Sequence record: SRR31156797_916
Direction: 5' to 3' (one strand)
Length of the DNA: 64,000 bases
The position numbers and the translations under genes are program-made. Positions 1 through 64,000 of this stretch are shown piece by piece (position 1 is the first letter of the stretch; every line of letters starts with the position of its first letter). The notes beneath the pieces were generated by a model that was given only the letters and a program-made list of their open reading frames with translations, did not search any database and was not told the origin of the DNA.

Positions 1-60
1 CTTTCGCACAAACTTTTTTAATCATCCCAGTGGGTATATTTTGATTAAAAAAGTTGATGC

Positions 61-1065
61 TCATTTCCTTTTGTTATCAATGATCTTGCTATCCACCCAG
101 TAAATATCATTTCGTCCCATTCCCGGATATTTGTATGAGTTGATGAATTCATCCTTGATTTTTTGGTAGGTCAATTTTTCGCCTGACTTTTCTTGTGCTG
201 TAATATGGCTTGATGTAAAGAAAAAATACTTGCCATCCGGATCAACCATCGGGCAGAATTCATTCCCGGTTTTATTAATTTCTTCCCCCATATTTTGAGG
301 AATACTCCATTCGCCGTCACTTTTGAATGTAATGTACAGCCCATTGCCGGCAGGTCTGCCATAGGTTCGGAAGATCATATAATCTTCATCCGGTGAAATA
401 AAAAGATCTCCCTCCCAGTATTTGTTAATCGTTTCACCTAATTTTACACTCGGCTCAAAACTACTCCCATTGCTTTTGGCATAATAGATGTCCCGGTTAT
501 TTCCGCCCCCTCTTCCGGATGAAAAGTATATGGTTCCTTCTTTTGTAAGGCAAGGATAAATATCATCCTTGTCGGAATTAACGTCAGAGTCTAAGTGTTC
601 CGGATTAGCCCATTCACCATTGATATTTTCCACGCGCCAGATATCCCAGTCCGTTTTTGGTGTTTGCAGGCTGTCGATGGGACGTTTGGACACATAGTAC
701 AAGTATTTTCCATCAGCCGTAATAAAGGGGTCTGCTTCGGAGTATTCACCCGAAAAACTTGCAACTTCCGGCGCTGACCATTGCTTTCCGTTGTATTTCA
801 TGGACATGATCACGAAATTACGGCTGGGCATAACAACTGAGAATAAAAATTCCTTATAGTCAGGAGAAAAACAAGCATTAATTTCTGACATTCCGGTTGA
901 TACAATATTGGGAGCAAATATTTCCGGAATTAATCCGGGTTCTTTTTGTCCTATGTATTTCCCTGTCAACACAGGGAAGGTTTCATTTGTTTGTTTTTCT
1001 TCTTTATTGCTGCTACATCCAACAAACAGGAAAATAGCAATTATCAGACTCCAGTATTTTATCAT
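61..1065 (-). CDS. PD40/TolB-like beta-propeller lipoprotein
   Basis: Lipoprotein signal (LFVGC); repeated propeller-blade motifs FSPDYKE, PFITADGKYLYY, FISPDEDYMIF, PMVDPDGKYFFF. Confidence 0.8.
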   Translation of the reverse strand: MIKYWSLIIAIFLFVGCSSNKEEKQTNETFPVLTGKYIGQKEPGLIPEIFAPNIVSTGMSEINACFSPDYKEFLFSVVMPSRNFVIMSMKYNGKQWSAPEVASFSGEYSEADPFITADGKYLYYVSKRPIDSLQTPKTDWDIWRVENINGEWANPEHLDSDVNSDKDDIYPCLTKEGTIYFSSGRGGGNNRDIYYAKSNGSSFEPSVKLGETINKYWEGDLFISPDEDYMIFRTYGRPAGNGLYITFKSDGEWSIPQNMGEEINKTGNEFCPMVDPDGKYFFFTSSHITAQEKSGEKLTYQKIKDEFINSYKYPGMGRNDIYWVDSKIIDNKRK

Positions 1066-1126
1066 TTCGTTATGTTTTTGAATTTATTTTCTGTAGATGT
1101 TGGGATTGGTTTTCATATTTTCATTT

Positions 1127-1810
1127 TCACAATAAATACCCCAATAAGTTATCTAAAACATTTATCATGCTATGTGCGATCATTGCAGGAAATATTGAAC
1201 CCGTCTTTATTCTCAATCAACTTAAGCCAAGTCCGGCAGAAAATGTAAAAAGAAATATGCTTAATCCTTCATTGAAGCTTTCCACATGTAATAGGTGGGC
1301 AATAGCAAAAGGAAACGCTTGTAAGATTACAATTGTCCAGATTTTTAAATTGGACGAACCTGATTGTTTAACATAGTACATTAGAAAACTAAGAACTGCA
1401 CCTCTCAAACCAATTTCTTCTGAAAAACTTGGCATTGTCAACTCAAACAGGTAATATTATAATCCTGAGTTTACCATAGGCTCATTTGATAACATTGAAG
1501 TAAAAAGATTCCATATGGAAAATAACAGGCCAATAAAAATCGTGTATTTCAACCAATTTTTATCCTTTGGTTTTGTTAAGGCCAGTAGTTGTCGGGGTGC
1601 TTGGAAAAAGTATGCAAAAAAAAGAATAGCTATGGCACTTACAATTTGCTGCACCCATCCCATTTTGAAATCCAGTTGCAATGCTTTCTGAATTTCTGAT
1701 CCAAAAATTGCCGCACAGATATAAACTATGAAGAATAATAAAGCCCAAATCAACGGTTTTTTTCTTTCCTTCGTTAATGATCTGATGCCTATGTAATTTC
1801 TAATATCCAT
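1127..1810 (-). pseudogene. CPBP (CAAX protease-like/Abi) intramembrane metalloprotease interrupted by two in-frame stops
   Basis: ORFs 1457..1810 and 1217..1441 share one frame. Reading through TAA (1457-1459) and TGA (1217-1219) gives EEIGLRG, FAIAH and LRIKTGSIFPAMIAHSMIN motifs, ending at TGA 1127-1129. Confidence 0.8.
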
Positions 1811-1973
1811 ATTATGGTTTTGAGTAACGATTTGGTTATGAATTGTGGCAAAACTAAAGCCTGCATATTTATCTTAATTATTAAATAGGCTGATGCTGAC
1901 TCCTATTATTGATAAAATCACCGATAGAGAACTTTATTCGTGATTATTAAGCTGATGAAACCAACCAATAATA

Positions 1974-2082
1974 GACCCCCTCTAACTCCCCCTGCAGGGT
2001 GAGAATGCCGCCCCACATGGCAACCTTGTGACCAGTGTGTGAGGCTCCCTTCCCTTGCAGGGGAAGGGCTGGGGATGGAGTC
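1974..2082. repeat. Pair of inverted GC-rich REP-like palindromic elements
   Basis: GACCCCCTCTAACTCCCCCTGCAGGGTGAGAA (1974-2005) and an inverted related copy CTCCCTTCCCTTGCAGGGGAAGGGCTGGGGATGGAGTC (2045-2082) in an AT-rich intergenic region. Confidence 0.6.
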
Positions 2083-2121
2083 AGTATGGAGTTTTATAAA
2101 AATCAATGTAAATAATTACCC

Positions 2122-4056
2122 TTATTCTATAATTTGCATCTTACTGCTAATTATTCCTTCATCTGCGATCAATCGGTAATAGTATACCCCAGTAAGTAAT
2201 TTACCTCTGTTAAAACTAATTTGATGCTTACCCCTTTCATAGATCTTATCAGTTAGCGTAAAAAGTTTATTACCCAACTGATTGTAAATACAAACTTTGG
2301 CATGCTGGGTTTTTTTCAAATCAAATTCGATAACTGTATTTCCTGAGAATGGATTGGGATAATTCCGCATCAACTTATTCTCACACTCATTATAACTTAA
2401 TTCATCTATCCCAACAATAATTTCAGGGTCCTGCATTAATATCCAATCGTTGGGGTCAATCTCAAAATCATCTTCAATGCTTATTGGAATGCTTCCGTAT
2501 CCATTATCCATTTCTACTGTATACTCTTCACCATTAATTGTGATTGGAACATTTAGATCCAATGGAACATTCTGCTCGGTTAACCATTCAAAATTAGTTT
2601 GCTCAGCTTGTTTGTTTACCCTCAACTGTGGGAAGCCGGCTTCCCGATAAAATACCGACCAGAATGGGTCTAACTCAACACCTGTAACCTCCTCTGCCTG
2701 GATTTTTAAACCTTCCGTATCGACCAATCTACACTGTCTTCCATCTTCATTTCCCAGATCATCAGGATCAGGATATGCCCATCTTTTTAACAGTTCAAAG
2801 AATTGATCGTCGCCTAAATGATATCTTAAAGTGTGCATTACACGGGCTCCTCTGCTGTAAGGATCAAGGAAATCAAATGCATTTGAAGCAGTCATCTCTT
2901 CATATGGAGCCAATGGAGAAGGGCCAGGATAAGGTTGATGACCTCTCATAAAATTGAAATAGGCTTCCGTACCGGATAAATGCTCCACATATAAAGCCTC
3001 TGTGTAGGTTGCAATTCCTTCGTGTATCCAAACATCGGCCCAGTTACTGGCAGTCAATAAATTGCCCCACCATTCGTGGGCTAATTCATGCAAATGAATG
3101 TAGTCGTATCCCCATTCATTGGTGGTAAAATCATGACCATATGCAATAATAGATTGATGCTCCATCCCCCAATAAGGAGCATGTGCCCAACCGTGTTTAT
3201 CTGTTCCGAAAGGAAAAGGACCACAAATTTCTTCCAGGAAATCAAATTCCTGTTGAAAAACATCCATATAATCTACCGCAGTTTCATAATATTCGGGTAA
3301 AACCCAAAATCTAAAAGGAATGTCATTGCCAATTGTACTTTCATATTCATCCTCGATCAATAAAAATTCTGCAGCGTAAAATGTCACATTATAATTATTA
3401 ATAGGAACAGAAACAAACCAATTATAGGTTGATGTATTGTCGCCATTATCCTCAGATCCCAAGTACTGCCCATTGGAAACACATACCAAAGGATTAGGTA
3501 CCGTAAAACTAATATTCATAGAATCCGGTTCATCCGATGGGTGATCTTTACACGGCCACCAAATATCTCCTCCCTCAAACTGGCAAGCCACTCCTAACCA
3601 ATCCTGGCCTCCGGATGCAGTTTCCCAGACAAAACCGGCATCCCAGGGCGGCCCCTGGGAAATTTTAGGTGTACCGTTATAGTATATTTTGCAGCTCACC
3701 ATATCATCCGTGTTAACAACCTCGGGAATATCAATTTCCAGGAGTTCGTTTTGATGACTAAAACTTACTTGCTGAAAAGTTGAATTGTTAATGCTCATTT
3801 CGATATTTGAAACAAAAAATACATCATCAAGATCCAATAAAAGTATGTCGACAGGATTGACAATAACAACATTGCAGAGTAGTGTACCATCTATGGTCTG
3901 GGTCTCAGAATCGATACTCAAATCTAAATAGTAATAGGTCACATCATAGGCTGCCTGTTCTGGTTTTAAGGGGCCTCCTGAATCTGCAAAGGAAATGGTT
4001 GAAAATGCAAAAACAATGCATGTGATGAAGAAAAATTGAAGGATTGAAGCTTTCAT
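2122..4056 (-). CDS. M1 family zinc aminopeptidase with T9SS C-terminal sorting domain
   Basis: Signal peptide; GMEH (GxMEN-like) and HELAHEWWG...HEG zinc motif; CTD NYPNPFS...GVYYYRL...KMQIIE. Confidence 0.9.
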   Translation of the reverse strand: MKASILQFFFITCIVFAFSTISFADSGGPLKPEQAAYDVTYYYLDLSIDSETQTIDGTLLCNVVIVNPVDILLLDLDDVFFVSNIEMSINNSTFQQVSFSHQNELLEIDIPEVVNTDDMVSCKIYYNGTPKISQGPPWDAGFVWETASGGQDWLGVACQFEGGDIWWPCKDHPSDEPDSMNISFTVPNPLVCVSNGQYLGSEDNGDNTSTYNWFVSVPINNYNVTFYAAEFLLIEDEYESTIGNDIPFRFWVLPEYYETAVDYMDVFQQEFDFLEEICGPFPFGTDKHGWAHAPYWGMEHQSIIAYGHDFTTNEWGYDYIHLHELAHEWWGNLLTASNWADVWIHEGIATYTEALYVEHLSGTEAYFNFMRGHQPYPGPSPLAPYEEMTASNAFDFLDPYSRGARVMHTLRYHLGDDQFFELLKRWAYPDPDDLGNEDGRQCRLVDTEGLKIQAEEVTGVELDPFWSVFYREAGFPQLRVNKQAEQTNFEWLTEQNVPLDLNVPITINGEEYTVEMDNGYGSIPISIEDDFEIDPNDWILMQDPEIIVGIDELSYNECENKLMRNYPNPFSGNTVIEFDLKKTQHAKVCIYNQLGNKLFTLTDKIYERGKHQISFNRGKLLTGVYYYRLIADEGIISSKMQIIE

Positions 4057-4157
4057 AAGATTATTATTTTAAATGGTTTATCAATAGTGTTGCGTCTTGG
4101 TTAATTTGATTTCAGCTGATTTTAATTTTGTTCTTTGTACTAAGTACATATTTTCTA

Positions 4158-5213
4158 TCATTCATCATTACTAAAGAGATAATCAACAGAAGTGTCTAAA
4201 TAATACGACCAGTTTTCCGGGAAACCATGCCCTTCCTCGGGGAAGACCACAAAACGATTTTTGATTCCATAACTATCCAGCTTATATCCCAATTTCTTTT
4301 GTTGCTGAATGGCCCAGTCGCTTTCACCACAAAGCATGGCAACCTTTAAGCCGCGTTCGGCAGATTGAATGAACAGGGTGCTGTCGGTATCCCTGGGGTA
4401 AACCGGAAACGACAAAAGCAGCCCGGAGGCCGGAATTGTATTGCCAAGCCCAAGAACCAAGGAACGATATCCGCCTGCCGAAGGTCCGGCAAGAATAACC
4501 TGCGCGGTATCTACTGAATATTTTGAAATAATATCCTCATAGCCTTGCCTGATTTTTTGCTGCCATCCTTCCATCACAAAACTTCTTAATCCACTCGCCC
4601 TGACTATGCTTCCCTGAAAGTAGGCCACGATAAATTCACTTTTTAGTTTTTCTGAAATGTAGCTGTATTGAATGTCAGGAATACTTCCCCAGCCGCCGTG
4701 CATGATCAGCATGAGCGGATATTTATTGGTTGGGATATAATTGTCGGGCAGTTGCACCATAAACTCAGCTTTGGAGCTTTTGCCAGCTTCATCTTTTAAT
4801 GCCTGGTTTTTTTCCAGAAAAGCCTCATATCCATCCAGCTTTTCCAATTCCGGAATATATGCAGGAAAAGGCCGGTCGCCACTTCTGATATAATAAAACA
4901 TCCCTTCCTGTTGGCCTTGTTTGAGGATATCGAAGCACTTAGTGTACTGTTCTAAGTTTGCGTAATGAACGGATAATTCCCAAACCATTAAATCGAACCT
5001 GATGTGTTCATCCGTAAACTTATCAAGCGCTTCTAAGCACAGCGCAATGGATCTTTGATCATCTGTCGAATTAATTTCTTCCAGCGTTTTTATTAATTCA
5101 ATAAATTCAGTATCCAAAGCTTTAAACGGTAATTCCTTAATTTCCTGCCCATAGGATGCCGCAATGCTTAAAGTGAAAAGGGCTAGCGTTAATATTGTTT
5201 GTAATTGTTTCAT
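4158..5213 (-). CDS. Secreted alpha/beta hydrolase (esterase-like) with helical N-terminal domain
   Basis: Signal peptide; YPLMLIMHGG, GPSAGG nucleophile elbow, GESD, EGHGF. Confidence 0.7.
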   Translation of the reverse strand: MKQLQTILTLALFTLSIAASYGQEIKELPFKALDTEFIELIKTLEEINSTDDQRSIALCLEALDKFTDEHIRFDLMVWELSVHYANLEQYTKCFDILKQGQQEGMFYYIRSGDRPFPAYIPELEKLDGYEAFLEKNQALKDEAGKSSKAEFMVQLPDNYIPTNKYPLMLIMHGGWGSIPDIQYSYISEKLKSEFIVAYFQGSIVRASGLRSFVMEGWQQKIRQGYEDIISKYSVDTAQVILAGPSAGGYRSLVLGLGNTIPASGLLLSFPVYPRDTDSTLFIQSAERGLKVAMLCGESDWAIQQQKKLGYKLDSYGIKNRFVVFPEEGHGFPENWSYYLDTSVDYLFSNDE

Positions 5214-5324
5214 TGTGTTTTTTTGTTTAAAAAATTATTGAACATTCATTCTTTGTCATGTCTTATAGTTCTATTTTTTTGATGGCATCTTCCACGTATC
5301 CAATTCTGTTGCAAAAATGATTGC

Positions 5325-6092
5325 CTAAGAAAAGTTTGATTTAACAGCACCCGCATCAAATGCCGGTGTAGTGTAATGATAATGGATTGGGAAAATGTAG
5401 TTGCCACCAATGGCTTCACGAACAAACCTTTCATTTAAAGAATCACCAATAAGGTAGTAGTGTTGAATAAAGGACAGATCGATGTCCCGATCAAGCAATC
5501 CAAGCGATTGGAATTCTTCAAAGGTAAATTGTTCAAAATCGGCATCTCCGGTTTGAAAAAGGGTAATTCCATTTACCGAAACAAGAAAGCCAATATTTAT
5601 AATTCTCGCATCCGGTCCGTGAGGAAGTAAAAACGTTTCAATGGTGATTCCCTGAATTTCTTTTTTATCCGATTGTTCTTTTGAAGGATTGAAGTCAATT
5701 CTTCGCTCATGAAAATGATCAATGGTATCACGTGCATTAAGCACATCAACAGTTTGTTTCGTAGAAGCAAAAATGGCCTTCGGATTGTTTTTCATATGTT
5801 GAAGCACCATGTTTGAATTAATGTGATCTCCATGGGCATGCGTAACCAAAATCAAATCCACATCATCGAAAGGTGCTTGTGCATTATTTAATTTTTCCTG
5901 AATGTGTTCCGGTAACTGATAGCCCCCTTCGAAACCTTTAAACAGGGCATCAATAAGAATTTTCTTGTTATCGACCTGAATTAAAAAGCCGGCATTTCCA
6001 ACATAGGTAACATTTACCTCATTGCTTTTTTGTGAAAAAATCGTTTTCGCCAAAAGCAAGAATGCAATTAGAATAATTATGGTTTGTTTCAT
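5325..6092 (-). CDS. Secreted MBL-fold metallohydrolase, probably truncated by a premature TAG
   Basis: GNAGFLI, THAHGDH, TGD, PIHY motifs. ATG at 6092 overlaps the upstream stop (ATGA). The frame continues past TAG 5325-5327 for 17 more codons to TAG 5271-5273. Confidence 0.8.
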   Translation of the reverse strand: MKQTIIILIAFLLLAKTIFSQKSNEVNVTYVGNAGFLIQVDNKKILIDALFKGFEGGYQLPEHIQEKLNNAQAPFDDVDLILVTHAHGDHINSNMVLQHMKNNPKAIFASTKQTVDVLNARDTIDHFHERRIDFNPSKEQSDKKEIQGITIETFLLPHGPDARIINIGFLVSVNGITLFQTGDADFEQFTFEEFQSLGLLDRDIDLSFIQHYYLIGDSLNERFVREAIGGNYIFPIHYHYTTPAFDAGAVKSNFS

Positions 6093-7552
6093 TTTGTTAT
6101 TCCTTCCTTTATTAACCAATAGGTATAGTTCAGCACTTTATCGTATCCATTAATGTAATCCTGATAAGTCGGCTCTACCCTGTAATCCGGCAATACACCG
6201 TATTGGTCATCAAAGCCCCCCGGGCGAATACTGTATTGAGCAGAGTTCTGAATATTAATCTTTGTATTGGGTAATTCAAATAGCATGATGCATGCATACA
6301 TGGTTGGATTATCGGAAGTCTCTTCCCCTGCAATCGTTCCAATGTTGTTGTCTTTAATTATAGCAGAAAACAGTGTGCCTGCCGAGAAAGTCTGCTTGCT
6401 TGTTAATACATAAAGTTGCCCCATAAACCGGAGAGGGTTATCTCCAGGAGTGTTTATTTCTTCCGGAAATGTTGTTATGGTTCCAGGGTCGCCTTCTAAA
6501 AAACAATCCACCAGTTTTAGAAATTCTGGTTTGTCACCCTCCGCTTTCCTTGCCTGCTCGATGGCGTTTACCAGAACCGGATGCGTTGTGTAGCATAGTT
6601 TTGTTGCTTCACTGGTTTTTACCTCAGAACCAGCTGTTGTAATATAAGGCTTGTCAGTTAAATAGTTAACCAGAGTACTTACCAGATTTCCATTTCCTCC
6701 TGGATTTACCCTTACATCGATGATCAGATTTTCAATTTTGTTTTTTTGTATTTCCGAAAAAACATGAATCAACAAACTGTCGTATCTGTCAAAATCAAGA
6801 TAGAAAGTATTTAGTTCCAGTAACGCAGTATTCCTAGATGGATCAAGTTTAAATTCAAAATCTTTCTTTTTAATTGATTCTGAGTTACTTTTAATTTGCT
6901 CATTTGTAACTCCACTTATCGTTTTCGTTTGAATTACATTCTCATTTGGTAAAATATAGCTGATTGTGAACTGATCGCTGAAGCCATACAGCAACCACAA
7001 AAACCCTCCCCAGTTGTAAGAAAGTGTTTTTCCGATATATCCGTTTGGTCTCACTCTCAGGTATGGTGTAAATTCATCAACAATGTTACAAACCGGAATG
7101 TGATTAACAGCAATTAATTCAGTGCCTTTAACAAACTCGTCATGGTCCGAATAGTTTTCGTCAATATAGATGTGACTGGAGTAATATTTTATTTTAAACG
7201 GAAATGCCAGGCCACCCGATTTCAAAAACTCCCGATATCCGGCATCACCAAAAACCATGGTGTGGCCTTGCTTTATCAATGCTATGGTTTTGTATAGAAT
7301 TTTGTAATAATCGGTTTTTGACATGGGATTATTTATGGAAGCCCTAAATTCATCGGTTTTTTGCACAAATTCTTGTCTGGGAATATAGGCATACAAATTC
7401 GGATGGGTTTCTTCAAGCGTCGTTAGCAAAAAATCATAATCTTCCAAAAGTAAGCTCTGATCGATAAGATCATTATTTGCGGCATCCTGTCCGAATGATA
7501 TTTTGCTCAGAGCCAAAATTACTATTGCTGTCAACATTAAAATATTTTTCAT
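6089..7552 (-). CDS. S41 family (tail-specific protease-like) peptidase
   Basis: Signal peptide from MKNILML; HPNLY, LIIDVRVNPGGN, TFSAG, GVLPD motifs. Confidence 0.85.
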   Translation of the reverse strand: MKNILMLTAIVILALSKISFGQDAANNDLIDQSLLLEDYDFLLTTLEETHPNLYAYIPRQEFVQKTDEFRASINNPMSKTDYYKILYKTIALIKQGHTMVFGDAGYREFLKSGGLAFPFKIKYYSSHIYIDENYSDHDEFVKGTELIAVNHIPVCNIVDEFTPYLRVRPNGYIGKTLSYNWGGFLWLLYGFSDQFTISYILPNENVIQTKTISGVTNEQIKSNSESIKKKDFEFKLDPSRNTALLELNTFYLDFDRYDSLLIHVFSEIQKNKIENLIIDVRVNPGGNGNLVSTLVNYLTDKPYITTAGSEVKTSEATKLCYTTHPVLVNAIEQARKAEGDKPEFLKLVDCFLEGDPGTITTFPEEINTPGDNPLRFMGQLYVLTSKQTFSAGTLFSAIIKDNNIGTIAGEETSDNPTMYACIMLFELPNTKINIQNSAQYSIRPGGFDDQYGVLPDYRVEPTYQDYINGYDKVLNYTYWLIKEGITK

Positions 7553-7702
7553 TTTTTTGAATTTTAGATTAATACTATCCCAAGTGTAGTAGTTAAATCC
7601 TCTAATAATTTTTAATTGTGACGGATAACCCATTTACTTCGGCATTTAGCGCATTTAAATCAATAAAATGAAATCCAAAAATTAACATGGCATTGCGATT
7701 TA

Positions 7703-8920
7703 TTAGATCATTTCATTTATCATGGTTACTATTTCTTTATCCGTGCTTCCTCTTCCATATCCATAAATAACTTCTCTTATAATCCTATTTTCATCGAGGA
7801 TAAAGAAAACTGGAAAGGATTTTATCGCATAGTTTTTCTTCACTTCCTTGGTTGATAATAAAAAAGTATAATCAAAGTCATTATTATTCATATAACTTTT
7901 AAGCACATTGGTATTTCTGCTCGAACATTCAATGGCCACAAAATCAAAATCTTCTTTTGTATATGCAGTAGATAGTTCTTTCAGGAATGGGATTGAAGCT
8001 TTACAAGGCCCGCAGGCTACACTGGTAAACTGTATCATTACTATTTTACTATTTAAGTCAGTTAATGAGAATGGTTCATTATCGTCAGTTTGTAAAGTCC
8101 AGTCGGGGGCCTCTTTACCAATTAAGAAACTACCTTTTGCCCTTTGTCCTTTCATCCTGTATGGACTGATTGAATATTCATCAGGAAAATAATCTGAAGC
8201 ATTAAAATCGTTTATTTCCATCGTGTTCAGTTCAACATTTTCGCAAGTAGAAATTGAAATCTGGTCAAACATTTCTCTTTTTATTCTGCAGGGTAGATTG
8301 GATGTTTTGTCTATCCAGAGTTCATATGAAGAAGTAGTTTCGCCAAAGTCATACTGATGTCTTGGCATGTAAAATGCTTTCCCAAAAAACTCTACTTTTT
8401 TATCTTCGAAAACCATCAATTTTAGGTAAACGAACTTAGTTGAATCTCTCAGGACCAGCGATATACTATCATTGGTTTCAAGGGCATAATCAAGAATACT
8501 GCTTGCATAATTAAAAAATGGAGGCGTTAATGGTCTGAAGGGCCTGGGATTTATAATAAAACTATCGAGCACAATCCTTTTTTCATCATTGTATACAAGC
8601 GCTCTCATATGACCATCGTAGCAGAATCTAAGCGTTGAAGTATCTGGATAATCGAGTCGTACAAACTTTGAACCTATTGTTGTGTCTGATGGATTATCGA
8701 ATTCTTTCACAAAAGAATAATAAATGCCAGAAGCCGCTGTATCTCCCGGATACCAGTGTTCGGTATGCATATTATATGAGGCGAATTCAATAGTTTCAAG
8801 TTTATTTAAAGCTTTCTTGAGGTAGTCTTTTGATGTATAATCCTCCGTACAGGAAGAAAATAGGAAAATAATTAATGTTAGCACCAGGACTTGTTTAATC
8901 TCTATTTTTAGATATCTCAA
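7703..8920 (-). CDS. Lipoprotein with C-terminal TlpA/redoxin (CxxC) domain
   Basis: Lipobox FSSC; GKEAPDWTL...CGPC...SFPVFFILD. Confidence 0.8.
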   Translation of the reverse strand: MRYLKIEIKQVLVLTLIIFLFSSCTEDYTSKDYLKKALNKLETIEFASYNMHTEHWYPGDTAASGIYYSFVKEFDNPSDTTIGSKFVRLDYPDTSTLRFCYDGHMRALVYNDEKRIVLDSFIINPRPFRPLTPPFFNYASSILDYALETNDSISLVLRDSTKFVYLKLMVFEDKKVEFFGKAFYMPRHQYDFGETTSSYELWIDKTSNLPCRIKREMFDQISISTCENVELNTMEINDFNASDYFPDEYSISPYRMKGQRAKGSFLIGKEAPDWTLQTDDNEPFSLTDLNSKIVMIQFTSVACGPCKASIPFLKELSTAYTKEDFDFVAIECSSRNTNVLKSYMNNNDFDYTFLLSTKEVKKNYAIKSFPVFFILDENRIIREVIYGYGRGSTDKEIVTMINEMI

Positions 8921-8954
8921 TGGAAATGGATTTTATTTATTTCATTTAATTTTC

Positions 8955-10421
8955 CTACTCATTCAGCTCATTCAGGAAACTGATTATTTCACTATCCTCA
9001 GGATTTAATTCCTGGGCCTTTAGTATTGTTTCTTTTGCCAGTGAAAGCTCTTCATTTATTTTATAAGTCTTTGCTAATTCCAACAGTGTTCGCCATGAAT
9101 CCAGGTGCATTTCCAAATTCAATAGCAATAATTGTTTTGATGTTTCGATATCAGCATCAATAAATAGCCTGCTTAAAATGTTTATCTCGTTTTCTTTTAA
9201 TGTAAAGGCTTGTTGATTGTCATTGAAATACGCCTTAGCAGAGCCCATGCCCTCGGATAGCATGATATTTCCTACTTGGGCAATCATAGAATTATCAATG
9301 GAAATCGATTCGATGTATTCATTTGATTGAATAATTAATTTTGAATTTTTATTTGCCCCCGGCTTTGTTTTTAGATAATAATTGAAAAACGCCAGAGCAG
9401 CATTATTTATACAATCATAACCGGCAGATATTGGGTTCCCATTTGAGTTGGATGAGCATCCATTAAAAAAACTCCAAAAAGAGACAAAACCATTGTGACC
9501 TAATGAGGGCATGCGAAAAATATACTTTGCTTTTGAAAGAATGGAATTATAGAATGGATAAACTGAAAAGTTTTCGAAGTTGTTGATCATTAAGCAATAC
9601 GGCACATTCGTTTTACTCAAATCAAAATCGTTACAATTAAAAAGAGAGAGATAATGCCCATATTCCTGGCTGCCATCCATACTAAATACAGCTTTTACGT
9701 TTTTATTCCTCATTTGGAAAATGGAATTTGCCAGGCTCCCTGTGCTAAAACCTATCAACCCCAAACCATTATATTTTATCTTCAAACTATCTTCAAAATA
9801 GCTGAGCATATATTCCATATCAAGCATCTGAGCCATTATACTTTCCGGGTCATTCCTTCTGTGTATAGATTCATTGCCAGCTGACCCCACTGAAATAACC
9901 ATAAAACCATGGCTTGCCAAATACTCACAAATCATATGATTTTGGATGGAAGACTTGCTGTTGGGGGGAGCATAAATAATTAATGGGAATTCCTTATTTG
10001 ATTTTGAAATATCAACTCCATATTGCGCTGCTACCGCACAATCCAATATTTTTTGGGTAGTTATGCTCGTATCCAAACCATAGTGCTTTTTAGCAAATCC
10101 GGCATATGCATTTATAAAGTTGTAACTATTCTCGTCGATTTCTGAAGTGGCTTTATTAAAATCTTCCCGGATTGAAATTAAGTCGATGTAGTTTTTAAAA
10201 TAATAACTGCCCTGATTAGCGTCTTCGTCTGCAGGATACCAAAAATGGATTAGCATTGGCCGGGATATGGTATCCTTATCCAATGTATACTTTCGGGTTT
10301 CGTCAAAAGTTTTGTAATATTCAAAACCTATATGATATGGACCATCTATCACCTCCTGTGAAAAACAAAAACTACTTGATAACATGACGAGCAAGATTGA
10401 GCAGACTACATTAGATTTCAT
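8955..10421 (-). CDS. Secreted alpha/beta hydrolase (PAF-AH/dienelactone hydrolase-like) with C-terminal TPR
   Basis: Signal peptide; RPMLIHFWYP, LASHGFMVI, GFSTG, GHNGF; TPR-like end (KAQELNPED). Confidence 0.7.
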   Translation of the reverse strand: MKSNVVCSILLVMLSSSFCFSQEVIDGPYHIGFEYYKTFDETRKYTLDKDTISRPMLIHFWYPADEDANQGSYYFKNYIDLISIREDFNKATSEIDENSYNFINAYAGFAKKHYGLDTSITTQKILDCAVAAQYGVDISKSNKEFPLIIYAPPNSKSSIQNHMICEYLASHGFMVISVGSAGNESIHRRNDPESIMAQMLDMEYMLSYFEDSLKIKYNGLGLIGFSTGSLANSIFQMRNKNVKAVFSMDGSQEYGHYLSLFNCNDFDLSKTNVPYCLMINNFENFSVYPFYNSILSKAKYIFRMPSLGHNGFVSFWSFFNGCSSNSNGNPISAGYDCINNAALAFFNYYLKTKPGANKNSKLIIQSNEYIESISIDNSMIAQVGNIMLSEGMGSAKAYFNDNQQAFTLKENEINILSRLFIDADIETSKQLLLLNLEMHLDSWRTLLELAKTYKINEELSLAKETILKAQELNPEDSEIISFLNELNE

Positions 10422-10751
10422 TTTTTCAAATTTGAGTTTTATTCAAATAACCCTAATTTCACTGAAGCCAAGCTTTGTGCCGTAAAATGTATTTAACTAT
10501 TAACCTGGTACTTACACTCTAAAACTGATGTGATTATTACAATTTTGTGTTAAGAAAATTTACACTCACTGTACTGGTTATTTACAATCCTTCTCACAAT
10601 AACCAATACGATTTTATTGAAGCGATATCTCTTTAGAGATTGTTTGTGCAAAAGGATATTGTTCTTTATAAATATCAATTCGCTAGTTATGTCATAGATA
10701 AATATGCGAACTAAGTAAAAGTTAAACACTTACCACGGATTTCTTTCATTT

Positions 10752-11303
10752 TTAATACTTTATAATTTGGTTTAATTCTATTTTAACTTCTTCCGGATAA
10801 TTGGGATTTTGCTTTTTATACCTAATTACTTCATGATATCCTATGAAATGTTTGTGAAGTAATGTCGATTTGATTTTTGCATCTTGTTTCGAATAACCCA
10901 TTTCCTGTAAAAGGTTGGTTGCATATTCTATCCTTTTATTGTCAATATCATCAATAATTAATTGAATTCTCTTTTCTTTTCTTGCGTATCTTTTTAAATA
11001 GAATGTGAAGTCGAAAAAAGGATCTTGCTTATATATAAGGGCCACATGTGTTTTAAATTTTTCTATCCCTGGCTTTTTGCTGCTAGTTAAGTTTATTATT
11101 CGCTCAGTTTCATTATTTACCCAAAACATTACCAACTGATCAATGAAATCTTTCTTAGTTTTAAAATGCCAATAAAAACTCGATTTGTTCACTTTCAAAA
11201 TTTTTGCCATTTTCTCGACATTAATTCCTGAAACTCCCTGGTCTGCAAAGAGTTTGTATCCCAGCTTTATCCAATCTTCTTTCTTTGCTACTATTTTGGG
11301 CAT
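10752..11303 (-). CDS. TetR/AcrR family transcriptional regulator
   Basis: N-terminal HTH: LFADQGVSGINVEKMAKILKVNKSSFYWHFKTK. Confidence 0.9.
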   Translation of the reverse strand: MPKIVAKKEDWIKLGYKLFADQGVSGINVEKMAKILKVNKSSFYWHFKTKKDFIDQLVMFWVNNETERIINLTSSKKPGIEKFKTHVALIYKQDPFFDFTFYLKRYARKEKRIQLIIDDIDNKRIEYATNLLQEMGYSKQDAKIKSTLLHKHFIGYHEVIRYKKQNPNYPEEVKIELNQIIKY

Positions 11304-11341
11304 ATTTATAGACGTTTGTGTTTAGTTATGATTGTAAAAAC

Positions 11342-11377
11342 AATATTTTATTAAACGATAGCGTTTAATAAAATATT
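11342..11377. promoter_or_regulatory. Probable TetR operator (perfect 16-bp inverted repeat)
   Basis: AATATTTTATTAAACG-ATAG-CGTTTAATAAAATATT, ~40 bp upstream of tetR; weaker copy TAGAC-N6-GTTTA at 11309-11324. Confidence 0.75.
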
Positions 11378-11684
11378 ATGTGTACAGATTAAATTTCATT
11401 AAAGCATTCAATTTCAATTATCTATATCAGGAAGTTTTTAGTTGAGTAAATTTTAGAATTTAGTCCTTCGTGGTTTTTAAATCCATCCTGATCAGTTTTC
11501 CAATCATTTTACTGCAAACATCTTCGATAATCCCAATGTATAGTGAATTAGTTGAAACAATATTGGCTGTGTTTAATTTTGGGGCTACCATATTGGATGT
11601 GTAACATATCCCAATAACCAAAAACCAAATAACCATTAAACAATAACAATTCCCCTCCCTATTTGAAATCGTTCTCATTAGTCG

Positions 11685-11692
11685 TACCTTTG
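11685..11692 (+). promoter_or_regulatory. Bacteroidota sigma70 -7 element for nadC
   Basis: TACCTTTG matches TAnnTTTG, 20 bp before the start codon. Confidence 0.6.
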
Positions 11693-11711
11693 CAGAAAAA
11701 TCGGGGACATT

Positions 11712-12557
11712 ATGATGACAATGGAAGAAATTATTAAAAATGCGTTAGCCGAAGACCTAGGCAATGGTGATCATACCTCACTTTCTACCATTCCTGAACA
11801 AGCCACAGGGCGTGCTGAACTCATGATTAAAGAGGACGGTGTTATTGCAGGAATTGAAGTGGCTAAAATGGTTTTTGAAGCTGTTGACCCGGATGTTAAA
11901 TTCATTGGTTTGATGGATGATGGCCAAAGGGTAAAAAAAGGCGATATCGTTTTTACTGTAGACGGAAAATCTATTTCTATACTTTCGGCTGAGCGGTTGG
12001 CGCTTAATTTCCTTCAGCGCATGAGTGGTATTGCCACCACCACCAGGTTGATGGCCGACAAGCTGGATGGCCTCAACACCAGCTTGCTTGACACTCGAAA
12101 AACCACACCCAATCTTCGCGCACTCGAAAAAATGGCTGTTAAGGCAGGGGGAGGTCAGAACCATCGATTCGGGCTTTTTGATATGATCCTCATCAAAGAC
12201 AATCACGTGGATTTTGCCGGAGGAATTATCCCTGCAATTGATGCCACACACAAATATCTGCAGGAAAAAGGGCTGTCACTGAAAATTGAGATTGAAGTCC
12301 GTGATTTTAACGAGCTTAATGAAGTTTTGGATAGGGGAGGCGTTGACCGCATTATGCTCGACAACTTTACAATTGACGGAACCCGAACTGCCGTTCAGCA
12401 AATAAATGGTCGCTACGAAACAGAAGCATCCGGAGGCATTAACCTGGAAAATGTACGCAGCTATGCCGAAACCGGTGTAGATTTTATTTCATCAGGGGCG
12501 CTCACCCATCAAATTAAAAGTCTGGACATGAGCCTGAAGGCGGTCCATCATTTTTAG
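11712..12557 (+). CDS. nadC: Quinolinate phosphoribosyltransferase (nicotinate-nucleotide diphosphorylase)
   Basis: ERLALNFLQRMSGIAT, DTRKTTP, HRFGLFDMILIKDNH, IMLDN, EASGG. Confidence 0.97.
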   Translation: MMTMEEIIKNALAEDLGNGDHTSLSTIPEQATGRAELMIKEDGVIAGIEVAKMVFEAVDPDVKFIGLMDDGQRVKKGDIVFTVDGKSISILSAERLALNFLQRMSGIATTTRLMADKLDGLNTSLLDTRKTTPNLRALEKMAVKAGGGQNHRFGLFDMILIKDNHVDFAGGIIPAIDATHKYLQEKGLSLKIEIEVRDFNELNEVLDRGGVDRIMLDNFTIDGTRTAVQQINGRYETEASGGINLENVRSYAETGVDFISSGALTHQIKSLDMSLKAVHHF

Positions 12558-12569
12558 AAATTTATTGTT

Positions 12570-13553
12570 TTGCTAAATCCAGATAATAAATATTTATCCA
12601 AGTTAGGGGATAAGACGGTTGTTTTCCTTCGCAACAGTGCAGCATATACCATTAGGCAATTGCGAAGGATTGTCCTTCCGGGGTTTGATAGAATTCCACT
12701 CTTTACAGTATTAACTTTTTTTATTAAGGGCCTGTTTGAAGGAAGGCTTACGCTACGTGCATCGGCCATTGCCTTTGATTTTTTCCTGGCGCTTTTTCCT
12801 GCTATTCTTGTATTTTTTACCATCATCCCTTTTGTTCCCATCGAAAATTTTCAGCCCACATTGCTGGAAACGTTGCACGATGTGATTCCGGAAACACTCT
12901 GGACACACGTTAATACCACCTTGATTGATATCATTACAAGACCACGTTCCGACTTGCTCTCGCTGGGTTTTATCCTTGCCTTGTATTTTTCAACCAACGG
13001 CATTAATACCATCATTGAGGGTTTTAATTCTACTTATCATGGGTTAGAAACCAGAAGCTGGTTCAGGCAGCGGCTTTTGTCGGTATTTCTGTTGTTTGTG
13101 ATTTCGATTATGGTGATCATTCTGATCTCTCTTTCCATTATTGGTGGTCACGTAATGAAATGGCTGGTTCGCGAAGAGATTCTCATGGATAGTTTCACAA
13201 TTATCATCATCCAGGTGATTCGATGGATATTGATCATTTCATTGTTTCTATTCACCAATTCATTTCTTTACTACCTGGCTCCGGCCGGGAAACGACAATT
13301 CCGGTTTATTTCTGCAGGGAGTACACTTTCAACGGTGTTGCTTATTCTCACCACTTACGGTTTCAATTTTTACATCGAAAACTTTGGGCGGTACAATGCA
13401 CTTTACGGGTCTATTGGAACCCTGCTTGTATTTATGCTGTGGATGTTTTTCAACTCCAATATTGTATTGATCGGATTTGAACTGAATGCCAGTATCCGCT
13501 CAGCAAAAGATGTAAAGAGCCAGGGCCCTAACATCCTAAAGCCTGAAGAATAA
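12570..13553 (+). CDS. YihY/virulence factor BrkB family membrane protein
   Basis: ASAIAFDFFLALFP, multiple TM helices, YNALYGSIG...GFELN. Confidence 0.9.
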   Translation: MLNPDNKYLSKLGDKTVVFLRNSAAYTIRQLRRIVLPGFDRIPLFTVLTFFIKGLFEGRLTLRASAIAFDFFLALFPAILVFFTIIPFVPIENFQPTLLETLHDVIPETLWTHVNTTLIDIITRPRSDLLSLGFILALYFSTNGINTIIEGFNSTYHGLETRSWFRQRLLSVFLLFVISIMVIILISLSIIGGHVMKWLVREEILMDSFTIIIIQVIRWILIISLFLFTNSFLYYLAPAGKRQFRFISAGSTLSTVLLILTTYGFNFYIENFGRYNALYGSIGTLLVFMLWMFFNSNIVLIGFELNASIRSAKDVKSQGPNILKPEE

Positions 13554-14762
13554 TCACTGTTTTACAAAGGAGCCTGATTGTATTTCATCGTTTTGATCAT
13601 ACAATCTATAGTGGTATATCCCGGGTGTAAAATCAGTAATTTCCAGCTTTAAATTTACGGCAGTATTACTCCATTTGTGTGTTGCAACTTTACTACCCTT
13701 TGGGGAATATATTATTAAAATGAGTGGGATGCCGGATTTATCCATGTTCTGAAAAATAATGTTGTTTTTGGCAGGATTGGGAAATACGCTGATTTGACTG
13801 TAATCATCCTTTGATGGCATTTCATCTATTGATGTGTTTAGATCTTTGTACAGAAGTATCCCCTCCTTCCCGGCCAAAAAGAGCCTATGCGTACTGTCCA
13901 TGTAGCAAAACTCATTCAGGTCTTTTGTAACACCGCTTTGTTCTTGTTCCCAGGTAAAACCGCCGTCAGAAGTGTGCAGGATCACACCATCTGTACCACA
14001 AACATAACCTTCAGAAGTTGATAAAAACAATGCACCCCGAAAATCTGCGTAATTCATCGAGATCATATTGTTCCATGAAATACCTCCATCGGTTGTTTTT
14101 AATAATGTGGAACTATGTCCGCATATATATCCGGTATCAATAGATGGGAAGGAAACCGATTTCAAATGAAGCTCCGTCTTTGTATCCATCTTAAACCAGC
14201 CATAGCCAGCGTTGGGTGTTTTGAAGGCTGTTCCCCCGTCGCCGACAACATATCCATTTAAATCATCGGAAAAACAGATGTCCCTGAGCCAGTAGCCATT
14301 TCCCATAATCCAGGGAATGGGATTCCAGGAAGTAAGGTATTCATTTGATTCAAACATCAACTCATCATCACCGCACACATAGGCTTTTTGGCCGGAGTAT
14401 ATGGCTGCTCCCCTCATACGGGTGTACAGATTTTCGAGCTCTTCCCAGGATTCCCCGTAATCCGCAGACCGAAGAATTTGTCCATAATCACTAACTGCGA
14501 TCGCTGTACTCACTTTCGCATCAACATGAGTAAGGGATTCATAGGTCCCATATTTTTCTGTCCATGACTCTCCATTGTCATCGCTGATGAGTACAGCGCC
14601 GCCTCCTGTGACACAAACCAGACGGTAGTTGTCGAATTTGGCAATTGAATTGATGTCATAATCGGTTCCTGTTTCTACTTCAACCCACTGGGCTAAAAGG
14701 CCCGTTGAGCAGCAAAGTGAAAGGAGTACAAAGACTGAAATGATGCGTGTTTTGTAGCTCAT
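13554..14762 (-). CDS. YCF48/BNR-repeat beta-propeller protein with T9SS CTD (paralog 1)
   Basis: Asp-box repeats SDDNGESW, SADYGESW, TTDGGISW, TSDGGFTW; CTD VFPNPAK...PGIYHY; start placed at MSYKTR. Confidence 0.8.
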   Translation of the reverse strand: MSYKTRIISVFVLLSLCCSTGLLAQWVEVETGTDYDINSIAKFDNYRLVCVTGGGAVLISDDNGESWTEKYGTYESLTHVDAKVSTAIAVSDYGQILRSADYGESWEELENLYTRMRGAAIYSGQKAYVCGDDELMFESNEYLTSWNPIPWIMGNGYWLRDICFSDDLNGYVVGDGGTAFKTPNAGYGWFKMDTKTELHLKSVSFPSIDTGYICGHSSTLLKTTDGGISWNNMISMNYADFRGALFLSTSEGYVCGTDGVILHTSDGGFTWEQEQSGVTKDLNEFCYMDSTHRLFLAGKEGILLYKDLNTSIDEMPSKDDYSQISVFPNPAKNNIIFQNMDKSGIPLILIIYSPKGSKVATHKWSNTAVNLKLEITDFTPGIYHYRLYDQNDEIQSGSFVKQ

Positions 14763-14941
14763 GATTTTTTTTTGTTTAGGTTCTTTTTTTTTCAAAATTA
14801 TGTCATGATTAGGTAAATTCCAAGTTTTTGGGATTAATTTACGGTTCGTGACATTCTATCAGGACTTGAATAGAACGCCAAAATGCGATCTGCCAATAAT
14901 CGAACAAGTCAGTATCCGAATAACCTAACGCCCGGGTAATA

Positions 14942-16147
14942 TTATTGCTTAATAAATGTTCCTGACTCGATTTCACCAGAGCTTCCTTCAAAACATACAT
15001 GGTATATTCCGGGATTAAGCTGACTAATATCGATAAACTGATCTTTCAACAGATCTGAAAGCATCATACTTTTTATCAGTGAACCATTGGAATTGTAAAT
15101 ATACAATCTGCCTGATCTCTCAGTAGTCATGTGGTTTAGGTTAATTACAACTGTATTTTTAGCCGGGTTAGGTTTAATAAACAGTTTATTACTAATGTCA
15201 TTATTGGATTCAGGAATTGAGACATCATCAAGATCCTTATATAATACTGTCCCCTCGTGACCAATAGCAATTAACCTTTTTATGGTGTCAAGATAATAGA
15301 ACTTGGTTAAGTCTGTACTTACTCCACTTAATTCCTGTTCCCACGTTGCACCGCCATCAAATGTATGCAAGATCACGCCATTCCATCCACAAATGTAACC
15401 CGTATCAGGGTTGAGAAACCAAGCTCCCCGCAGGTCATCTATGTTTGAATTAAGAACGTCCTCCCAGGTAATGCCACCATCGGTAGTTTTTAAAATCACG
15501 CTGTTATGACCACAAATGTATCCGGTATCTGGTGTTGGGAAAGAAATGGACATTAAATTTTCAGTGGTTTTGGTATTCATTTTAAACCAGCCATAACCGC
15601 CGTTTGGTGTTTTAAATGCTTGACCACCATCACCGGCAACATACCCGTTCATTGTGTCTGTAAAAGCGATGTCACGAAACCAGTATCCTTCACCAAAAAC
15701 GTATGGATTCGGGTTCCAGAATGAGAAGTTTTCAGATGATTCCCATAACAATTCACCCTGCCCACAGAGGTAAGCTTTATCATAATCATAAAATTCAGCT
15801 CCCCTGATTTGATAATCCAGGCTATGATTTTCCGACCAGGTTTCACCATAATCAACTGATGTATAAATGTTGCCAAAATCACTAACTGCAATAGCACGGT
15901 TGCCCCAGCAATCAAGGCCGGTTACTTTTTGGTAAGTCAGCGGGATATCCTGCCAGGTTTCTCCAAAGTCGTCACTAATTAATACACTTCCATTGTGAGA
16001 TGAACAGATTAACCTGTCATTGTCGAAAGCTGAAATCTTATACAAATTTGTACTTGTGCCAGTATTAACTTGCACCCATTGAGCCAGTAGGTTTGATGAA
16101 AGCGATAATAGGAGAATCCCTGCAATCGTTAAGATAATTTTTCTCAT
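14942..16147 (-). CDS. YCF48/BNR-repeat beta-propeller protein with T9SS CTD (paralog 2)
   Basis: SDDFGETW, SVDYGETW, TTDGGITW, TFDGGATW; CTD KPNPAK...PGIYH; colinear with the 13554..14762 product. Confidence 0.8.
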   Translation of the reverse strand: MRKIILTIAGILLLSLSSNLLAQWVQVNTGTSTNLYKISAFDNDRLICSSHNGSVLISDDFGETWQDIPLTYQKVTGLDCWGNRAIAVSDFGNIYTSVDYGETWSENHSLDYQIRGAEFYDYDKAYLCGQGELLWESSENFSFWNPNPYVFGEGYWFRDIAFTDTMNGYVAGDGGQAFKTPNGGYGWFKMNTKTTENLMSISFPTPDTGYICGHNSVILKTTDGGITWEDVLNSNIDDLRGAWFLNPDTGYICGWNGVILHTFDGGATWEQELSGVSTDLTKFYYLDTIKRLIAIGHEGTVLYKDLDDVSIPESNNDISNKLFIKPNPAKNTVVINLNHMTTERSGRLYIYNSNGSLIKSMMLSDLLKDQFIDISQLNPGIYHVCFEGSSGEIESGTFIKQ

Positions 16148-16310
16148 TGTTTTGTTTTTTTTAGTTTATTAATCTCAACAAAAATATTGAAGAATATTAT
16201 AAATAAAAATGAAAAATCAGTATTTATTTACCAATTGTAATTCAAATAGTCGTTTTATAAAAATTCCTTAATTAAACTAATTTTGTCACCCTTGCAAAAA
16301 TTTAGAGTTC

Positions 16311-17291
16311 ATGCTGATAACAAAAATCATTTTTATTGGTGGAGGAGCCATTGCCACGGCGTTGGGTAATGTCTTGGCTGCCAAACGTAACCTGGATGTT
16401 ACTATGCTTACCATTGAGCCTGAGGTTGAAGTTTCGGTGAATGAGAATCATGTCAATCAGAAATACTTTCCCAATATCAAATTGGATAACCAGCTAAAAG
16501 CTGTTGGAAGGATCGGTATTTTGGCTGAAAAAGCCATTGTTTTCATTGCAATACCATCGGTTGCAGTGGTGGATTTTTTATCAGCGCACAAAGTGCATCC
16601 GGACTCCACTTTGGTTAACCTGGCCAAAGGGTTTGGCAACGAACGCCGTACCATTTTTGAGTGCATCCAAAAGCTGTTTCCAAATCCGGTTTGCACCATG
16701 AAGGGGCCTTCGTTTGCCCGTGAGATCATCAATGGCCAGCCTACAGGCTTTACAGTTGGGGCTGAAGAGGAGTCATTATTTCAGGAATTAAATGCATTGT
16801 TTATAGATACATCGGTTCACCTGGATTATTCTCCGGATGTCCGTGGTGTTGAATTACTCAGCATCCTTAAGAATATTTATGCCATTGTTGTGGGTATTGT
16901 TGATGCCCAATTCGATTCGCCCAATATGAGATTCCTGATTTTTACCAAAGCATTCAATGAGATGCGGAGTTTACTGTTGCTTTTTGGTGGGGGTAAAAAA
17001 ACGCTTTTTAGTTATTGTGGCATTGGCGACTTTGCGCTAACTTCGCTAAACGATTTAAGCCGTAACCGTACACTTGGGCTTTTGATCGGGAAAGGATTTT
17101 TTACGGATGTGATCTCCGAAAAGGTAGTACTTGAAGGCCGGATCGCAGTGAATGTTTTCCATGAGGAAATTGCCAATATGGATGCCGATGTAAAAGATTT
17201 CCCGATTCTTGATGAACTTTATAAAGTTTTTAATACGGAATATGACATTTCTGCGTTTGTGGGGAAATTGTTAAACGGACATGTCCAATAA
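16311..17291 (+). CDS. gpsA: NAD(P)H-dependent glycerol-3-phosphate dehydrogenase family protein
   Basis: GGGAIATALG, AKG, GPSFA, LKNIYAI, GIGD...SRNR, EG motifs. Confidence 0.8.
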   Translation: MLITKIIFIGGGAIATALGNVLAAKRNLDVTMLTIEPEVEVSVNENHVNQKYFPNIKLDNQLKAVGRIGILAEKAIVFIAIPSVAVVDFLSAHKVHPDSTLVNLAKGFGNERRTIFECIQKLFPNPVCTMKGPSFAREIINGQPTGFTVGAEEESLFQELNALFIDTSVHLDYSPDVRGVELLSILKNIYAIVVGIVDAQFDSPNMRFLIFTKAFNEMRSLLLLFGGGKKTLFSYCGIGDFALTSLNDLSRNRTLGLLIGKGFFTDVISEKVVLEGRIAVNVFHEEIANMDADVKDFPILDELYKVFNTEYDISAFVGKLLNGHVQ

Positions 17292-17309
17292 TCCTAAATT
17301 ACCATCCCT

Positions 17310-18797
17310 GTGGGCGTAATTCAAAAGCAAAGTACGGCAGGTGTTATATGGTCCTACATAGGTGTAGGCCTTGGTTTTATCACCACAGTTTTTTTGTTTG
17401 TAAGGATTCTTACCCAGGCCGAAATTGGTTTGCTGCGGGTTTTGGTATCCTATGCTTCCATTTTAGGCATGATAGCCAGTCTTGGGATGAATGCGGTTAC
17501 CATTAAAATGTTCCCGCTTTTTAGAAATGATCGTGATAAACACCAGGGTTTTTTAGGGTTGGCCTTGTTTATTGTTCTGGTCGGCTTTGTATTTACGTCG
17601 ATAGGCTATGTGTTTTTGCGGGAGTATTTTGTTTCGGAAGCAGAGGAAAATTCTGCGCTTTTTATGCCGTTTTTCTACGCCGTTATTCCGTTGTCTCTCT
17701 TCATTATTTTGTTTGGTATTCTGGATTCCTACTACCGTATGCTGTTTAACGCGGTTAGAGGTATCGCAACAAAGGAAGTATACCAACGAATCGCCATTAT
17801 TTTTATCCTGGGGCTCTATTTTTTATCCATCGTCGATTTTGTCCAGATGGTATGGTTATATGTGGCTGCCTATGCACTGCCTGTTTTCCAGATGATCTGG
17901 TCACTGATGCGGGAAAAGAGATTCTTTATCAAACCAAACAAACCGTTTTTTAACCGTGAAATCCGCAGGGAAATTTTCAACGTGGGCATTTTTGGTATCC
18001 TGGCCAGTTTTTCTGCCAGGCTGGTTCAGTATATCGATATCATCATGATCAACGAATACCTTGGATTAAGCGATACCGGGGTTTATACGGTTAGCTTCTA
18101 TTTTGGTACATTAATTCTGATCCCGATGCGAACCATGCAAAAAATCGGTTCGACGGTGGTTTCTGAAGCCTGGAAAGATAACAACCTGAAAACCATCTCT
18201 GAGGTTTACACCAAAAGCAGCCTCACGCTGAGTGTGATAGGTGTTTTATTTTTAATCGGAATCTGGGGAAATATTGACAATGTGTTTCAGCTTATCGGGA
18301 AAGACTATAACGCCGGTAAATATGTTATCCTGTTCATTAGTCTGGCAAATTTGACAGATGTCTTTATGGGAATAAGCAATGCCATTATTGTAAATTCGAA
18401 ATACTACAGGTGGCAAACCTATATGCTCCTTACATTTACTGCAGCGCTTGTGATTACCAATATTTTACTTATTCCTGTATATGGTATTATTGGCGCTGCG
18501 ATAGCCTCATTGATTTCCAAGTTGTTCCTCAATCTGTTGAAATATGGTTTTATCTGGTTCAGGTTCAAAATCCAGCCATTTACATGGAAGCACCTGATGA
18601 TGTTGATTGTTGGGATTGCAGCCTGGTATATCAGTAATTTAATCCCTGCAATGCCAAATTATATTGTTGATATCCTGCTACGAAGTACAGCCATTTCTAT
18701 CTTGTTCCTGCTTCCGGTTTATTATCTCAATGTCTCTGGCGATCTGAATTCCAGGGCTGATGCAATTCTGGGCCGTTTTGGCATAAGGCTGCGATAA
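17310..18797 (+). CDS. Wzx-type polysaccharide flippase (MOP superfamily)
   Basis: GTG start, many TM helices; DIIMINEYLG...GVY and LIPVYGIIGAAIAS motifs. Confidence 0.85.
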   Translation: MGVIQKQSTAGVIWSYIGVGLGFITTVFLFVRILTQAEIGLLRVLVSYASILGMIASLGMNAVTIKMFPLFRNDRDKHQGFLGLALFIVLVGFVFTSIGYVFLREYFVSEAEENSALFMPFFYAVIPLSLFIILFGILDSYYRMLFNAVRGIATKEVYQRIAIIFILGLYFLSIVDFVQMVWLYVAAYALPVFQMIWSLMREKRFFIKPNKPFFNREIRREIFNVGIFGILASFSARLVQYIDIIMINEYLGLSDTGVYTVSFYFGTLILIPMRTMQKIGSTVVSEAWKDNNLKTISEVYTKSSLTLSVIGVLFLIGIWGNIDNVFQLIGKDYNAGKYVILFISLANLTDVFMGISNAIIVNSKYYRWQTYMLLTFTAALVITNILLIPVYGIIGAAIASLISKLFLNLLKYGFIWFRFKIQPFTWKHLMMLIVGIAAWYISNLIPAMPNYIVDILLRSTAISILFLLPVYYLNVSGDLNSRADAILGRFGIRLR

Positions 18798-18801
18798 GGT
18801 A

Positions 18802-19761
18802 TTAGAACTTATATCCAAATTGTTTTGCACGTTGCCGAACAAGGGGTTTGGCCTTTTTGATAATTTCATGTGCAAGGTGCGATTTCCATTTGTTTACCGA
18901 GCTTTGGCTGATGGGTTTATACAAGTTTTCGTGGTGACTGTGTGATTTTGCCCCAAGTGGATCAGCTATATTTTCCTGGTCAGAACGCTGATTTAGGTTT
19001 AGATCGGGCAGGTTAAGAAATTCCAGTATTTGTTGGCTAATAACTTCCGGAATTGCTACCAGCTCTTCATATTTAATTTCAATTACTTTACCGGGGTGGT
19101 TTTTTTTGAGCCACTCCAAAGCTCTGATACTGTCATTCCATTTCCAGCAGGCATATGCAGGGTTTGATGCCGGGTGATTTTTCATTTTTTGATAGCTGAG
19201 TACAACGTCCAGTGGATGTCTTACCAAAAAAATGAATCGTGCTTCGGGAAATTCTGCTGGAAGGAGTTTGTAGAACTGCGTTGTGACAGGAGAGTGGTCT
19301 CCGCAATACTTTATTTGCTTGTTAAATTTGGAAGCGTAGAATTTGAGAATCACAGTAAATATGTTAGCGGGATTCCTGAATTTATTTTCTAAAGAATTTA
19401 GCTGCCATGTAATAGCCTGATAGTCTTCTGCTGTCAGGGCCCAATGCTGGTTTTTGGAGCGGAATGCAAAAATTGTGGATTTGCAGAAAGCATTCCAGTC
19501 TATTGAATTTTTCATGTGCCACTGCATGATGACATAAGGCAGGGCATATTGCTCGGGGGGAAGAAAAATGTCAGGATGCCGGTTGAGCATAAGCGCCAAC
19601 AGGGTGCTTCCGTTCCTGCCCGACCCCATGATGAAAAATGGATTTGGATTGTCGGGAATTGCAACTTTATCCTTATTGCGGTTACCCAGCGTAACATTTT
19701 TTATTTGCATGATTGCCGGATAAAGAAATCGGTATTTTATTTTTTTTCTGAATGTCTCCAT
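18802..19761 (-). CDS. Sulfotransferase
   Basis: 5'-PSB GSGRNGSTLL; 3'-PB RHPLDVVLS; YEELV; KWK. Confidence 0.9.
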   Translation of the reverse strand: METFRKKIKYRFLYPAIMQIKNVTLGNRNKDKVAIPDNPNPFFIMGSGRNGSTLLALMLNRHPDIFLPPEQYALPYVIMQWHMKNSIDWNAFCKSTIFAFRSKNQHWALTAEDYQAITWQLNSLENKFRNPANIFTVILKFYASKFNKQIKYCGDHSPVTTQFYKLLPAEFPEARFIFLVRHPLDVVLSYQKMKNHPASNPAYACWKWNDSIRALEWLKKNHPGKVIEIKYEELVAIPEVISQQILEFLNLPDLNLNQRSDQENIADPLGAKSHSHHENLYKPISQSSVNKWKSHLAHEIIKKAKPLVRQRAKQFGYKF

Positions 19762-19820
19762 GGATTCCTTAACAATGTTGGCAATGCAAAACTATTTTGA
19801 AATTATTGTTATTTCAACAA

Positions 19821-20867
19821 TTATTGAATCGCTTCCAGAAGTACCTGCTTTCGTTTCTCTATGCTAAAATGATCAACAATATGCTTTCTGGTTGCTAAAC
19901 CTGATTTTTGATCTGTCTGTGCTGATGTGGCTTTTTTAATGAGCCTTTCCAGTTCCTGTTCATCTCTGGATTTCAAAACATATCCGGTATCTCCAATAAT
20001 TTCCGGAAGCATGTTTACCGACGAAACGATGGGGATGCATTCACACAACATGGCTTCACAAAGTGAAACACCGAATCCTTCGAATATTGATAACTGAAAA
20101 TGAAACTGCGACCTGCCATAGGCTTCCCGCAGCTGTTCAGGTGTTAGTCGCCCTAAAAACATCAGGTTATCAGGGCAGTTGGTTAGTTCCCCTGGTTGTT
20201 CGCATCCTACAATAGAAAATGTAAACTGTGGGAATTTCAATGCCATTTTGTAGATTAAATCGCCTCCTTTTAAAATGTATTGTTGCTGGTTGAAAACGGA
20301 AACAAAACTACCGGGTATTTTTTGGATGTGTTCGGATTTCTTCCAGAACACAGTATCTATTCCATTGTAAATGGTCTGATGTCCAGTTTTTAAATCCGGG
20401 AAAAAGTGCCTGAAACCTTGAAACGAAAAGGCATCATTGGCAAAGTAGGTGTTTTTAACCTTTACCAACGATTCACTCACCGGAAGTAACAAACTGCAAT
20501 TTTTGTAACTGATTTCACAGGCCTTCCTGATCCTTATTTTTCGCAGGCTGCCATAGTTAACCGTTGGAATGGATGCGCAGTCGGTGCCATTTAAAATGAT
20601 GAAGGAGGGTGTGCCAACCAGTTTCGCAATAATTGTTGGAATTACCGACCACAATCCGCCAAATGAAATGATGATAGCCTTAGATGATGGTGCCCTAAAC
20701 AAAAAAAATAGCAGTTGATGAAGCAAATAAAACGGGGCGTATTGTTTTTTCTTCCAGTTGTAGGTGTTTGTGATTACCCGGTATTGATCCGATAGTGCCC
20801 TGATATCGTTTTTAACAAACGAAGGCAACGAAGGCGCAACATAAATAATGGATTTCCTTTTTTTCAC
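19821..20867 (-). CDS. GT4 glycosyltransferase
   Basis: IYNGID, KGGD, EGFGVSLCEAM (EX7E). Confidence 0.9.
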   Translation of the reverse strand: MKKRKSIIYVAPSLPSFVKNDIRALSDQYRVITNTYNWKKKQYAPFYLLHQLLFFLFRAPSSKAIIISFGGLWSVIPTIIAKLVGTPSFIILNGTDCASIPTVNYGSLRKIRIRKACEISYKNCSLLLPVSESLVKVKNTYFANDAFSFQGFRHFFPDLKTGHQTIYNGIDTVFWKKSEHIQKIPGSFVSVFNQQQYILKGGDLIYKMALKFPQFTFSIVGCEQPGELTNCPDNLMFLGRLTPEQLREAYGRSQFHFQLSIFEGFGVSLCEAMLCECIPIVSSVNMLPEIIGDTGYVLKSRDEQELERLIKKATSAQTDQKSGLATRKHIVDHFSIEKRKQVLLEAIQ

Positions 20868-20869
20868 AA

Positions 20870-21856
20870 TTATGCAGGGTACCCAAGTTTATTAACTACG
20901 TCATCCAATTTTTCTTCCAGAATTTTGATGTCCGGACCTGAAAAATCCTTTCTCCATCTTCCCGTATTTGATCCTGACAGCTCAACTTCAAGCATGCTGG
21001 GTTCAAAATCAATCCCTGAAAAATCACACATTTTCCTGATCTCTTTTTCAGGATTTTCGATAAGTTCCTCCAGTTTTACCTTGAGGTATATTGCAGGATC
21101 AAGCTTTTGCTCAACCTCAAACCAGCGATTGATAATAGCCAGGTAAAACCGGATGGCCTCTTCAGTTCCATCCGGAGCCCAGTTTTGTTTTACAAATGAC
21201 GCTACCACATCACGAGGGTCGCGGATAATATGTATCAGCCTGGTGTTGGGAAGTATGTCGAGCAGGATATCAGCAAACAGGGTGTTCCACGTATTATCCT
21301 CTGCAAAAACTTGCTTTTGCTGATTATTAACAATGCTTTGGGTGAGGCTATTGATGAAATTGCCAAGTACCGGTTTGAGTTTTTCAGGGTGATAAAGTTC
21401 TGAAAAATACATCCTGTTATTTTCTGAAAACGAGTTTGTGCCGGGCCAACGACCATTAAAAGTGAATGCAGTAAGTTGTTTAATTAACTCTTTTACAAGG
21501 ATGGTATAGCCAGGAATCCATTTCTCCAGTTCCCATCCATGATAGGAGGGTGGGGCAATTTTCTTTCCTGTTGGATCGGTATTTTTTACTTCCAGTCCTT
21601 TTGCATGCATATTATTGTCGAGGGTTGCTTTGGACAGCAGAAATTGTTCCAGGTTTTTGATCTTTTTATCGGCGGCAAAAGGAGACCACGCGGTTGTTAA
21701 TCCTTGATAAAAGTCGATAATACCACCGGGGTCGATGACAATACGATATTCGAAGGGCAGCGTAGCAACCTTGCTGTGTCGGGCAAAAATGGCTTTGGTA
21801 ATGTTGGTGCCGGATCGCCCGGTACCGCTGATCATGATGTGGTTTATATGATCCAT
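20870..21856 (-). CDS. Sulfotransferase
   Basis: GTGRSGTN; RDPRDVVAS; LEELIENPE; GRWRK. Confidence 0.9.
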   Translation of the reverse strand: MDHINHIMISGTGRSGTNITKAIFARHSKVATLPFEYRIVIDPGGIIDFYQGLTTAWSPFAADKKIKNLEQFLLSKATLDNNMHAKGLEVKNTDPTGKKIAPPSYHGWELEKWIPGYTILVKELIKQLTAFTFNGRWPGTNSFSENNRMYFSELYHPEKLKPVLGNFINSLTQSIVNNQQKQVFAEDNTWNTLFADILLDILPNTRLIHIIRDPRDVVASFVKQNWAPDGTEEAIRFYLAIINRWFEVEQKLDPAIYLKVKLEELIENPEKEIRKMCDFSGIDFEPSMLEVELSGSNTGRWRKDFSGPDIKILEEKLDDVVNKLGYPA

Positions 21857-22476
21857 CTGATGGTTTCAAAGGTTTCGGCATATTCACGGCTGATCTGCAA
21901 GCCCCGGAAATTGGCCAGCCCGCGAATCATTTTTTCCTTGGCGTAAAACCGCTTTTCCTGCGATTTGTATTCATTTATCGAATCTATTTTCCGTTGAATA
22001 TGTCTTTCTTCAAGCACGATAAACGTTGAAGAATCGAACTTAAAATTGTTCCACATAAATTCATATCCCAGGATGGATGACTTTTTGAAGGCACGACGTC
22101 CCTCTTCAAAAATTACCTTATGGTCCTGGTGTACATCAAATGAAGATGGCAGGAAAACCAGGTCGGGCTTAAATTCCCGCTCTAACTTCACCAGTTCTTC
22201 AAGAATGTCCTGCCTGAACTCCGGAAACCGGCGGACCGGAAAGTTTTTAATGATGAGGTTTGCACGGTTTAAGTCCAGCTTTTCTGTAGCATTTTTAACC
22301 TCAGTTTCGAGGATGTTTTTAGGGAAGCCCTCAGGAACAGATTCCTCGCAGATGGAAAAAGCAATGTAAAAAATTTCCTTTCCTTCTTCGATAAACTTGG
22401 CTATGGCACCACCACAACCGAATTCACCATCATCAGTGTGGGGAGCAAGTACGAATATTTTCTTGATGTGTTGCAT
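21844..22476 (-). CDS. PIG-L/LmbE family deacetylase
   Basis: APHTDDGEFGCGG, HQDH, YKSQ motifs. Confidence 0.9.
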   Translation of the reverse strand: MQHIKKIFVLAPHTDDGEFGCGGAIAKFIEEGKEIFYIAFSICEESVPEGFPKNILETEVKNATEKLDLNRANLIIKNFPVRRFPEFRQDILEELVKLEREFKPDLVFLPSSFDVHQDHKVIFEEGRRAFKKSSILGYEFMWNNFKFDSSTFIVLEERHIQRKIDSINEYKSQEKRFYAKEKMIRGLANFRGLQISREYAETFETIRWII

Positions 22477-22500
22477 GTTCAAAAAATTTCTAACACAGAA

Positions 22501-23817
22501 TCATGTATTGGAATCTGCCTGTGTAAGTTTGGAAAGCAAAATACTCAATTTTTTGGTTAACGCTTTCCGTGAAAATTGTTCAATATTTTCACCGCCTTTA
22601 AATGGGACACCTTTTTTCCAGTTATCATAAAGTCTTTCCACTTCGGCTTTTAATCGCAATTCATTGGTGCGGTCAACGGTGGTGCCGGTCCGGGTTTGAT
22701 TGATGATTGCTGCTGCGTCTCCATCCTCGGGGCCGATGCACAAAATCGGACGGTGTGCCGAGAGGTATTCAAAAATTTTCCCGGTCAGGATCAATTTTGC
22801 TTTTGGTGTATCATGGATCAGTAATAGCAGGACGGCAGATTGGTGTTGCTCTTTGATTACTTTATCATGAGGTAAATAGGGAATCAGATTAAGCTGTGTT
22901 TTGAGTCCGGCATTTTCAATCATTTCCTGGACGTTCACATCTACCTTTCCAACCAGTTTTATTTCAAGGTCTTTATGAAATGCTTCGTTATCCCTGCACA
23001 TTTCACCCAATACTTTCCATAAAAGTTCCGGATTTCGCGATTTTGCGAGTACCCCAATATGTGCAATGGTAAACTTTTTATCCAGGGCTACCTTGCCGGT
23101 AGGAACATCATCCGTGTCAAAGCCATTATGAATGACTTCATAAACCCGGTTGTGGATTTCCTGGAAATCTGCACGCATGCCGTCTGATACTACGATTACT
23201 TTGTTGGCATTTTCAAGCACACGTTTCTCAAGTTCTTTGTGTTTCCGGTCAGCCCTTGCTGTAAGTTTCAGGTCGCTGTAATAACTGATTCTTGTCCACG
23301 GGTCCCTGAAATCGGCAATCCAGGGAATGTTGAATTGTTTCCGCAATCCCATTGCAATGAGGTGCATAGAATGCGGTGGCCCGGTAGAAATAATTATATC
23401 CACAGGGTTTTTCTGAAGATATTTCGAGAGATATTTTATGGATGGCCTGATCCAGAATTTGCGTGCATCAGGAATGAAGAAATTTCCCCTGATCCACACA
23501 GCCAGTCCCTCTGAGCGCTTTGGCTTTTTGGTTTCGCTAACAAAAGCAGCATTGATTTTTTCACCCTTCTTCATGCCTACGAACTTTTTATAAACTTCAT
23601 AGGGTTCCCAAACAGGCGTTTTAATGATCTCGGTGCCTTCCGGGATATCTTTTTCCAGGGATGGATCGATGGCCATATATTCGGGATTTTCGGGAGCATA
23701 CACCACAGGTTCCCACCCAAACTCCGGAAGATATTTCACAAATTTCAGCCAACGCTGTACGCCGGCACCGCCACCCGGAGGCCAGTAATAGGTTAATATC
23801 AGTACCCGCTGAGCCAT
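22501..23817 (-). CDS. GT4 glycosyltransferase
   Basis: TYYWPPGGGAGVQRW, STGPPHS, ADFRDPW, TGKIFEY. Confidence 0.9.
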   Translation of the reverse strand: MAQRVLILTYYWPPGGGAGVQRWLKFVKYLPEFGWEPVVYAPENPEYMAIDPSLEKDIPEGTEIIKTPVWEPYEVYKKFVGMKKGEKINAAFVSETKKPKRSEGLAVWIRGNFFIPDARKFWIRPSIKYLSKYLQKNPVDIIISTGPPHSMHLIAMGLRKQFNIPWIADFRDPWTRISYYSDLKLTARADRKHKELEKRVLENANKVIVVSDGMRADFQEIHNRVYEVIHNGFDTDDVPTGKVALDKKFTIAHIGVLAKSRNPELLWKVLGEMCRDNEAFHKDLEIKLVGKVDVNVQEMIENAGLKTQLNLIPYLPHDKVIKEQHQSAVLLLLIHDTPKAKLILTGKIFEYLSAHRPILCIGPEDGDAAAIINQTRTGTTVDRTNELRLKAEVERLYDNWKKGVPFKGGENIEQFSRKALTKKLSILLSKLTQADSNT

Positions 23818-23818
23818 G

Positions 23819-26263
23819 TTAGTTTTTAAGGGCAGGCGCGAAAATCGATTTGAGTTCATTGCCCAGTGCTCCAAAGAAGATCAACAGGATAAGTATTGAG
23901 GCAATAGCTGCAATGGTACCTCCGGTGTAATATACTGCAGGTTCAAACTTCCATGTAATTTCATGTTCACCAGCGGGAACAACCATAGCGCGCAGCACAT
24001 AGTTGGCCCTGAAGTAGGACATTTTTTCGCCATCAACATATACATTCCAGCCTTTATCGTAATAAATCTCCGAAAATACCACCAGCTCATCTTCGCCGGA
24101 TTTAAAATCGTAAATCAATTCGTTGGGCTTATAGCTGGTAAGTTTGATGGACGCACGGGGGTCGGATTTTTTATCAAACCCCTCAAGTTGGTCTGCAAAA
24201 CGTTTTTCTACGATGGCTTCGGTGCCGGCATCGAATTCTTCAAGTGCATCTATTTCCTGGTCGGCATTATCTACAAGCCTGTAATCTTTCACGACCCAGG
24301 CATTCCCCAGCGCTCCGGGATTTGGCTGCATTCGGGGCTGGTTATTTGCCCCGGGAATGATCAGGTATTTCACATTAAGCATATTAATGACATCAGGATT
24401 ACCCATAGCAAGATGATGTTCATACAACTCCTGGTATCTTCTGAGTTTTGCGCCATGATATCCACCAATGGATTTATGGAAAAATGATGTCCTGGAATCA
24501 GCGAAAGGATCACCAACAGTCCGGTTATATACCCTGAAATTAGGGTCTTTATCTGCAAGGATTTGTTGATCGATGGCATTGGGTGTAAACGGATTCTCTA
24601 CGGAACGTGCCCGCTCGAAATTGTCATCATTCAGGTATCGCTTGTTCACTGTCCACATATCAACAGTTACAAGCAGGATGAGCCCGACAAAGGCAAATTC
24701 CTTCTTTAATTTGCCGGCGATAACTGTCCAAATCAAACCACCGGCCAGGAGGATGAAAATCAATGAACGGAAGCCTTCTGAACGTAAAAGTGAAAGCCTG
24801 TCTGCTTCCAGGGCATCCAACAATGATTGCGGGAAACCTGCCTGGACCAGTCGCATATCCTGTGGATTTGAAAAGTCGAATAACGATCCTGCCAGGGCAA
24901 TAATCACGAGAATTATACCACCGGTAATCCCCAGTGCCATGGCCAGGCTTTTTTGAGCTTTCTTTTTATTGATGCCTCTGTCTGTTATCTCCTTAAGTGC
25001 AAGTACTCCCAGGATTGGAATGGCTAGTTCTGCAATGACCAGGGTCATTGATACAGCCCTGAATTTGTTGTAGCCGGGTACGTAATGCAGGAAGAATTCT
25101 GTAAGTGGCATAAAATTTTTCCCCCACGCCAGCATAATGCCCAACACTGTGGCTGCAAGTAACCACCATTTATATTTTCCCTTTACCACAATTAATCCGA
25201 GCACAAACAGGAAAATCATGATGGCACCGGCATAAACCGGCCCGGAGGTAAAGGGTTGTTTCCCCCAGTACATGCTAAACGCTGGCAGGTATTGCCTGGC
25301 CTGTGCCTGTGGAATAACTTTGCTTAATTCTTTAAAAGTTTCTGAGTTTTCGGAAGGCGCTTTACCGGAAGCTCCGCCCTTAAAATCAGGGATCAGCAGT
25401 GTGAATGTTTCGGCAACGCCATAGCTCCATTGGGTAGCATAATCAATATCAAGACCACTGGTGCGGTTGTCCTGCTCTGTGGTGAGTTCAGTTTTTCCAC
25501 GAATGGTGTACTCTCCATACTCCATGGCTGCCCAGAGTCTGGGTACGTTGGCTCCCACAGCCAGCAATGCGGCTATGGCAAGTAAGGCTGATGCCTTAAA
25601 AAAGTGATTTAACTCCTTCTTTTTATAGCTCTCAATAAATTGTGCAATGGCAAAAATTATCACAACAATCATCAGGTAATAGGTTATTTGCAGGTGGTTG
25701 GCTGCCAGTTCCAACCCGAGGAACAATGCCGTAAGTGCAGCTCCCCAGAAATATTTGCCACGGTATGCCAGGATAATTCCTCCTAAAACCGGGGCCATAT
25801 AGGCGATGGCGTGGGCTTTGGTGTTGTGTCCGGCTTCGAGGATGATGAAGAAATAGGATGAAAAGGCAAAACCAATGGACCCCAAAACAGCCAGCCAGGG
25901 GTTAACCCTTAAAATCAACAGCAGAATAAAGAAACCCAGGAAATAAAGAAAAACAAGGTTGATGGGGCGAGGCAACCCCAGCTTAAATATTTTATCCACT
26001 GTATTTAAATAATCACCTTTCCATATGGTGGAAATCATGTACGCCGGCATGCCGCTGAACATCGAATTGGTCCATAGTGCCTCTTCGCCTGTTTTTTCAC
26101 GAAAGTCAACGATCTCTTTGGACATGCCTTTGTGGTTTACAACATCGCCCTGCTTTAGCTTCTTTCCCTCAAGTACCGGAGAAAAGTAAATCAGGCTGAT
26201 TACAATAAATATCACGATTGCAATCAGGTATGGCCAGAATTTCTTAATTGTAAAATTTTCCAT
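23819..26263 (-). CDS. YfhO family (GT-C-like) membrane protein
   Basis: WTNSMFSGMP, many TMs, GGYHGAKL, FSEIYY...RANYVLRA. Confidence 0.9.
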   Translation of the reverse strand: MENFTIKKFWPYLIAIVIFIVISLIYFSPVLEGKKLKQGDVVNHKGMSKEIVDFREKTGEEALWTNSMFSGMPAYMISTIWKGDYLNTVDKIFKLGLPRPINLVFLYFLGFFILLLILRVNPWLAVLGSIGFAFSSYFFIILEAGHNTKAHAIAYMAPVLGGIILAYRGKYFWGAALTALFLGLELAANHLQITYYLMIVVIIFAIAQFIESYKKKELNHFFKASALLAIAALLAVGANVPRLWAAMEYGEYTIRGKTELTTEQDNRTSGLDIDYATQWSYGVAETFTLLIPDFKGGASGKAPSENSETFKELSKVIPQAQARQYLPAFSMYWGKQPFTSGPVYAGAIMIFLFVLGLIVVKGKYKWWLLAATVLGIMLAWGKNFMPLTEFFLHYVPGYNKFRAVSMTLVIAELAIPILGVLALKEITDRGINKKKAQKSLAMALGITGGIILVIIALAGSLFDFSNPQDMRLVQAGFPQSLLDALEADRLSLLRSEGFRSLIFILLAGGLIWTVIAGKLKKEFAFVGLILLVTVDMWTVNKRYLNDDNFERARSVENPFTPNAIDQQILADKDPNFRVYNRTVGDPFADSRTSFFHKSIGGYHGAKLRRYQELYEHHLAMGNPDVINMLNVKYLIIPGANNQPRMQPNPGALGNAWVVKDYRLVDNADQEIDALEEFDAGTEAIVEKRFADQLEGFDKKSDPRASIKLTSYKPNELIYDFKSGEDELVVFSEIYYDKGWNVYVDGEKMSYFRANYVLRAMVVPAGEHEITWKFEPAVYYTGGTIAAIASILILLIFFGALGNELKSIFAPALKN

Positions 26264-26279
26264 CGAATTTGATATGTGA

Positions 26280-26540
26280 TTATTTGTCCTTAATTTCTTC
26301 AAAATCCACGTCTTCGCTGTCGTCAGGCTCAAAGTGTGTTTGCTTTGCTTCAGGTGGGACATATTTTACCGAAACTTCGCCTTCTCTTTTTATTTCTTCC
26401 TGTGGTTGTTGCTGTTGTCCAAAACTCCCAAACCGTTCCTGCGCTTTTTGAATAAAACGCTTTACAATGTAAGGGAAAAGGTATTTGGAGATGATGTAGT
26501 AGCTCAGAATAAAAATGGCGATAAAAAATAAAAGCTTCAT
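26280..26540 (-). CDS. Small membrane-anchored protein (DUF4834-like)
   Basis: N-terminal TM helix; C-terminal EDVDFEEIK motif; usual position upstream of yfhO in Bacteroidota. Confidence 0.7.
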   Translation of the reverse strand: MKLLFFIAIFILSYYIISKYLFPYIVKRFIQKAQERFGSFGQQQQPQEEIKREGEVSVKYVPPEAKQTHFEPDDSEDVDFEEIKDK

Positions 26541-26670
26541 GTTTATCGAGTAATTATAAAAACAGGTATTTGATATGTAAACAAAACCACTGCGAAGTTA
26601 TTGTAATTTTTAAATGTGGATTTATTGAAATGTGTATGATCAGTAGTGCAAGACAACTCTGGTTGAGGCA

Positions 26671-26708
26671 AAAAAAAAGGAAGATAATACTGAATTACCT
26701 TCCTTTTA
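26671..26708 (-). terminator. Intrinsic terminator after rpmH
   Basis: AAAAGGAAGATAAT-ACTGA-ATTACCTTCCTTTT stem with A8 (U-tract on minus strand). Confidence 0.7.
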
Positions 26709-26730
26709 ATGATTTGATTTTGGAATATTT

Positions 26731-26892
26731 TTATTTTCTGCCGTTTGTTTCGTCAGAAACTGATAGTCTTTTTCTTCCTTTTGCACGACGTGCAGCCAGT
26801 ACTTTACGACCGTTTTTGGTTGCCATTCTTGCCCTGAATCCGTGCTTGTTTACTCTCTTGCGTCTCGATGGTTGAAATGTTCTCTTACTCAT
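26731..26892 (-). CDS. rpmH: 50S ribosomal protein L34 (absent from the ORF track, 53 aa)
   Basis: Manual translation [61 protein letters not shown] -7 element at 26916-26923. Confidence 0.97.
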
Positions 26893-27201
26893 AGTTCCTA
26901 TATTTTTTGAGGGTGCAAAAGTAGAATCTTTTTTTTAATCAGCAAAAGTATTTCCAAATATTTTTAAGAAATTTTGAGAGTAGAATACGGCAAGTTTAAG
27001 AATCCCTATTCGGGGAGAGTCAGTAACAGGATGTAATGATTGGGTATAATAGTGTTCCGGAATTGTCTGCCATTGCCCATATTTGCTAAACATAAATACC
27101 TAAACAACAAGCAGTTAGTAGGGGTTCTTTCAAGTGAAGGATGATTTTGGTATTGAATTATAGGTATTTTTTAAGTGTGATAAAACTGACTAACAGCTCA
27201 T

Positions 27202-27238
27202 AAAAAAACCTCCCAAACTTTTTAGGTTTGAGAGGTTT
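27202..27238 (-). terminator. Intrinsic terminator
   Basis: AAACCTCCCAAAC-TTTTTAG-GTTTGAGAGGTTT with A-tract, just downstream of 27265..29988. Confidence 0.7.
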
Positions 27239-27264
27239 GTTCTTATTAAATCGAATGAATTTCT

Positions 27265-29988
27265 CTACTTCATCTTAACTACTTTAAGCACTTCCATGGT
27301 TTCGGTTGTCGAAACCTGGATGAGGTAAACGCCTTTTCCAATAGCGATATTGGTGTTATTTGCATGCCAGATAACCATGCCTGTGTTAAGTTCATGTTTT
27401 GCAAATTGCTTAACAACTCTACCGGAAAGGTCAGTAATTGTAATGCTTTCAACATCCTGAACAAAACTACTCAGGTCGATAGAAAGCCGGGTGGTAAACG
27501 GGCTTGGGAAAACTGTGATGGTGCTTTCATCAATTTCATTCACCGTTGAAATCAGATCGAGGTCTAGCGCTATTGTTTCGTAATAGGCTCCTGCATCCGA
27601 CATAATCTGTACAGAATCATAAGCCATAGTTACAAGGTTTTCATCTACAGGCAAAGCAATGAATACATGAAAGGTGATCTCTTCTGAAGGAGCCAGTGTG
27701 TGTGGTAATGTTTGCGAAATATCAGATATCCACCAACCAAATTCATTTCCTCCGGTTTCCTGGATTTCTGATATGGTAACATCAACACCTGAAGGGTTTT
27801 GAATAGTAGCAGTGAGGCCATCCCAAATGGTTTGTTCATCAATAAACCAAAGGGTGTCGGGAGTCATGGCCAGTTGCCCGGCCTCGGTTACTTCAAAAGT
27901 AACAGGTATTTCAAGCTCCGGGAAATCAGGATCGTTGGATGTTATCATCAGCATACCTTCGTGCATGCCTATTTCCAATTCTGATGCATCACAAATAACC
28001 TGAATGTCATTGCAATCTCCAGGTTCAACAGTTCCGTTAACAGGGTTTGGTGTCAGCCATTCTATTTCGCTGATCACATAGGTGAAGGTAATTTCGATGT
28101 TTGTGGCCTGGTGGCCGCCATCACCGTAGGTATCTTCGATCCACATCCGCCAGGTGCCGTTCATTTCTTCATCATTAAATGCAGTCATATCTACAGCATA
28201 AGTTCCGTTGGGACTTCCGGCAGCAATGGTAGCCGCTGTTCCTTCAGGAGACATCAGGTGGAAGCTTCCTTCTTCAGGCCAGCTGTCTGTGCTCCAGTCG
28301 AAAGCGACCAATAATCCGCCCAGGTTTCCTGAATCTGAAACATCAAACTCAATCCAGTTTTCTTCGTCCCAGGTGTTGCTGTCCCAGGCACTTGCTGCAG
28401 GGCTATCGGCAACATCCTGTGAAACTTCTCCATAAATGGCAGTGGAAGTTGCGATGTTGTAATTCAATCCAAGCTCACCGGTATTGCAAATTTCAAGTGT
28501 CTCGGTAGCAGATTGCCCGATGGTTGCTGAAGTACTGATAGCCTCTGGTGTGATGGCAATTTGTGCAAACGCCTGCTCACCGGCAAAGAAAACATGTGGA
28601 TCCGGTACTCCAATAAAAGGATGCGACATATAATTACCGTCCTCATCAACAGCATACAGATAATAATCAACCTGGCTACCCTGTTCAAGCTCAGAAATGG
28701 AACCGGTCCAGATCTGTCCTGAAGAATTGGTCATATTTTCCATCATCCAGTCACCACCATTAACCCGATAATAAATCAGTACCGAATCATTATCCAGGGC
28801 TGCACCGCTAAAAGTTATAATCGAGGCTTCAAGATCGTAAGAGCTCTGTACAGGCTGCTCTCCATGAATGGGTAAGTGCGCAATGTGAACCATATCCTGG
28901 TCGGCAATGCCTTTGCTCCGACAGTGCAAAGCGTCCGTTGACTCCCAACTGCCGGTGAAGCCCAGGATTTCGTATCCGGGCATGGCCTCTTCATAACTGG
29001 CCAACGCTTCGTCATCCCACTGCGAGTTGGTAATCGGTACAAAAACCCGCTTGTTCAGGATCAGTGAGTTGGTGTAAGGTTCATTGTTAGGGGTGTAAAC
29101 GCGGAATACCTGAAGCGGTGTACCATAGCCTGAAGTCTGGCTTGCAAAATATGCAGCAGTAGCTTCAATTTCATCATACTGTGCATGTGATTCAGGAACT
29201 GATCGGATGAGAATTTTATCGGTGTCCAGGTATTTTCCCCAGCAGTCGATATGATCGATGTAGGTGTTATTGGGGTCATCAACCACATGATACGTTTCAA
29301 TACCCAGATAATCCTCAAATATCTGAGCAATTTCATCATGGGTGTATCCTGGGTTTTCATCCCAGATAAGGTCGGAGGAGGCTGAGTTGCCCATTCCATC
29401 AGTCATATAGTTACCACCGGCGGTTTCAATATCCATTTCAAACAGGTTAAATCCAAAATCATTTGCAACTTTTGCAGGTATTGCATTATCAGAAGGCCTA
29501 GGACGATTGTAGGTAAAATCAACAATTCCCAGTTCATCGTTGCCATCAATTACAAACCAGGGGCCGTAGTCACGCGTCCAGTACGAATCCGATGGAGCAA
29601 TAATCCAGTTACAATTGTCCAGGTTTACACCTTGGTTATTGTATTGGTTTGTTACATAGGTTTGCTCGCTTGAATTGGATACAATAGTAGTAACCACGCA
29701 TTCCTGCGACATTTCAGCGATCAGGTCGTATGGAATTCCAAACTGGTAGCGAATCAATACCGATTGCATTTTGTCAAATTCTGCAATATTGGTAACCGGG
29801 CCGTCTGGTGGGTCTGTAACCCTGGCATCTTTGCCGATGAGGTGTTTGAGCTTTGCTTCTTCCGGTGTCATCCAGTGCTTGAGGGTTACTGGTTTGTCCT
29901 TTTTAACAGCCTGCTGGGCAATTGTGTAATTAAAGGCCAACAGGACCAAAAGTAGCAATGTAAGTGATTGAGTGTAAACTTTTTTCAT
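27265..29988 (-). CDS. Secreted agmatine/peptidylarginine deiminase family protein with P-domain, Ig-like domains and T9SS CTD
   Basis: Signal peptide; WTRDYGP, GGN, HIDC, DALHC (catalytic Cys); NGTWRMWIED P-domain; CTD VFPSPF...GVYLIQV...KVVKMK. Confidence 0.85.
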   Translation of the reverse strand: MKKVYTQSLTLLLLVLLAFNYTIAQQAVKKDKPVTLKHWMTPEEAKLKHLIGKDARVTDPPDGPVTNIAEFDKMQSVLIRYQFGIPYDLIAEMSQECVVTTIVSNSSEQTYVTNQYNNQGVNLDNCNWIIAPSDSYWTRDYGPWFVIDGNDELGIVDFTYNRPRPSDNAIPAKVANDFGFNLFEMDIETAGGNYMTDGMGNSASSDLIWDENPGYTHDEIAQIFEDYLGIETYHVVDDPNNTYIDHIDCWGKYLDTDKILIRSVPESHAQYDEIEATAAYFASQTSGYGTPLQVFRVYTPNNEPYTNSLILNKRVFVPITNSQWDDEALASYEEAMPGYEILGFTGSWESTDALHCRSKGIADQDMVHIAHLPIHGEQPVQSSYDLEASIITFSGAALDNDSVLIYYRVNGGDWMMENMTNSSGQIWTGSISELEQGSQVDYYLYAVDEDGNYMSHPFIGVPDPHVFFAGEQAFAQIAITPEAISTSATIGQSATETLEICNTGELGLNYNIATSTAIYGEVSQDVADSPAASAWDSNTWDEENWIEFDVSDSGNLGGLLVAFDWSTDSWPEEGSFHLMSPEGTAATIAAGSPNGTYAVDMTAFNDEEMNGTWRMWIEDTYGDGGHQATNIEITFTYVISEIEWLTPNPVNGTVEPGDCNDIQVICDASELEIGMHEGMLMITSNDPDFPELEIPVTFEVTEAGQLAMTPDTLWFIDEQTIWDGLTATIQNPSGVDVTISEIQETGGNEFGWWISDISQTLPHTLAPSEEITFHVFIALPVDENLVTMAYDSVQIMSDAGAYYETIALDLDLISTVNEIDESTITVFPSPFTTRLSIDLSSFVQDVESITITDLSGRVVKQFAKHELNTGMVIWHANNTNIAIGKGVYLIQVSTTETMEVLKVVKMK

Positions 29989-30060
29989 GTGATTTGAATT
30001 GAGTATGAGTGATTGTGTTTGATGTTACAACGTGCAAAAATAGTTAAATTGTGTTAAGGG

Positions 30061-30275
30061 TGGAAGTGGGGAAGTAGTGAGTTTTGAGTACTGATTAGTT
30101 AGTAATGAGCTTGCTTCGCCGAAGGTGGGTTGTGAGTTTTGTATGTAATATGAGTCGGGAGGTTAGAATTTAGAATTAGGGGTTGCGAATTACGAGTAAC
30201 GGATAACTCCTCCCGGGCTATAGCTGCGGAGGACAAGGAATAACGAATGTGAGCTGGGAGTTATAAATTTGAATT
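30061..30275. repeat. Degenerate period-7 tandem repeat region with embedded short palindromes
   Basis: e.g. TTAGAAT TTAGAAT TAGGGGT TGCGAAT TACGAGT AACGGAT; TAGTGAG TTTTGAG TACTGAT TAGTTAG TAATGAG; palindrome-like CTCCCGGGCTATAGCTGCGGAG. Confidence 0.55.
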
Positions 30276-30276
30276 C

Positions 30277-30939
30277 TTAGAAGTAATATACTTTTTTTAA
30301 AATGGTTTTTGTTTTTTGGGTGATTTCGCTTTCAATTCGAGGATCAAAATTGGAGGATTTAATCATATCAAAGAATACAATTTCATCCTTTTCCATATCA
30401 AACACAATTAACCTCAGTTCCGATTCAGGTTTCGTGTGTGGCGCAATGATACTGCTATTTGTTGCCATTCCTGCAGATATGTTGTGATGAGGGCCAAAAT
30501 TCGCATTGATCTCAGAATTGAATATTAATAGAACTGAATACCTGGAGATGCCTTCCGGTTTTTTTTCAAAAAGAGAACTTGATGAAACATTTTGAAGTGT
30601 TTTTGGGGAATTATCCAGTTGATGATATAGGTCAAAAAGTGTTCTTTGATTCAGTGAAGATAATCTTACCTGTTCAACTTTAAACTTCGATGATAATAAA
30701 TCAAAAGCTGTTTCTTCTATGTGTCTTTGGAGGGAAGAGGAAAATGCTGTGTCGATGTAACTACGTTGGTTATTTTTAAATGTGACGTTTACCAGCGGAC
30801 TGAAAATCGTAAGCGTTTCAATTTGCTTTTTTTCAGATTTAAACCCGGCGCTATATTTTGCAGAACTGCATCCAAACAGTGAAATGATGGATAGTATAAT
30901 AAAGGTGTTTCTAATCGTCCTTTCCAATCTTGATTTCAT
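30277..30939 (-). CDS. Hypothetical lipoprotein
   Basis: 220-aa ORF with lipobox LFGC; no recognised catalytic motif. Confidence 0.65.
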   Translation of the reverse strand: MKSRLERTIRNTFIILSIISLFGCSSAKYSAGFKSEKKQIETLTIFSPLVNVTFKNNQRSYIDTAFSSSLQRHIEETAFDLLSSKFKVEQVRLSSLNQRTLFDLYHQLDNSPKTLQNVSSSSLFEKKPEGISRYSVLLIFNSEINANFGPHHNISAGMATNSSIIAPHTKPESELRLIVFDMEKDEIVFFDMIKSSNFDPRIESEITQKTKTILKKVYYF

Positions 30940-31096
30940 TTTTCAGGATTTTAGGTGATTGATTTTAACTTTTTAAACTGCGCACTTTAGAAAGGGCTCT
31001 CCTGGGGAAACGTACGCAGTAATTTATTCACATAAATTTTATGAATAGATCAGGTTTAATACCCAATCCCAATCTCAAATAGCTAATAACGAATCT

Positions 31097-31915
31097 CTAC
31101 TTCATCCCTCTTTCTTTCTTAATAGCGTCGTAGGCAGCATTGAGGTTCTGGAATTTTTTCTTGGCGGATTCCTGGATTTCCGGACCAAGGTGGCTCACTT
31201 TATCCGGGTGGTATTTCACGGCCATTTTGCGGTAAGCTTTTTTTACTTCGTCGTCGGAAGCATCGGGTGTTATCTCAAGGATTTTATAGTTGTGGTAGTT
31301 ATCCTTGATAAACATGGCTTTGATGGAGTTGTATTCGGCCATGCGGATGCCCATAAAACGAGAGATGGTTTCGATGATGTCGACCTCTTTATTGTGGATT
31401 TGGCCATCAGCCATGGAGATGCCAAACAGAAAATGCAGCAACTGTAGTTTTGAGGCCTGGTCCATGTGATAGCCAATTTGTTTGGTCACCTCATTCAGAC
31501 TGAATTCTTTTTTCAAAACTTCACGTAAAACCAGCAGGCTTTGTTGGGTTAACTGCTCATTGAATTGTCCGCGCAGGAATTGCTTCACATAGTCCAACTC
31601 CGATTTCAATACTTTGCCATCTGCTTTCATCACAGCGGCAGCCAAAATCATCAGGCTAACCGTAAAGTCACCGGTCTGGGTTTGTGTGTGTGGTTCCCGG
31701 TAGGTTCCGGTGCGGGAGTAATCGTCGTAGCCAGCATCATAATCGTAGTCATCGTAATTGCGGCTACCACGATCGCCAATGGGAGGCTTCCAGGAGTATT
31801 CGCCTGATTGCATTCCATCGAACATGGAGCCAAACATAAATCCAAATATTCCACCAATTGGTCCGCCAAGTACCCAGCCTAAGCCACCACCGATCCATTT
31901 ACCATATTTTGCCAT
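31097..31915 (-). CDS. djlA: DjlA-like co-chaperone (TerB-like domain plus C-terminal J domain)
   Basis: Gly-rich N-terminal TM (GWVLGGPIGG), VMKADG, AYRKMAVKYHPDK. Confidence 0.85.
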   Translation of the reverse strand: MAKYGKWIGGGLGWVLGGPIGGIFGFMFGSMFDGMQSGEYSWKPPIGDRGSRNYDDYDYDAGYDDYSRTGTYREPHTQTQTGDFTVSLMILAAAVMKADGKVLKSELDYVKQFLRGQFNEQLTQQSLLVLREVLKKEFSLNEVTKQIGYHMDQASKLQLLHFLFGISMADGQIHNKEVDIIETISRFMGIRMAEYNSIKAMFIKDNYHNYKILEITPDASDDEVKKAYRKMAVKYHPDKVSHLGPEIQESAKKKFQNLNAAYDAIKKERGMK

Positions 31916-31994
31916 AATTTTAATTTATGTTGTTCAATGTGTGCAATATGCTTCTCCCTTTCAATCCTGCTTGATCCATATTATTTCAAGCGGA

Positions 31995-33716
31995 TCATTT
32001 AACGATTGTTGCTGAATAAACTGCTGAGTTTTTTACAGCATCCGAAACTTCCAACCTGAATTCATTGGTGCCGCTTTTCAGTCGTTCATCAATGTAATAA
32101 ATGAGGAGGTCGTTTTTCGGGTCCCAGTCCATCAAAAGCCATGCCCCGTTAAGCATGGCACGAAATTCATCAATGCCGGATAGTTCGTCCTCGATTTTTA
32201 TGCTGATGGTTTTTTGGGATGTTATTGTTTTTCCATCTTTGATATTCACAGGTTTTATCGATGGCGCAAGGGTATCAACCACCACTACGTAATCACCGAA
32301 TTGACGAATGTCAGTTTTGAGCCATTCACCATCCCAGGTTCCTCCGGCCGCCGTCAATTCATCGTCTTCTATGTGAGCTATAATTGCTTTTTCCTTTAAA
32401 ATTTCAGGTATTTCAACCGGCCTGATACTGATTTCACAGGATTTATGGATGGGCTTATTATCCTTGTGTACTTTATGAATGACAGAATAATACCCTTCAC
32501 CGGATGTAATTTCTGAATACTGAAATGATATGGTGTCATAAAGGCTGCCGGCAGGAATAAAGAGCTTAAAATCAGATGTGTTATATAGGTTGTCTTCATT
32601 CCAGCTAAATACTTCTTTTTGGCTGGTTTTTGCAGTTTCTGTAAAAATATCTGTAAAAGCCGGGGGACTGGATTTTACAGTAAATAGCAGGATAGATTCA
32701 TTCCCCTTAATGTCCTTTACCACATATCTTACCTTGTGAAAACTTTCATCGATAAAATGAAAAATGCCGTGGTTTTCAACCTGCTTGTAAACCGAAAGTC
32801 TATTGTTGGGCTCAACATATGTTTTCTGATAGCGCCTTTTGATTTCGCTGTATGTTGCATAATCAATCAGGCTGTTCACATAGCGGCTTTCCGAAAAGCG
32901 GAATTCATCCATCCGGTGGCTGTAAACCAAATTTGAATCGATGAAAAGTTCGATGGAATAAACACCATTGTGATTTTTGGAATCGTTGAGCCTGTCGAAG
33001 GTGTTTATCCCAAAATAAAACACACCTGAAAGATGGATGGTATCGTTTGATTTAATCCTGTACTCCGGCCCCCAGCCGGCCAGCGGAGCTTCAAAAAATG
33101 TGTTTTCACCATTTATCCTGCTGTACGAATTAGCGGGATAAATACGCATACCGGTAATTTTGGGCCGGATATAATCCTTTACATTAAACCCAAAATGAAG
33201 CGGGTTTACCGGTATTTGTCCAATCGTTTTTCTGATCTCAAAATGCAGATGAGGCCCCATGGAACTGCCGGAGTTTCCCGAATAGGCAATGATGTCTCTT
33301 TTTTTTACTATGAATTGGCCCGGTTCAGGATACAGGTTTACCTGGAAGGATTCCAGCCGGTATTGTTCCTTTTTAACCCACCCGGCGAGATCGCCGGCAA
33401 ACTTATCACAATGTGCATAAACGGAGGTATAACCATTTGAGTGCTCGATATAAACGGCTTTTCCGAAACCTCCCGGCGAAACGGCTACGCGTGAAACGAA
33501 ACCATCGGCAATAGCGCGTAATGGTTTATTAATAGCCCCAAAAGTTTTAATGTCGATGCCTGAATGAAAATGATTGGTCCTCAACTCCCCAAATGTTCCT
33601 GACAGTGCCATTTTGAAATTCACCGGTGCGCTAAAATCATTTTTTGGGAAGTCTTCCTGTGCAGATATGGCCAGGTTAATTATTATAAAAAAACAGATGG
33701 TCAGAAATCTAAACAT
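31995..33716 (-). CDS. M23 family metallopeptidase
   Basis: HFHSGID, YAH, GNSGSSMGPHLHFE. Confidence 0.9.
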   Translation of the reverse strand: MFRFLTICFFIIINLAISAQEDFPKNDFSAPVNFKMALSGTFGELRTNHFHSGIDIKTFGAINKPLRAIADGFVSRVAVSPGGFGKAVYIEHSNGYTSVYAHCDKFAGDLAGWVKKEQYRLESFQVNLYPEPGQFIVKKRDIIAYSGNSGSSMGPHLHFEIRKTIGQIPVNPLHFGFNVKDYIRPKITGMRIYPANSYSRINGENTFFEAPLAGWGPEYRIKSNDTIHLSGVFYFGINTFDRLNDSKNHNGVYSIELFIDSNLVYSHRMDEFRFSESRYVNSLIDYATYSEIKRRYQKTYVEPNNRLSVYKQVENHGIFHFIDESFHKVRYVVKDIKGNESILLFTVKSSPPAFTDIFTETAKTSQKEVFSWNEDNLYNTSDFKLFIPAGSLYDTISFQYSEITSGEGYYSVIHKVHKDNKPIHKSCEISIRPVEIPEILKEKAIIAHIEDDELTAAGGTWDGEWLKTDIRQFGDYVVVVDTLAPSIKPVNIKDGKTITSQKTISIKIEDELSGIDEFRAMLNGAWLLMDWDPKNDLLIYYIDERLKSGTNEFRLEVSDAVKNSAVYSATIVK

Positions 33717-33720
33717 AAAA

Positions 33721-34215
33721 TCAGGGAATCAATTTTGTCAGTTCAGACATTTGGTGAATAACCTCATCAGCATCAGGAAAGTTCAATCTTTGTTGACGTT
33801 CGTCAAAAAGTACTGTTTGAAGCCCGGCCGCTTTTGCACCAACAATGTCCTTTTCGTAAAGGTTGCCAATCATGACGCTATGTTGTGGATTGCTTCCCAG
33901 TTCAAGGGTGATAGCTGTAAAGAATTTCGGGTCCGGTTTTTTGTATCCCAGGTCCCTCGAAGCGAAGAAATGATTGAAATACCTGGCGGCACCAACCCTC
34001 TTTAAAGCTGCTATCATTTCTTCAGTTCCTGAATGATCGGCGCTGGTAGCAATGGCCAGGGTGTATTTTGCGGAGAGTTCCTGAAGCGACTGTTCAGCTC
34101 CTGGTATATAGGCGACTTTCTCCCAGCCGGACATGGGTCCGGGCAGGGCGAAATCACGCATGATTGTATCTCCCCAATCGAAAACTAAAACCCTTACCGG
34201 CAGCTGAATGGACAT
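33721..34215 (-). CDS. HAD-superfamily hydrolase
   Basis: FDWGDT, KPDP, IGNLYEKDIVGA. Confidence 0.85.
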   Translation of the reverse strand: MSIQLPVRVLVFDWGDTIMRDFALPGPMSGWEKVAYIPGAEQSLQELSAKYTLAIATSADHSGTEEMIAALKRVGAARYFNHFFASRDLGYKKPDPKFFTAITLELGSNPQHSVMIGNLYEKDIVGAKAAGLQTVLFDERQQRLNFPDADEVIHQMSELTKLIP

Positions 34216-34250
34216 GTTTAACGCCTGTTTGGAGTAAAATAAAAGTGGGC

Positions 34251-35024
34251 TTAGAATGACCGGATTATGGTACTGAAATCATCAGGTTTGAGTGATGCAC
34301 CACCAACAAGGCCTCCGTCAACATCCTGCTGAGAGAACAACACTTTAGCATTTTTTGCATTAACCGACCCACCATAGAGTATGGATACAGAGTCTGCTAA
34401 CTCCGGGCCATATTTTGCAGCGATTACTTTTCTGATTTCGGCATGCATTTCCTGCGCCTGTTCAGGGGATGCAGTAACTCCGGTTCCGATGGCCCAGACC
34501 GGTTCGTAGGCAATCACTACTTTTTTAAAGTCATCTTTGTCGAGATGAAACAGGCCGTTTTCAACCTGGTTTTTAACAAGTGTAACATGATTTCCGGATT
34601 CCCTGATTTCCAGTTGCTCGCCACAACAGAAAATGGGAATAAGGTCACTATTCAATGCCAGGCTCACCTTGTTGGCAAGAATAGCATCGGTTTCACCGTA
34701 ATACTGTCTGCGTTCGGAGTGCCCGATAATTACAAACTCAGCACCTGTAGATTTAATCATATCCACGCTGGTTTCACCGGTATATGCACCTTTTTCATGA
34801 TCTGCACAATTTTGTGCCGCAACATGAACCATCGGATTTGATTTTACCATTTCGGCTGCGTAAGGCAGCGTAATAAACGGAGTGCTAAAAATAACTTCAA
34901 GTTCTCCGGCTTTTTGTGAAGGTGGATTTGCCTCAATGTTCGCCAGGATATTTTCAATCAGCTTTTTACCCTCTTCAAGGGTGGTGTTCATTTTCCAGTT
35001 ACCTGCTGCGATTTTTTTTCTCAT
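34251..35024 (-). CDS. tpiA: Triosephosphate isomerase
   Basis: AGNWKMN, GHSERR, AYEPVWAIGTG, LYGGSV, GGLVGGASL. Confidence 0.98.
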   Translation of the reverse strand: MRKKIAAGNWKMNTTLEEGKKLIENILANIEANPPSQKAGELEVIFSTPFITLPYAAEMVKSNPMVHVAAQNCADHEKGAYTGETSVDMIKSTGAEFVIIGHSERRQYYGETDAILANKVSLALNSDLIPIFCCGEQLEIRESGNHVTLVKNQVENGLFHLDKDDFKKVVIAYEPVWAIGTGVTASPEQAQEMHAEIRKVIAAKYGPELADSVSILYGGSVNAKNAKVLFSQQDVDGGLVGGASLKPDDFSTIIRSF

Positions 35025-35146
35025 TTGTATATTATTTGTTGTTTTAATAATTCAGCCCGCAAAAATAAACATGATGGACACATAAGCAAATCGAAAAGCA
35101 GAGCCGGATATTTTGTTCGGTTGATATTTTTATGGCTGTAGCAGTC

Positions 35147-36013
35147 TTAAATTGAATCGGGATTTACGATTTCCTTTTCTGTAATAAAGGCAGTTGCAAG
35201 TTTGGTTGGAACGGCTTCAAAATAAAAGTTAACGGGTTTAATATGTTCCGGGTGGTTTTTCCAGATGTCATCACCTGGTTTATAGATATTGTGCAATGAA
35301 TCAGGGCTGGATTGGCTAACAGACATTTTGCGGCTGTCGGCCAGTATATAAAATGGGATATTTTTTTCCCTGCAAACAAGGGCCAAGGCGTATGTACCAA
35401 TTTTATTTACAAAATAATCGGCATGAATCTGATCAGCTCCGGTAAGCATCACATCAACTTTGTCCATCATAAAGGCTGCTGCTGCGTCAACCACAAAACG
35501 CACTTCATGCCCAAGGCTCGCAATTTTCTCAGCCTGAAACCTGCCTTCATTTTCCGGCTTCGACTCTGTTTGAATAACATGGCAGATTATATCCATATCA
35601 GAAAGCTTGTGGAACAAGCTGGTAACCACGCTGCTGTTGCTATGCAGAAGAATGGTCAGATGGTTAAAATCCAAATGTTTCAGGGCCATTTCTGATACTT
35701 TGGAATTTGCGTTTTTCCATGTTTGGTCATAATCTTTCACGAAATCAAAGAGTACGTCTCCTGTTTCATCCTTTTTATCAATCCTGACCAGAAACTCTTC
35801 AAGTTGGGTAAGAAAGTGTTTTACCACCTCGAAATGCCCCAACGACCCTTTCATGAGTGGCAGCCTGTCCATGATAACTTTGCGGTGAACGGTTGGTTCC
35901 TGCTGACGGATCAGGTAACCGAGTATCGCCCTGATAAGCTGTTGTAAAACGGCCACTGAGCCGGATTGCTTATCGTTTATCATTTGTAAGAGCACTTCGT
36001 CGAATTGGGTCAT
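35147..36013 (-). CDS. eIF-2B/IF-2B family protein (ribose-1,5-bisphosphate isomerase/MtnA-like fold)
   Basis: LHSNSSVV, ESKPENEG, GADQI...VNKIGT, NFYFE motifs. Confidence 0.8.
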   Translation of the reverse strand: MTQFDEVLLQMINDKQSGSVAVLQQLIRAILGYLIRQQEPTVHRKVIMDRLPLMKGSLGHFEVVKHFLTQLEEFLVRIDKKDETGDVLFDFVKDYDQTWKNANSKVSEMALKHLDFNHLTILLHSNSSVVTSLFHKLSDMDIICHVIQTESKPENEGRFQAEKIASLGHEVRFVVDAAAAFMMDKVDVMLTGADQIHADYFVNKIGTYALALVCREKNIPFYILADSRKMSVSQSSPDSLHNIYKPGDDIWKNHPEHIKPVNFYFEAVPTKLATAFITEKEIVNPDSI

Positions 36014-36096
36014 GGCATCAAATTTTACGTTAAAAATAACAACAATTTGTACCTGAGCAGGTTGGTTTTTTTGAATCAAACCTCAAATTGTGACAC

Positions 36097-36131
36097 AAAA
36101 AAACCTCCGTAAGTTGCCCTTGCGGAGGTTT
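36097..36131 (-). terminator. Intrinsic terminator after rho
   Basis: AAACCTCCGTAAG-TTGCC-CTTGCGGAGGTTT with A7 tract. Confidence 0.75.
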
Positions 36132-36151
36132 ATAGTTTAAAAGTGTTTTTT

Positions 36152-37840
36152 CTAGCTATTCATCGAAATGAGGAATTCCTCATTGGTTTGTGTAAACCTG
36201 AGTTTATCTTTCAGGAATTCCATGGCTTCAACCGGATTCATATCTGCAAGATGGTTTCTGAGTACCCATATGCGCTGCAACATCTCCTTGTCGAGGAGCA
36301 GGTCATCGCGTCGGGTGCTGGATGCCACAATATCTATCGAAGGATAGATACGTTTGTTGGATAGTTTCCTGTCAAGTTGGAGTTCCATGTTACCCGTTCC
36401 CTTGAATTCTTCAAAAATAACCTCGTCCATTTTCGAGCCTGTATCAATCAAAGCAGTGGAAATGATGGTGAGTGATCCGCCATTTTCGATCTGTCGTGCA
36501 GCACCGAAAAAGCGTTTTGGTTTGTGTAATGCGTTGGCTTCCACACCACCTGACAGTACTTTACCTGATGCAGGTGAAACTGTATTATAAGCCCTTGCCA
36601 AACGTGTGATCGAGTCGAGCAGGATTACAACATCATGACCGCATTCGGTAAGCCTTTTGGCCTTTTCAAGAACGATATTGGCAATTTTTACATGCCTTTC
36701 AGCAGGCTCATCAAAAGTTGAACTAATCACCTCTGCCTTTACACTTCTTTCCATATCCGTAACTTCTTCAGGACGCTCGTCGATGAGCAGGATCATCATG
36801 TAAACTTCCGGGTGATTGTAGGCAATGGCATTGGCAACTTCTTTCAGTAACACGGTTTTACCAGTTTTTGGCTGGGCAACAATGAGTCCACGCTGGCCTT
36901 TACCAATCGGGGTAAACATATCAATAACACGTGTTGAAACAGTTTCGCCGGGATGGCCGGTTAGGTTGAATTTCTTTTCGGGGAAGAGTGGAGTCAGGAA
37001 GTCAAACGGAATCCTGTCCCTGGCTTCCTCAGGGTCACGACCGTTAATCTGTTCTACTTTAACCAGTGGGAAATATTTCTCACCTTCCTTTGGTGGACGA
37101 ATTTGTCCGCGAATATTGTCACCGGTCTTTAAACCGAATAATTTTATTTGCGACTGTGAGACGTAAATATCATCAGGTGAATTGAGGTAATTGTAATCTG
37201 ATGACCTCAAAAATCCATATCCATCCTGTATGATTTCCAGAACACCTTCGCTGGTTACAGCACTATCAAAATCGAATACAATGTTATTACGCTGTTTTTG
37301 TTGTTGCTGTTGTTTATTCCTGTCGTCCCGCTCGAACTTGGGTTTTTGGTCCCTGTGATTTCTATCTCTTCCATCCCTGTCTCTATTATCTCTGTCACGG
37401 GAATCCCGGTGATCTTTGCTATTGTCCTGGTCGGTGTGTCTTTGCTGACGTGGACGAACTTCTTCTTTGCGGGGCTGGTAAGCCGGTTTCTCTTTTTTCT
37501 CTTCCTCAGGTTTTACAGGCGGAGTTTCTTTTGGTTCTGCCGGCTTCTCAGGCTCTTCAGTAGCAATGCTGGAAGCGATTTTTTCTTTTTTTGGTTCGGC
37601 GCTGATTCTCCTGCGACGACTTTTTGTGGGCTTTTCTGCCTTGGGTTTTTCTTCTGCTTTTTCAGGCTTACCGGCGGGCTTTGATTCCGGTTTTGTTTTT
37701 GGATTCAAAGCCTGATGGTCAAGGATTTTATAAATTAAATCCTGCTTCTTCAGATTGTTGATTTTCTGGATATTCAATTCCTTTGCAATTTGCTTTAACT
37801 CGGTTAATAGCTTGCCGTTTAGTTCAATAATATCGTACAT
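36152..37840 (-). CDS. rho: Transcription termination factor Rho with N-terminal low-complexity insertion
   Basis: [55 protein letters not shown]. Confidence 0.98.
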
Positions 37841-38099
37841 TTAAATTTTGATTTTGTGTCTGTTCAATAATGCATACATACCTCTAAGCGTATGATCATG
37901 CATTCATGAAATTTCATTGAATTTGAGCTAACTGATCCGGTGGATCAGCGAATGATTATTTAATGTTGTCAAAATGCTTTAAGACATCTTGATTTTATAA
38001 ATTGTTTATGATCTAATTGTGAAATAAATTAATGAAAAACTAAAGGAAATAAATTTAATCTTGTGAGATAACCAGTTGAATACTGGCTTAATGAGGCCA

Positions 38100-38107
38100 C
38101 AAATATA
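38100..38107 (-). promoter_or_regulatory. Probable -7 promoter element for rho (long leader)
   Basis: TATATTTG on the minus strand ~260 nt upstream of the rho ATG; divergent TATATTTG at 38194-38201 on the plus strand. Confidence 0.55.
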
Positions 38108-38237
38108 CATTTTTCCTGAAACTGTAATTTTTTTAACGAAAAAAAACATTTTTCATTTCATGTTTCATGCACTTCAGCTCGGATAAATCCTTTTATATTT
38201 GCACTGCTTTTTTCGGACTAAAAAACAATAAAGTGTT

Positions 38238-38726
38238 ATGCTTCAACGAATTCAAACTGTATTCATGTTTTTGGCTGTTGTAGCCGGTGTTTTAATTTTC
38301 TTTTTCCCAATCGCGACCTACATCTCTGATACCAGTTATTTGATGTTTTTTCTTCACATGGTCAGGGAATTATCATCAGAGCCATTTAATGATATGTCGG
38401 TATCGAATCCAAACTTCGAACAGTGGCTTACCCTTCCACTGTCTGCCGGTCAGTTGGTCATAATTATCATTGTGTTATTTACCATATTTAAGTATAAGCG
38501 GCGGAAACTCCAAATCAGGCTTAACAACCTTACTATTTTTCTTAATGTGTTGTTGGTGGGAGGTATCTTTTATTACACAACCATTCTTGAAGAACAAACG
38601 GGAGCCTCATCAGAATATGGTATTGGACCTGTTTTTCCGTTGGTGTCAATGATTTTGCTTTTTATGGCCAATTACAACATCAGGAAAGATGAAAAACTGA
38701 TCAGGTCAGCTGAGCGGCTAAGGTAA
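38238..38726 (+). CDS. DUF4293 family membrane protein
   Basis: MLQRIQT start, four TMs, IRKDEKLIRSAERLR end. Confidence 0.85.
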   Translation: MLQRIQTVFMFLAVVAGVLIFFFPIATYISDTSYLMFFLHMVRELSSEPFNDMSVSNPNFEQWLTLPLSAGQLVIIIIVLFTIFKYKRRKLQIRLNNLTIFLNVLLVGGIFYYTTILEEQTGASSEYGIGPVFPLVSMILLFMANYNIRKDEKLIRSAERLR

Positions 38727-38727
38727 A

Positions 38728-39225
38728 TTACTTCCTGCGGTCTTTCTCAAATACTTCCAGGTTTTTTATTTCACCGCTGTCCACATCGAATCTTACCATG
38801 GTTATTTTTTGGTGTAAACCTGAGTTGCCGGATGCTCCGGGGTTGATGTGTAAAAGGTTGTGTTTTTTATCGAACATGACCTTTAAAATATGAGAATGGC
38901 CCGAGATAAAAAGAGCTGGCCTCTCCTTCAGAATCATTTCTTTTGCTTTTGGCTGGTATCGGCCCGGATAGCCACCAATATGGATCATCGAAATCTTAAC
39001 TCCTTCTACGATTTCTGTTATTGTTTCCGGGGTTTGTACCCTGATTTCCGTTCCGTCAATATTTCCATAAACGGCCTTTACAGGCCTGAAGGCTTCAAGT
39101 TGTTCGAGAACCTGGATTTTGCCAATATCACCGGCATGCCAGATTTGATGACAGGGTTGGAAGAATTCAAAGGTTTTTTCGGGAAATGATCCGTGTGTGT
39201 CAGAAAGCAGTCCGATTTTCAGCAT
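38728..39225 (-). CDS. YfcE-like metallophosphoesterase
   Basis: SDTH, HAGD, GNID, GHSH, NPG. Confidence 0.9.
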   Translation of the reverse strand: MLKIGLLSDTHGSFPEKTFEFFQPCHQIWHAGDIGKIQVLEQLEAFRPVKAVYGNIDGTEIRVQTPETITEIVEGVKISMIHIGGYPGRYQPKAKEMILKERPALFISGHSHILKVMFDKKHNLLHINPGASGNSGLHQKITMVRFDVDSGEIKNLEVFEKDRRK

Positions 39226-39240
39226 AAACAGATAGTTGGA

Positions 39241-40053
39241 TTAAATTTGATTGGCATTGTTTGCAGGGACATACCGCATGTTTTCGGAATCTTCCATGTT
39301 AAATGTGATGCTCAATTTCATGGCCGTTCGTACCGCTTTTCCATTCTTCATTCCGGGTATCCATTGTAAAAGTTTTAACAATCGGATTGCTTCCTCGTTA
39401 CAGCCTGCTCCAACGCTTTTTTCGATTTTGTAATTGGAAATGTTGCCCGATGGTTCAACAACAAAAAATAAATCCACCGTACCCGATATTCCCTGCCGTT
39501 TGGCGGCTTCCGGGTATTTTAAGTTTTGGATCATAAAGTCGCTGAAACCTTTAACATTTCCAGTGTAAACCGGCTTGGGTAGTGTGTCAAGCCTTTTGGG
39601 TTCGTAAATTTCAAGACTTTTATCAATGGGTTGTATTCGATAATCAGGTGTGTCATAACCCCGGTGTTTTACTAGTTTATTGTATTTTTTGATTTTGAAG
39701 GGAATCTCAATGTCAAGGTCCTCCGGAATGGTTGTGCCCTTGCTTCTGGCGGGTGTCCAAAGCAGATGTTTGAACAAGCGCAATGCTTCTTTATCAATTG
39801 ATTCACATACCGGTTCGGCGATCTTAACATTTTCGGCTTCACCATATTCCAAAATTGTAAAGCTGATCCTTACTTTCCCTTCCATGTCTTTGTTAAGTGC
39901 ATCCTTTGGATAGATCATCTCATTTTTGATCATGTCCTTAAAGGCATCTTTGCCTCCATAGTTTTCAGCAGGAAAGTAATAAGCAGCCTGGCCGAATGCT
40001 GTTAAAATTAAAAAGGTGAGTAGGCTTGTAAGGAGAATATGAGATCGTTTCAT
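39241..40053 (-). CDS. Secreted protein with two TonB C-terminal domains
   Basis: Signal peptide; YPKDALNKDMEGKV...EALR and YPEAAKRQGISGTV...EEAIR...WIPG. Confidence 0.8.
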   Translation of the reverse strand: MKRSHILLTSLLTFLILTAFGQAAYYFPAENYGGKDAFKDMIKNEMIYPKDALNKDMEGKVRISFTILEYGEAENVKIAEPVCESIDKEALRLFKHLLWTPARSKGTTIPEDLDIEIPFKIKKYNKLVKHRGYDTPDYRIQPIDKSLEIYEPKRLDTLPKPVYTGNVKGFSDFMIQNLKYPEAAKRQGISGTVDLFFVVEPSGNISNYKIEKSVGAGCNEEAIRLLKLLQWIPGMKNGKAVRTAMKLSITFNMEDSENMRYVPANNANQI

Positions 40054-40185
40054 GGCATCGGTTTTCGATTTCGTGAGCAGTAAATGTACGCATTTTTTAC
40101 CCAAATACTGGAAAATAGCCAACTTTTCAAGAATCGATTGCTTAGAGCAGGATAATTCATATTTTTATCCCTTAAATAAAAATCC

Positions 40186-41562
40186 ATGGAAATACTGTCG
40201 CAAATATTGTTTTTGGTCTCCGGGCTCATTATCGGGTTTCTTGTGGCCTGGATATTCCTCAAACGCAAGCCGGATGAAAGCTCTGAGTTGAATAATTTGA
40301 AAAGGGAGAAGGATGACCTGATTGTGGAGAATAAAATTAAAACCAGCGAGTTGGAGAATAGTCAGAAAGACGCTCATGGCCTGAAATCTGATCTGGAAAC
40401 GCATCGCTCCAAAGTTGTTGAACTCAACTCGGAACTCTCAACAACAAAAGCCAACCTTACGAATATGGCTGACAAATTGGCAAATCAGCAAAAAGAACTG
40501 GAAGGTATCAGGGAAAAGTTTGTTTTTGAATTTAAGACCCTGGCATCGGAGATCATGCAAAAAGAGAGTAAAACTTTCACCGAACAGAACAAGGTCCAGA
40601 TTGAAACTTTACTGAAACCGCTTGGTGTTAAAATCCAGGAGTTTGAAAAAAAGGTTGAAGAAACTTACGAAAAGGAGGCACGCGAGCAGATATCACTGAA
40701 AGAGGAGGTCAAGCGGCTTTCGGAATTAAACAAGCAGATCAGCACAGATGCGCAAAACCTTGCCGAAGCTTTGAAGGGACAATCAAAAACTCAGGGCAAC
40801 TGGGGAGAACTGATCCTGGAAAGTATCCTTGAAAAATCCGGCCTGATGAAAGACCGGGAGTTTTTTGTGCAACAATCCTACAAGTCTGATGATGGCCGCC
40901 GCCTGCAGCCTGATGTGATCCTTACGCTTCCCGGAAACAAAAATGTGGTGATCGATTCAAAAGTCTCACTGACAGCATATGAGAAGTACGTTTCTGAAGA
41001 TGAGGAGATGTTAACCCAACAGGCCCTGAAAAGCCACCTGGTGTCTGTGAAAAAACATGTGGATGAACTGGCAGCAAAAAACTATCAACACATTTATGAC
41101 TTAAACAGCCTTGATTTTGTAATCATGTTTTTACCTGTGGAACCTGCCTTCCTTGCTGCCGTTAAAGAAGATCAGGGTTTGTGGGGATATGCTTACGAAA
41201 AAGGCGTTTTGTTGATCGGGCCTACAAATTTATTTGCAACACTTAAGATGGTTTCAAGTCTTTGGCAGCAGGAATATCAAAACAGGAATGTGATGGAAAT
41301 TGCCCGCGAAAGTGGCAAGCTATACGACAAGTTCGTAGGGTTTGCAAAAGATATTACCGACATTGGCGATAAGATAAACGGTGCGCAAAAAAGCTATGAA
41401 CAAGCCATGGGAAAACTATCAGAGGGTAGGGGCAACCTGGTTTCGCGAGCAGAAAAAATTAAAGCGCTTGGCGCCAAAGCAACCAAATCGCTACCTGAGA
41501 ACTTGATCAATCGTGATGCTGAAAATGAACATTACGAGGACGAACCCGAAAAATTGAAATGA
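40186..41562 (+). CDS. rmuC: DNA recombination protein RmuC
   Basis: TM plus coiled coil; QGNWGELIL, QPDVI, IDSKVSL, FVIMFLP. Confidence 0.93.
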   Translation: MEILSQILFLVSGLIIGFLVAWIFLKRKPDESSELNNLKREKDDLIVENKIKTSELENSQKDAHGLKSDLETHRSKVVELNSELSTTKANLTNMADKLANQQKELEGIREKFVFEFKTLASEIMQKESKTFTEQNKVQIETLLKPLGVKIQEFEKKVEETYEKEAREQISLKEEVKRLSELNKQISTDAQNLAEALKGQSKTQGNWGELILESILEKSGLMKDREFFVQQSYKSDDGRRLQPDVILTLPGNKNVVIDSKVSLTAYEKYVSEDEEMLTQQALKSHLVSVKKHVDELAAKNYQHIYDLNSLDFVIMFLPVEPAFLAAVKEDQGLWGYAYEKGVLLIGPTNLFATLKMVSSLWQQEYQNRNVMEIARESGKLYDKFVGFAKDITDIGDKINGAQKSYEQAMGKLSEGRGNLVSRAEKIKALGAKATKSLPENLINRDAENEHYEDEPEKLK

Positions 41563-41583
41563 TATTAACCTGAAATTTTAACC

Positions 41584-42831
41584 ATGAATATTCGGAATGC
41601 ATTGGTCCTGTTTTTTTTAATCTGGATGTTTTCGTGTAAAACTACCAACGAAACCACCTATACCAACCTGGCCACTACCTATGATCCAAATGCTAAACTG
41701 AAAATTGAAGGTTGCCGGATTTTTCATGAAAACGACAGTATTTCAAGGGTGTACCTGAGTTACAAAACATCGGCATTAAAGTATATTCAGCCACCCGGGA
41801 AGGACAATTTTCGTTCGAACTACAGTTTTACTTACCAGCTTTTTAAGTCATACGAGGGCAATGCGGTACTCGACGAAAATACCTACGTAATTTCAGACAG
41901 CTTGTTTTATAAAGACCCGGTTACGCTAAAGCTGGATTTTCCTGTGAAAGCTGAATCACCCGGGAAGTACCTGCTTGAGATAGCTTTTAAAGACCTGAAC
42001 GCAGACACTTACTTTTTGCAACCTGAAATTTTGGATAAGCGAAATCGTAACCTGGCTCAGAATTTTCTGCCACTTGACGAAGATGGCGAGGTGTTGCTCA
42101 ATGATTGGATATCGTGGAAAGATAAATTTACCATCAAATGCCGGGATCATAATTTAAGCGAGTTGTTTGTGAATCATTACCAATTTGATTTTCCCGCTGC
42201 TGCACCTCCTTTTTCACAGGCCAGGCCACAGGTTTATCAAAATACACCTGAGAGCAATTTTACGGTAAAAGTGGCGGGTGGCGTTACAGAAGTCATGCAA
42301 TTTGCTGGAGAAGGCTACTATTATTTTCGTGCTGATACAATGGCAAATACCGGGATTACCCTCTTCAGGTTTCATGATTATTACCCAGAGGTGCGCAAAC
42401 CTGAACAGATGTCTGCACCCTTGCGATACCTCACGTCTAATAAAGAGTTTAAGAAGCTGCTAAATTCCCGGAATATCAGGCAGTCTGTTGATAGTTTTTG
42501 GGTAGAGATAGCCGGAAATGAAGGGCGGGCAGAGGATTTAATTGAAAAATATTATGCCCGTGTAGAAGATGTAAACCGGTTCTTTACCTCTCACAAGGAA
42601 GGATGGAAAACCGACCGGGGTATGATCTATATTATTTATGGTGAGCCTGCAAGTGTTTACCGGCGTTCGGATATTGAAACATGGATTTACGGTGAGCAGG
42701 GCAACAGGGTGTATCTGACCTTTGATTTTATACGCGCTATTAACCCTTTTACAGATCAGGACTACGAACTACAAAGAGACCCGGAATATAAGGCCCAGTG
42801 GTACAATGCCATTCTGTTTTGGCGGCGATAG
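41584..42831 (+). CDS. GWxTD domain lipoprotein
   Basis: Lipobox MFSC; GWKTDRGMIYIIYGEP. Confidence 0.9.
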   Translation: MNIRNALVLFFLIWMFSCKTTNETTYTNLATTYDPNAKLKIEGCRIFHENDSISRVYLSYKTSALKYIQPPGKDNFRSNYSFTYQLFKSYEGNAVLDENTYVISDSLFYKDPVTLKLDFPVKAESPGKYLLEIAFKDLNADTYFLQPEILDKRNRNLAQNFLPLDEDGEVLLNDWISWKDKFTIKCRDHNLSELFVNHYQFDFPAAAPPFSQARPQVYQNTPESNFTVKVAGGVTEVMQFAGEGYYYFRADTMANTGITLFRFHDYYPEVRKPEQMSAPLRYLTSNKEFKKLLNSRNIRQSVDSFWVEIAGNEGRAEDLIEKYYARVEDVNRFFTSHKEGWKTDRGMIYIIYGEPASVYRRSDIETWIYGEQGNRVYLTFDFIRAINPFTDQDYELQRDPEYKAQWYNAILFWRR

Positions 42832-42885
42832 AACAAAGCACGAAACCCCGGAACTTAGTGCTTTTCTGTAAATTTCAATTTTATT

Positions 42886-43602
42886 CTATCTTTTCTTTAC
42901 CGATCCAGCTCCACTTACGTTACTGTCAACATTCGGATCGCCCATATACCTGACCGATGATGCTCCGCTTGCACGTATCCTGAGTGATTTCGTTGCATGC
43001 AGCCTGGCTTCGGAAGCTCCACTTGCCCGCAGTTCAATTTCTTCAGCAACCAGGTCATATGCATCAATTTCTGACGCGCCGGAAACTTCAAATTCACATT
43101 CACGCACTTTACCTGCGAGGTCGATTTCTGATGCACCTGAATAATCGCATAGCAGCACATCAGCCGTTAGGTCCAGGTCAATTTCTGAAGCTCCGCTGGC
43201 TTCAATTTTTAAATTGGAAAATGAAAGTTCATTGGTGCATTCGAGATTACACGCTCCTGAAATATCCAATTCGTCTATATCCTTAAAACTAATAAACAGG
43301 TTTAATGCTTTTGAATTCCTGATATTTTCTTCGGTTGTAATGCGCAATGTTTGGCCATTTACACTGGTTCTGATAATTGGGAGTAGGTTTTCATCGGCTT
43401 CAATTATGAGTGACTCAGTGTTTCCCTGTGTAAGGATTACATTAAAGGCCCCTCCTACATCTATGGCACTGAAAGCGCTGATTTCGCGGTTTTCTTTGAT
43501 TACATTTCCGTTGCCGTCAATGCCACCAATAAACATGCACCCTGAAGATGTAAGTGTTGTGAATACCAGGAATAATACTGTAATTGAGGTTAATGATTTC
43601 AT
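42886..43602 (-). CDS. DUF2807 (head GIN domain) lipoprotein
   Basis: GNGNVIKENR, ADENL, repeated SGAS beta-solenoid units, YMGDP. Confidence 0.85.
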   Translation of the reverse strand: MKSLTSITVLFLVFTTLTSSGCMFIGGIDGNGNVIKENREISAFSAIDVGGAFNVILTQGNTESLIIEADENLLPIIRTSVNGQTLRITTEENIRNSKALNLFISFKDIDELDISGACNLECTNELSFSNLKIEASGASEIDLDLTADVLLCDYSGASEIDLAGKVRECEFEVSGASEIDAYDLVAEEIELRASGASEARLHATKSLRIRASGASSVRYMGDPNVDSNVSGAGSVKKR

Positions 43603-43636
43603 ATGAATTTGCAATTAAATTATTGAATTTTAAATT

Positions 43637-44482
43637 TTATCTGTGATAAACATCTCCCGATCCTGAACTTGAAACATCAACACTGGTTGGATTTCCTTTG
43701 TAGGTCAGATCGCCTGAACCACGTAATTTTACTTTTAGATTTCCGGAGACAGAAACCACCATATCGCCTGATCCGTTTCCAGTGGCTGAAACATCCTGGG
43801 CATCAAGTCCGTAAAGGTTTACATCACCCGAAGCAGATTGTATAATTTCAACTTCGCTGGCACTACCGTCCAATTCAACATCTCCGGAACCCATTATCCT
43901 GATTTCGCAATAATCCAGTTGCATATCTTCTCCGTCAAAAGATCCTGAACCATTAACTTTTAGAGAAAAGTTACCTTTTACACCGGTAAGTTCAACGTCT
44001 CCGGATCCATTGATAGAGCAATTCACATTTTTTACATCCAGGTCCAGTTCAATATTCCCTGATCCATTGATATGAACTTCAAGGCCTATGGCTGAAATTT
44101 TGTTTTCTGATTCCACATCTCCTGATCCGTTCACCCTGATTTCATGCAGGTTTTTTACGGTAACATAAATATCAAGCCTAGTGGTTCTTGAAATGCTGCC
44201 GTCAATATCAATTTTCAATTTATCGCCTGATACTTCGGTTTCGATTTGCTCCATGAGGTTTTCATCAGCTTTAACCACAACTTTGGTTGAGGTCCCCTGG
44301 ATAATGAAAAGGTCAGCAGAACAATTCAGGCTGATTTCTGAAAAATCACCAACCTTCCGTTCCTGGCTAATTACATTTCCATTGCCCCTGGTGCCGCGGC
44401 CCCACTGTGCAAATGCGGTATCAGCAATTAATAATAGTATTACAGCTGCTGAAAGGCTCAACAATAATTTCAAATTTTTCAT
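43637..44482 (-). CDS. DUF2807 (head GIN domain) protein
   Basis: GNGNVISQER, ADENL, repeated NGSG units, YKGNP. Confidence 0.85.
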   Translation of the reverse strand: MKNLKLLLSLSAAVILLLIADTAFAQWGRGTRGNGNVISQERKVGDFSEISLNCSADLFIIQGTSTKVVVKADENLMEQIETEVSGDKLKIDIDGSISRTTRLDIYVTVKNLHEIRVNGSGDVESENKISAIGLEVHINGSGNIELDLDVKNVNCSINGSGDVELTGVKGNFSLKVNGSGSFDGEDMQLDYCEIRIMGSGDVELDGSASEVEIIQSASGDVNLYGLDAQDVSATGNGSGDMVVSVSGNLKVKLRGSGDLTYKGNPTSVDVSSSGSGDVYHR

Positions 44483-44503
44483 CACAATAATATTAGTTAG
44501 TTT

Positions 44504-44529
44504 GAATTGACTTTTTTGATCAGGTTACA
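44504..44529 (-). promoter_or_regulatory. Putative internal ECF-sigma promoter
   Basis: TGTAAC-N18-TC on the minus strand, same spacing as the motif upstream of the sigma gene. Confidence 0.5.
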
Positions 44530-44533
44530 AAGA

Positions 44534-45589
44534 TTACATGTCGATGGATACATTTCCAAACGAACTTTCGATGCTTACAGTCGAATTAGAAGAACCATTG
44601 CCGATTTTTCCTCTGTAATATTTTTCATTGTTCTCAACAATGCGCTCTGAAAATGTCGCTGCATTTCCAGGGTAATCCAGGTCGCAAAATTCCATATCGG
44701 CTTCCAGGTTAAACGAAGCTCCATCCATAAATTCAAGAACTACCGATCCAAAACTGTTTTCGACACTAATTTCTGAAAAATCAGCGGCAATTTCCCTTGC
44801 TTTAAGACTACCATATTCTGTATCGGCAATCATCATTCTGCCCAGCCTGTTAATTTTAAACTCCGAAAATTTTGAGGAAAGCTCAATGCTTCCAACTTCG
44901 CCAATGGTAACATTGCCACCTTCGTTATCAATTTCGAGCACATCAAGCTTTGAGACTGTAACGGTTGAATAATCAGATTCGATGTTCAACTCAATGGCTT
45001 CATCAACGGTAAGGGTTGAGTAGGAGATTTCCAGGTCGCCACGACTCAGAAAATCAATTTTTGCCTCGCCAAAGCTAACTTCAATTTCGTTTGCTTCTGA
45101 TGTAAGTGCTTTAATTTCAACCGATCCGTATTGGATGGTGATGTTCGATTCACCTTCGGCTTTTTCGAAATAGGCGTTGCCAAACTGGTGATCAATGTCC
45201 AGCTTTACACTTTCCGGCATCATGATTTCGATGTCGATGGTAAGCCCCCTTTTACCATCACTAAATATCTTTTCGTTAAAATCACTCTCAACTGACACGC
45301 CATTCCGGTTGCCTTCCACCTTAATCTTTATTTTATCCAGAAGTTTGTTGGCTTTTTCAACGCTTTTAGCATCAACGGATGCAGTTACTTTCACAGAAAT
45401 GGCATTCTGGTTCCAGTTCTTACATTTTATATCGCCAAACTTGTGTTCTACAGAAAGTGTAGCATTTTTTGAGACGTCAAATTTTTCCTGTGCCAGTGTG
45501 CGTTCTACCTCATCGGCTTTTGCGATGCTTATTTGCAAAAGCAACACCGACATTAAAACGATTCCTAATATACTTTTATAATTTTTCAT
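44534..45589 (-). CDS. Secreted beta-solenoid protein (DUF4097/adhesin-like)
   Basis: Signal peptide; HKFGDI, HQFGNA, QYGSV, SFGE, SSFGNV repeats; ECF operon context. Confidence 0.65.
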   Translation of the reverse strand: MKNYKSILGIVLMSVLLLQISIAKADEVERTLAQEKFDVSKNATLSVEHKFGDIKCKNWNQNAISVKVTASVDAKSVEKANKLLDKIKIKVEGNRNGVSVESDFNEKIFSDGKRGLTIDIEIMMPESVKLDIDHQFGNAYFEKAEGESNITIQYGSVEIKALTSEANEIEVSFGEAKIDFLSRGDLEISYSTLTVDEAIELNIESDYSTVTVSKLDVLEIDNEGGNVTIGEVGSIELSSKFSEFKINRLGRMMIADTEYGSLKAREIAADFSEISVENSFGSVVLEFMDGASFNLEADMEFCDLDYPGNAATFSERIVENNEKYYRGKIGNGSSNSTVSIESSFGNVSIDM

Positions 45590-45601
45590 ATTCTTTCAGG
45601 G

Positions 45602-46186
45602 TTATGGATTTGTATTCAATTTAAAGTTTGGGTCCACGATACCAGTGTGTGCATTGGCTTCGTCAACCTGTTTGATGATGTTATCCATGATTTCAGCCTT
45701 TTTGCGTTTGTTGTTGATTATGGCGGCTTTCAGCCTTTGGTTATCAGGATATTTCGCGTATTCCTTTTCGATTGCTGCCAGGCTTGCATCAAGTTCATTA
45801 AGTTGTTTTTGCGCAAACTGCCTGATTCGATTAGCTTCTGTACTGTCCTTTGCCACCTGATCAATCTGATCTATCTTCTGTGCTGAAATGGCGTCGTAAT
45901 AGGCAAAAACATTTTCAAGTTCAGGGCCAAAGCTAATTTCGGTTACCTGGCTCATTACCGAATTATTAAAACTGTTGATTGATATAAACCGGAAGGCAAA
46001 ATAGCCCGATACGAGGATGATAATTACAGCAGCAAATTTTAAAATGTTGGGCCATTTGTCTTCTTTGATTTGCTTCTGTTTTACGTCGCCAAGTCGCTCA
46101 ACAAAACGATTTTTGTGACCTTCCGGTAATGGCTGGTCATCAAAAAAATCTTTGTTTTCTTCTATTTTCTTATCAAGAAACGACAT
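45602..46186 (-). CDS. Probable anti-sigma factor
   Basis: LPEGHKNRF...KFAAVIIIL single TM, helical C-terminus; directly downstream of the ECF sigma. Confidence 0.7.
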   Translation of the reverse strand: MSFLDKKIEENKDFFDDQPLPEGHKNRFVERLGDVKQKQIKEDKWPNILKFAAVIIILVSGYFAFRFISINSFNNSVMSQVTEISFGPELENVFAYYDAISAQKIDQIDQVAKDSTEANRIRQFAQKQLNELDASLAAIEKEYAKYPDNQRLKAAIINNKRKKAEIMDNIIKQVDEANAHTGIVDPNFKLNTNP

Positions 46187-46232
46187 GACATTTAAATTTA
46201 ATGGTAGTTTGTATTAATATTGGATTTATTAT

Positions 46233-46808
46233 TTACTTCCGGTCATTCATTATTATTCCAAGCAATTTCTGTTTAGCTCTGGAAAACCTGGTTCTCACAT
46301 TGCCGTTCGTTGTTTCGAGTATGCCGGCAATTTCCTCATGGTCGTAACCTTCAATCAGGTTAAGTGAAATAACGATCCTGTAATTTTCAGGCAATTTTTT
46401 AATGGCATTTCTGATTTCCTCCAACCTGCAAAAAACATTTTCCGAGTAAACTTTTTCGGAGTCGCTTTCATCAGGAACATCAGTTTTATCAGTATCAAGA
46501 CTCGTTGTTTGCTTTTTGCTTCGCAGGTGATTAATGGATTTGTTAATCACAATTCTTTTCAACCAGGAGCCAAATGAACCTTCACCTTTAAAAAACTGGA
46601 TTTTTTCAAACGCTTCAATGAACGATTCCTGCATGATATCTTCCGCTTCGGCTGTGTTGTCGACTATTCGATAACTTGTGTTGTACATGGCATGGCTGTA
46701 GAGATCGTAAATTTCCTCCTGAGCATGCCTGTCGTTTATCCTGCATGCATCAATTAATTCAGCATGCTCTATTTTATCAGCCGTATCGAATTTCATCATG
46801 ATTTTCAC
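46233..46808 (-). CDS. ECF (sigma-70 group 4) RNA polymerase sigma factor
   Basis: AEDIMQESF, FGSWLKRIVIN, LPENYR...EGYDHEEIA; start may be ATG 46799. Confidence 0.95.
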   Translation of the reverse strand: MKIMMKFDTADKIEHAELIDACRINDRHAQEEIYDLYSHAMYNTSYRIVDNTAEAEDIMQESFIEAFEKIQFFKGEGSFGSWLKRIVINKSINHLRSKKQTTSLDTDKTDVPDESDSEKVYSENVFCRLEEIRNAIKKLPENYRIVISLNLIEGYDHEEIAGILETTNGNVRTRFSRAKQKLLGIIMNDRK

Positions 46809-46814
46809 TTAAGT

Positions 46815-46840
46815 GACACATACAAATTTAATATGTTACA
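46815..46840 (-). promoter_or_regulatory. Putative autoregulatory ECF promoter
   Basis: TGTAAC-ATATTAAATTTGTATGTG-TC immediately upstream of the sigma start codon. Confidence 0.55.
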
Positions 46841-47068
46841 GTTTGGGTAATTTTTTTCTTTCAGTCATGATAACCGCGTAAATATATCAAACTTTTGCCA
46901 GTGCATCAGGCTGCTTCTCCCGATTGGCTATTGTTGCGGTGCGATTGATTTAAAAATCGATAAATTCTTCCGGTTGGAGTGGGGAATTTGGGAAATGAAG
47001 AATGGTCATGACAACCAAACTGTATCTCAACAGCAATGGGTGTAACGATAAACGTATTTCCGGGGTAT

Positions 47069-47108
47069 AAAAACAAAACGGGAACCTAATCTTGCGACTA
47101 AGTTCCCG
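47069..47108 (-). terminator. Intrinsic terminator closing the candidate ncRNA
   Basis: Minus strand CGGGAACTTAGTC-GCAA-GATTAGGTTCCCG followed by TTTTGTTTTT. Confidence 0.85.
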
Positions 47109-47652
47109 CTCACTTCCGGGTCACCGTGATGGCCCTTCAGTGCCAAGTTACAGTTATTGTGGTTGTTCGTTTCGGGCATCCCTTGCGGGGTACTTTTTTC
47201 GAACGAGACCTGAATCCTTTTCCTGTTTCCAGGTCAATTTTTCAGTTCCCAGCTTGTCAAGCGAACTTTCAACTATTGTGGTTCCGTAAAACCTATGTTG
47301 ATCGTCCAAATACCGATTCAGCGTCTTGCGGTGCTGCAGGGCTTACCTTGCGGCGAGGCCTTTTCGATATCCTGGTTCCTTGCAATCGTCTTTAGCATCA
47401 TTCACACGGGGTGAATTTTGTTAAAGCCGTCCCTGATAAAAACTTCCTTGCGGAGGTTCCGGTTTTGAAGCCGGGCCTGCAATCCGAAGATTGCCGGATT
47501 ATCAGAGCAATGTTTCAAAGAACTGGCGAACTTTCCGGACGACAGCCTAATGTCCTTCCTTTCGGTCCTCCCCGGGGCTTCCGGATTTGTTGTTGCCAAC
47601 CAATCCTTTCCTCCCGCTGGCTTTCCAAGCTAACCTTTTATCTCTCGCTTGG
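47070..47652 (-). ncRNA. Candidate large (~580 nt) highly structured non-coding RNA of unrecognised family
   Basis: No credible ORF; own promoter and terminator; six GCAA-capped, further GAAA-capped and one cUUCGg-capped hairpin plus nested multi-way junctions, all reading on the minus strand. Confidence 0.75.
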
Positions 47653-47657
47653 TGAAG

Positions 47658-47689
47658 CAAATATATGTGTATCACAGTGCGGAAAGCAA
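47658..47689 (-). promoter_or_regulatory. Sigma70 promoter of the candidate ncRNA
   Basis: TTG-N21-TATATTTG (-33/-7 Bacteroidota consensus); -7 element at 47658-47665. Confidence 0.7.
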
Positions 47690-47814
47690 GCTTTTTGTTG
47701 ATTCGTAATTCACATGTTATCAAGAATGATTATAAACAATTGTTGATAACTTCTGAAGGGGTTTGAGCTGTTAGCCTGGGGCGTGATAAAACGGATTTTT
47801 GAAATAACAAATTG

Positions 47815-48996
47815 TTAATAACCCTCCATAAGTGTTTCAAGGTGGTGATATTCAATGCCAAATCTTTTCTTTATTTCCGTGATTCTGGACGAATAAGTAT
47901 CCTTATCAACATTTCGTCCTGATTTGGTGGCTACAATCATTACATTTTTTGGCGTATGTTCAGTGGAAATAAACTCGATGGTTTTGATTTTGTAACCATA
48001 TTTCTCGAGGATAAGGCCCCTGATCCCGTCAGTTAGCAACTCTGCCTGTCGCTCAAGATAGATTCCATGTTTTAATATGTATTTCAAATCTGCTGTTGGA
48101 GTCATGGCTTTACGCACCTGTTTGTGGCAGCAGGGTGCAACGATAATATATTTTGCTCTGGCGCTGATTCCCTTAAAAATGGCATCATCTGTTGCCGTAT
48201 CGCAGGCGTGAAGCGCAATCAGCATGTCAATAACAGGTAATTTAAAATCTTTGATATTGCTTTTAACAAATTCAATTCCCTCAAATCGGCTGTTCTTCGA
48301 AATTGTGTTGCACTTATCAACAAGGTCATTCCGTATCTCTACCCCTTTAATGTGCACCTGGTATTTCTGGTTGTTGGAAAGGTAATCATACAAAGCAAAG
48401 GTTAAATATCCTTTTCCTGAACCCATGTCCACAACTGAGAACTCTTTTTTCGGAGGTTGGCGGGGTATGGTATTGTTTATTATTTCGATGAACTTGTTTA
48501 TCTGCCTGAACTTGCTGTTCATTGATGGTAACACTTTGAAATCCTGATCGGTTATCTCAAGTTCCTGCAGATATTTCTTGCCGTCCGGGTTGATCAGCCG
48601 TTGCTTTACACGGTCGTGTGAAACCGGTTTCAGCATTGGCTCAGATGGACACATGGTCTTTAATCTACTGTTCCCTTTTTTGTTGATCATAAGTTGGTAG
48701 TCGTGGTCGGTACAAAACAAGTTGGCCTGCAAAAACTGACTCCCTGTTAACGAGGCTAATATTTCCAATCCTTCGGAGGGGGCGTAATTTTTGGTAATGT
48801 CGTTGGTTTTGTTCCTGAAAATGCATGAAAGGAGATCATTTCCACCAATAACTAAAGGCCTGGCAAAAACGTTTCGCAATTCGGAATTTTTTGAAATCGC
48901 TTTTCCGAGCGTACATTTAACAAAAGTTTTTGCTAAAACACTTGTCTTGAAAATTTCGAAAAACCTTTGGGTATCCTGTGAAACTGCTTTTTCCAT
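47815..48996 (-). CDS. Class I SAM-dependent methyltransferase (Methyltransf_32-like)
   Basis: KFRQINKF, VDMGSGKGYLTF, ALHACDTATD, APCCH, EHTPKN. Confidence 0.88.
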   Translation of the reverse strand: MEKAVSQDTQRFFEIFKTSVLAKTFVKCTLGKAISKNSELRNVFARPLVIGGNDLLSCIFRNKTNDITKNYAPSEGLEILASLTGSQFLQANLFCTDHDYQLMINKKGNSRLKTMCPSEPMLKPVSHDRVKQRLINPDGKKYLQELEITDQDFKVLPSMNSKFRQINKFIEIINNTIPRQPPKKEFSVVDMGSGKGYLTFALYDYLSNNQKYQVHIKGVEIRNDLVDKCNTISKNSRFEGIEFVKSNIKDFKLPVIDMLIALHACDTATDDAIFKGISARAKYIIVAPCCHKQVRKAMTPTADLKYILKHGIYLERQAELLTDGIRGLILEKYGYKIKTIEFISTEHTPKNVMIVATKSGRNVDKDTYSSRITEIKKRFGIEYHHLETLMEGY

Positions 48997-49061
48997 AGAT
49001 CAGGCTGCAAAAGTAACCATTAATCAATTCCATTAAATTTGCATTCATGTAACATCAGAGT

Positions 49062-50534
49062 ATGAAAACCAACGGCCTTTACATTATTATAACTGTTTTG
49101 GTATTGCTTCATTTACCATTCCTTAATTCAGATCCTGATAAACAGGTTGACCTCCACACTCGTGGTGCCTGGACGGATGAGGGTTTGTATGCATCACAGG
49201 TAAGGAATTTCCTGAATTACGGAAATCCGGATATTGAAGAAAACACAACATTCATTCGTGGGCCTCTGTATGATTTAATTCGGCTCCCGTTTTTTTGGAT
49301 TTTTGGCCAGTCCCTGCGGGTTGCAAGGCTGTTAACACTGGCCGGTGTTGCACTTTCACTGATTTTGCTAACAAGAACAGGGGAATACAGGCTGATGGGT
49401 TTGTTTATCATCATACTGGGGTTTTTACAATTCCGGCTTTTTCATTTTTCTCATTATGCCATGTCTGAAATGCTTGCGGTTTCGGCGGTTATTATCAGTT
49501 TTGTGTGTTTAGATGATTATATCAGGAAAGGAAAGCGCAGGTTTCTCTTTTTTGCTACACTGCTGATTGCCATTGCCTGGGGTTTGAAGATCCAGTTTTT
49601 ATATTTATTACTGCTGATTCCCGGAGTAACTGTTTTATGGTATCTTTTTGGAATTTATCAAGGTAATTGTTCCCCAGGAAAATTTTTAACCGAATCACTT
49701 TTTGCAATCTTTTTCACCCTCATTTTTCCGGTAATCTATCTAATTGCCTGGTATTTTCCCAACAGGAATTTTTATAATCAGGTCATGTTTGAACAGACCA
49801 CAAGGAGGTTTGAGTTTTGGTCAACGCTTCATCACACGGTTGAGTTTAATTTTTCAGGAATGATAACCGACTCTCAAAACCTGATTCTGTTGGCAGGGCT
49901 TGTTATTGCCATTATAATTATTATCCGTTCCATGGGAAAAGGCACGGTTAAATTGGCTAACCCTATGGCAATCGTTTTTGGAGGAGTATGGTTATTTATC
50001 GAGTTGCACAAATTGGGTATGACCTATCTCCCGCAACGTTATCTCTTGAGTGTTTACGCTGCTGTGGCATTTTTTTCGGGTGCTGTTTTATCCCAGGTAT
50101 TTTGGCAACGGAAGGTAATCAGGTTTTTTCTCACATTATTTTTAATCGTTGCAATAGGGGTAAATGGCTTTTCGGTTTATCAATCTTACCTCAGGCGAAC
50201 TTTTGAGTTACAAGAAATCAATGAATATGTACAAAAATTCAACTGGCAGGGAAAGACCATAGCCGGAGTGTGGGCACCAGGAATAAGTTGGGGTACCAAT
50301 GCAAAGACAATTCCTGTTTGGAAGGGTTACCACAATCCGGTTACTTTTTTTGGGAAATATAATCCGGAATTGATTGTTGAAGAACCCAATGAGGGAACAT
50401 CCGAGTCCTTTTATAGTGACAGTGGTTTCGATTTGGTGGAGATGTCGGATTCTGTAAGGACATTTAAACTTTGGCGGTACGATGTAAACTTGTACTGGTT
50501 GGCACATCCGCCTGAAATTTTTCCTGAAAAATAA
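49062..50534 (+). CDS. ArnT/PMT-like (GT-C, GT39-like) membrane glycosyltransferase
   Basis: N-terminal WTDEGLY, RGPLY, many TMs, QRY motif. Confidence 0.65.
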   Translation: MKTNGLYIIITVLVLLHLPFLNSDPDKQVDLHTRGAWTDEGLYASQVRNFLNYGNPDIEENTTFIRGPLYDLIRLPFFWIFGQSLRVARLLTLAGVALSLILLTRTGEYRLMGLFIIILGFLQFRLFHFSHYAMSEMLAVSAVIISFVCLDDYIRKGKRRFLFFATLLIAIAWGLKIQFLYLLLLIPGVTVLWYLFGIYQGNCSPGKFLTESLFAIFFTLIFPVIYLIAWYFPNRNFYNQVMFEQTTRRFEFWSTLHHTVEFNFSGMITDSQNLILLAGLVIAIIIIIRSMGKGTVKLANPMAIVFGGVWLFIELHKLGMTYLPQRYLLSVYAAVAFFSGAVLSQVFWQRKVIRFFLTLFLIVAIGVNGFSVYQSYLRRTFELQEINEYVQKFNWQGKTIAGVWAPGISWGTNAKTIPVWKGYHNPVTFFGKYNPELIVEEPNEGTSESFYSDSGFDLVEMSDSVRTFKLWRYDVNLYWLAHPPEIFPEK

Positions 50535-50579
50535 CTCAGCATCTTTAGTACTTTTACCAAAAATTTAAAAATTATTGAT

Positions 50580-51314
50580 ATGAATTTTGAGGCATTCTTT
50601 AAACTCACCTATGGCCTGTATATACTAAGTTCTAAGGATGGGGAGCGGTTAAACGGGCATGTTTCCAATACTGTTTTTCAGGTTACTGCTGAACCTCCAC
50701 GAATTATGGTAGCAACACATCGTGAAAACCTTACAACAGATTTCATTCGTAAAAGCAGGGTTTTTGCAGTTTCAGCAATTGAGAAAGAGGTTACACTAGA
50801 TTTTTTGGGACCCTGGGGGTTTAAAAGTGGGAGAGAGGTGAGGAAATTTGATGACATTAATTACAAAACGGCAAAAACCGGATCACCCATAGTCACTGAA
50901 AAATGTATTGCCTGGTACGACTGCGAGGTTGAACAGGAAATGGAAGTGGGTACTCACGTTTTGTTTATCGGAAAAGTGGTTGACCTGGATGTTTTGGATG
51001 ATAAAAAAGAACCATTAATTTACGCATATTACAGGGACGTTATTAAAGGTGTATCTCCTGAAAACTCGCCTACCTATCTTCCGGATGAAAAACTTGGCCA
51101 CGATGATGCTAAAGAGGAAGAACAAGTGAGTGAGGAAAAGCCTGCTGGCGAATTGAAAAAATATCGATGTGTGATTTGCGGCCATATTTATGATCCGGCC
51201 GAAGGCGATCCGCCGGCAGGAATTCCACCTGGTACTGCATTTGAGGATATTCCTGAAGATTGGACCTGCCCAATTTGTGGAGTTAGCAAATCGGATTTCA
51301 TACCTTATGATTAA
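50580..51314 (+). CDS. Flavin reductase-rubredoxin fusion (high-molecular-weight rubredoxin-like)
   Basis: LTYGLY...GFKSGR...GTHVLFIG; C-terminal [10 protein letters not shown]...WTCPICG. Confidence 0.9.
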
Positions 51315-51317
51315 ATT

Positions 51318-51342
51318 AAAAAAGCCTCCATTTACGGAGGCT
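51318..51342 (-). terminator. Intrinsic terminator between convergent genes
   Basis: AGCCTCC-ATTTAC-GGAGGCT preceded by an A-tract. Confidence 0.65.
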
Positions 51343-51371
51343 CATTAATTTAAGTCACAAAAAAAACTATA

Positions 51372-52079
51372 TTACTTACTGGTAAGTTCGTTAGATTTTA
51401 ATGCTACAAGATTGATGGTTAAACCCATTTCGTCATTGATGAAATTATCTTTTAAATCATCAAAAAATGACCTCGAACCATACTGCACATTCCATTGAGC
51501 CCTGTCAATAAAGAACTGATTTGTTTTTGCCGAAATCTGATCCCCTGACATACTCACCCGTGCATTGAATGTAATGCTTTTGGTGATGTCTTTCATGGTT
51601 AAGTTTCCGGTAATGGCATGTGTTGGAACAATGTCACCCTTTTCTTTCGACTTATCAACTTTAAGGCCGTCAATGGACTTAACATCAGTAACAACAAATT
51701 TTGCTGATGGATATGTTCCAACCTCAAAAAAGTCATCACTTTTCAGATGGCCTGTTAGTTTTGCGTTTTTATCCGGATCGGTCAGGTCTACCACAACAAT
51801 CGAATTCATATCAATAATAAATTCCCCTCCGGTTAATTCTCCATCAGTAACTTCCAGACTTCCGCTGCTGATATCAATTGTTCCGTTGTGTTTCCCTGTA
51901 GGCTTATAGCCTTCCCATGCAATGCTGCTCTCATTTGTATTTGGCACATACACTTCATCATAACCTGATTTGGTTACTTTCTGAGCATCAGTTGCTTCAG
52001 TTTTTTTGCCACCTGATGAACAAGCGGCTGCCATAAATACGATTGCTGATAGTAAAAATAATCCTAATTGATTTTTCAT
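51372..52079 (-). CDS. YceI family lipoprotein
   Basis: Lipobox AAAC; HNGTI, IDMNSI, HLKSDDFFEV, GNLTMKDIT, IDR. Confidence 0.9.
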   Translation of the reverse strand: MKNQLGLFLLSAIVFMAAACSSGGKKTEATDAQKVTKSGYDEVYVPNTNESSIAWEGYKPTGKHNGTIDISSGSLEVTDGELTGGEFIIDMNSIVVVDLTDPDKNAKLTGHLKSDDFFEVGTYPSAKFVVTDVKSIDGLKVDKSKEKGDIVPTHAITGNLTMKDITKSITFNARVSMSGDQISAKTNQFFIDRAQWNVQYGSRSFFDDLKDNFINDEMGLTINLVALKSNELTSK

Positions 52080-52551
52080 GATAAATATATTTTGTTTAAA
52101 GTAATCTTATAAACTTTAAACTTAAGCGCTTGTTCAGAAACAATTATTTAAAATTCCTTAATAAGTCAAAAGCTGGTCATAACTGCAGGTTTCCACAGTT
52201 TGAATTTGTATGGTCTTTCAACGTTTTTGCGAGATTAATAAAATTTGATGTATCTCATCCCTGAATAGGTAATTACACACCGATAATTGATCATCCGGTA
52301 TTTTAGATGAATGACCTGATTCATCTGTCGAGATGAACCAAAAACACAAGGCCATGTAATTTTTATGTAATTTTGTTTTTATAATTGCGATTAGATTTTT
52401 GTTAGGGGTGATGATTTGATGAGATTCTTCTTTATTGAAATTAAAATCTAAGCATTTTTTACCTCAGGCTTTAAATTTTATTAGCATATATTATTTGCCT
52501 TTTTCTGCTATTTAGCTACCAGATAAACTATTTAACTTTGACTCCAAAACG

Positions 52552-53022
52552 ATGAATGAAAAAGTAGTAAACCAACTCGAACCTTTAACAACCCTTGAAA
52601 GATTAGACATCGTAAATTTCCTTTATGAACATTTGGGTGAATATGGTGACACCAGGGAAAACATAGGCCACGCTGTAGATTATGCTATGGATTCGAACCC
52701 AAAGGCTGGTGGTTTTATATTCCAAATGATGGAAAGTGATCAAATGGTGGGTGTTACAGTACTTAACAGAACCGGAATGGAAGGTTACATTCCCGAGAAT
52801 TTGTTGGTATACATTGCAGTTCACAAAGACTATCATGGGAAGGGACTAGCACAAAAAATGCTGAACCGGGTTCTACAACTGACGAACGGTGATATCGCGT
52901 TACATGTAGAAAAAAATAACCCGATTATTGACCTGTACAAAAAGGTTGGATTTGAAAATCCATATCTTGAAATGCGTTACATCGTTAATAAACAAGAAAA
53001 ACAAAACATAACCTTAAATTAA
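52552..53022 (+). CDS. GNAT family N-acetyltransferase
   Basis: YIAVHKDYHGKGLA, LHVEKNNP...LYKKVGF; TAACTTTG -7 element at 52533-52540. Confidence 0.9.
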   Translation: MNEKVVNQLEPLTTLERLDIVNFLYEHLGEYGDTRENIGHAVDYAMDSNPKAGGFIFQMMESDQMVGVTVLNRTGMEGYIPENLLVYIAVHKDYHGKGLAQKMLNRVLQLTNGDIALHVEKNNPIIDLYKKVGFENPYLEMRYIVNKQEKQNITLN

Positions 53023-53034
53023 ATTTCTTTTCTA

Positions 53035-54186
53035 ATGTATTATCCTTCTTATATAGAGATCAGTAGATCAGCTATCGAAAACAATATTAATTTTTTACGC
53101 AAACTATATGGTGACGGGGTAAGGATATCCTCTGTAGTAAAAGCCAATGCTTATGGCCATGGAATAGCACAGTTTGTTCCGATTGTGGAATCATGTGGCA
53201 TCGATCACTTTTCGGTATTTTCGATGGATGAGGCACAGGATGTGCGCAGGGCCTTAAAAAATCATGCCGACATTATGGTTATGGGATGGGTTCATCCTTC
53301 AGATATTGAACTTGCAATCATGCAGGGAATTGAAATTTATGTTTTTGAACCCGAGACGCTTGAAACCGCTGTGAAACTGGCCCGTAAATTAAAGCAACCG
53401 ATCATCATACACCTTGAGATTGAAACCGGAATGAACCGCACCGGACTCACAAGTGTGGAGCTTAAGTACTTATTGAAAATTATTCAGGAAAACCCGACTC
53501 ATATTCACGTTCGCGGACTTTGTACCCATTATGCCGGTGCCGAGAGTATTTCGAATTATGTAAGGATTCAACATCAAATCAAAGCTTTTAACCGTACGTA
53601 CAAATGGTTGGCCAAACGGAGCGTAGTGCCTGATATGATTCATACTGCATGTTCGGCGGCTTCAATTGCATATCCAAAAACACACATGGATATGTTACGC
53701 ATCGGTATCTTACAATATGGTTTTTGGCCCAGTCCTGAAACTTTTATCTATTACACCAGCGGAAAACTAGACAAACAAGATCCGCTGCAGCGGGTTATCA
53801 GTTGGAAGAGCACAGTGATGAGTCTGAAATCAGTAAAAGCCGGTGAGTTTGTGAGCTATGGCACAACCTATCTTGCCAAGGATGATATAAAAATTGCTAT
53901 AATCCCAACAGGTTATTCCCACGGCTACAGCCGCGACCTCAGTAATCAGGGTCGGGTGCTAATAAAAGGACACCGGGTTGGCGTGGTTGGAATGGTGAAT
54001 ATGAATATGGTTATTGCCGATGTTACCGGTATTGACGGCATTGAAATAGGAGATGAGGTGGTGATAATCGGAATGCAGGCAGATAATGAGATTACAGTGG
54101 CATCTTTTATTGAATTTAGTAACCAGATGAACTATGAACTGCTGGCCCGCCTGCCACAAAATATCCCGCGCTATATTGTCGACTAA
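53035..54186 (+). CDS. alr: Alanine racemase
   Basis: VVKANAYGHG (PLP Lys), ETGMNRTG, THYA, VSYG, GYSHG. Confidence 0.93.
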   Translation: MYYPSYIEISRSAIENNINFLRKLYGDGVRISSVVKANAYGHGIAQFVPIVESCGIDHFSVFSMDEAQDVRRALKNHADIMVMGWVHPSDIELAIMQGIEIYVFEPETLETAVKLARKLKQPIIIHLEIETGMNRTGLTSVELKYLLKIIQENPTHIHVRGLCTHYAGAESISNYVRIQHQIKAFNRTYKWLAKRSVVPDMIHTACSAASIAYPKTHMDMLRIGILQYGFWPSPETFIYYTSGKLDKQDPLQRVISWKSTVMSLKSVKAGEFVSYGTTYLAKDDIKIAIIPTGYSHGYSRDLSNQGRVLIKGHRVGVVGMVNMNMVIADVTGIDGIEIGDEVVIIGMQADNEITVASFIEFSNQMNYELLARLPQNIPRYIVD

Positions 54187-54337
54187 TTTATAGAAAAGAG
54201 ACAGGAAGTTAATAATCAGGGCGCATTTATCGCACATCATACGTAACGCTTAAAATGAAGCATGCCTTAAAATGAATTTTAAGTAGGCAAAGTATAATTT
54301 TGGTGTGAAGTATTCAAGCGTATCTCAACAAGAAACA

Positions 54338-55225
54338 ATGGGCAGGCCAGATAAAAAGATCAATGCAATTTTTATTGTTAATCCCTTCTCCGGAGTAGGG
54401 CACCAAAAGGCAATTGAGAAGCAACTTAACCAAAGGCTCAATCATGATGTTTTTGATTATCAGGTTCACTATACCAAAAGGCAACATCATGCAACTGAAA
54501 TTTGTGAAGATGCAATAAAAAGTAATACCGACCTGGTTGTGGCCGTTGGCGGTGATGGAACCGTAAATGAAACTGCAAAACCCCTTGTTGGCCATGATAT
54601 CCCAATGGGGATTATTCCTTCGGGGTCAGGAAACGGATTGGCACGGCATCTTAAAATCCCGCTGGATGTGTCCAGGGCAATCAGGGTTTTAAATGGGCTG
54701 AAGTGGCAAAAAATTGATACTGTTGAAGTGAATGATCAGTTTTTTCTAAGCATTGCGGGCGTAGGGTTTGATGCTTATGTTGCAAAAAAATTGACCGGAG
54801 AAAAAAAACGAGGATTTTTTGCTTATTTCAAAATTGCTGTTGGTGAATATTTGCGTTACCGGCCAAAAAAATTCACGTTGGTTGTGGATGGTAAAAAGCT
54901 CAAACGCAGAGCGCTCTTCATCAGCTTTGCAAATTCTGATCAGTTTGGTTACAACACCTCCATTGCTCCCCAGGCTAAAATTGATGACGGGATGATAGAT
55001 ATCTGTATAATGAAGAAATTCCCGATTTGGAAATCTGTGTTTTTAGCACCGCTTTTGTTTACAGGATTAATCGATCGGTCGTCCTATGTCGAAATTATCA
55101 GGGCACACGAAGTAGACATCCATCAGAAAAAGAAACACATAAATCTGGACGGAGAATCTGTTAAACTGAGCAAGGATTTACGCATTAAAGTTTTACCTGA
55201 GTCTTTAAAGGTTATCGTACCATAA
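54338..55225 (+). CDS. Diacylglycerol/lipid kinase (YegS/BmrU family)
   Basis: IVNPFSG, GGDGTVNE, PSGSGNGLA, GVGFDA, LDGE. Confidence 0.92.
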   Translation: MGRPDKKINAIFIVNPFSGVGHQKAIEKQLNQRLNHDVFDYQVHYTKRQHHATEICEDAIKSNTDLVVAVGGDGTVNETAKPLVGHDIPMGIIPSGSGNGLARHLKIPLDVSRAIRVLNGLKWQKIDTVEVNDQFFLSIAGVGFDAYVAKKLTGEKKRGFFAYFKIAVGEYLRYRPKKFTLVVDGKKLKRRALFISFANSDQFGYNTSIAPQAKIDDGMIDICIMKKFPIWKSVFLAPLLFTGLIDRSSYVEIIRAHEVDIHQKKKHINLDGESVKLSKDLRIKVLPESLKVIVP

Positions 55226-55242
55226 TCTGGTAATAACAAACT

Positions 55243-55791
55243 ATGAAAGACCTTTCACTGCATATTCTTGATCTTGTGCACAACGCTGCAACAGCCCGGG
55301 CATCACAAATTGATATCGCAATTCGTGAAGATGTAATGGGGAATAGGTTTGCCATTACTGTTTTGGATAACGGAAAAGGTATCGGGCCGGAGATGCTTTC
55401 AACCGTAACCGATGCCTATACAACCAGCCGCAAAAGCCGGAAGGTGGGACTTGGACTACCCTTGCTTAAACATAGTGCGGAACAGTCCGGGGGGAATTTA
55501 CAGGTTGAATCTGTGCCTGGTAAAGGAACCACGGTTACAGCTATTTTTAAACTTGATCATATCGACAGGCCACCTTTAGGTGATATAGCAGGTGTTCTAA
55601 TTCAATTGTTTGGCGCCTTCGAAGAAATCCGTTTTAATTATGACCACCAAACTGAAAATGGAAAATTCAGATTAGATACAAATGAAATTAAAGAGGTCCT
55701 CGGTGGTGTGTCGGTCAACAACCGGGAAATCAGGAATTACCTGAAGGAAATGATAGCTGAAAACCTTATGCATATTCATGCAGGCCAATAA
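55243..55791 (+). CDS. Stand-alone HATPase_c (histidine kinase-like ATP-binding) protein
   Basis: LHILDLVHN, DNGKG, GLGLPLL, PGKGT, HIDRPPLGD. Confidence 0.85.
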   Translation: MKDLSLHILDLVHNAATARASQIDIAIREDVMGNRFAITVLDNGKGIGPEMLSTVTDAYTTSRKSRKVGLGLPLLKHSAEQSGGNLQVESVPGKGTTVTAIFKLDHIDRPPLGDIAGVLIQLFGAFEEIRFNYDHQTENGKFRLDTNEIKEVLGGVSVNNREIRNYLKEMIAENLMHIHAGQ

Positions 55792-55954
55792 ATGTATTTG
55801 TTTGTTAATTTAGCTTTTAACTGTTTGCATACCTAATATCCCGGTCGAAATTTTGTAGTCCGGGACTGGCTAAAATATGAGATACCCAAATGTTAAAATT
55901 TCCTAAGCAAGTTGTTTTTTTATAATTTTGAAGCGAAATCAGCCTCCAGTTTCC

Positions 55955-56503
55955 ATGTTGAATCAACTACGTAAAAACCTTATCCTGCTTTTAATAAAAC
56001 GTAATCAAAAAAAGATAATCAGGAGCAGGACAAAGGTTTCTCTTCATCAGGCCAAAAAAGTGGGGATGATCTTGATGATTGATTCACAAGAAATGCTTGA
56101 TCAGGTGGTGAAAATGAAAAGAACAATCGAAAGCTATGGGTCTAAAGTGGAAGGTATTGCTTTTGTGCCTTCAAAAGAGCTGCCACAATATTTTATAGAT
56201 CAGATGCAAGTAACAGCCTTCACAAAAAAACAGGTGAATATTGCCGGAATACCGGGTGGGATGGTGGTAAAGGATTTTCTGAATAAAGAATATGATATTT
56301 TAATCGACCTTAGCGTCGGGGAATTCCTCCCTTTGCGATACCTGGCCGGAATGGCAAGAGCCGGGGTTAAAGCTGGCAAGTATGACGAAAGCATGGTACA
56401 TGTTTATGATTTTATGATTAAGAATGATACCGGGAATAATTTTGGAGATTTCCTTTTTACAATGAAAAATTATCTCTCAAAAATAAATACTACACAGACA
56501 TGA
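55955..56503 (+). CDS. Conserved hypothetical protein upstream of dapA (DUF6913-like)
   Basis: YDILIDLS...YDFMI motifs; ATGA overlap with dapA. Confidence 0.65.
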   Translation: MLNQLRKNLILLLIKRNQKKIIRSRTKVSLHQAKKVGMILMIDSQEMLDQVVKMKRTIESYGSKVEGIAFVPSKELPQYFIDQMQVTAFTKKQVNIAGIPGGMVVKDFLNKEYDILIDLSVGEFLPLRYLAGMARAGVKAGKYDESMVHVYDFMIKNDTGNNFGDFLFTMKNYLSKINTTQT

Positions 56504-57405
56504 AGACAAATTTCTCAGGAACCGGGGTAGCACTTGTAACACCATTTCACAAGTATGGCACCATCGATTTCACCTCACTCGAAAAAATTGTAGCGCATGT
56601 CATCAAAGGTAATGTTGATTATCTGGTTGTTTTGGGAACAACCGGCGAAGCAGCAACCCTTTCGGCTGATGAAAAAAATGCCATCATCGAATATGTGATT
56701 GAGATCACAAACAATAGAATTCCCATTGTTGTTGGGCTAGGAGGAAACAATACACAGGAGATCATCAACACAATCAAGTCGCAGTCATTTGATGGAATTA
56801 GTGGCATACTTTCAGTTTGTCCATATTACAACAAACCGCAGCAAAAAGGTATTTATCAGCATTACAAAACCATCGCCAGCGCATCACCATTGCCGGTTAT
56901 CATTTACAATGTGCCTGGCCGCACAGGTACCAACATCAGCGTTGAAACTACCCTGCAGCTGGCCAACGAATTTGACAATATTGTTGCCATCAAGGAGGCC
57001 TCCGGAGATCTCATGCAGGTTTCGCAGATTATAAAACACAAGCCCAAAGATTTTATGGTGCTGTCAGGCGATGATGCGCTAACGCTTCCAATGATTTCGC
57101 TGGGTGCAGGCGGAGTTATTTCAGTAACAGCAAACGCATTTCCCGATGAGTATTCAAAAATGGTGAATCTTTCGCTTAAAGGAAATTTTGCGGATGCCGC
57201 CCGGATGCATTATAACTTATTTGAAATTATGGAAACGCTTTTTGAAGATGGCAGCCCGGGAGGGATTAAGGCTGCACTTCAAATCCTGGACCTTGCACAG
57301 AATAACTTAAGACTGCCTGTCGTTAAAATCAACAAATCAGTATATTTAAAATTAAGTAACTTAATAACGGAATATTTAGAATTAAAAACCAAAAAAGTAA
57401 AATGA
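56500..57405 (+). CDS. dapA: 4-hydroxy-tetrahydrodipicolinate synthase
   Basis: ALVTPF, GTTGE, PYYNKP, YNVPGRT, IKEASG, SGDD. Confidence 0.97.
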   Translation: MKTNFSGTGVALVTPFHKYGTIDFTSLEKIVAHVIKGNVDYLVVLGTTGEAATLSADEKNAIIEYVIEITNNRIPIVVGLGGNNTQEIINTIKSQSFDGISGILSVCPYYNKPQQKGIYQHYKTIASASPLPVIIYNVPGRTGTNISVETTLQLANEFDNIVAIKEASGDLMQVSQIIKHKPKDFMVLSGDDALTLPMISLGAGGVISVTANAFPDEYSKMVNLSLKGNFADAARMHYNLFEIMETLFEDGSPGGIKAALQILDLAQNNLRLPVVKINKSVYLKLSNLITEYLELKTKKVK

Positions 57406-59978
57406 ATCAGAAAAATCTACTCGTAGTACTAATTACTTTGTTACTAGCCTCAACTTTAACAGCTCAACAACAGTCCATCAGCGAAATTTTTGGAGAGAGA
57501 GGGGAAATCTATTTTAAGTTTTACCGCGGTCAGCATGACCTCGATAAATTGTCGAGAATTATTTCCATCGACAATATTTCGGGTGAAACGGTTTTTGCAT
57601 ATGCCAACAAAAAGGAAATGGCTTCATTTCTTGAAATTACCAACGATTTTGAATTGCTTCCCAAGCCTGGCGAATTGATCAAAAATCCTAAAATGCTCAG
57701 TGAAATTAATGTAAAGGAAATCGACGAGTGGGATTTTTATCCTACTTACGAGGGCTACCTGGATATGATGAACCAATTTGCATCAAACCACCCTGATATT
57801 TGTGAAGTGTTTTCAATTGGCCAATCCGTTGAAGGGCGCGAATTGATGGTGGCGAAAATTTCGGATAATGTGGGGACCCGCGAGGCAGAACCACAGTTTC
57901 TCTACACCGGAACCATTCATGGTGATGAAACCACAGGTTATGTTTTACTACTTCGCCTTATCGATTATCTGCTTGAAAATTATGGCACCGATCCACGGGT
58001 AACCAATATGGTTGATAACATTGAAATATGGATAAATCCTGCATCCAACCCGGATGGAACGTATGCCGGTGGTAATAGTACGGTGAACGGCGCTACCCGT
58101 ACCAATGCAAACTATGTAGACCTGAATCGTAATTATGCTGATCCGGAAGACGGCCCCCATCCGGATGGAAATGCCTGGCAGGATGAAACAGTCGCATTTA
58201 TGCAACTTGCCGAGCAGGAGCATTTTGTGATGTCAGCAAACTTTCATGGTGGTACTGAAGTTATTAACTACCCATGGGATACGTGGCCAACACTTGCCGC
58301 TGATGACGACTGGTGGATTTATGTTTCCAGGGAGTATGTAGATACAGTTCATCTATATTCACCATCAAATTATATGAATGAATATAACAATGGGATAACC
58401 AATGGATACCAGTGGTATACCATTAGTGGGGGGCGCCAGGATTACATGAATTTTTTCCAGCAGTGCCGCGAGGTTACCATGGAACTATCAGACGTTAAGT
58501 TATTGTCGCCATCACAGCTTCCCGACCACTGGGACTGGAATTACCGGTCGATGTTGAATTACCTGGAGCAATGCACTTACGGCGTGAGTGGGCTGGTTAC
58601 AGATGCTGAAAACGGAGATCCGTTGCATGCTATGGTTTATATTGATGGGCACGATACGGACAGCTCAATGGTTTTTGCCGATCCCCGAACCGGGTTTTAT
58701 CAACGAATGCTTGATGAGGGTACATACGACATAACTTTTTCGGCTCCCGGTAAATATCCGGTGACCATAGAAGATGTTGTGGTTACAGAATATAATACTG
58801 TTAACCTTGATGTTGAGTTGGATGCAGGTAGTCTTATTGCTGATTTTACTGCATCTTCAACTTCTGTTTCCATAGGAAGTTCAGTGAACTTCACAGACCT
58901 TTCTTTTGGAAATCCTGTTGCCTGGGAATGGACATTTGAAGGAGCCACTCCGTCAACATCAACGGAGCAGAATCCGACTGGAATTATCTGGGATGAAACA
59001 GGAACTTATGACGTTTCGCTGATGGTAACAGATGGTGACGGAAACACTGAAACCATGATGAAAGAAGATTACATTTCGGTAAATGCTGAATTTTTCATGG
59101 GCAACGAAACCATAACAACCTGTACGGGATTGTTTTTTGATACCGGTGGAGAATCAGGTGAATACAGCAATGATGAGGATTTTACGATGACCTTTTTGCC
59201 CGGTACTTCCGGATCAGGCATAATTGTGGAATTTGAGATGTTTGATGTGGAAGATAATGCCAGCTGCGATTACGACTGGCTAAAAATCTACAATGGTTCA
59301 ACCACTTCTGCAACGCTAATAGGCGAATATTGCGGCACGGATTCACCCGGAACAATTGAAGCAGATAATGAAGATGGAGCACTAACTTTTGAATTCCATT
59401 CAGACTATTCTGTAACTGAAGCGGGATGGAAAGCTGTAATAAGCTGTTCTGTGCCACCCTTACTCCCAGTAGCTGATTTTGAGGCCGATACCTCACATAT
59501 TCATCAGGGTGAAAGTATTCACTTCACTGATCTTTCAACAAATGACCCTACATCATGGGCATGGGTTTTCGAAGGTGGAACACCTGCTTCATCCAGCGAA
59601 CAAAATCCGGTAGTAACTTACGAAGTGCCGGGTGAGTATGATGTAACACTCATTGTGCAAAACGAATATGGCTCAGATTCGATGACAATCGAGGATTTTA
59701 TCATTGTTGACAGCACCATTGGAATTGATGAACTCATCGCGGCAAGTGTAAAAGTTTACCCAAACCCACTTGAAAAAGGACAAGTACTCTATGCTGAGGT
59801 GCCTCTGGAAATCGAATCCTATTTGCTATTCGATTATACGGGTAAGGTTCTGGAATCAGGTTCGGTAAACGCCGGGCTGATTAAAATTGATATGACTGGC
59901 AGGGAATCAGGCATTTATCTCTTGAAATTTAAATCAGCAGGAATCTGGATTTCACGAAAGATCAGTGTTATCAACTAG
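57402..59978 (+). CDS. Secreted M14 zinc carboxypeptidase with PKD-CUB-PKD domains and T9SS CTD
   Basis: HGDE, NPDG, DLNRN, FHGG, YPW, ELS; two PKD (FTDLS...WxWxFEG...EQNP); CUB (CDYDWL...GEYCG...FHSDYS...GWKA); CTD VYPNP...GIYLL. Confidence 0.9.
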   Translation: MNQKNLLVVLITLLLASTLTAQQQSISEIFGERGEIYFKFYRGQHDLDKLSRIISIDNISGETVFAYANKKEMASFLEITNDFELLPKPGELIKNPKMLSEINVKEIDEWDFYPTYEGYLDMMNQFASNHPDICEVFSIGQSVEGRELMVAKISDNVGTREAEPQFLYTGTIHGDETTGYVLLLRLIDYLLENYGTDPRVTNMVDNIEIWINPASNPDGTYAGGNSTVNGATRTNANYVDLNRNYADPEDGPHPDGNAWQDETVAFMQLAEQEHFVMSANFHGGTEVINYPWDTWPTLAADDDWWIYVSREYVDTVHLYSPSNYMNEYNNGITNGYQWYTISGGRQDYMNFFQQCREVTMELSDVKLLSPSQLPDHWDWNYRSMLNYLEQCTYGVSGLVTDAENGDPLHAMVYIDGHDTDSSMVFADPRTGFYQRMLDEGTYDITFSAPGKYPVTIEDVVVTEYNTVNLDVELDAGSLIADFTASSTSVSIGSSVNFTDLSFGNPVAWEWTFEGATPSTSTEQNPTGIIWDETGTYDVSLMVTDGDGNTETMMKEDYISVNAEFFMGNETITTCTGLFFDTGGESGEYSNDEDFTMTFLPGTSGSGIIVEFEMFDVEDNASCDYDWLKIYNGSTTSATLIGEYCGTDSPGTIEADNEDGALTFEFHSDYSVTEAGWKAVISCSVPPLLPVADFEADTSHIHQGESIHFTDLSTNDPTSWAWVFEGGTPASSSEQNPVVTYEVPGEYDVTLIVQNEYGSDSMTIEDFIIVDSTIGIDELIAASVKVYPNPLEKGQVLYAEVPLEIESYLLFDYTGKVLESGSVNAGLIKIDMTGRESGIYLLKFKSAGIWISRKISVIN

Positions 59979-60003
59979 AACAGTGCTATATTTTAAAATA
60001 TTT

Positions 60004-60035
60004 GGTGCAGTACCTTCGGGGCTGCACCTTTTTTT
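60004..60035 (+). terminator. Intrinsic terminator
   Basis: GGTGCAG-TACCTTCGGGG-CTGCACC followed by a T-tract. Confidence 0.8.
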
Positions 60036-60906
60036 ATAACATTTCAGGGCCTATCCTGATCCCGAATTGAAAAATGACCCGGTAGGCCACAAGCATTACA
60101 AAAGCCAGTACCATGGCTGCACGATCTGGTTTCACCTTGATTGGAAATTCATCAAAAAAGAAGGTTGGAAAAGTAGAATATCGTAACAGAATTGGCACTC
60201 CGAAGATCAAGCCGAGCAGCAGCACAAACATTTCATAATAGGTTAAAGCGGGTAATTTAACGACTAGAATAATCACTGTCCCCACAAGCAAAGGCAATAA
60301 CACATTTGCAAAAGTGAAAAAACTGCGGTTATGTTCATTCAGTTGGTTGAAATATGAGTTGGCTGAAAAGAGAAACCACTTTGTCGTTAAAGTTGATGTA
60401 ATCAAAAGCATGGTCAGGGCAAACAAAGAGAGGATAAGCTTTCCGGTATCCATAAAATAAAAATACATGACAACATAACCAAGACCTTTGTCAAGGATTG
60501 TCCCAGCCAGTAATGCGCCAAACGACCATATGATAGCATAAGCAAAACACCACAAAAAGAACAGCTTGTAATGTGCCTGGTTATCATACATCTGAATGAA
60601 GATGATTAGAAAAATGATACCAAAGAGCAGCGATACGATTGGGGTTATACTAAAAAGAAACTTTACGGCATCGCTCGTCCAGGCTCCTGAATCGATGGCA
60701 TATACCAGCTTGTAGTAATAAAGTATGCTGGTATATTCGAATTGGAGCGCGGCAATTGCTGTTGCGAAATGCGAGAGCAAATGCATGAATATGAAGGCAA
60801 TGATGAAATAGGAAAGTGAATTGAAAAAAATAATCAGGAAATTATTGAAAGTCCGTTTATTCCTGTCCTGCGTTAAATCTGCTTTTTTTTCAATTGTTTG
60901 TGACAT
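60034..60906 (-). CDS. Hypothetical multi-pass membrane protein
   Basis: About 7-8 hydrophobic segments; start placed at MSQTIEK. Confidence 0.7.
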   Translation of the reverse strand: MSQTIEKKADLTQDRNKRTFNNFLIIFFNSLSYFIIAFIFMHLLSHFATAIAALQFEYTSILYYYKLVYAIDSGAWTSDAVKFLFSITPIVSLLFGIIFLIIFIQMYDNQAHYKLFFLWCFAYAIIWSFGALLAGTILDKGLGYVVMYFYFMDTGKLILSLFALTMLLITSTLTTKWFLFSANSYFNQLNEHNRSFFTFANVLLPLLVGTVIILVVKLPALTYYEMFVLLLGLIFGVPILLRYSTFPTFFFDEFPIKVKPDRAAMVLAFVMLVAYRVIFQFGIRIGPEML

Positions 60907-60912
60907 ACGTAT

Positions 60913-60949
60913 AAAAAACCCATGCCGGATTAGCATGGGTTTCGTTTTT
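60913..60949 (-). terminator. Intrinsic terminator after spt
   Basis: AAACCCATGC-CGGATTA-GCATGGGTTT with A-tract. Confidence 0.75.
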
Positions 60950-60971
60950 AATGTGGTTATTCAATAACTTG

Positions 60972-62219
60972 TTACATAAATTTTTGTGCGTCCACCATCT
61001 CTTTGGAATACTCTCCCGCATCCAACCTGTGCCTGACTTCAGAGAATGCCTTAATACTGTATTCAACATCCTCGAGCGAGTGTCCTGCCGTTGGGATAAG
61101 TCTGAGCAGTATCACACCTTTAGGTACCACAGGATAGGTAACAATCGAACAGAAAATGCTATAGTTTTCTCTGAGGTCATGGGTTATCTGGGTTGCTTCG
61201 GGAATACCGCCCTCAAGGATTACCGGTGTAACCGGTGATTCGGTTTTGCCAAGGTTGAATCCATTTTTTCGAAGTCCGCCCTGGAGTGCATTAACAATTT
61301 TCCAAAGGTTGTCCTTCAGTTCAGGTTTGGTTTTGATCAGTTCAAGACGTTTAAGTGCGCCAATTACCATCGGCATGGGCAATGACTTGGCAAATACCTG
61401 CGATCGCAGGTTGTATCTTAAGAATTCAATCACCTCCTTCTTACTGGCAACAAAACCTCCGATACCGGCCATTGATTTGGCGAATGTTCCAAAATATACA
61501 TCAACTTCATCCATCACACCCATGTGTTCACTGGTTCCGGCACCGGTTTTACCCATAGTTCCAAAGCCATGTGCATCATCTACCAATAGTCTGAATTTAT
61601 ATTTGTCCTTTAATTTTACGATATCCACAAGGTTACCCAGATCACCTGACATACCATATACACCTTCTGTAATAACCAGGATGCCTCCGCCGGTTTGTTT
61701 GGTGATTTTTGTGGCCCGCTCCAGCTCCTTCTCGAGGTTTCCCATATCATTGTGAGGATACACGAAACGTTTACCAAAGTGAAGCCTGCAACCATCAATA
61801 ATACAGGCATGGGCTTCAGAGTCATACACAATTACATCGCGACGACTTACCAGGCTTTCGATGATGGAAACCATTCCCTGGTAACCATAGTTGAGCAGGT
61901 ATGCATCTTCTTTCTTTTCGAAATCTGCCAGTTCACGTTCCAGTTGCTCATGATAACTGGTATGTCCCGACATCATCCTGGCGCCCATCGGGTAGGCAAG
62001 ACCCCACTCTTTGGCGGCATCTGCATCAGCTTTCCTTACTTCCGGATGGTTGCCAAGGCCAAGGTAATTGTTTACCGACCAAACCAACATTTCCTTGCCC
62101 ATGAATTTCATACGTGGCCCTAACTCTCCTTCCAGTTTTGGAAACATAAAGTATCCAAATGCTTCGCGATTGTACTTGCCCAGCGGGCCCATATTTTTAA
62201 ACTTCTCGAAAATATCCAT
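60972..62219 (-). CDS. spt: PLP-dependent alpha-oxoamine synthase, serine palmitoyltransferase-like
   Basis: NNYLGL, HACIIDG, EGVYGMSGD, DDAHG, GTFAKS (PLP Lys). Family is certain; substrate is inferred. Confidence 0.7.
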   Translation of the reverse strand: MDIFEKFKNMGPLGKYNREAFGYFMFPKLEGELGPRMKFMGKEMLVWSVNNYLGLGNHPEVRKADADAAKEWGLAYPMGARMMSGHTSYHEQLERELADFEKKEDAYLLNYGYQGMVSIIESLVSRRDVIVYDSEAHACIIDGCRLHFGKRFVYPHNDMGNLEKELERATKITKQTGGGILVITEGVYGMSGDLGNLVDIVKLKDKYKFRLLVDDAHGFGTMGKTGAGTSEHMGVMDEVDVYFGTFAKSMAGIGGFVASKKEVIEFLRYNLRSQVFAKSLPMPMVIGALKRLELIKTKPELKDNLWKIVNALQGGLRKNGFNLGKTESPVTPVILEGGIPEATQITHDLRENYSIFCSIVTYPVVPKGVILLRLIPTAGHSLEDVEYSIKAFSEVRHRLDAGEYSKEMVDAQKFM

Positions 62220-62401
62220 CGTGTCTTAAGATTTGATTTAAATTTTTGAAGCTGCAAAATTATAACAATTCGGTTGATTATCAATACTAATCATTTTGTT
62301 TTGAATCAAAAAGAAATGAACAGGTTATAATCTGTTGATATGAAAATTTTTGACAGAATATGACGTTATCCAATCCGTGAAAATATATTACTTTTGCGCC
62401 C

Positions 62402-63214
62402 ATGTTTAAAAAATCCGGATTTATTTTATTGATTTCCATTGTTATAGTCATTTCATCGTGCAGCAAGCACCAGAAGTTGCTCAAAAGCACCGATAATGAA
62501 ATGAAGTATGAGAAGGCCGTTGAGTATTACGAATCCGGAGATTATTACCGTGCATTGCAGGTTTTTGAGCAATTGATCCCGGTCTACCGTGGGACCAACA
62601 AGGCTGAAAAACTTTATTATTATTATGCTTACGCTTATTATTATGAGCGTGAGTATATTATGGCCAGTTATTATTTCAAACGTTTCTCGGTTAATTTTCC
62701 ATCATCTGAATTTGCTGAAGAAGCAGCTTTTATGACAGCCTACTGCAAATATTTGGACAGCCCTCGTTATAGCCTCGATCAAACTGTTACCCGAGAAGCT
62801 ATAGATGAGTTTCAGTTGTTTATTAACCGATTCCCATTTGGAGAAAAGTCGGAAGAGGCCAATGATTTGATTACCGAATTGCGCGATAAACTGGAAAAAA
62901 AATCCTATAACATCGCCACCCTCTATTTTAAAATGGAGGATTACAGGGCTGCAATTATTTCGTACCAGAATCTGTTGAAGGAATACCCTGATACTGAATT
63001 CAAAGAGGAAATATTGTATGATATTGTTACAGCATATTACAATTATGCCATGAAGAGTATCAGGGAAAAACAAAAGGAACGATTTGATAACGCCGTAAAA
63101 GCATATTATGATTTTGTTGCGCTGTATCCCGAAAGCGAATATGTTACAAATGTTGAGAAAATGAAGGAGAAAATCGAGATTGAACTGCGCACATCAGGAT
63201 TTGAAGAATTATAA
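62402..63214 (+). CDS. bamD: Outer membrane protein assembly factor BamD
   Basis: Lipobox SSC; TPRs; SPRYSLDQT...FQLFINRFP; bamD-rpoZ-coaBC context. Confidence 0.92.
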   Translation: MFKKSGFILLISIVIVISSCSKHQKLLKSTDNEMKYEKAVEYYESGDYYRALQVFEQLIPVYRGTNKAEKLYYYYAYAYYYEREYIMASYYFKRFSVNFPSSEFAEEAAFMTAYCKYLDSPRYSLDQTVTREAIDEFQLFINRFPFGEKSEEANDLITELRDKLEKKSYNIATLYFKMEDYRAAIISYQNLLKEYPDTEFKEEILYDIVTAYYNYAMKSIREKQKERFDNAVKAYYDFVALYPESEYVTNVEKMKEKIEIELRTSGFEEL

Positions 63215-63226
63215 ACAATTAATCAT

Positions 63227-63580
63227 ATGGATTACAAGAAAATTAAAACCGACAGTACAGCAGTAACACGTAAGATGCGTGATTTCAACAACGTAACCGG
63301 AAACGTTTACGAAACCATTGCATTACTGTCGAAACGTGCAAACCAGATTTCATTGGAGCTGAAAGAAGAGTTGAATAAGAAGATTTCAGAGTTTGCCTCA
63401 TCAAGTGATAACCTGGAAGAAGTATTCGAAAACCGTGAGCAGATTGAAATTGCAAGGTTTTATGAACGTCTTCCGAAGCCAACTTTGATGGCAGTCCAGG
63501 AGTTTCTCGACGAACAGATTTATTACAGGAATCCGTCGAAAGAGGCTCAGGCCAAAACCACTACCGACATCATAGAATAA
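63227..63580 (+). CDS. rpoZ: RNA polymerase omega subunit (Bacteroidota type)
   Basis: TGNVYE...KRANQI...LEEVFENREQIEIARFYERLPKPT. Confidence 0.9.
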   Translation: MDYKKIKTDSTAVTRKMRDFNNVTGNVYETIALLSKRANQISLELKEELNKKISEFASSSDNLEEVFENREQIEIARFYERLPKPTLMAVQEFLDEQIYYRNPSKEAQAKTTTDIIE

Positions 63581-63586
63581 TTAGTT

Positions 63587-64000
63587 GTGCTGAAAGGCAA
63601 AAAAATCATTATTGGGATTACAGGAAGTATTGCTGCTTTCAAGATCCCTTTTCTTATCCGGTTACTGGTTAAGGAAGGTGCCGAAGTTCAGGTTATTCTA
63701 ACTGAAAATGCCAGGGATTTTGTAACACCGCTTACCATTTCCACACTTTCAAAACGACCGGCCTTAACTTTCCCATTCGACGAAAAGGATGGTACCTGGA
63801 ATAGCCATGTGGATATGGGCCTGTGGGCCGATGCCATGCTGGTTGCTCCTGCATCTGCAGCCACCCTGAGCAAAATGGTTTCCGGGATGGCTGATAATTT
63901 ACTGGTAACCACTTACCTTTCTGCAAAGTGTCCCGTATTTTTCGCGCCAGCCATGGACCTGGATATGTTCAGGCATCCCTCTACAGCCGAAAATGTTAAC
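63587..64000 (+). CDS. coaBC: Phosphopantothenoylcysteine decarboxylase/ligase CoaBC (5' part, runs off the window)
   Basis: GTG start; KKIIIGITGSIAAFK, FVTPLT, WNSHV, APASA, APAMDLDM. Confidence 0.95.
   Translation, partial: MLKGKKIIIGITGSIAAFKIPFLIRLLVKEGAEVQVILTENARDFVTPLTISTLSKRPALTFPFDEKDGTWNSHVDMGLWADAMLVAPASAATLSKMVSGMADNLLVTTYLSAKCPVFFAPAMDLDMFRHPSTAENVN

Follow-up and report, generated by a model that had tools for sequence, protein, structure and literature searches.

A non-coding RNA gene between an ECF sigma factor and a methyltransferase gene

What occupies the gap between the ECF sigma factor gene and the methyltransferase gene in this 64,000-nucleotide stretch of DNA (record SRR31156797_916, referred to here as the window)? 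The first-pass annotation, made from the letters of the window, had described a GC-richer, non-coding unit on the minus strand of the gap and proposed an independently transcribed large ornate RNA, possibly of a new class. The description was borne out: G+C content is 0.465-0.515 over 47000-47699 against 0.335-0.40 in the flanks, and the unit holds no long or conserved open reading frame. The longest reading frames among the homologues differ in strand, frame and place, codon periodicity is absent from the RNA alignment when homologues are compared, and only 114 of 689 gap runs come in multiples of 3. The proposal gained support from the lack of any Rfam 15 match, from covariation, from a conserved promoter and terminator of the unit's own and from its varying neighbours. 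We put at about 90% the probability that the minus strand of 47067-47654 encodes a structured non-coding RNA whose family is missing from Rfam 15, and that this gene has a strong, highly conserved promoter and an intrinsic terminator of its own.

47067-47654, minus strand: the RNA itself, about 588 nt and non-coding, with boundaries predicted from promoter and terminator (start at C47654/A47653, end at the end of the terminator U tract); backed by full-length homologues, the 29-sequence alignment A3, covariation and the absence of a conserved reading frame.

A match to a known Rfam family, named at the outset as the check on novelty, was not found. The 4227 models of Rfam 15, which include OLE, ROOL, GOLLD, HEARO, raiA, group I/II introns, riboswitches, Bacteroidales-1 and Flavo-1, gave no match at E<=1 on 46000-49000 (cmscan) and none at the gathering threshold on the whole window; nor was there any at E<=0.1 on eight giant-form contigs, on the RNA in seven short-form loci, or at E<=0.01 in 14 divergent loci. 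Neither a tRNA nor a tmRNA gene was reported by ARAGORN in 46000-49000, and no Rfam tmRNA model matched, in keeping with the first reading that this is not a tmRNA. The family is not described in the literature searched, though supplementary tables of motif-discovery papers might list it. The RNA has no detectable relation to any catalogued family; descriptively, it stands beside the known large ornate RNAs, which are a descriptive kind rather than a homologous family, being longer than 300 nt and non-coding, with a multi-junction fold that covaries and transcription signals of its own.

Covariation supports a multibranched fold

Folded as a single sequence, the unit has a modest z-score, and the minus strand (-2.78) does not outdo the plus strand (-3.45); the case therefore rests on comparative data. 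In A3, an alignment of 29 long forms, 122 predicted pairs make up 24 helices arranged in multiway junctions, with 86.7% of cells paired compared with 74.0% after shuffling. Two-sided (compensatory) changes are seen in 90 of the 122 pairs (66.4 when shuffled), and the covariation score is 0.431 (0.220 when shuffled); none of the three measures was reached in 500 shuffles, counts that are not probabilities, the homologues being related to each other. Slid controls scored 0.063-0.133, a comparison that is flattered because the structures were derived from the same alignments used for scoring. Weak helices also occur in the consensus, with pairing in 66-73% of cells. The seven giant forms of 1.9-2.3 kb gave 508 pairs, 173 of them with a two-sided change, compared with 85.4 after shuffling (0/500). 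A blind pairwise covariation search for pseudoknots was dominated by phylogenetic noise, and its only stacked candidate (A3 columns 41-43/140-142) competes with helix 5. Covariation among homologues, which had been suggested as a check, is strong.

The individual hairpins and long-range helices of the first-pass annotation were recovered in part. Its hairpins at 47583-47606, 47441-47458, 47176-47193 and 47222-47233 and that of the terminator belong to the 29-sequence consensus, whereas those at 47340-47360 and 47319-47336 and the cUUCGg hairpin at 47479-47494 lie outside it, yet are present in the window's own MFE fold. The cUUCGg hairpin falls in a badly aligned variable stretch. The insert that holds 47340-47360 and 47319-47336 occurs only in the window and three close relatives. 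Two of the long-range helices, 47307-47316/47364-47374 (8 pairs) and 47165-47169/47200-47204 (4 pairs), are found in the consensus, while 47431-47439/47499-47507 and 47390-47397/47419-47426 are not. By eye, helix 47431-47439/47499-47507 looks conserved.

A constant core clamps the two ends of the RNA

Beyond what had first been described, the comparison brought out two closing helices, P1 (47652-47648/47147-47143) and P2 (47635-47632/47164-47161), as well as a palindrome upstream of the promoter (47730-47749). The parts of the core are as follows.

47648-47652, minus strand: 5' strand of P1 (helix 1), CCAAG, pairing with 47143-47147 about 500 nt away.
47636-47647, minus strand: 5' strand of the core internal loop, CGAGAGAUAAAA, consensus YGAGRGAUAAAA, with invariant or near-invariant columns in alignments A2, A3 and A4.
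47632-47635, minus strand: 5' strand of P2 (helix 2), GGUU, pairing with 47161-47164.
47148-47164, minus strand: 3' strand of P2, AACC (47161-47164), and 3' strand of the loop, ACAAUAACUGUAA (47148-47160), consensus ANAAUAACNGUAR, with invariant columns in A3, A4 and A6.
47143-47147, minus strand: 3' strand of P1, CUUGG, with covariation.
47111-47142, minus strand: 3' core hairpin, made of a 3-bp helix CAC/GUG directly after P1, an internal loop, a 7-bp stem and a UACG-type loop (CACG in the window).

These parts make up a constant end-clamp core: P1 links the first nucleotides to a site about 100 nt from the 3' end, then comes an invariant irregular loop, then P2, with the terminator and a hairpin capped by UNCG stacked beside P1. 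All five positions of P1 are paired in 50 of 50 DNA-encoded units, and three of them covary (CG27/UA16/UG7, AU24/GC26 and GC45/AU5 among the 50 units). The first three positions of P2 are paired in 49-50 of the 50 units, with covarying combinations GC21/AU16/GU13 and UA16/CG30/UG3. The loop measures 12 x 13 nt, and the helices on either side of it join the RNA's ends; its 5' strand is present in divergent class-level members too. The invariant loop strands have also been given as GAGRGAUAAAA / AAUAACNGUA. By general motif rules, the loop presumably adopts a loop-E/bulged-G-like fold, with GA opposite GUA. The 3' core hairpin is kept in all size classes, and its helices 22 and 23 have 100% and 91.6% of cells paired and two-sided changes in 2/3 and 6/7 pairs.

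The gene carries its own promoter, upstream palindrome and terminator

The transcription signals, several of them shared by all size classes, are listed below from upstream to downstream.

47730-47749, minus strand: upstream palindrome TTATCAACAATTGTTTATAA, 20 bp, about -95 to -76 from the predicted start; presumed binding site of a dimeric regulator.
47686-47729, minus strand: promoter-upstream block, in which TGT(T/G) occurs twice at a spacing of about 11 bp and which also holds an A-tract and a -33/-35-like CTTG(A)C element.
47690-47687, minus strand: CTTG of the -33/-35-like element.
47658-47665, minus strand: -7 promoter box TATATTTG, of the Bacteroidetes sigma-A type TAnnTTTG.
47067-47110, minus strand: intrinsic terminator, with stem GCGGGAACUUAGUC/GAUUAGGUUCCCGU, loop GCAA and a U tract.

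The promoter initially placed at 47658-47689 is conserved, in the form of a TAnnTTTG box accompanied by the CTTG element at 47690-47687. In every one of the 50 DNA-derived units, the end of the box lies 5-6 nt ahead of P1, the first helix, and TAnnTTTG is the -7 consensus of Flavobacterium sigma-A according to PMC9723704. A sigma-70 promoter scan gave matches at chance level, the sigma-70 model not being applicable to this phylum. Upstream of the -7 box, 95 nt can be aligned gap-free across 47 units of all size classes; the consensus of the upstream block is TGTt.a.Aa..TGTg.Ata...Aaa..aaAAAAaaCTTGaCTTc, and it is invariant in alignment A1 too. A match to the palindrome (at most five substitutions) ends 74-76 nt upstream of the predicted start in 45 of 47 homologous promoters, and the complete genome G386 has a single exact copy of the 14-mer palindrome core, at the promoter of the RNA. 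The palindrome has also been written as TTATNAACAATTGTTRATAA. An extra match in G002 was discarded, as it lies inside a 691-aa reading frame. To judge from its sequence, the palindrome is presumably occupied by a dimeric DNA-binding protein.

At the 3' end, the strong terminator that had been noticed was confirmed by a scan (16 pairs and a U tract, minus strand 47111-47076). It is helix 24 of the consensus, with 96.3% of cells paired and covariation in 6 of 14 pairs among the 29 long forms, and its stem sequence is kept within the clade and different in distant members. On these signals, the RNA appears to be an independent gene.

Sequence of the family is found in libraries recorded as RNA (11 of the 16 runs listed), an observation that consists of contigs only, and RNA libraries can contain DNA. 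In run X7, a 541-nt contig covers 47132-47668 and reaches 14 nt upstream of the predicted start, while runs X1 and X2 gave contigs of 458 and 376 nt wholly within the gene. We infer transcription of the gene from the promoter, the terminator and these contigs, which also lend weak support to the earlier description of the RNA as abundant. The flanking methyltransferase and ECF genes have almost no contig cover, and the uncovered parts carry no evidence on expression.

The body differs in length and content between lineages

Between the two strands of the core lies the part that varies.

47165-47631, minus strand: variable multibranched body with GNRA- and UNCG-capped hairpins, consensus helices 3-21, lineage-specific in length and content.

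DNA-encoded forms of the RNA measure about 290-650 nt, with a body of 259-556 nt, and in contigs the body reaches about 2290 nt. Other sequence replaces the body in the short forms, and about 2 kb of sequence replaces it in the giant forms. Seven contigs of 1.9-2.3 kb consist solely of sequence of the RNA and begin within 6 nt of each other, inside the 5' loop strand; giant-form contigs are without the P1 5' strand, and no DNA locus of a giant form was found in any collection searched. The giant form L117 holds four diverged repeats of about 316 nt. Both CGCAAG and CUUCGG are enriched over dinucleotide shuffles (CUUCGG with 9.9 copies in each giant form on average, z=38), GGA/GGAA is moderately enriched (z about 7-10; GGA about 1.25-fold, z about 7) and GGAGG is not enriched (z -1.3, 1.7 and -2.9). 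Apart from generic GNRA/UNCG tetraloops, no clade-independent loop motif was found. The smallest forms (303-349 nt) fold multibranched. Two sets of apparent size variants were rejected: L124, at first taken for a genomic giant form of 2.4 kb, matches the pattern by chance within genes that code for proteins, and the seeming 900-nt forms (approximate length) in L155 and L167 were produced by false matches to the 5' motif. The extreme size variation argues against any single precise 3D machine; alone, it does not indicate a scaffold.

The RNA is found across Bacteroidia beside varying genes

A single sequence could not reveal how widely the family is spread and how much its members differ in size. 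Fifty distinct DNA-encoded relatives were collected, all of which keep the promoter box and the 5-bp end-joining helix, and related MAGs carry full-length copies downstream of the neighbouring methyltransferase gene. In a search of metagenomes with a core pattern based on 47148-47164, 41 of 42 loci proved real. Counted with a model of the 3' core, positives number 18 of 23 genomes in the window's family, 36 of 151 sampled genomes in the order and 14 of 151 sampled genomes in the class, which places the RNA in roughly one in four of the Bacteroidales species sampled and also elsewhere in Bacteroidia. A second model match in G023 was dismissed as a look-alike terminator only. The gene is mostly single per genome, with tandem copies in some lineages.

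The gene found downstream differs between lineages (ECF sigma, NikR, arginine deiminase, cyclase, HD or none). In the window's clade the RNA comes directly after the methyltransferase gene, in the same orientation; short forms have dnaG, in convergent orientation, as their neighbour instead of a methyltransferase gene, and at several loci only a 75-79-aa C-terminal methyltransferase remnant adjoins the RNA. We rejected a functional link to the Methyltransf_32/TRM13-like neighbour: among 151 order-level genomes, 36 have the RNA, 30 a full-length orthologue (E<1e-30) and 7 both, against 7.2 expected, and the association is synteny only. A riboswitch or cis-regulatory leader was set aside because there is no common downstream gene family and the short forms are convergent with dnaG. 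Viral contigs gave no match to the RNA, and Pfam scans found no mobile-element protein genes (TnpB, IscB, IS110, RT) among the recurrent flanking genes. With no such neighbour, mostly a single copy and no viral match, a guide or partner RNA of a mobile-element protein (omega RNA, bridge RNA, retron msr, HEARO) was rejected as well.

Possible function of the RNA

Our best guess is that the RNA is a stable scaffold or RNP RNA. With both ends buried in the clamp, it would be a very stable, accumulating molecule; through the invariant clamp it would be held by a conserved partner, probably a protein; the body, able to expand, could provide an architectural or multivalent scaffold, whether the RNA works within an RNP or associates with itself; and synthesis would be controlled by a dimeric DNA-binding protein at the upstream palindrome. 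This mechanism, pieced together from conservation, is tentative, and we would give it somewhat less than even odds; as a joint account of identity and mechanism it is the best explanation overall, at slightly better than an even chance. Among candidate partners, neither CsrA nor Ro/TROVE is encoded in any of the five genomes tested, and the occurrence of RRM proteins is inconsistent, with none in G386, which has the RNA. A broader version seems doubtful to us: a Bacteroidia-wide RNA class in which a constant end-clamp stands under a palindrome-binding regulator and the body has grown by module duplication to at least 2.3 kb in some uncultured lineages; the RNA, alone or as an RNP, would then be a self-organising architecture and not act as a regulator on specific mRNAs. 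If true, it would be the largest structured non-ribosomal RNA known in bacteria.

Several other explanations deserve weighing. An RNA-only architecture, with the body as building block of symmetric homo-oligomers held by loop-receptor or kissing contacts, is suggested by the dense GNRA- and UNCG-capped hairpins, the multiway junctions and a long form of about 590 nt, similar to ROOL and OLE; homo-oligomers of ROOL, GOLLD and OLE are reported in PMC12286853. We find it unlikely, as an about eight-fold range of body length and a body sequence not conserved between clades are hard to fit to one closed symmetric assembly, and no Rfam match to ROOL, GOLLD or OLE was obtained. CsrB/RsmZ titrate CsrA, and the RNA might likewise be a sponge whose repeated hairpins and purine-rich linkers titrate an RNA-binding protein, module number setting the capacity. 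The four diverged modules of about 316 nt in giant forms, the moderate GGA/GGAA enrichment, the tandem gene copies in some lineages and a strong promoter and terminator, which CsrB has too, would suit such a role, which we nevertheless rate a little lower still: CsrA (PF02599) is found in 0 of 5 genomes, with positive controls in E. coli, B. subtilis and T. maritima, no single short loop motif was found to recur across clades, and conservation is highest in the end clamp, which is unique and no repeat. The variant in which an anti-Shine-Dalgarno or SD-like sequence is sponged was rejected, as GGAGG is not enriched.

6S RNA is near-universal and has a rod-like fold of about 180-200 nt, with a closing stem, a central bubble and a terminal stem. 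It is improbable that P1, loop and P2 mimic an open promoter in the same manner and sequester the RNA polymerase holoenzyme. The 12 x 13 nt loop flanked by end-joining helices and the appearance of the RNA in RNA libraries are compatible with such an analogue, as is the lack of 6S hits over the cut-off in carrier genomes (RF00013 0/5, RF01685 0/5), although this absence says little, RF00013 also missing the Bacteroides thetaiotaomicron control and the 6S models being insensitive in this phylum. Against it, multibranching is seen even in the smallest forms, P1 is just 5 bp long, the body extends to 2 kb, and the distribution is patchy (36/151 order genomes). That the invariant core is the active site of a ribozyme or other catalytic RNA we hold to be very improbable. 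Across the class the loop strands hardly vary, and the common start of the seven RNA-only contigs could mark a cleavage site, but assembled transcripts usually miss their first 10-15 nt, there is no evident substrate or processing partner, the body, whose precise folding a catalyst would require, is not conserved, and the gene is unlinked to mobile elements or an RNA-processing context. The idea that this is no independent RNA (a cis-regulatory leader, the methyltransferase 3' UTR, decayed coding or mobile sequence, or a divergent member of a known family) draws on its place directly after the methyltransferase gene in the window's clade and on the X7 contig, which extends upstream of the predicted start. 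It is largely refuted by the promoter in 50/50 and the palindrome in 45/47 units, by a different gene after the terminator in each lineage and the position of short forms by dnaG, and by the lack of methyltransferase co-occurrence, of a conserved reading frame and of Rfam or ARAGORN matches, with canonical RNase P elsewhere in 5/5 genomes.

Large, highly structured bacterial RNAs without known function are rare (OLE, ROOL, GOLLD and few others), and each has opened new biology or RNA architecture. The present family has an unusual combination of a small invariant core, a natural length series from about 290 nt to 2.3 kb on that one core, and a strictly positioned promoter palindrome. The core is open to mutation and pull-down testing, the length variants are a ready series for asking what an ornate body is for, and the palindrome gives a handle on regulation. 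Should the 2-kb forms prove genuine cellular RNAs, the known size range of structured bacterial non-coding RNAs would be extended.

Comparison with known RNAs

The RNA resembles type A RNase P RNA (RF00010) in the size of its short forms, its single copy and a GGAAAG-like stretch; as the first-pass annotation had held, it is not RNase P, for the window unit has no match and canonical RF00010 lies at other loci in 5/5 carrier genomes (215-234 bits). Like Y RNA with Ro/Rsr, it offers a conserved helix of its 5' and 3' ends as a handle while the rest varies, but it is three- to twenty-fold larger, no tRNA-like module was found by ARAGORN, and TROVE/Ro (PF05731) occurs in 0 of 5 carrier genomes, with positive controls in D. 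radiodurans and B. thetaiotaomicron. The closing helix that joins the ends beside a large internal loop, in a presumably abundant and stable RNA, recalls 6S RNA (RF00013, RF01685), from which it differs by the lack of a model match, by its multibranched fold and much larger size and by its patchy distribution. With CsrB/RsmZ it shares its own promoter and terminator, a variable number of repeated structural modules and a species-dependent size, whereas CsrA is absent, no recurrent loop motif common to the clades was found and the best-conserved element is the unique core. OLE, ROOL and GOLLD belong to Bacillota or phages; the RNA lies in Bacteroidia, is not in viral contigs, has no associated protein genes such as oapA-C and matches none of their covariance models. 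To our knowledge, an about eight-fold size range around a constant end-clamp core has not been reported for these three. What it has in common with them is a function not evident from gene context, independent transcription, a length of several hundred nt, many GNRA-capped hairpins, multiway junctions and strong covariation.

Boundaries and promoter of the RNA gene

The RNA gene lies on the minus strand within a ~1-kb gap, and the following features define its surroundings:

47815–48996, minus: Methyltransf_32/TRM13-like gene, one border of the gap
47730–47749, minus: palindrome TTATNAACAATTGTTRATAA, which ends 74–76 nt before the inferred start in 45/47 units
47665–47658, minus: -7 box TATATTTG
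47067–47654, minus: RNA gene
47111–47076, minus: terminator, found by terminator scan (16-pair stem and U tract)
46233–46808, minus: ECF sigma gene, the other border of the gap

The first-pass annotation had placed here a GC-richer, non-coding minus-strand unit closed by a strong terminator. The terminator scan agrees, and G+C content is 0.465–0.515 within the gap stretch vs 0.335–0.40 on either side. The unit is also non-coding: the longest ORFs of 29 long forms (51–151 aa) share no common strand, frame or place, column entropy in these forms lacks codon periodicity, and only 114/689 of their gap runs are divisible by three. Folding energy alone decides nothing about an RNA gene at the gap, because the single-sequence fold beats shuffles only modestly and the minus strand (z = -2.78) does no better than the plus strand (z = -3.45).

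The -7 box fits the TAnnTTTG consensus given for Bacteroidetes sigma-A in PMC9723704, and this motif ends 5–6 nt ahead of P1, the 5-bp helix that joins the two ends of the RNA, in 50/50 units. In 47 units, drawn from every clade, the 95 nt that precede the box can be aligned gap-free. This stretch includes the palindrome, and downstream of it lie a pair of TGT(T/G) repeats spaced by ~11 bp, an A-tract and CTTGAC. In the complete genome G386 the palindrome's exact 14-mer core is present a single time, at the RNA gene, which together with the conserved position suggests a dedicated dimeric regulator that would bind there. Downstream of the RNA (44534–46808), the ECF sigma gene is followed by two ORFs (194 and 351 aa) without Pfam matches, possibly as an anti-sigma and partner arrangement, one that other lineages do not keep beside the RNA.

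Conserved core and structure

All members share a 5' core, YCARR-YGAGRGAUAAAA-GRYY, and a 3' core made up of RRYC-ANAAUAACNGUAR-YYUGR, a hairpin with a UNCG cap inside a 3-bp helix, and the terminator. P1 ties RNA nucleotides 3–7 to a site 260–560 nt downstream; all five positions pair in 50/50 distinct DNA-derived units and three of them covary (CG27/UA16/UG7, AU24/GC26 and GC45/AU5). The first three positions of P2, the next helix, pair in 49–50 of the 50 units, and the sequence of both strands linking P1 to P2 hardly varies. Beside P1, a G-A opposite G-U-A looks like what we take, from general motif rules, to be a loop-E/bulged-G motif.

The alignment of the 29 long forms (~590 nt, mean column identity 58%) yields a 24-helix consensus structure containing 122 pairs, with 86.7% of cells paired vs 74.0% in shuffles and 90 pairs changed on both sides vs 66.4, each value being reached by 0/500 shuffles. 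The first-pass annotation had proposed a large structured RNA; the covariation score is 0.431 vs 0.220 in shuffles (0/500 reach it), with slid partners giving 0.063–0.133. Since the structure was derived from the very alignment on which it was scored and the sequences are related, these figures are strong indications of structure, not probabilities. Most of the hairpins drawn in that annotation recur in the consensus, as do two of its four long-range helices; the other two are absent from it.

Size classes

DNA-encoded bodies, from 5' core to terminator, measure 259–290, 331–334, 381 and 493–556 nt. The smallest divergent members total ~300 nt and are still predicted to fold into a multibranched structure; short forms are rich in purines (A 0.34, G 0.31; U 0.12). 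Some short forms occur in tandem, the gene repeating every 484 nt (L106, 2757–3134 and 3241–3618; L136; L140), each copy having its own palindrome, promoter and terminator, and a 350-nt contig of run X2 runs from a 3' core into the next 5' core as in these copies.

The starts of seven giant contigs (1871–2303 nt) fall within the 5' core, at G(G)GAUAAAAGG, and their ends within the terminator; because of these positions we read the contigs as probable assembled transcripts. No DNA locus for the giant form was found in the collections searched. Their alignment (66% column identity) holds 508 pairs, 173 of them changed on both sides vs 85.4 in shuffles (0/500). Giant forms have on average 9.9 copies of CUUCGG each (z = 38) and no Rfam match, and one of them, L117, has four diverged repeats at ~316-nt intervals and no sense ORF above 82 aa.

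Distribution

With the neighbouring methyltransferase protein as query, 80 loci were retrieved, the closest in MAGs labelled Lentimicrobiaceae; in five of these loci the RNA follows the methyltransferase gene, with both on one strand. A methyltransferase–RNA pair (L005) sits in a MAG deposited as 'Clostridia bacterium', probably wrongly, that is assigned to the family of the Lentimicrobiaceae genome G001. BLAST detected the RNA in 13/23 genomes of the Lentimicrobiaceae-labelled family. A core-pattern scan of metagenome contigs gave 42 loci, 41 of them confirmed by profile search; L124 proved a chance match in coding DNA. The pattern matched 14/401 genomes of the order (reversed control, 0), only G001, itself the centre genome of the sample, among 301 genomes of the phylum, and no viral contig.

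A covariance model built on the 97-nt 3' core was more sensitive, matching 18/23 genomes of the family, 36/151 of the order and 14/151 of the class. Both cores were seen by pattern in 6 of 11 class-level loci inspected; L190 was a false match to the terminator only. Some genomes have two matches (G743, G138, G056, G100, G149 and G758): those of G743 (C84, 3677–3764 and 5398–5485) have equal scores on one strand, 1.7 kb apart, and those of G138 lie on separate contigs, C1 and C2.

Expression

Part of the sequence is contained in 16 runs from 10 studies (maximum share 0.41), 11 of the 16 being recorded as RNA. A 541-nt contig of the RNA run X7 covers 47132–47668, and contigs of 458 and 376 nt from runs X1 and X2 fall wholly within the gene. 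Assembled contigs show neither the ends, strand nor level of a transcript, and transcription of the gene is therefore inferred.

Identity and possible function

The RNA is not a catalogued one, as first suspected: Rfam 15 gave no match at E≤1 across 46000–49000. At gathering score nothing matched anywhere in the 64-kb window, which thus has no recognisable tRNA, rRNA or riboswitch. ARAGORN found no tRNA or tmRNA in 46000–49000, and relatives of the RNA are likewise without Rfam match. Literature searches gave no description of it; supplementary lists may hold it among unnamed candidates. An AT-rich perfect hairpin ~130 nt upstream of one short form (L152, 1063–1142) matches several microRNA models at chance level, far under their gathering scores.

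An RNase P RNA is rejected, the canonical one sitting elsewhere in 5/5 related genomes. Nor is the RNA the leader of a downstream gene: downstream genes vary from lineage to lineage, and short forms are convergent with dnaG in 16 loci. A functional link to the adjacent methyltransferase finds no support in co-occurrence (both in 7 genomes vs 7.2 expected). At six loci (L103, L105, L113, L114, L129 and L092) a 75–79-aa C-terminal remnant of the Methyltransf_32 gene (residues ~309–387) lies upstream of the RNA; there the gene has decayed, with the RNA and its promoter intact. At L003 (5162–5593), the RNA downstream of the methyltransferase gene can be recognised over its last ~170 nt only; the palindrome and CTTG element are kept, the TAnnTTTG box and 5' core are missing, and the copy seems to be truncated or decayed.

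Among candidate partners, CsrA and Ro were each found in 0/5 genomes and an RRM protein in 4/5, G386 lacking it; motif counts do not support an SD-like sponge role. Our preferred reading, to which we give a probability of roughly 0.35–0.4, is a stable scaffold or RNP RNA, in which the invariant end-clamp formed by the two cores would offer a grip to a conserved partner and shield both RNA ends, and the expandable body would supply architecture or multivalency. Models of 6S RNA gave no match in carrier genomes, and the same models also miss the Bacteroides control; the predicted fold of the RNA, unlike that of 6S RNA, is not rod-like.
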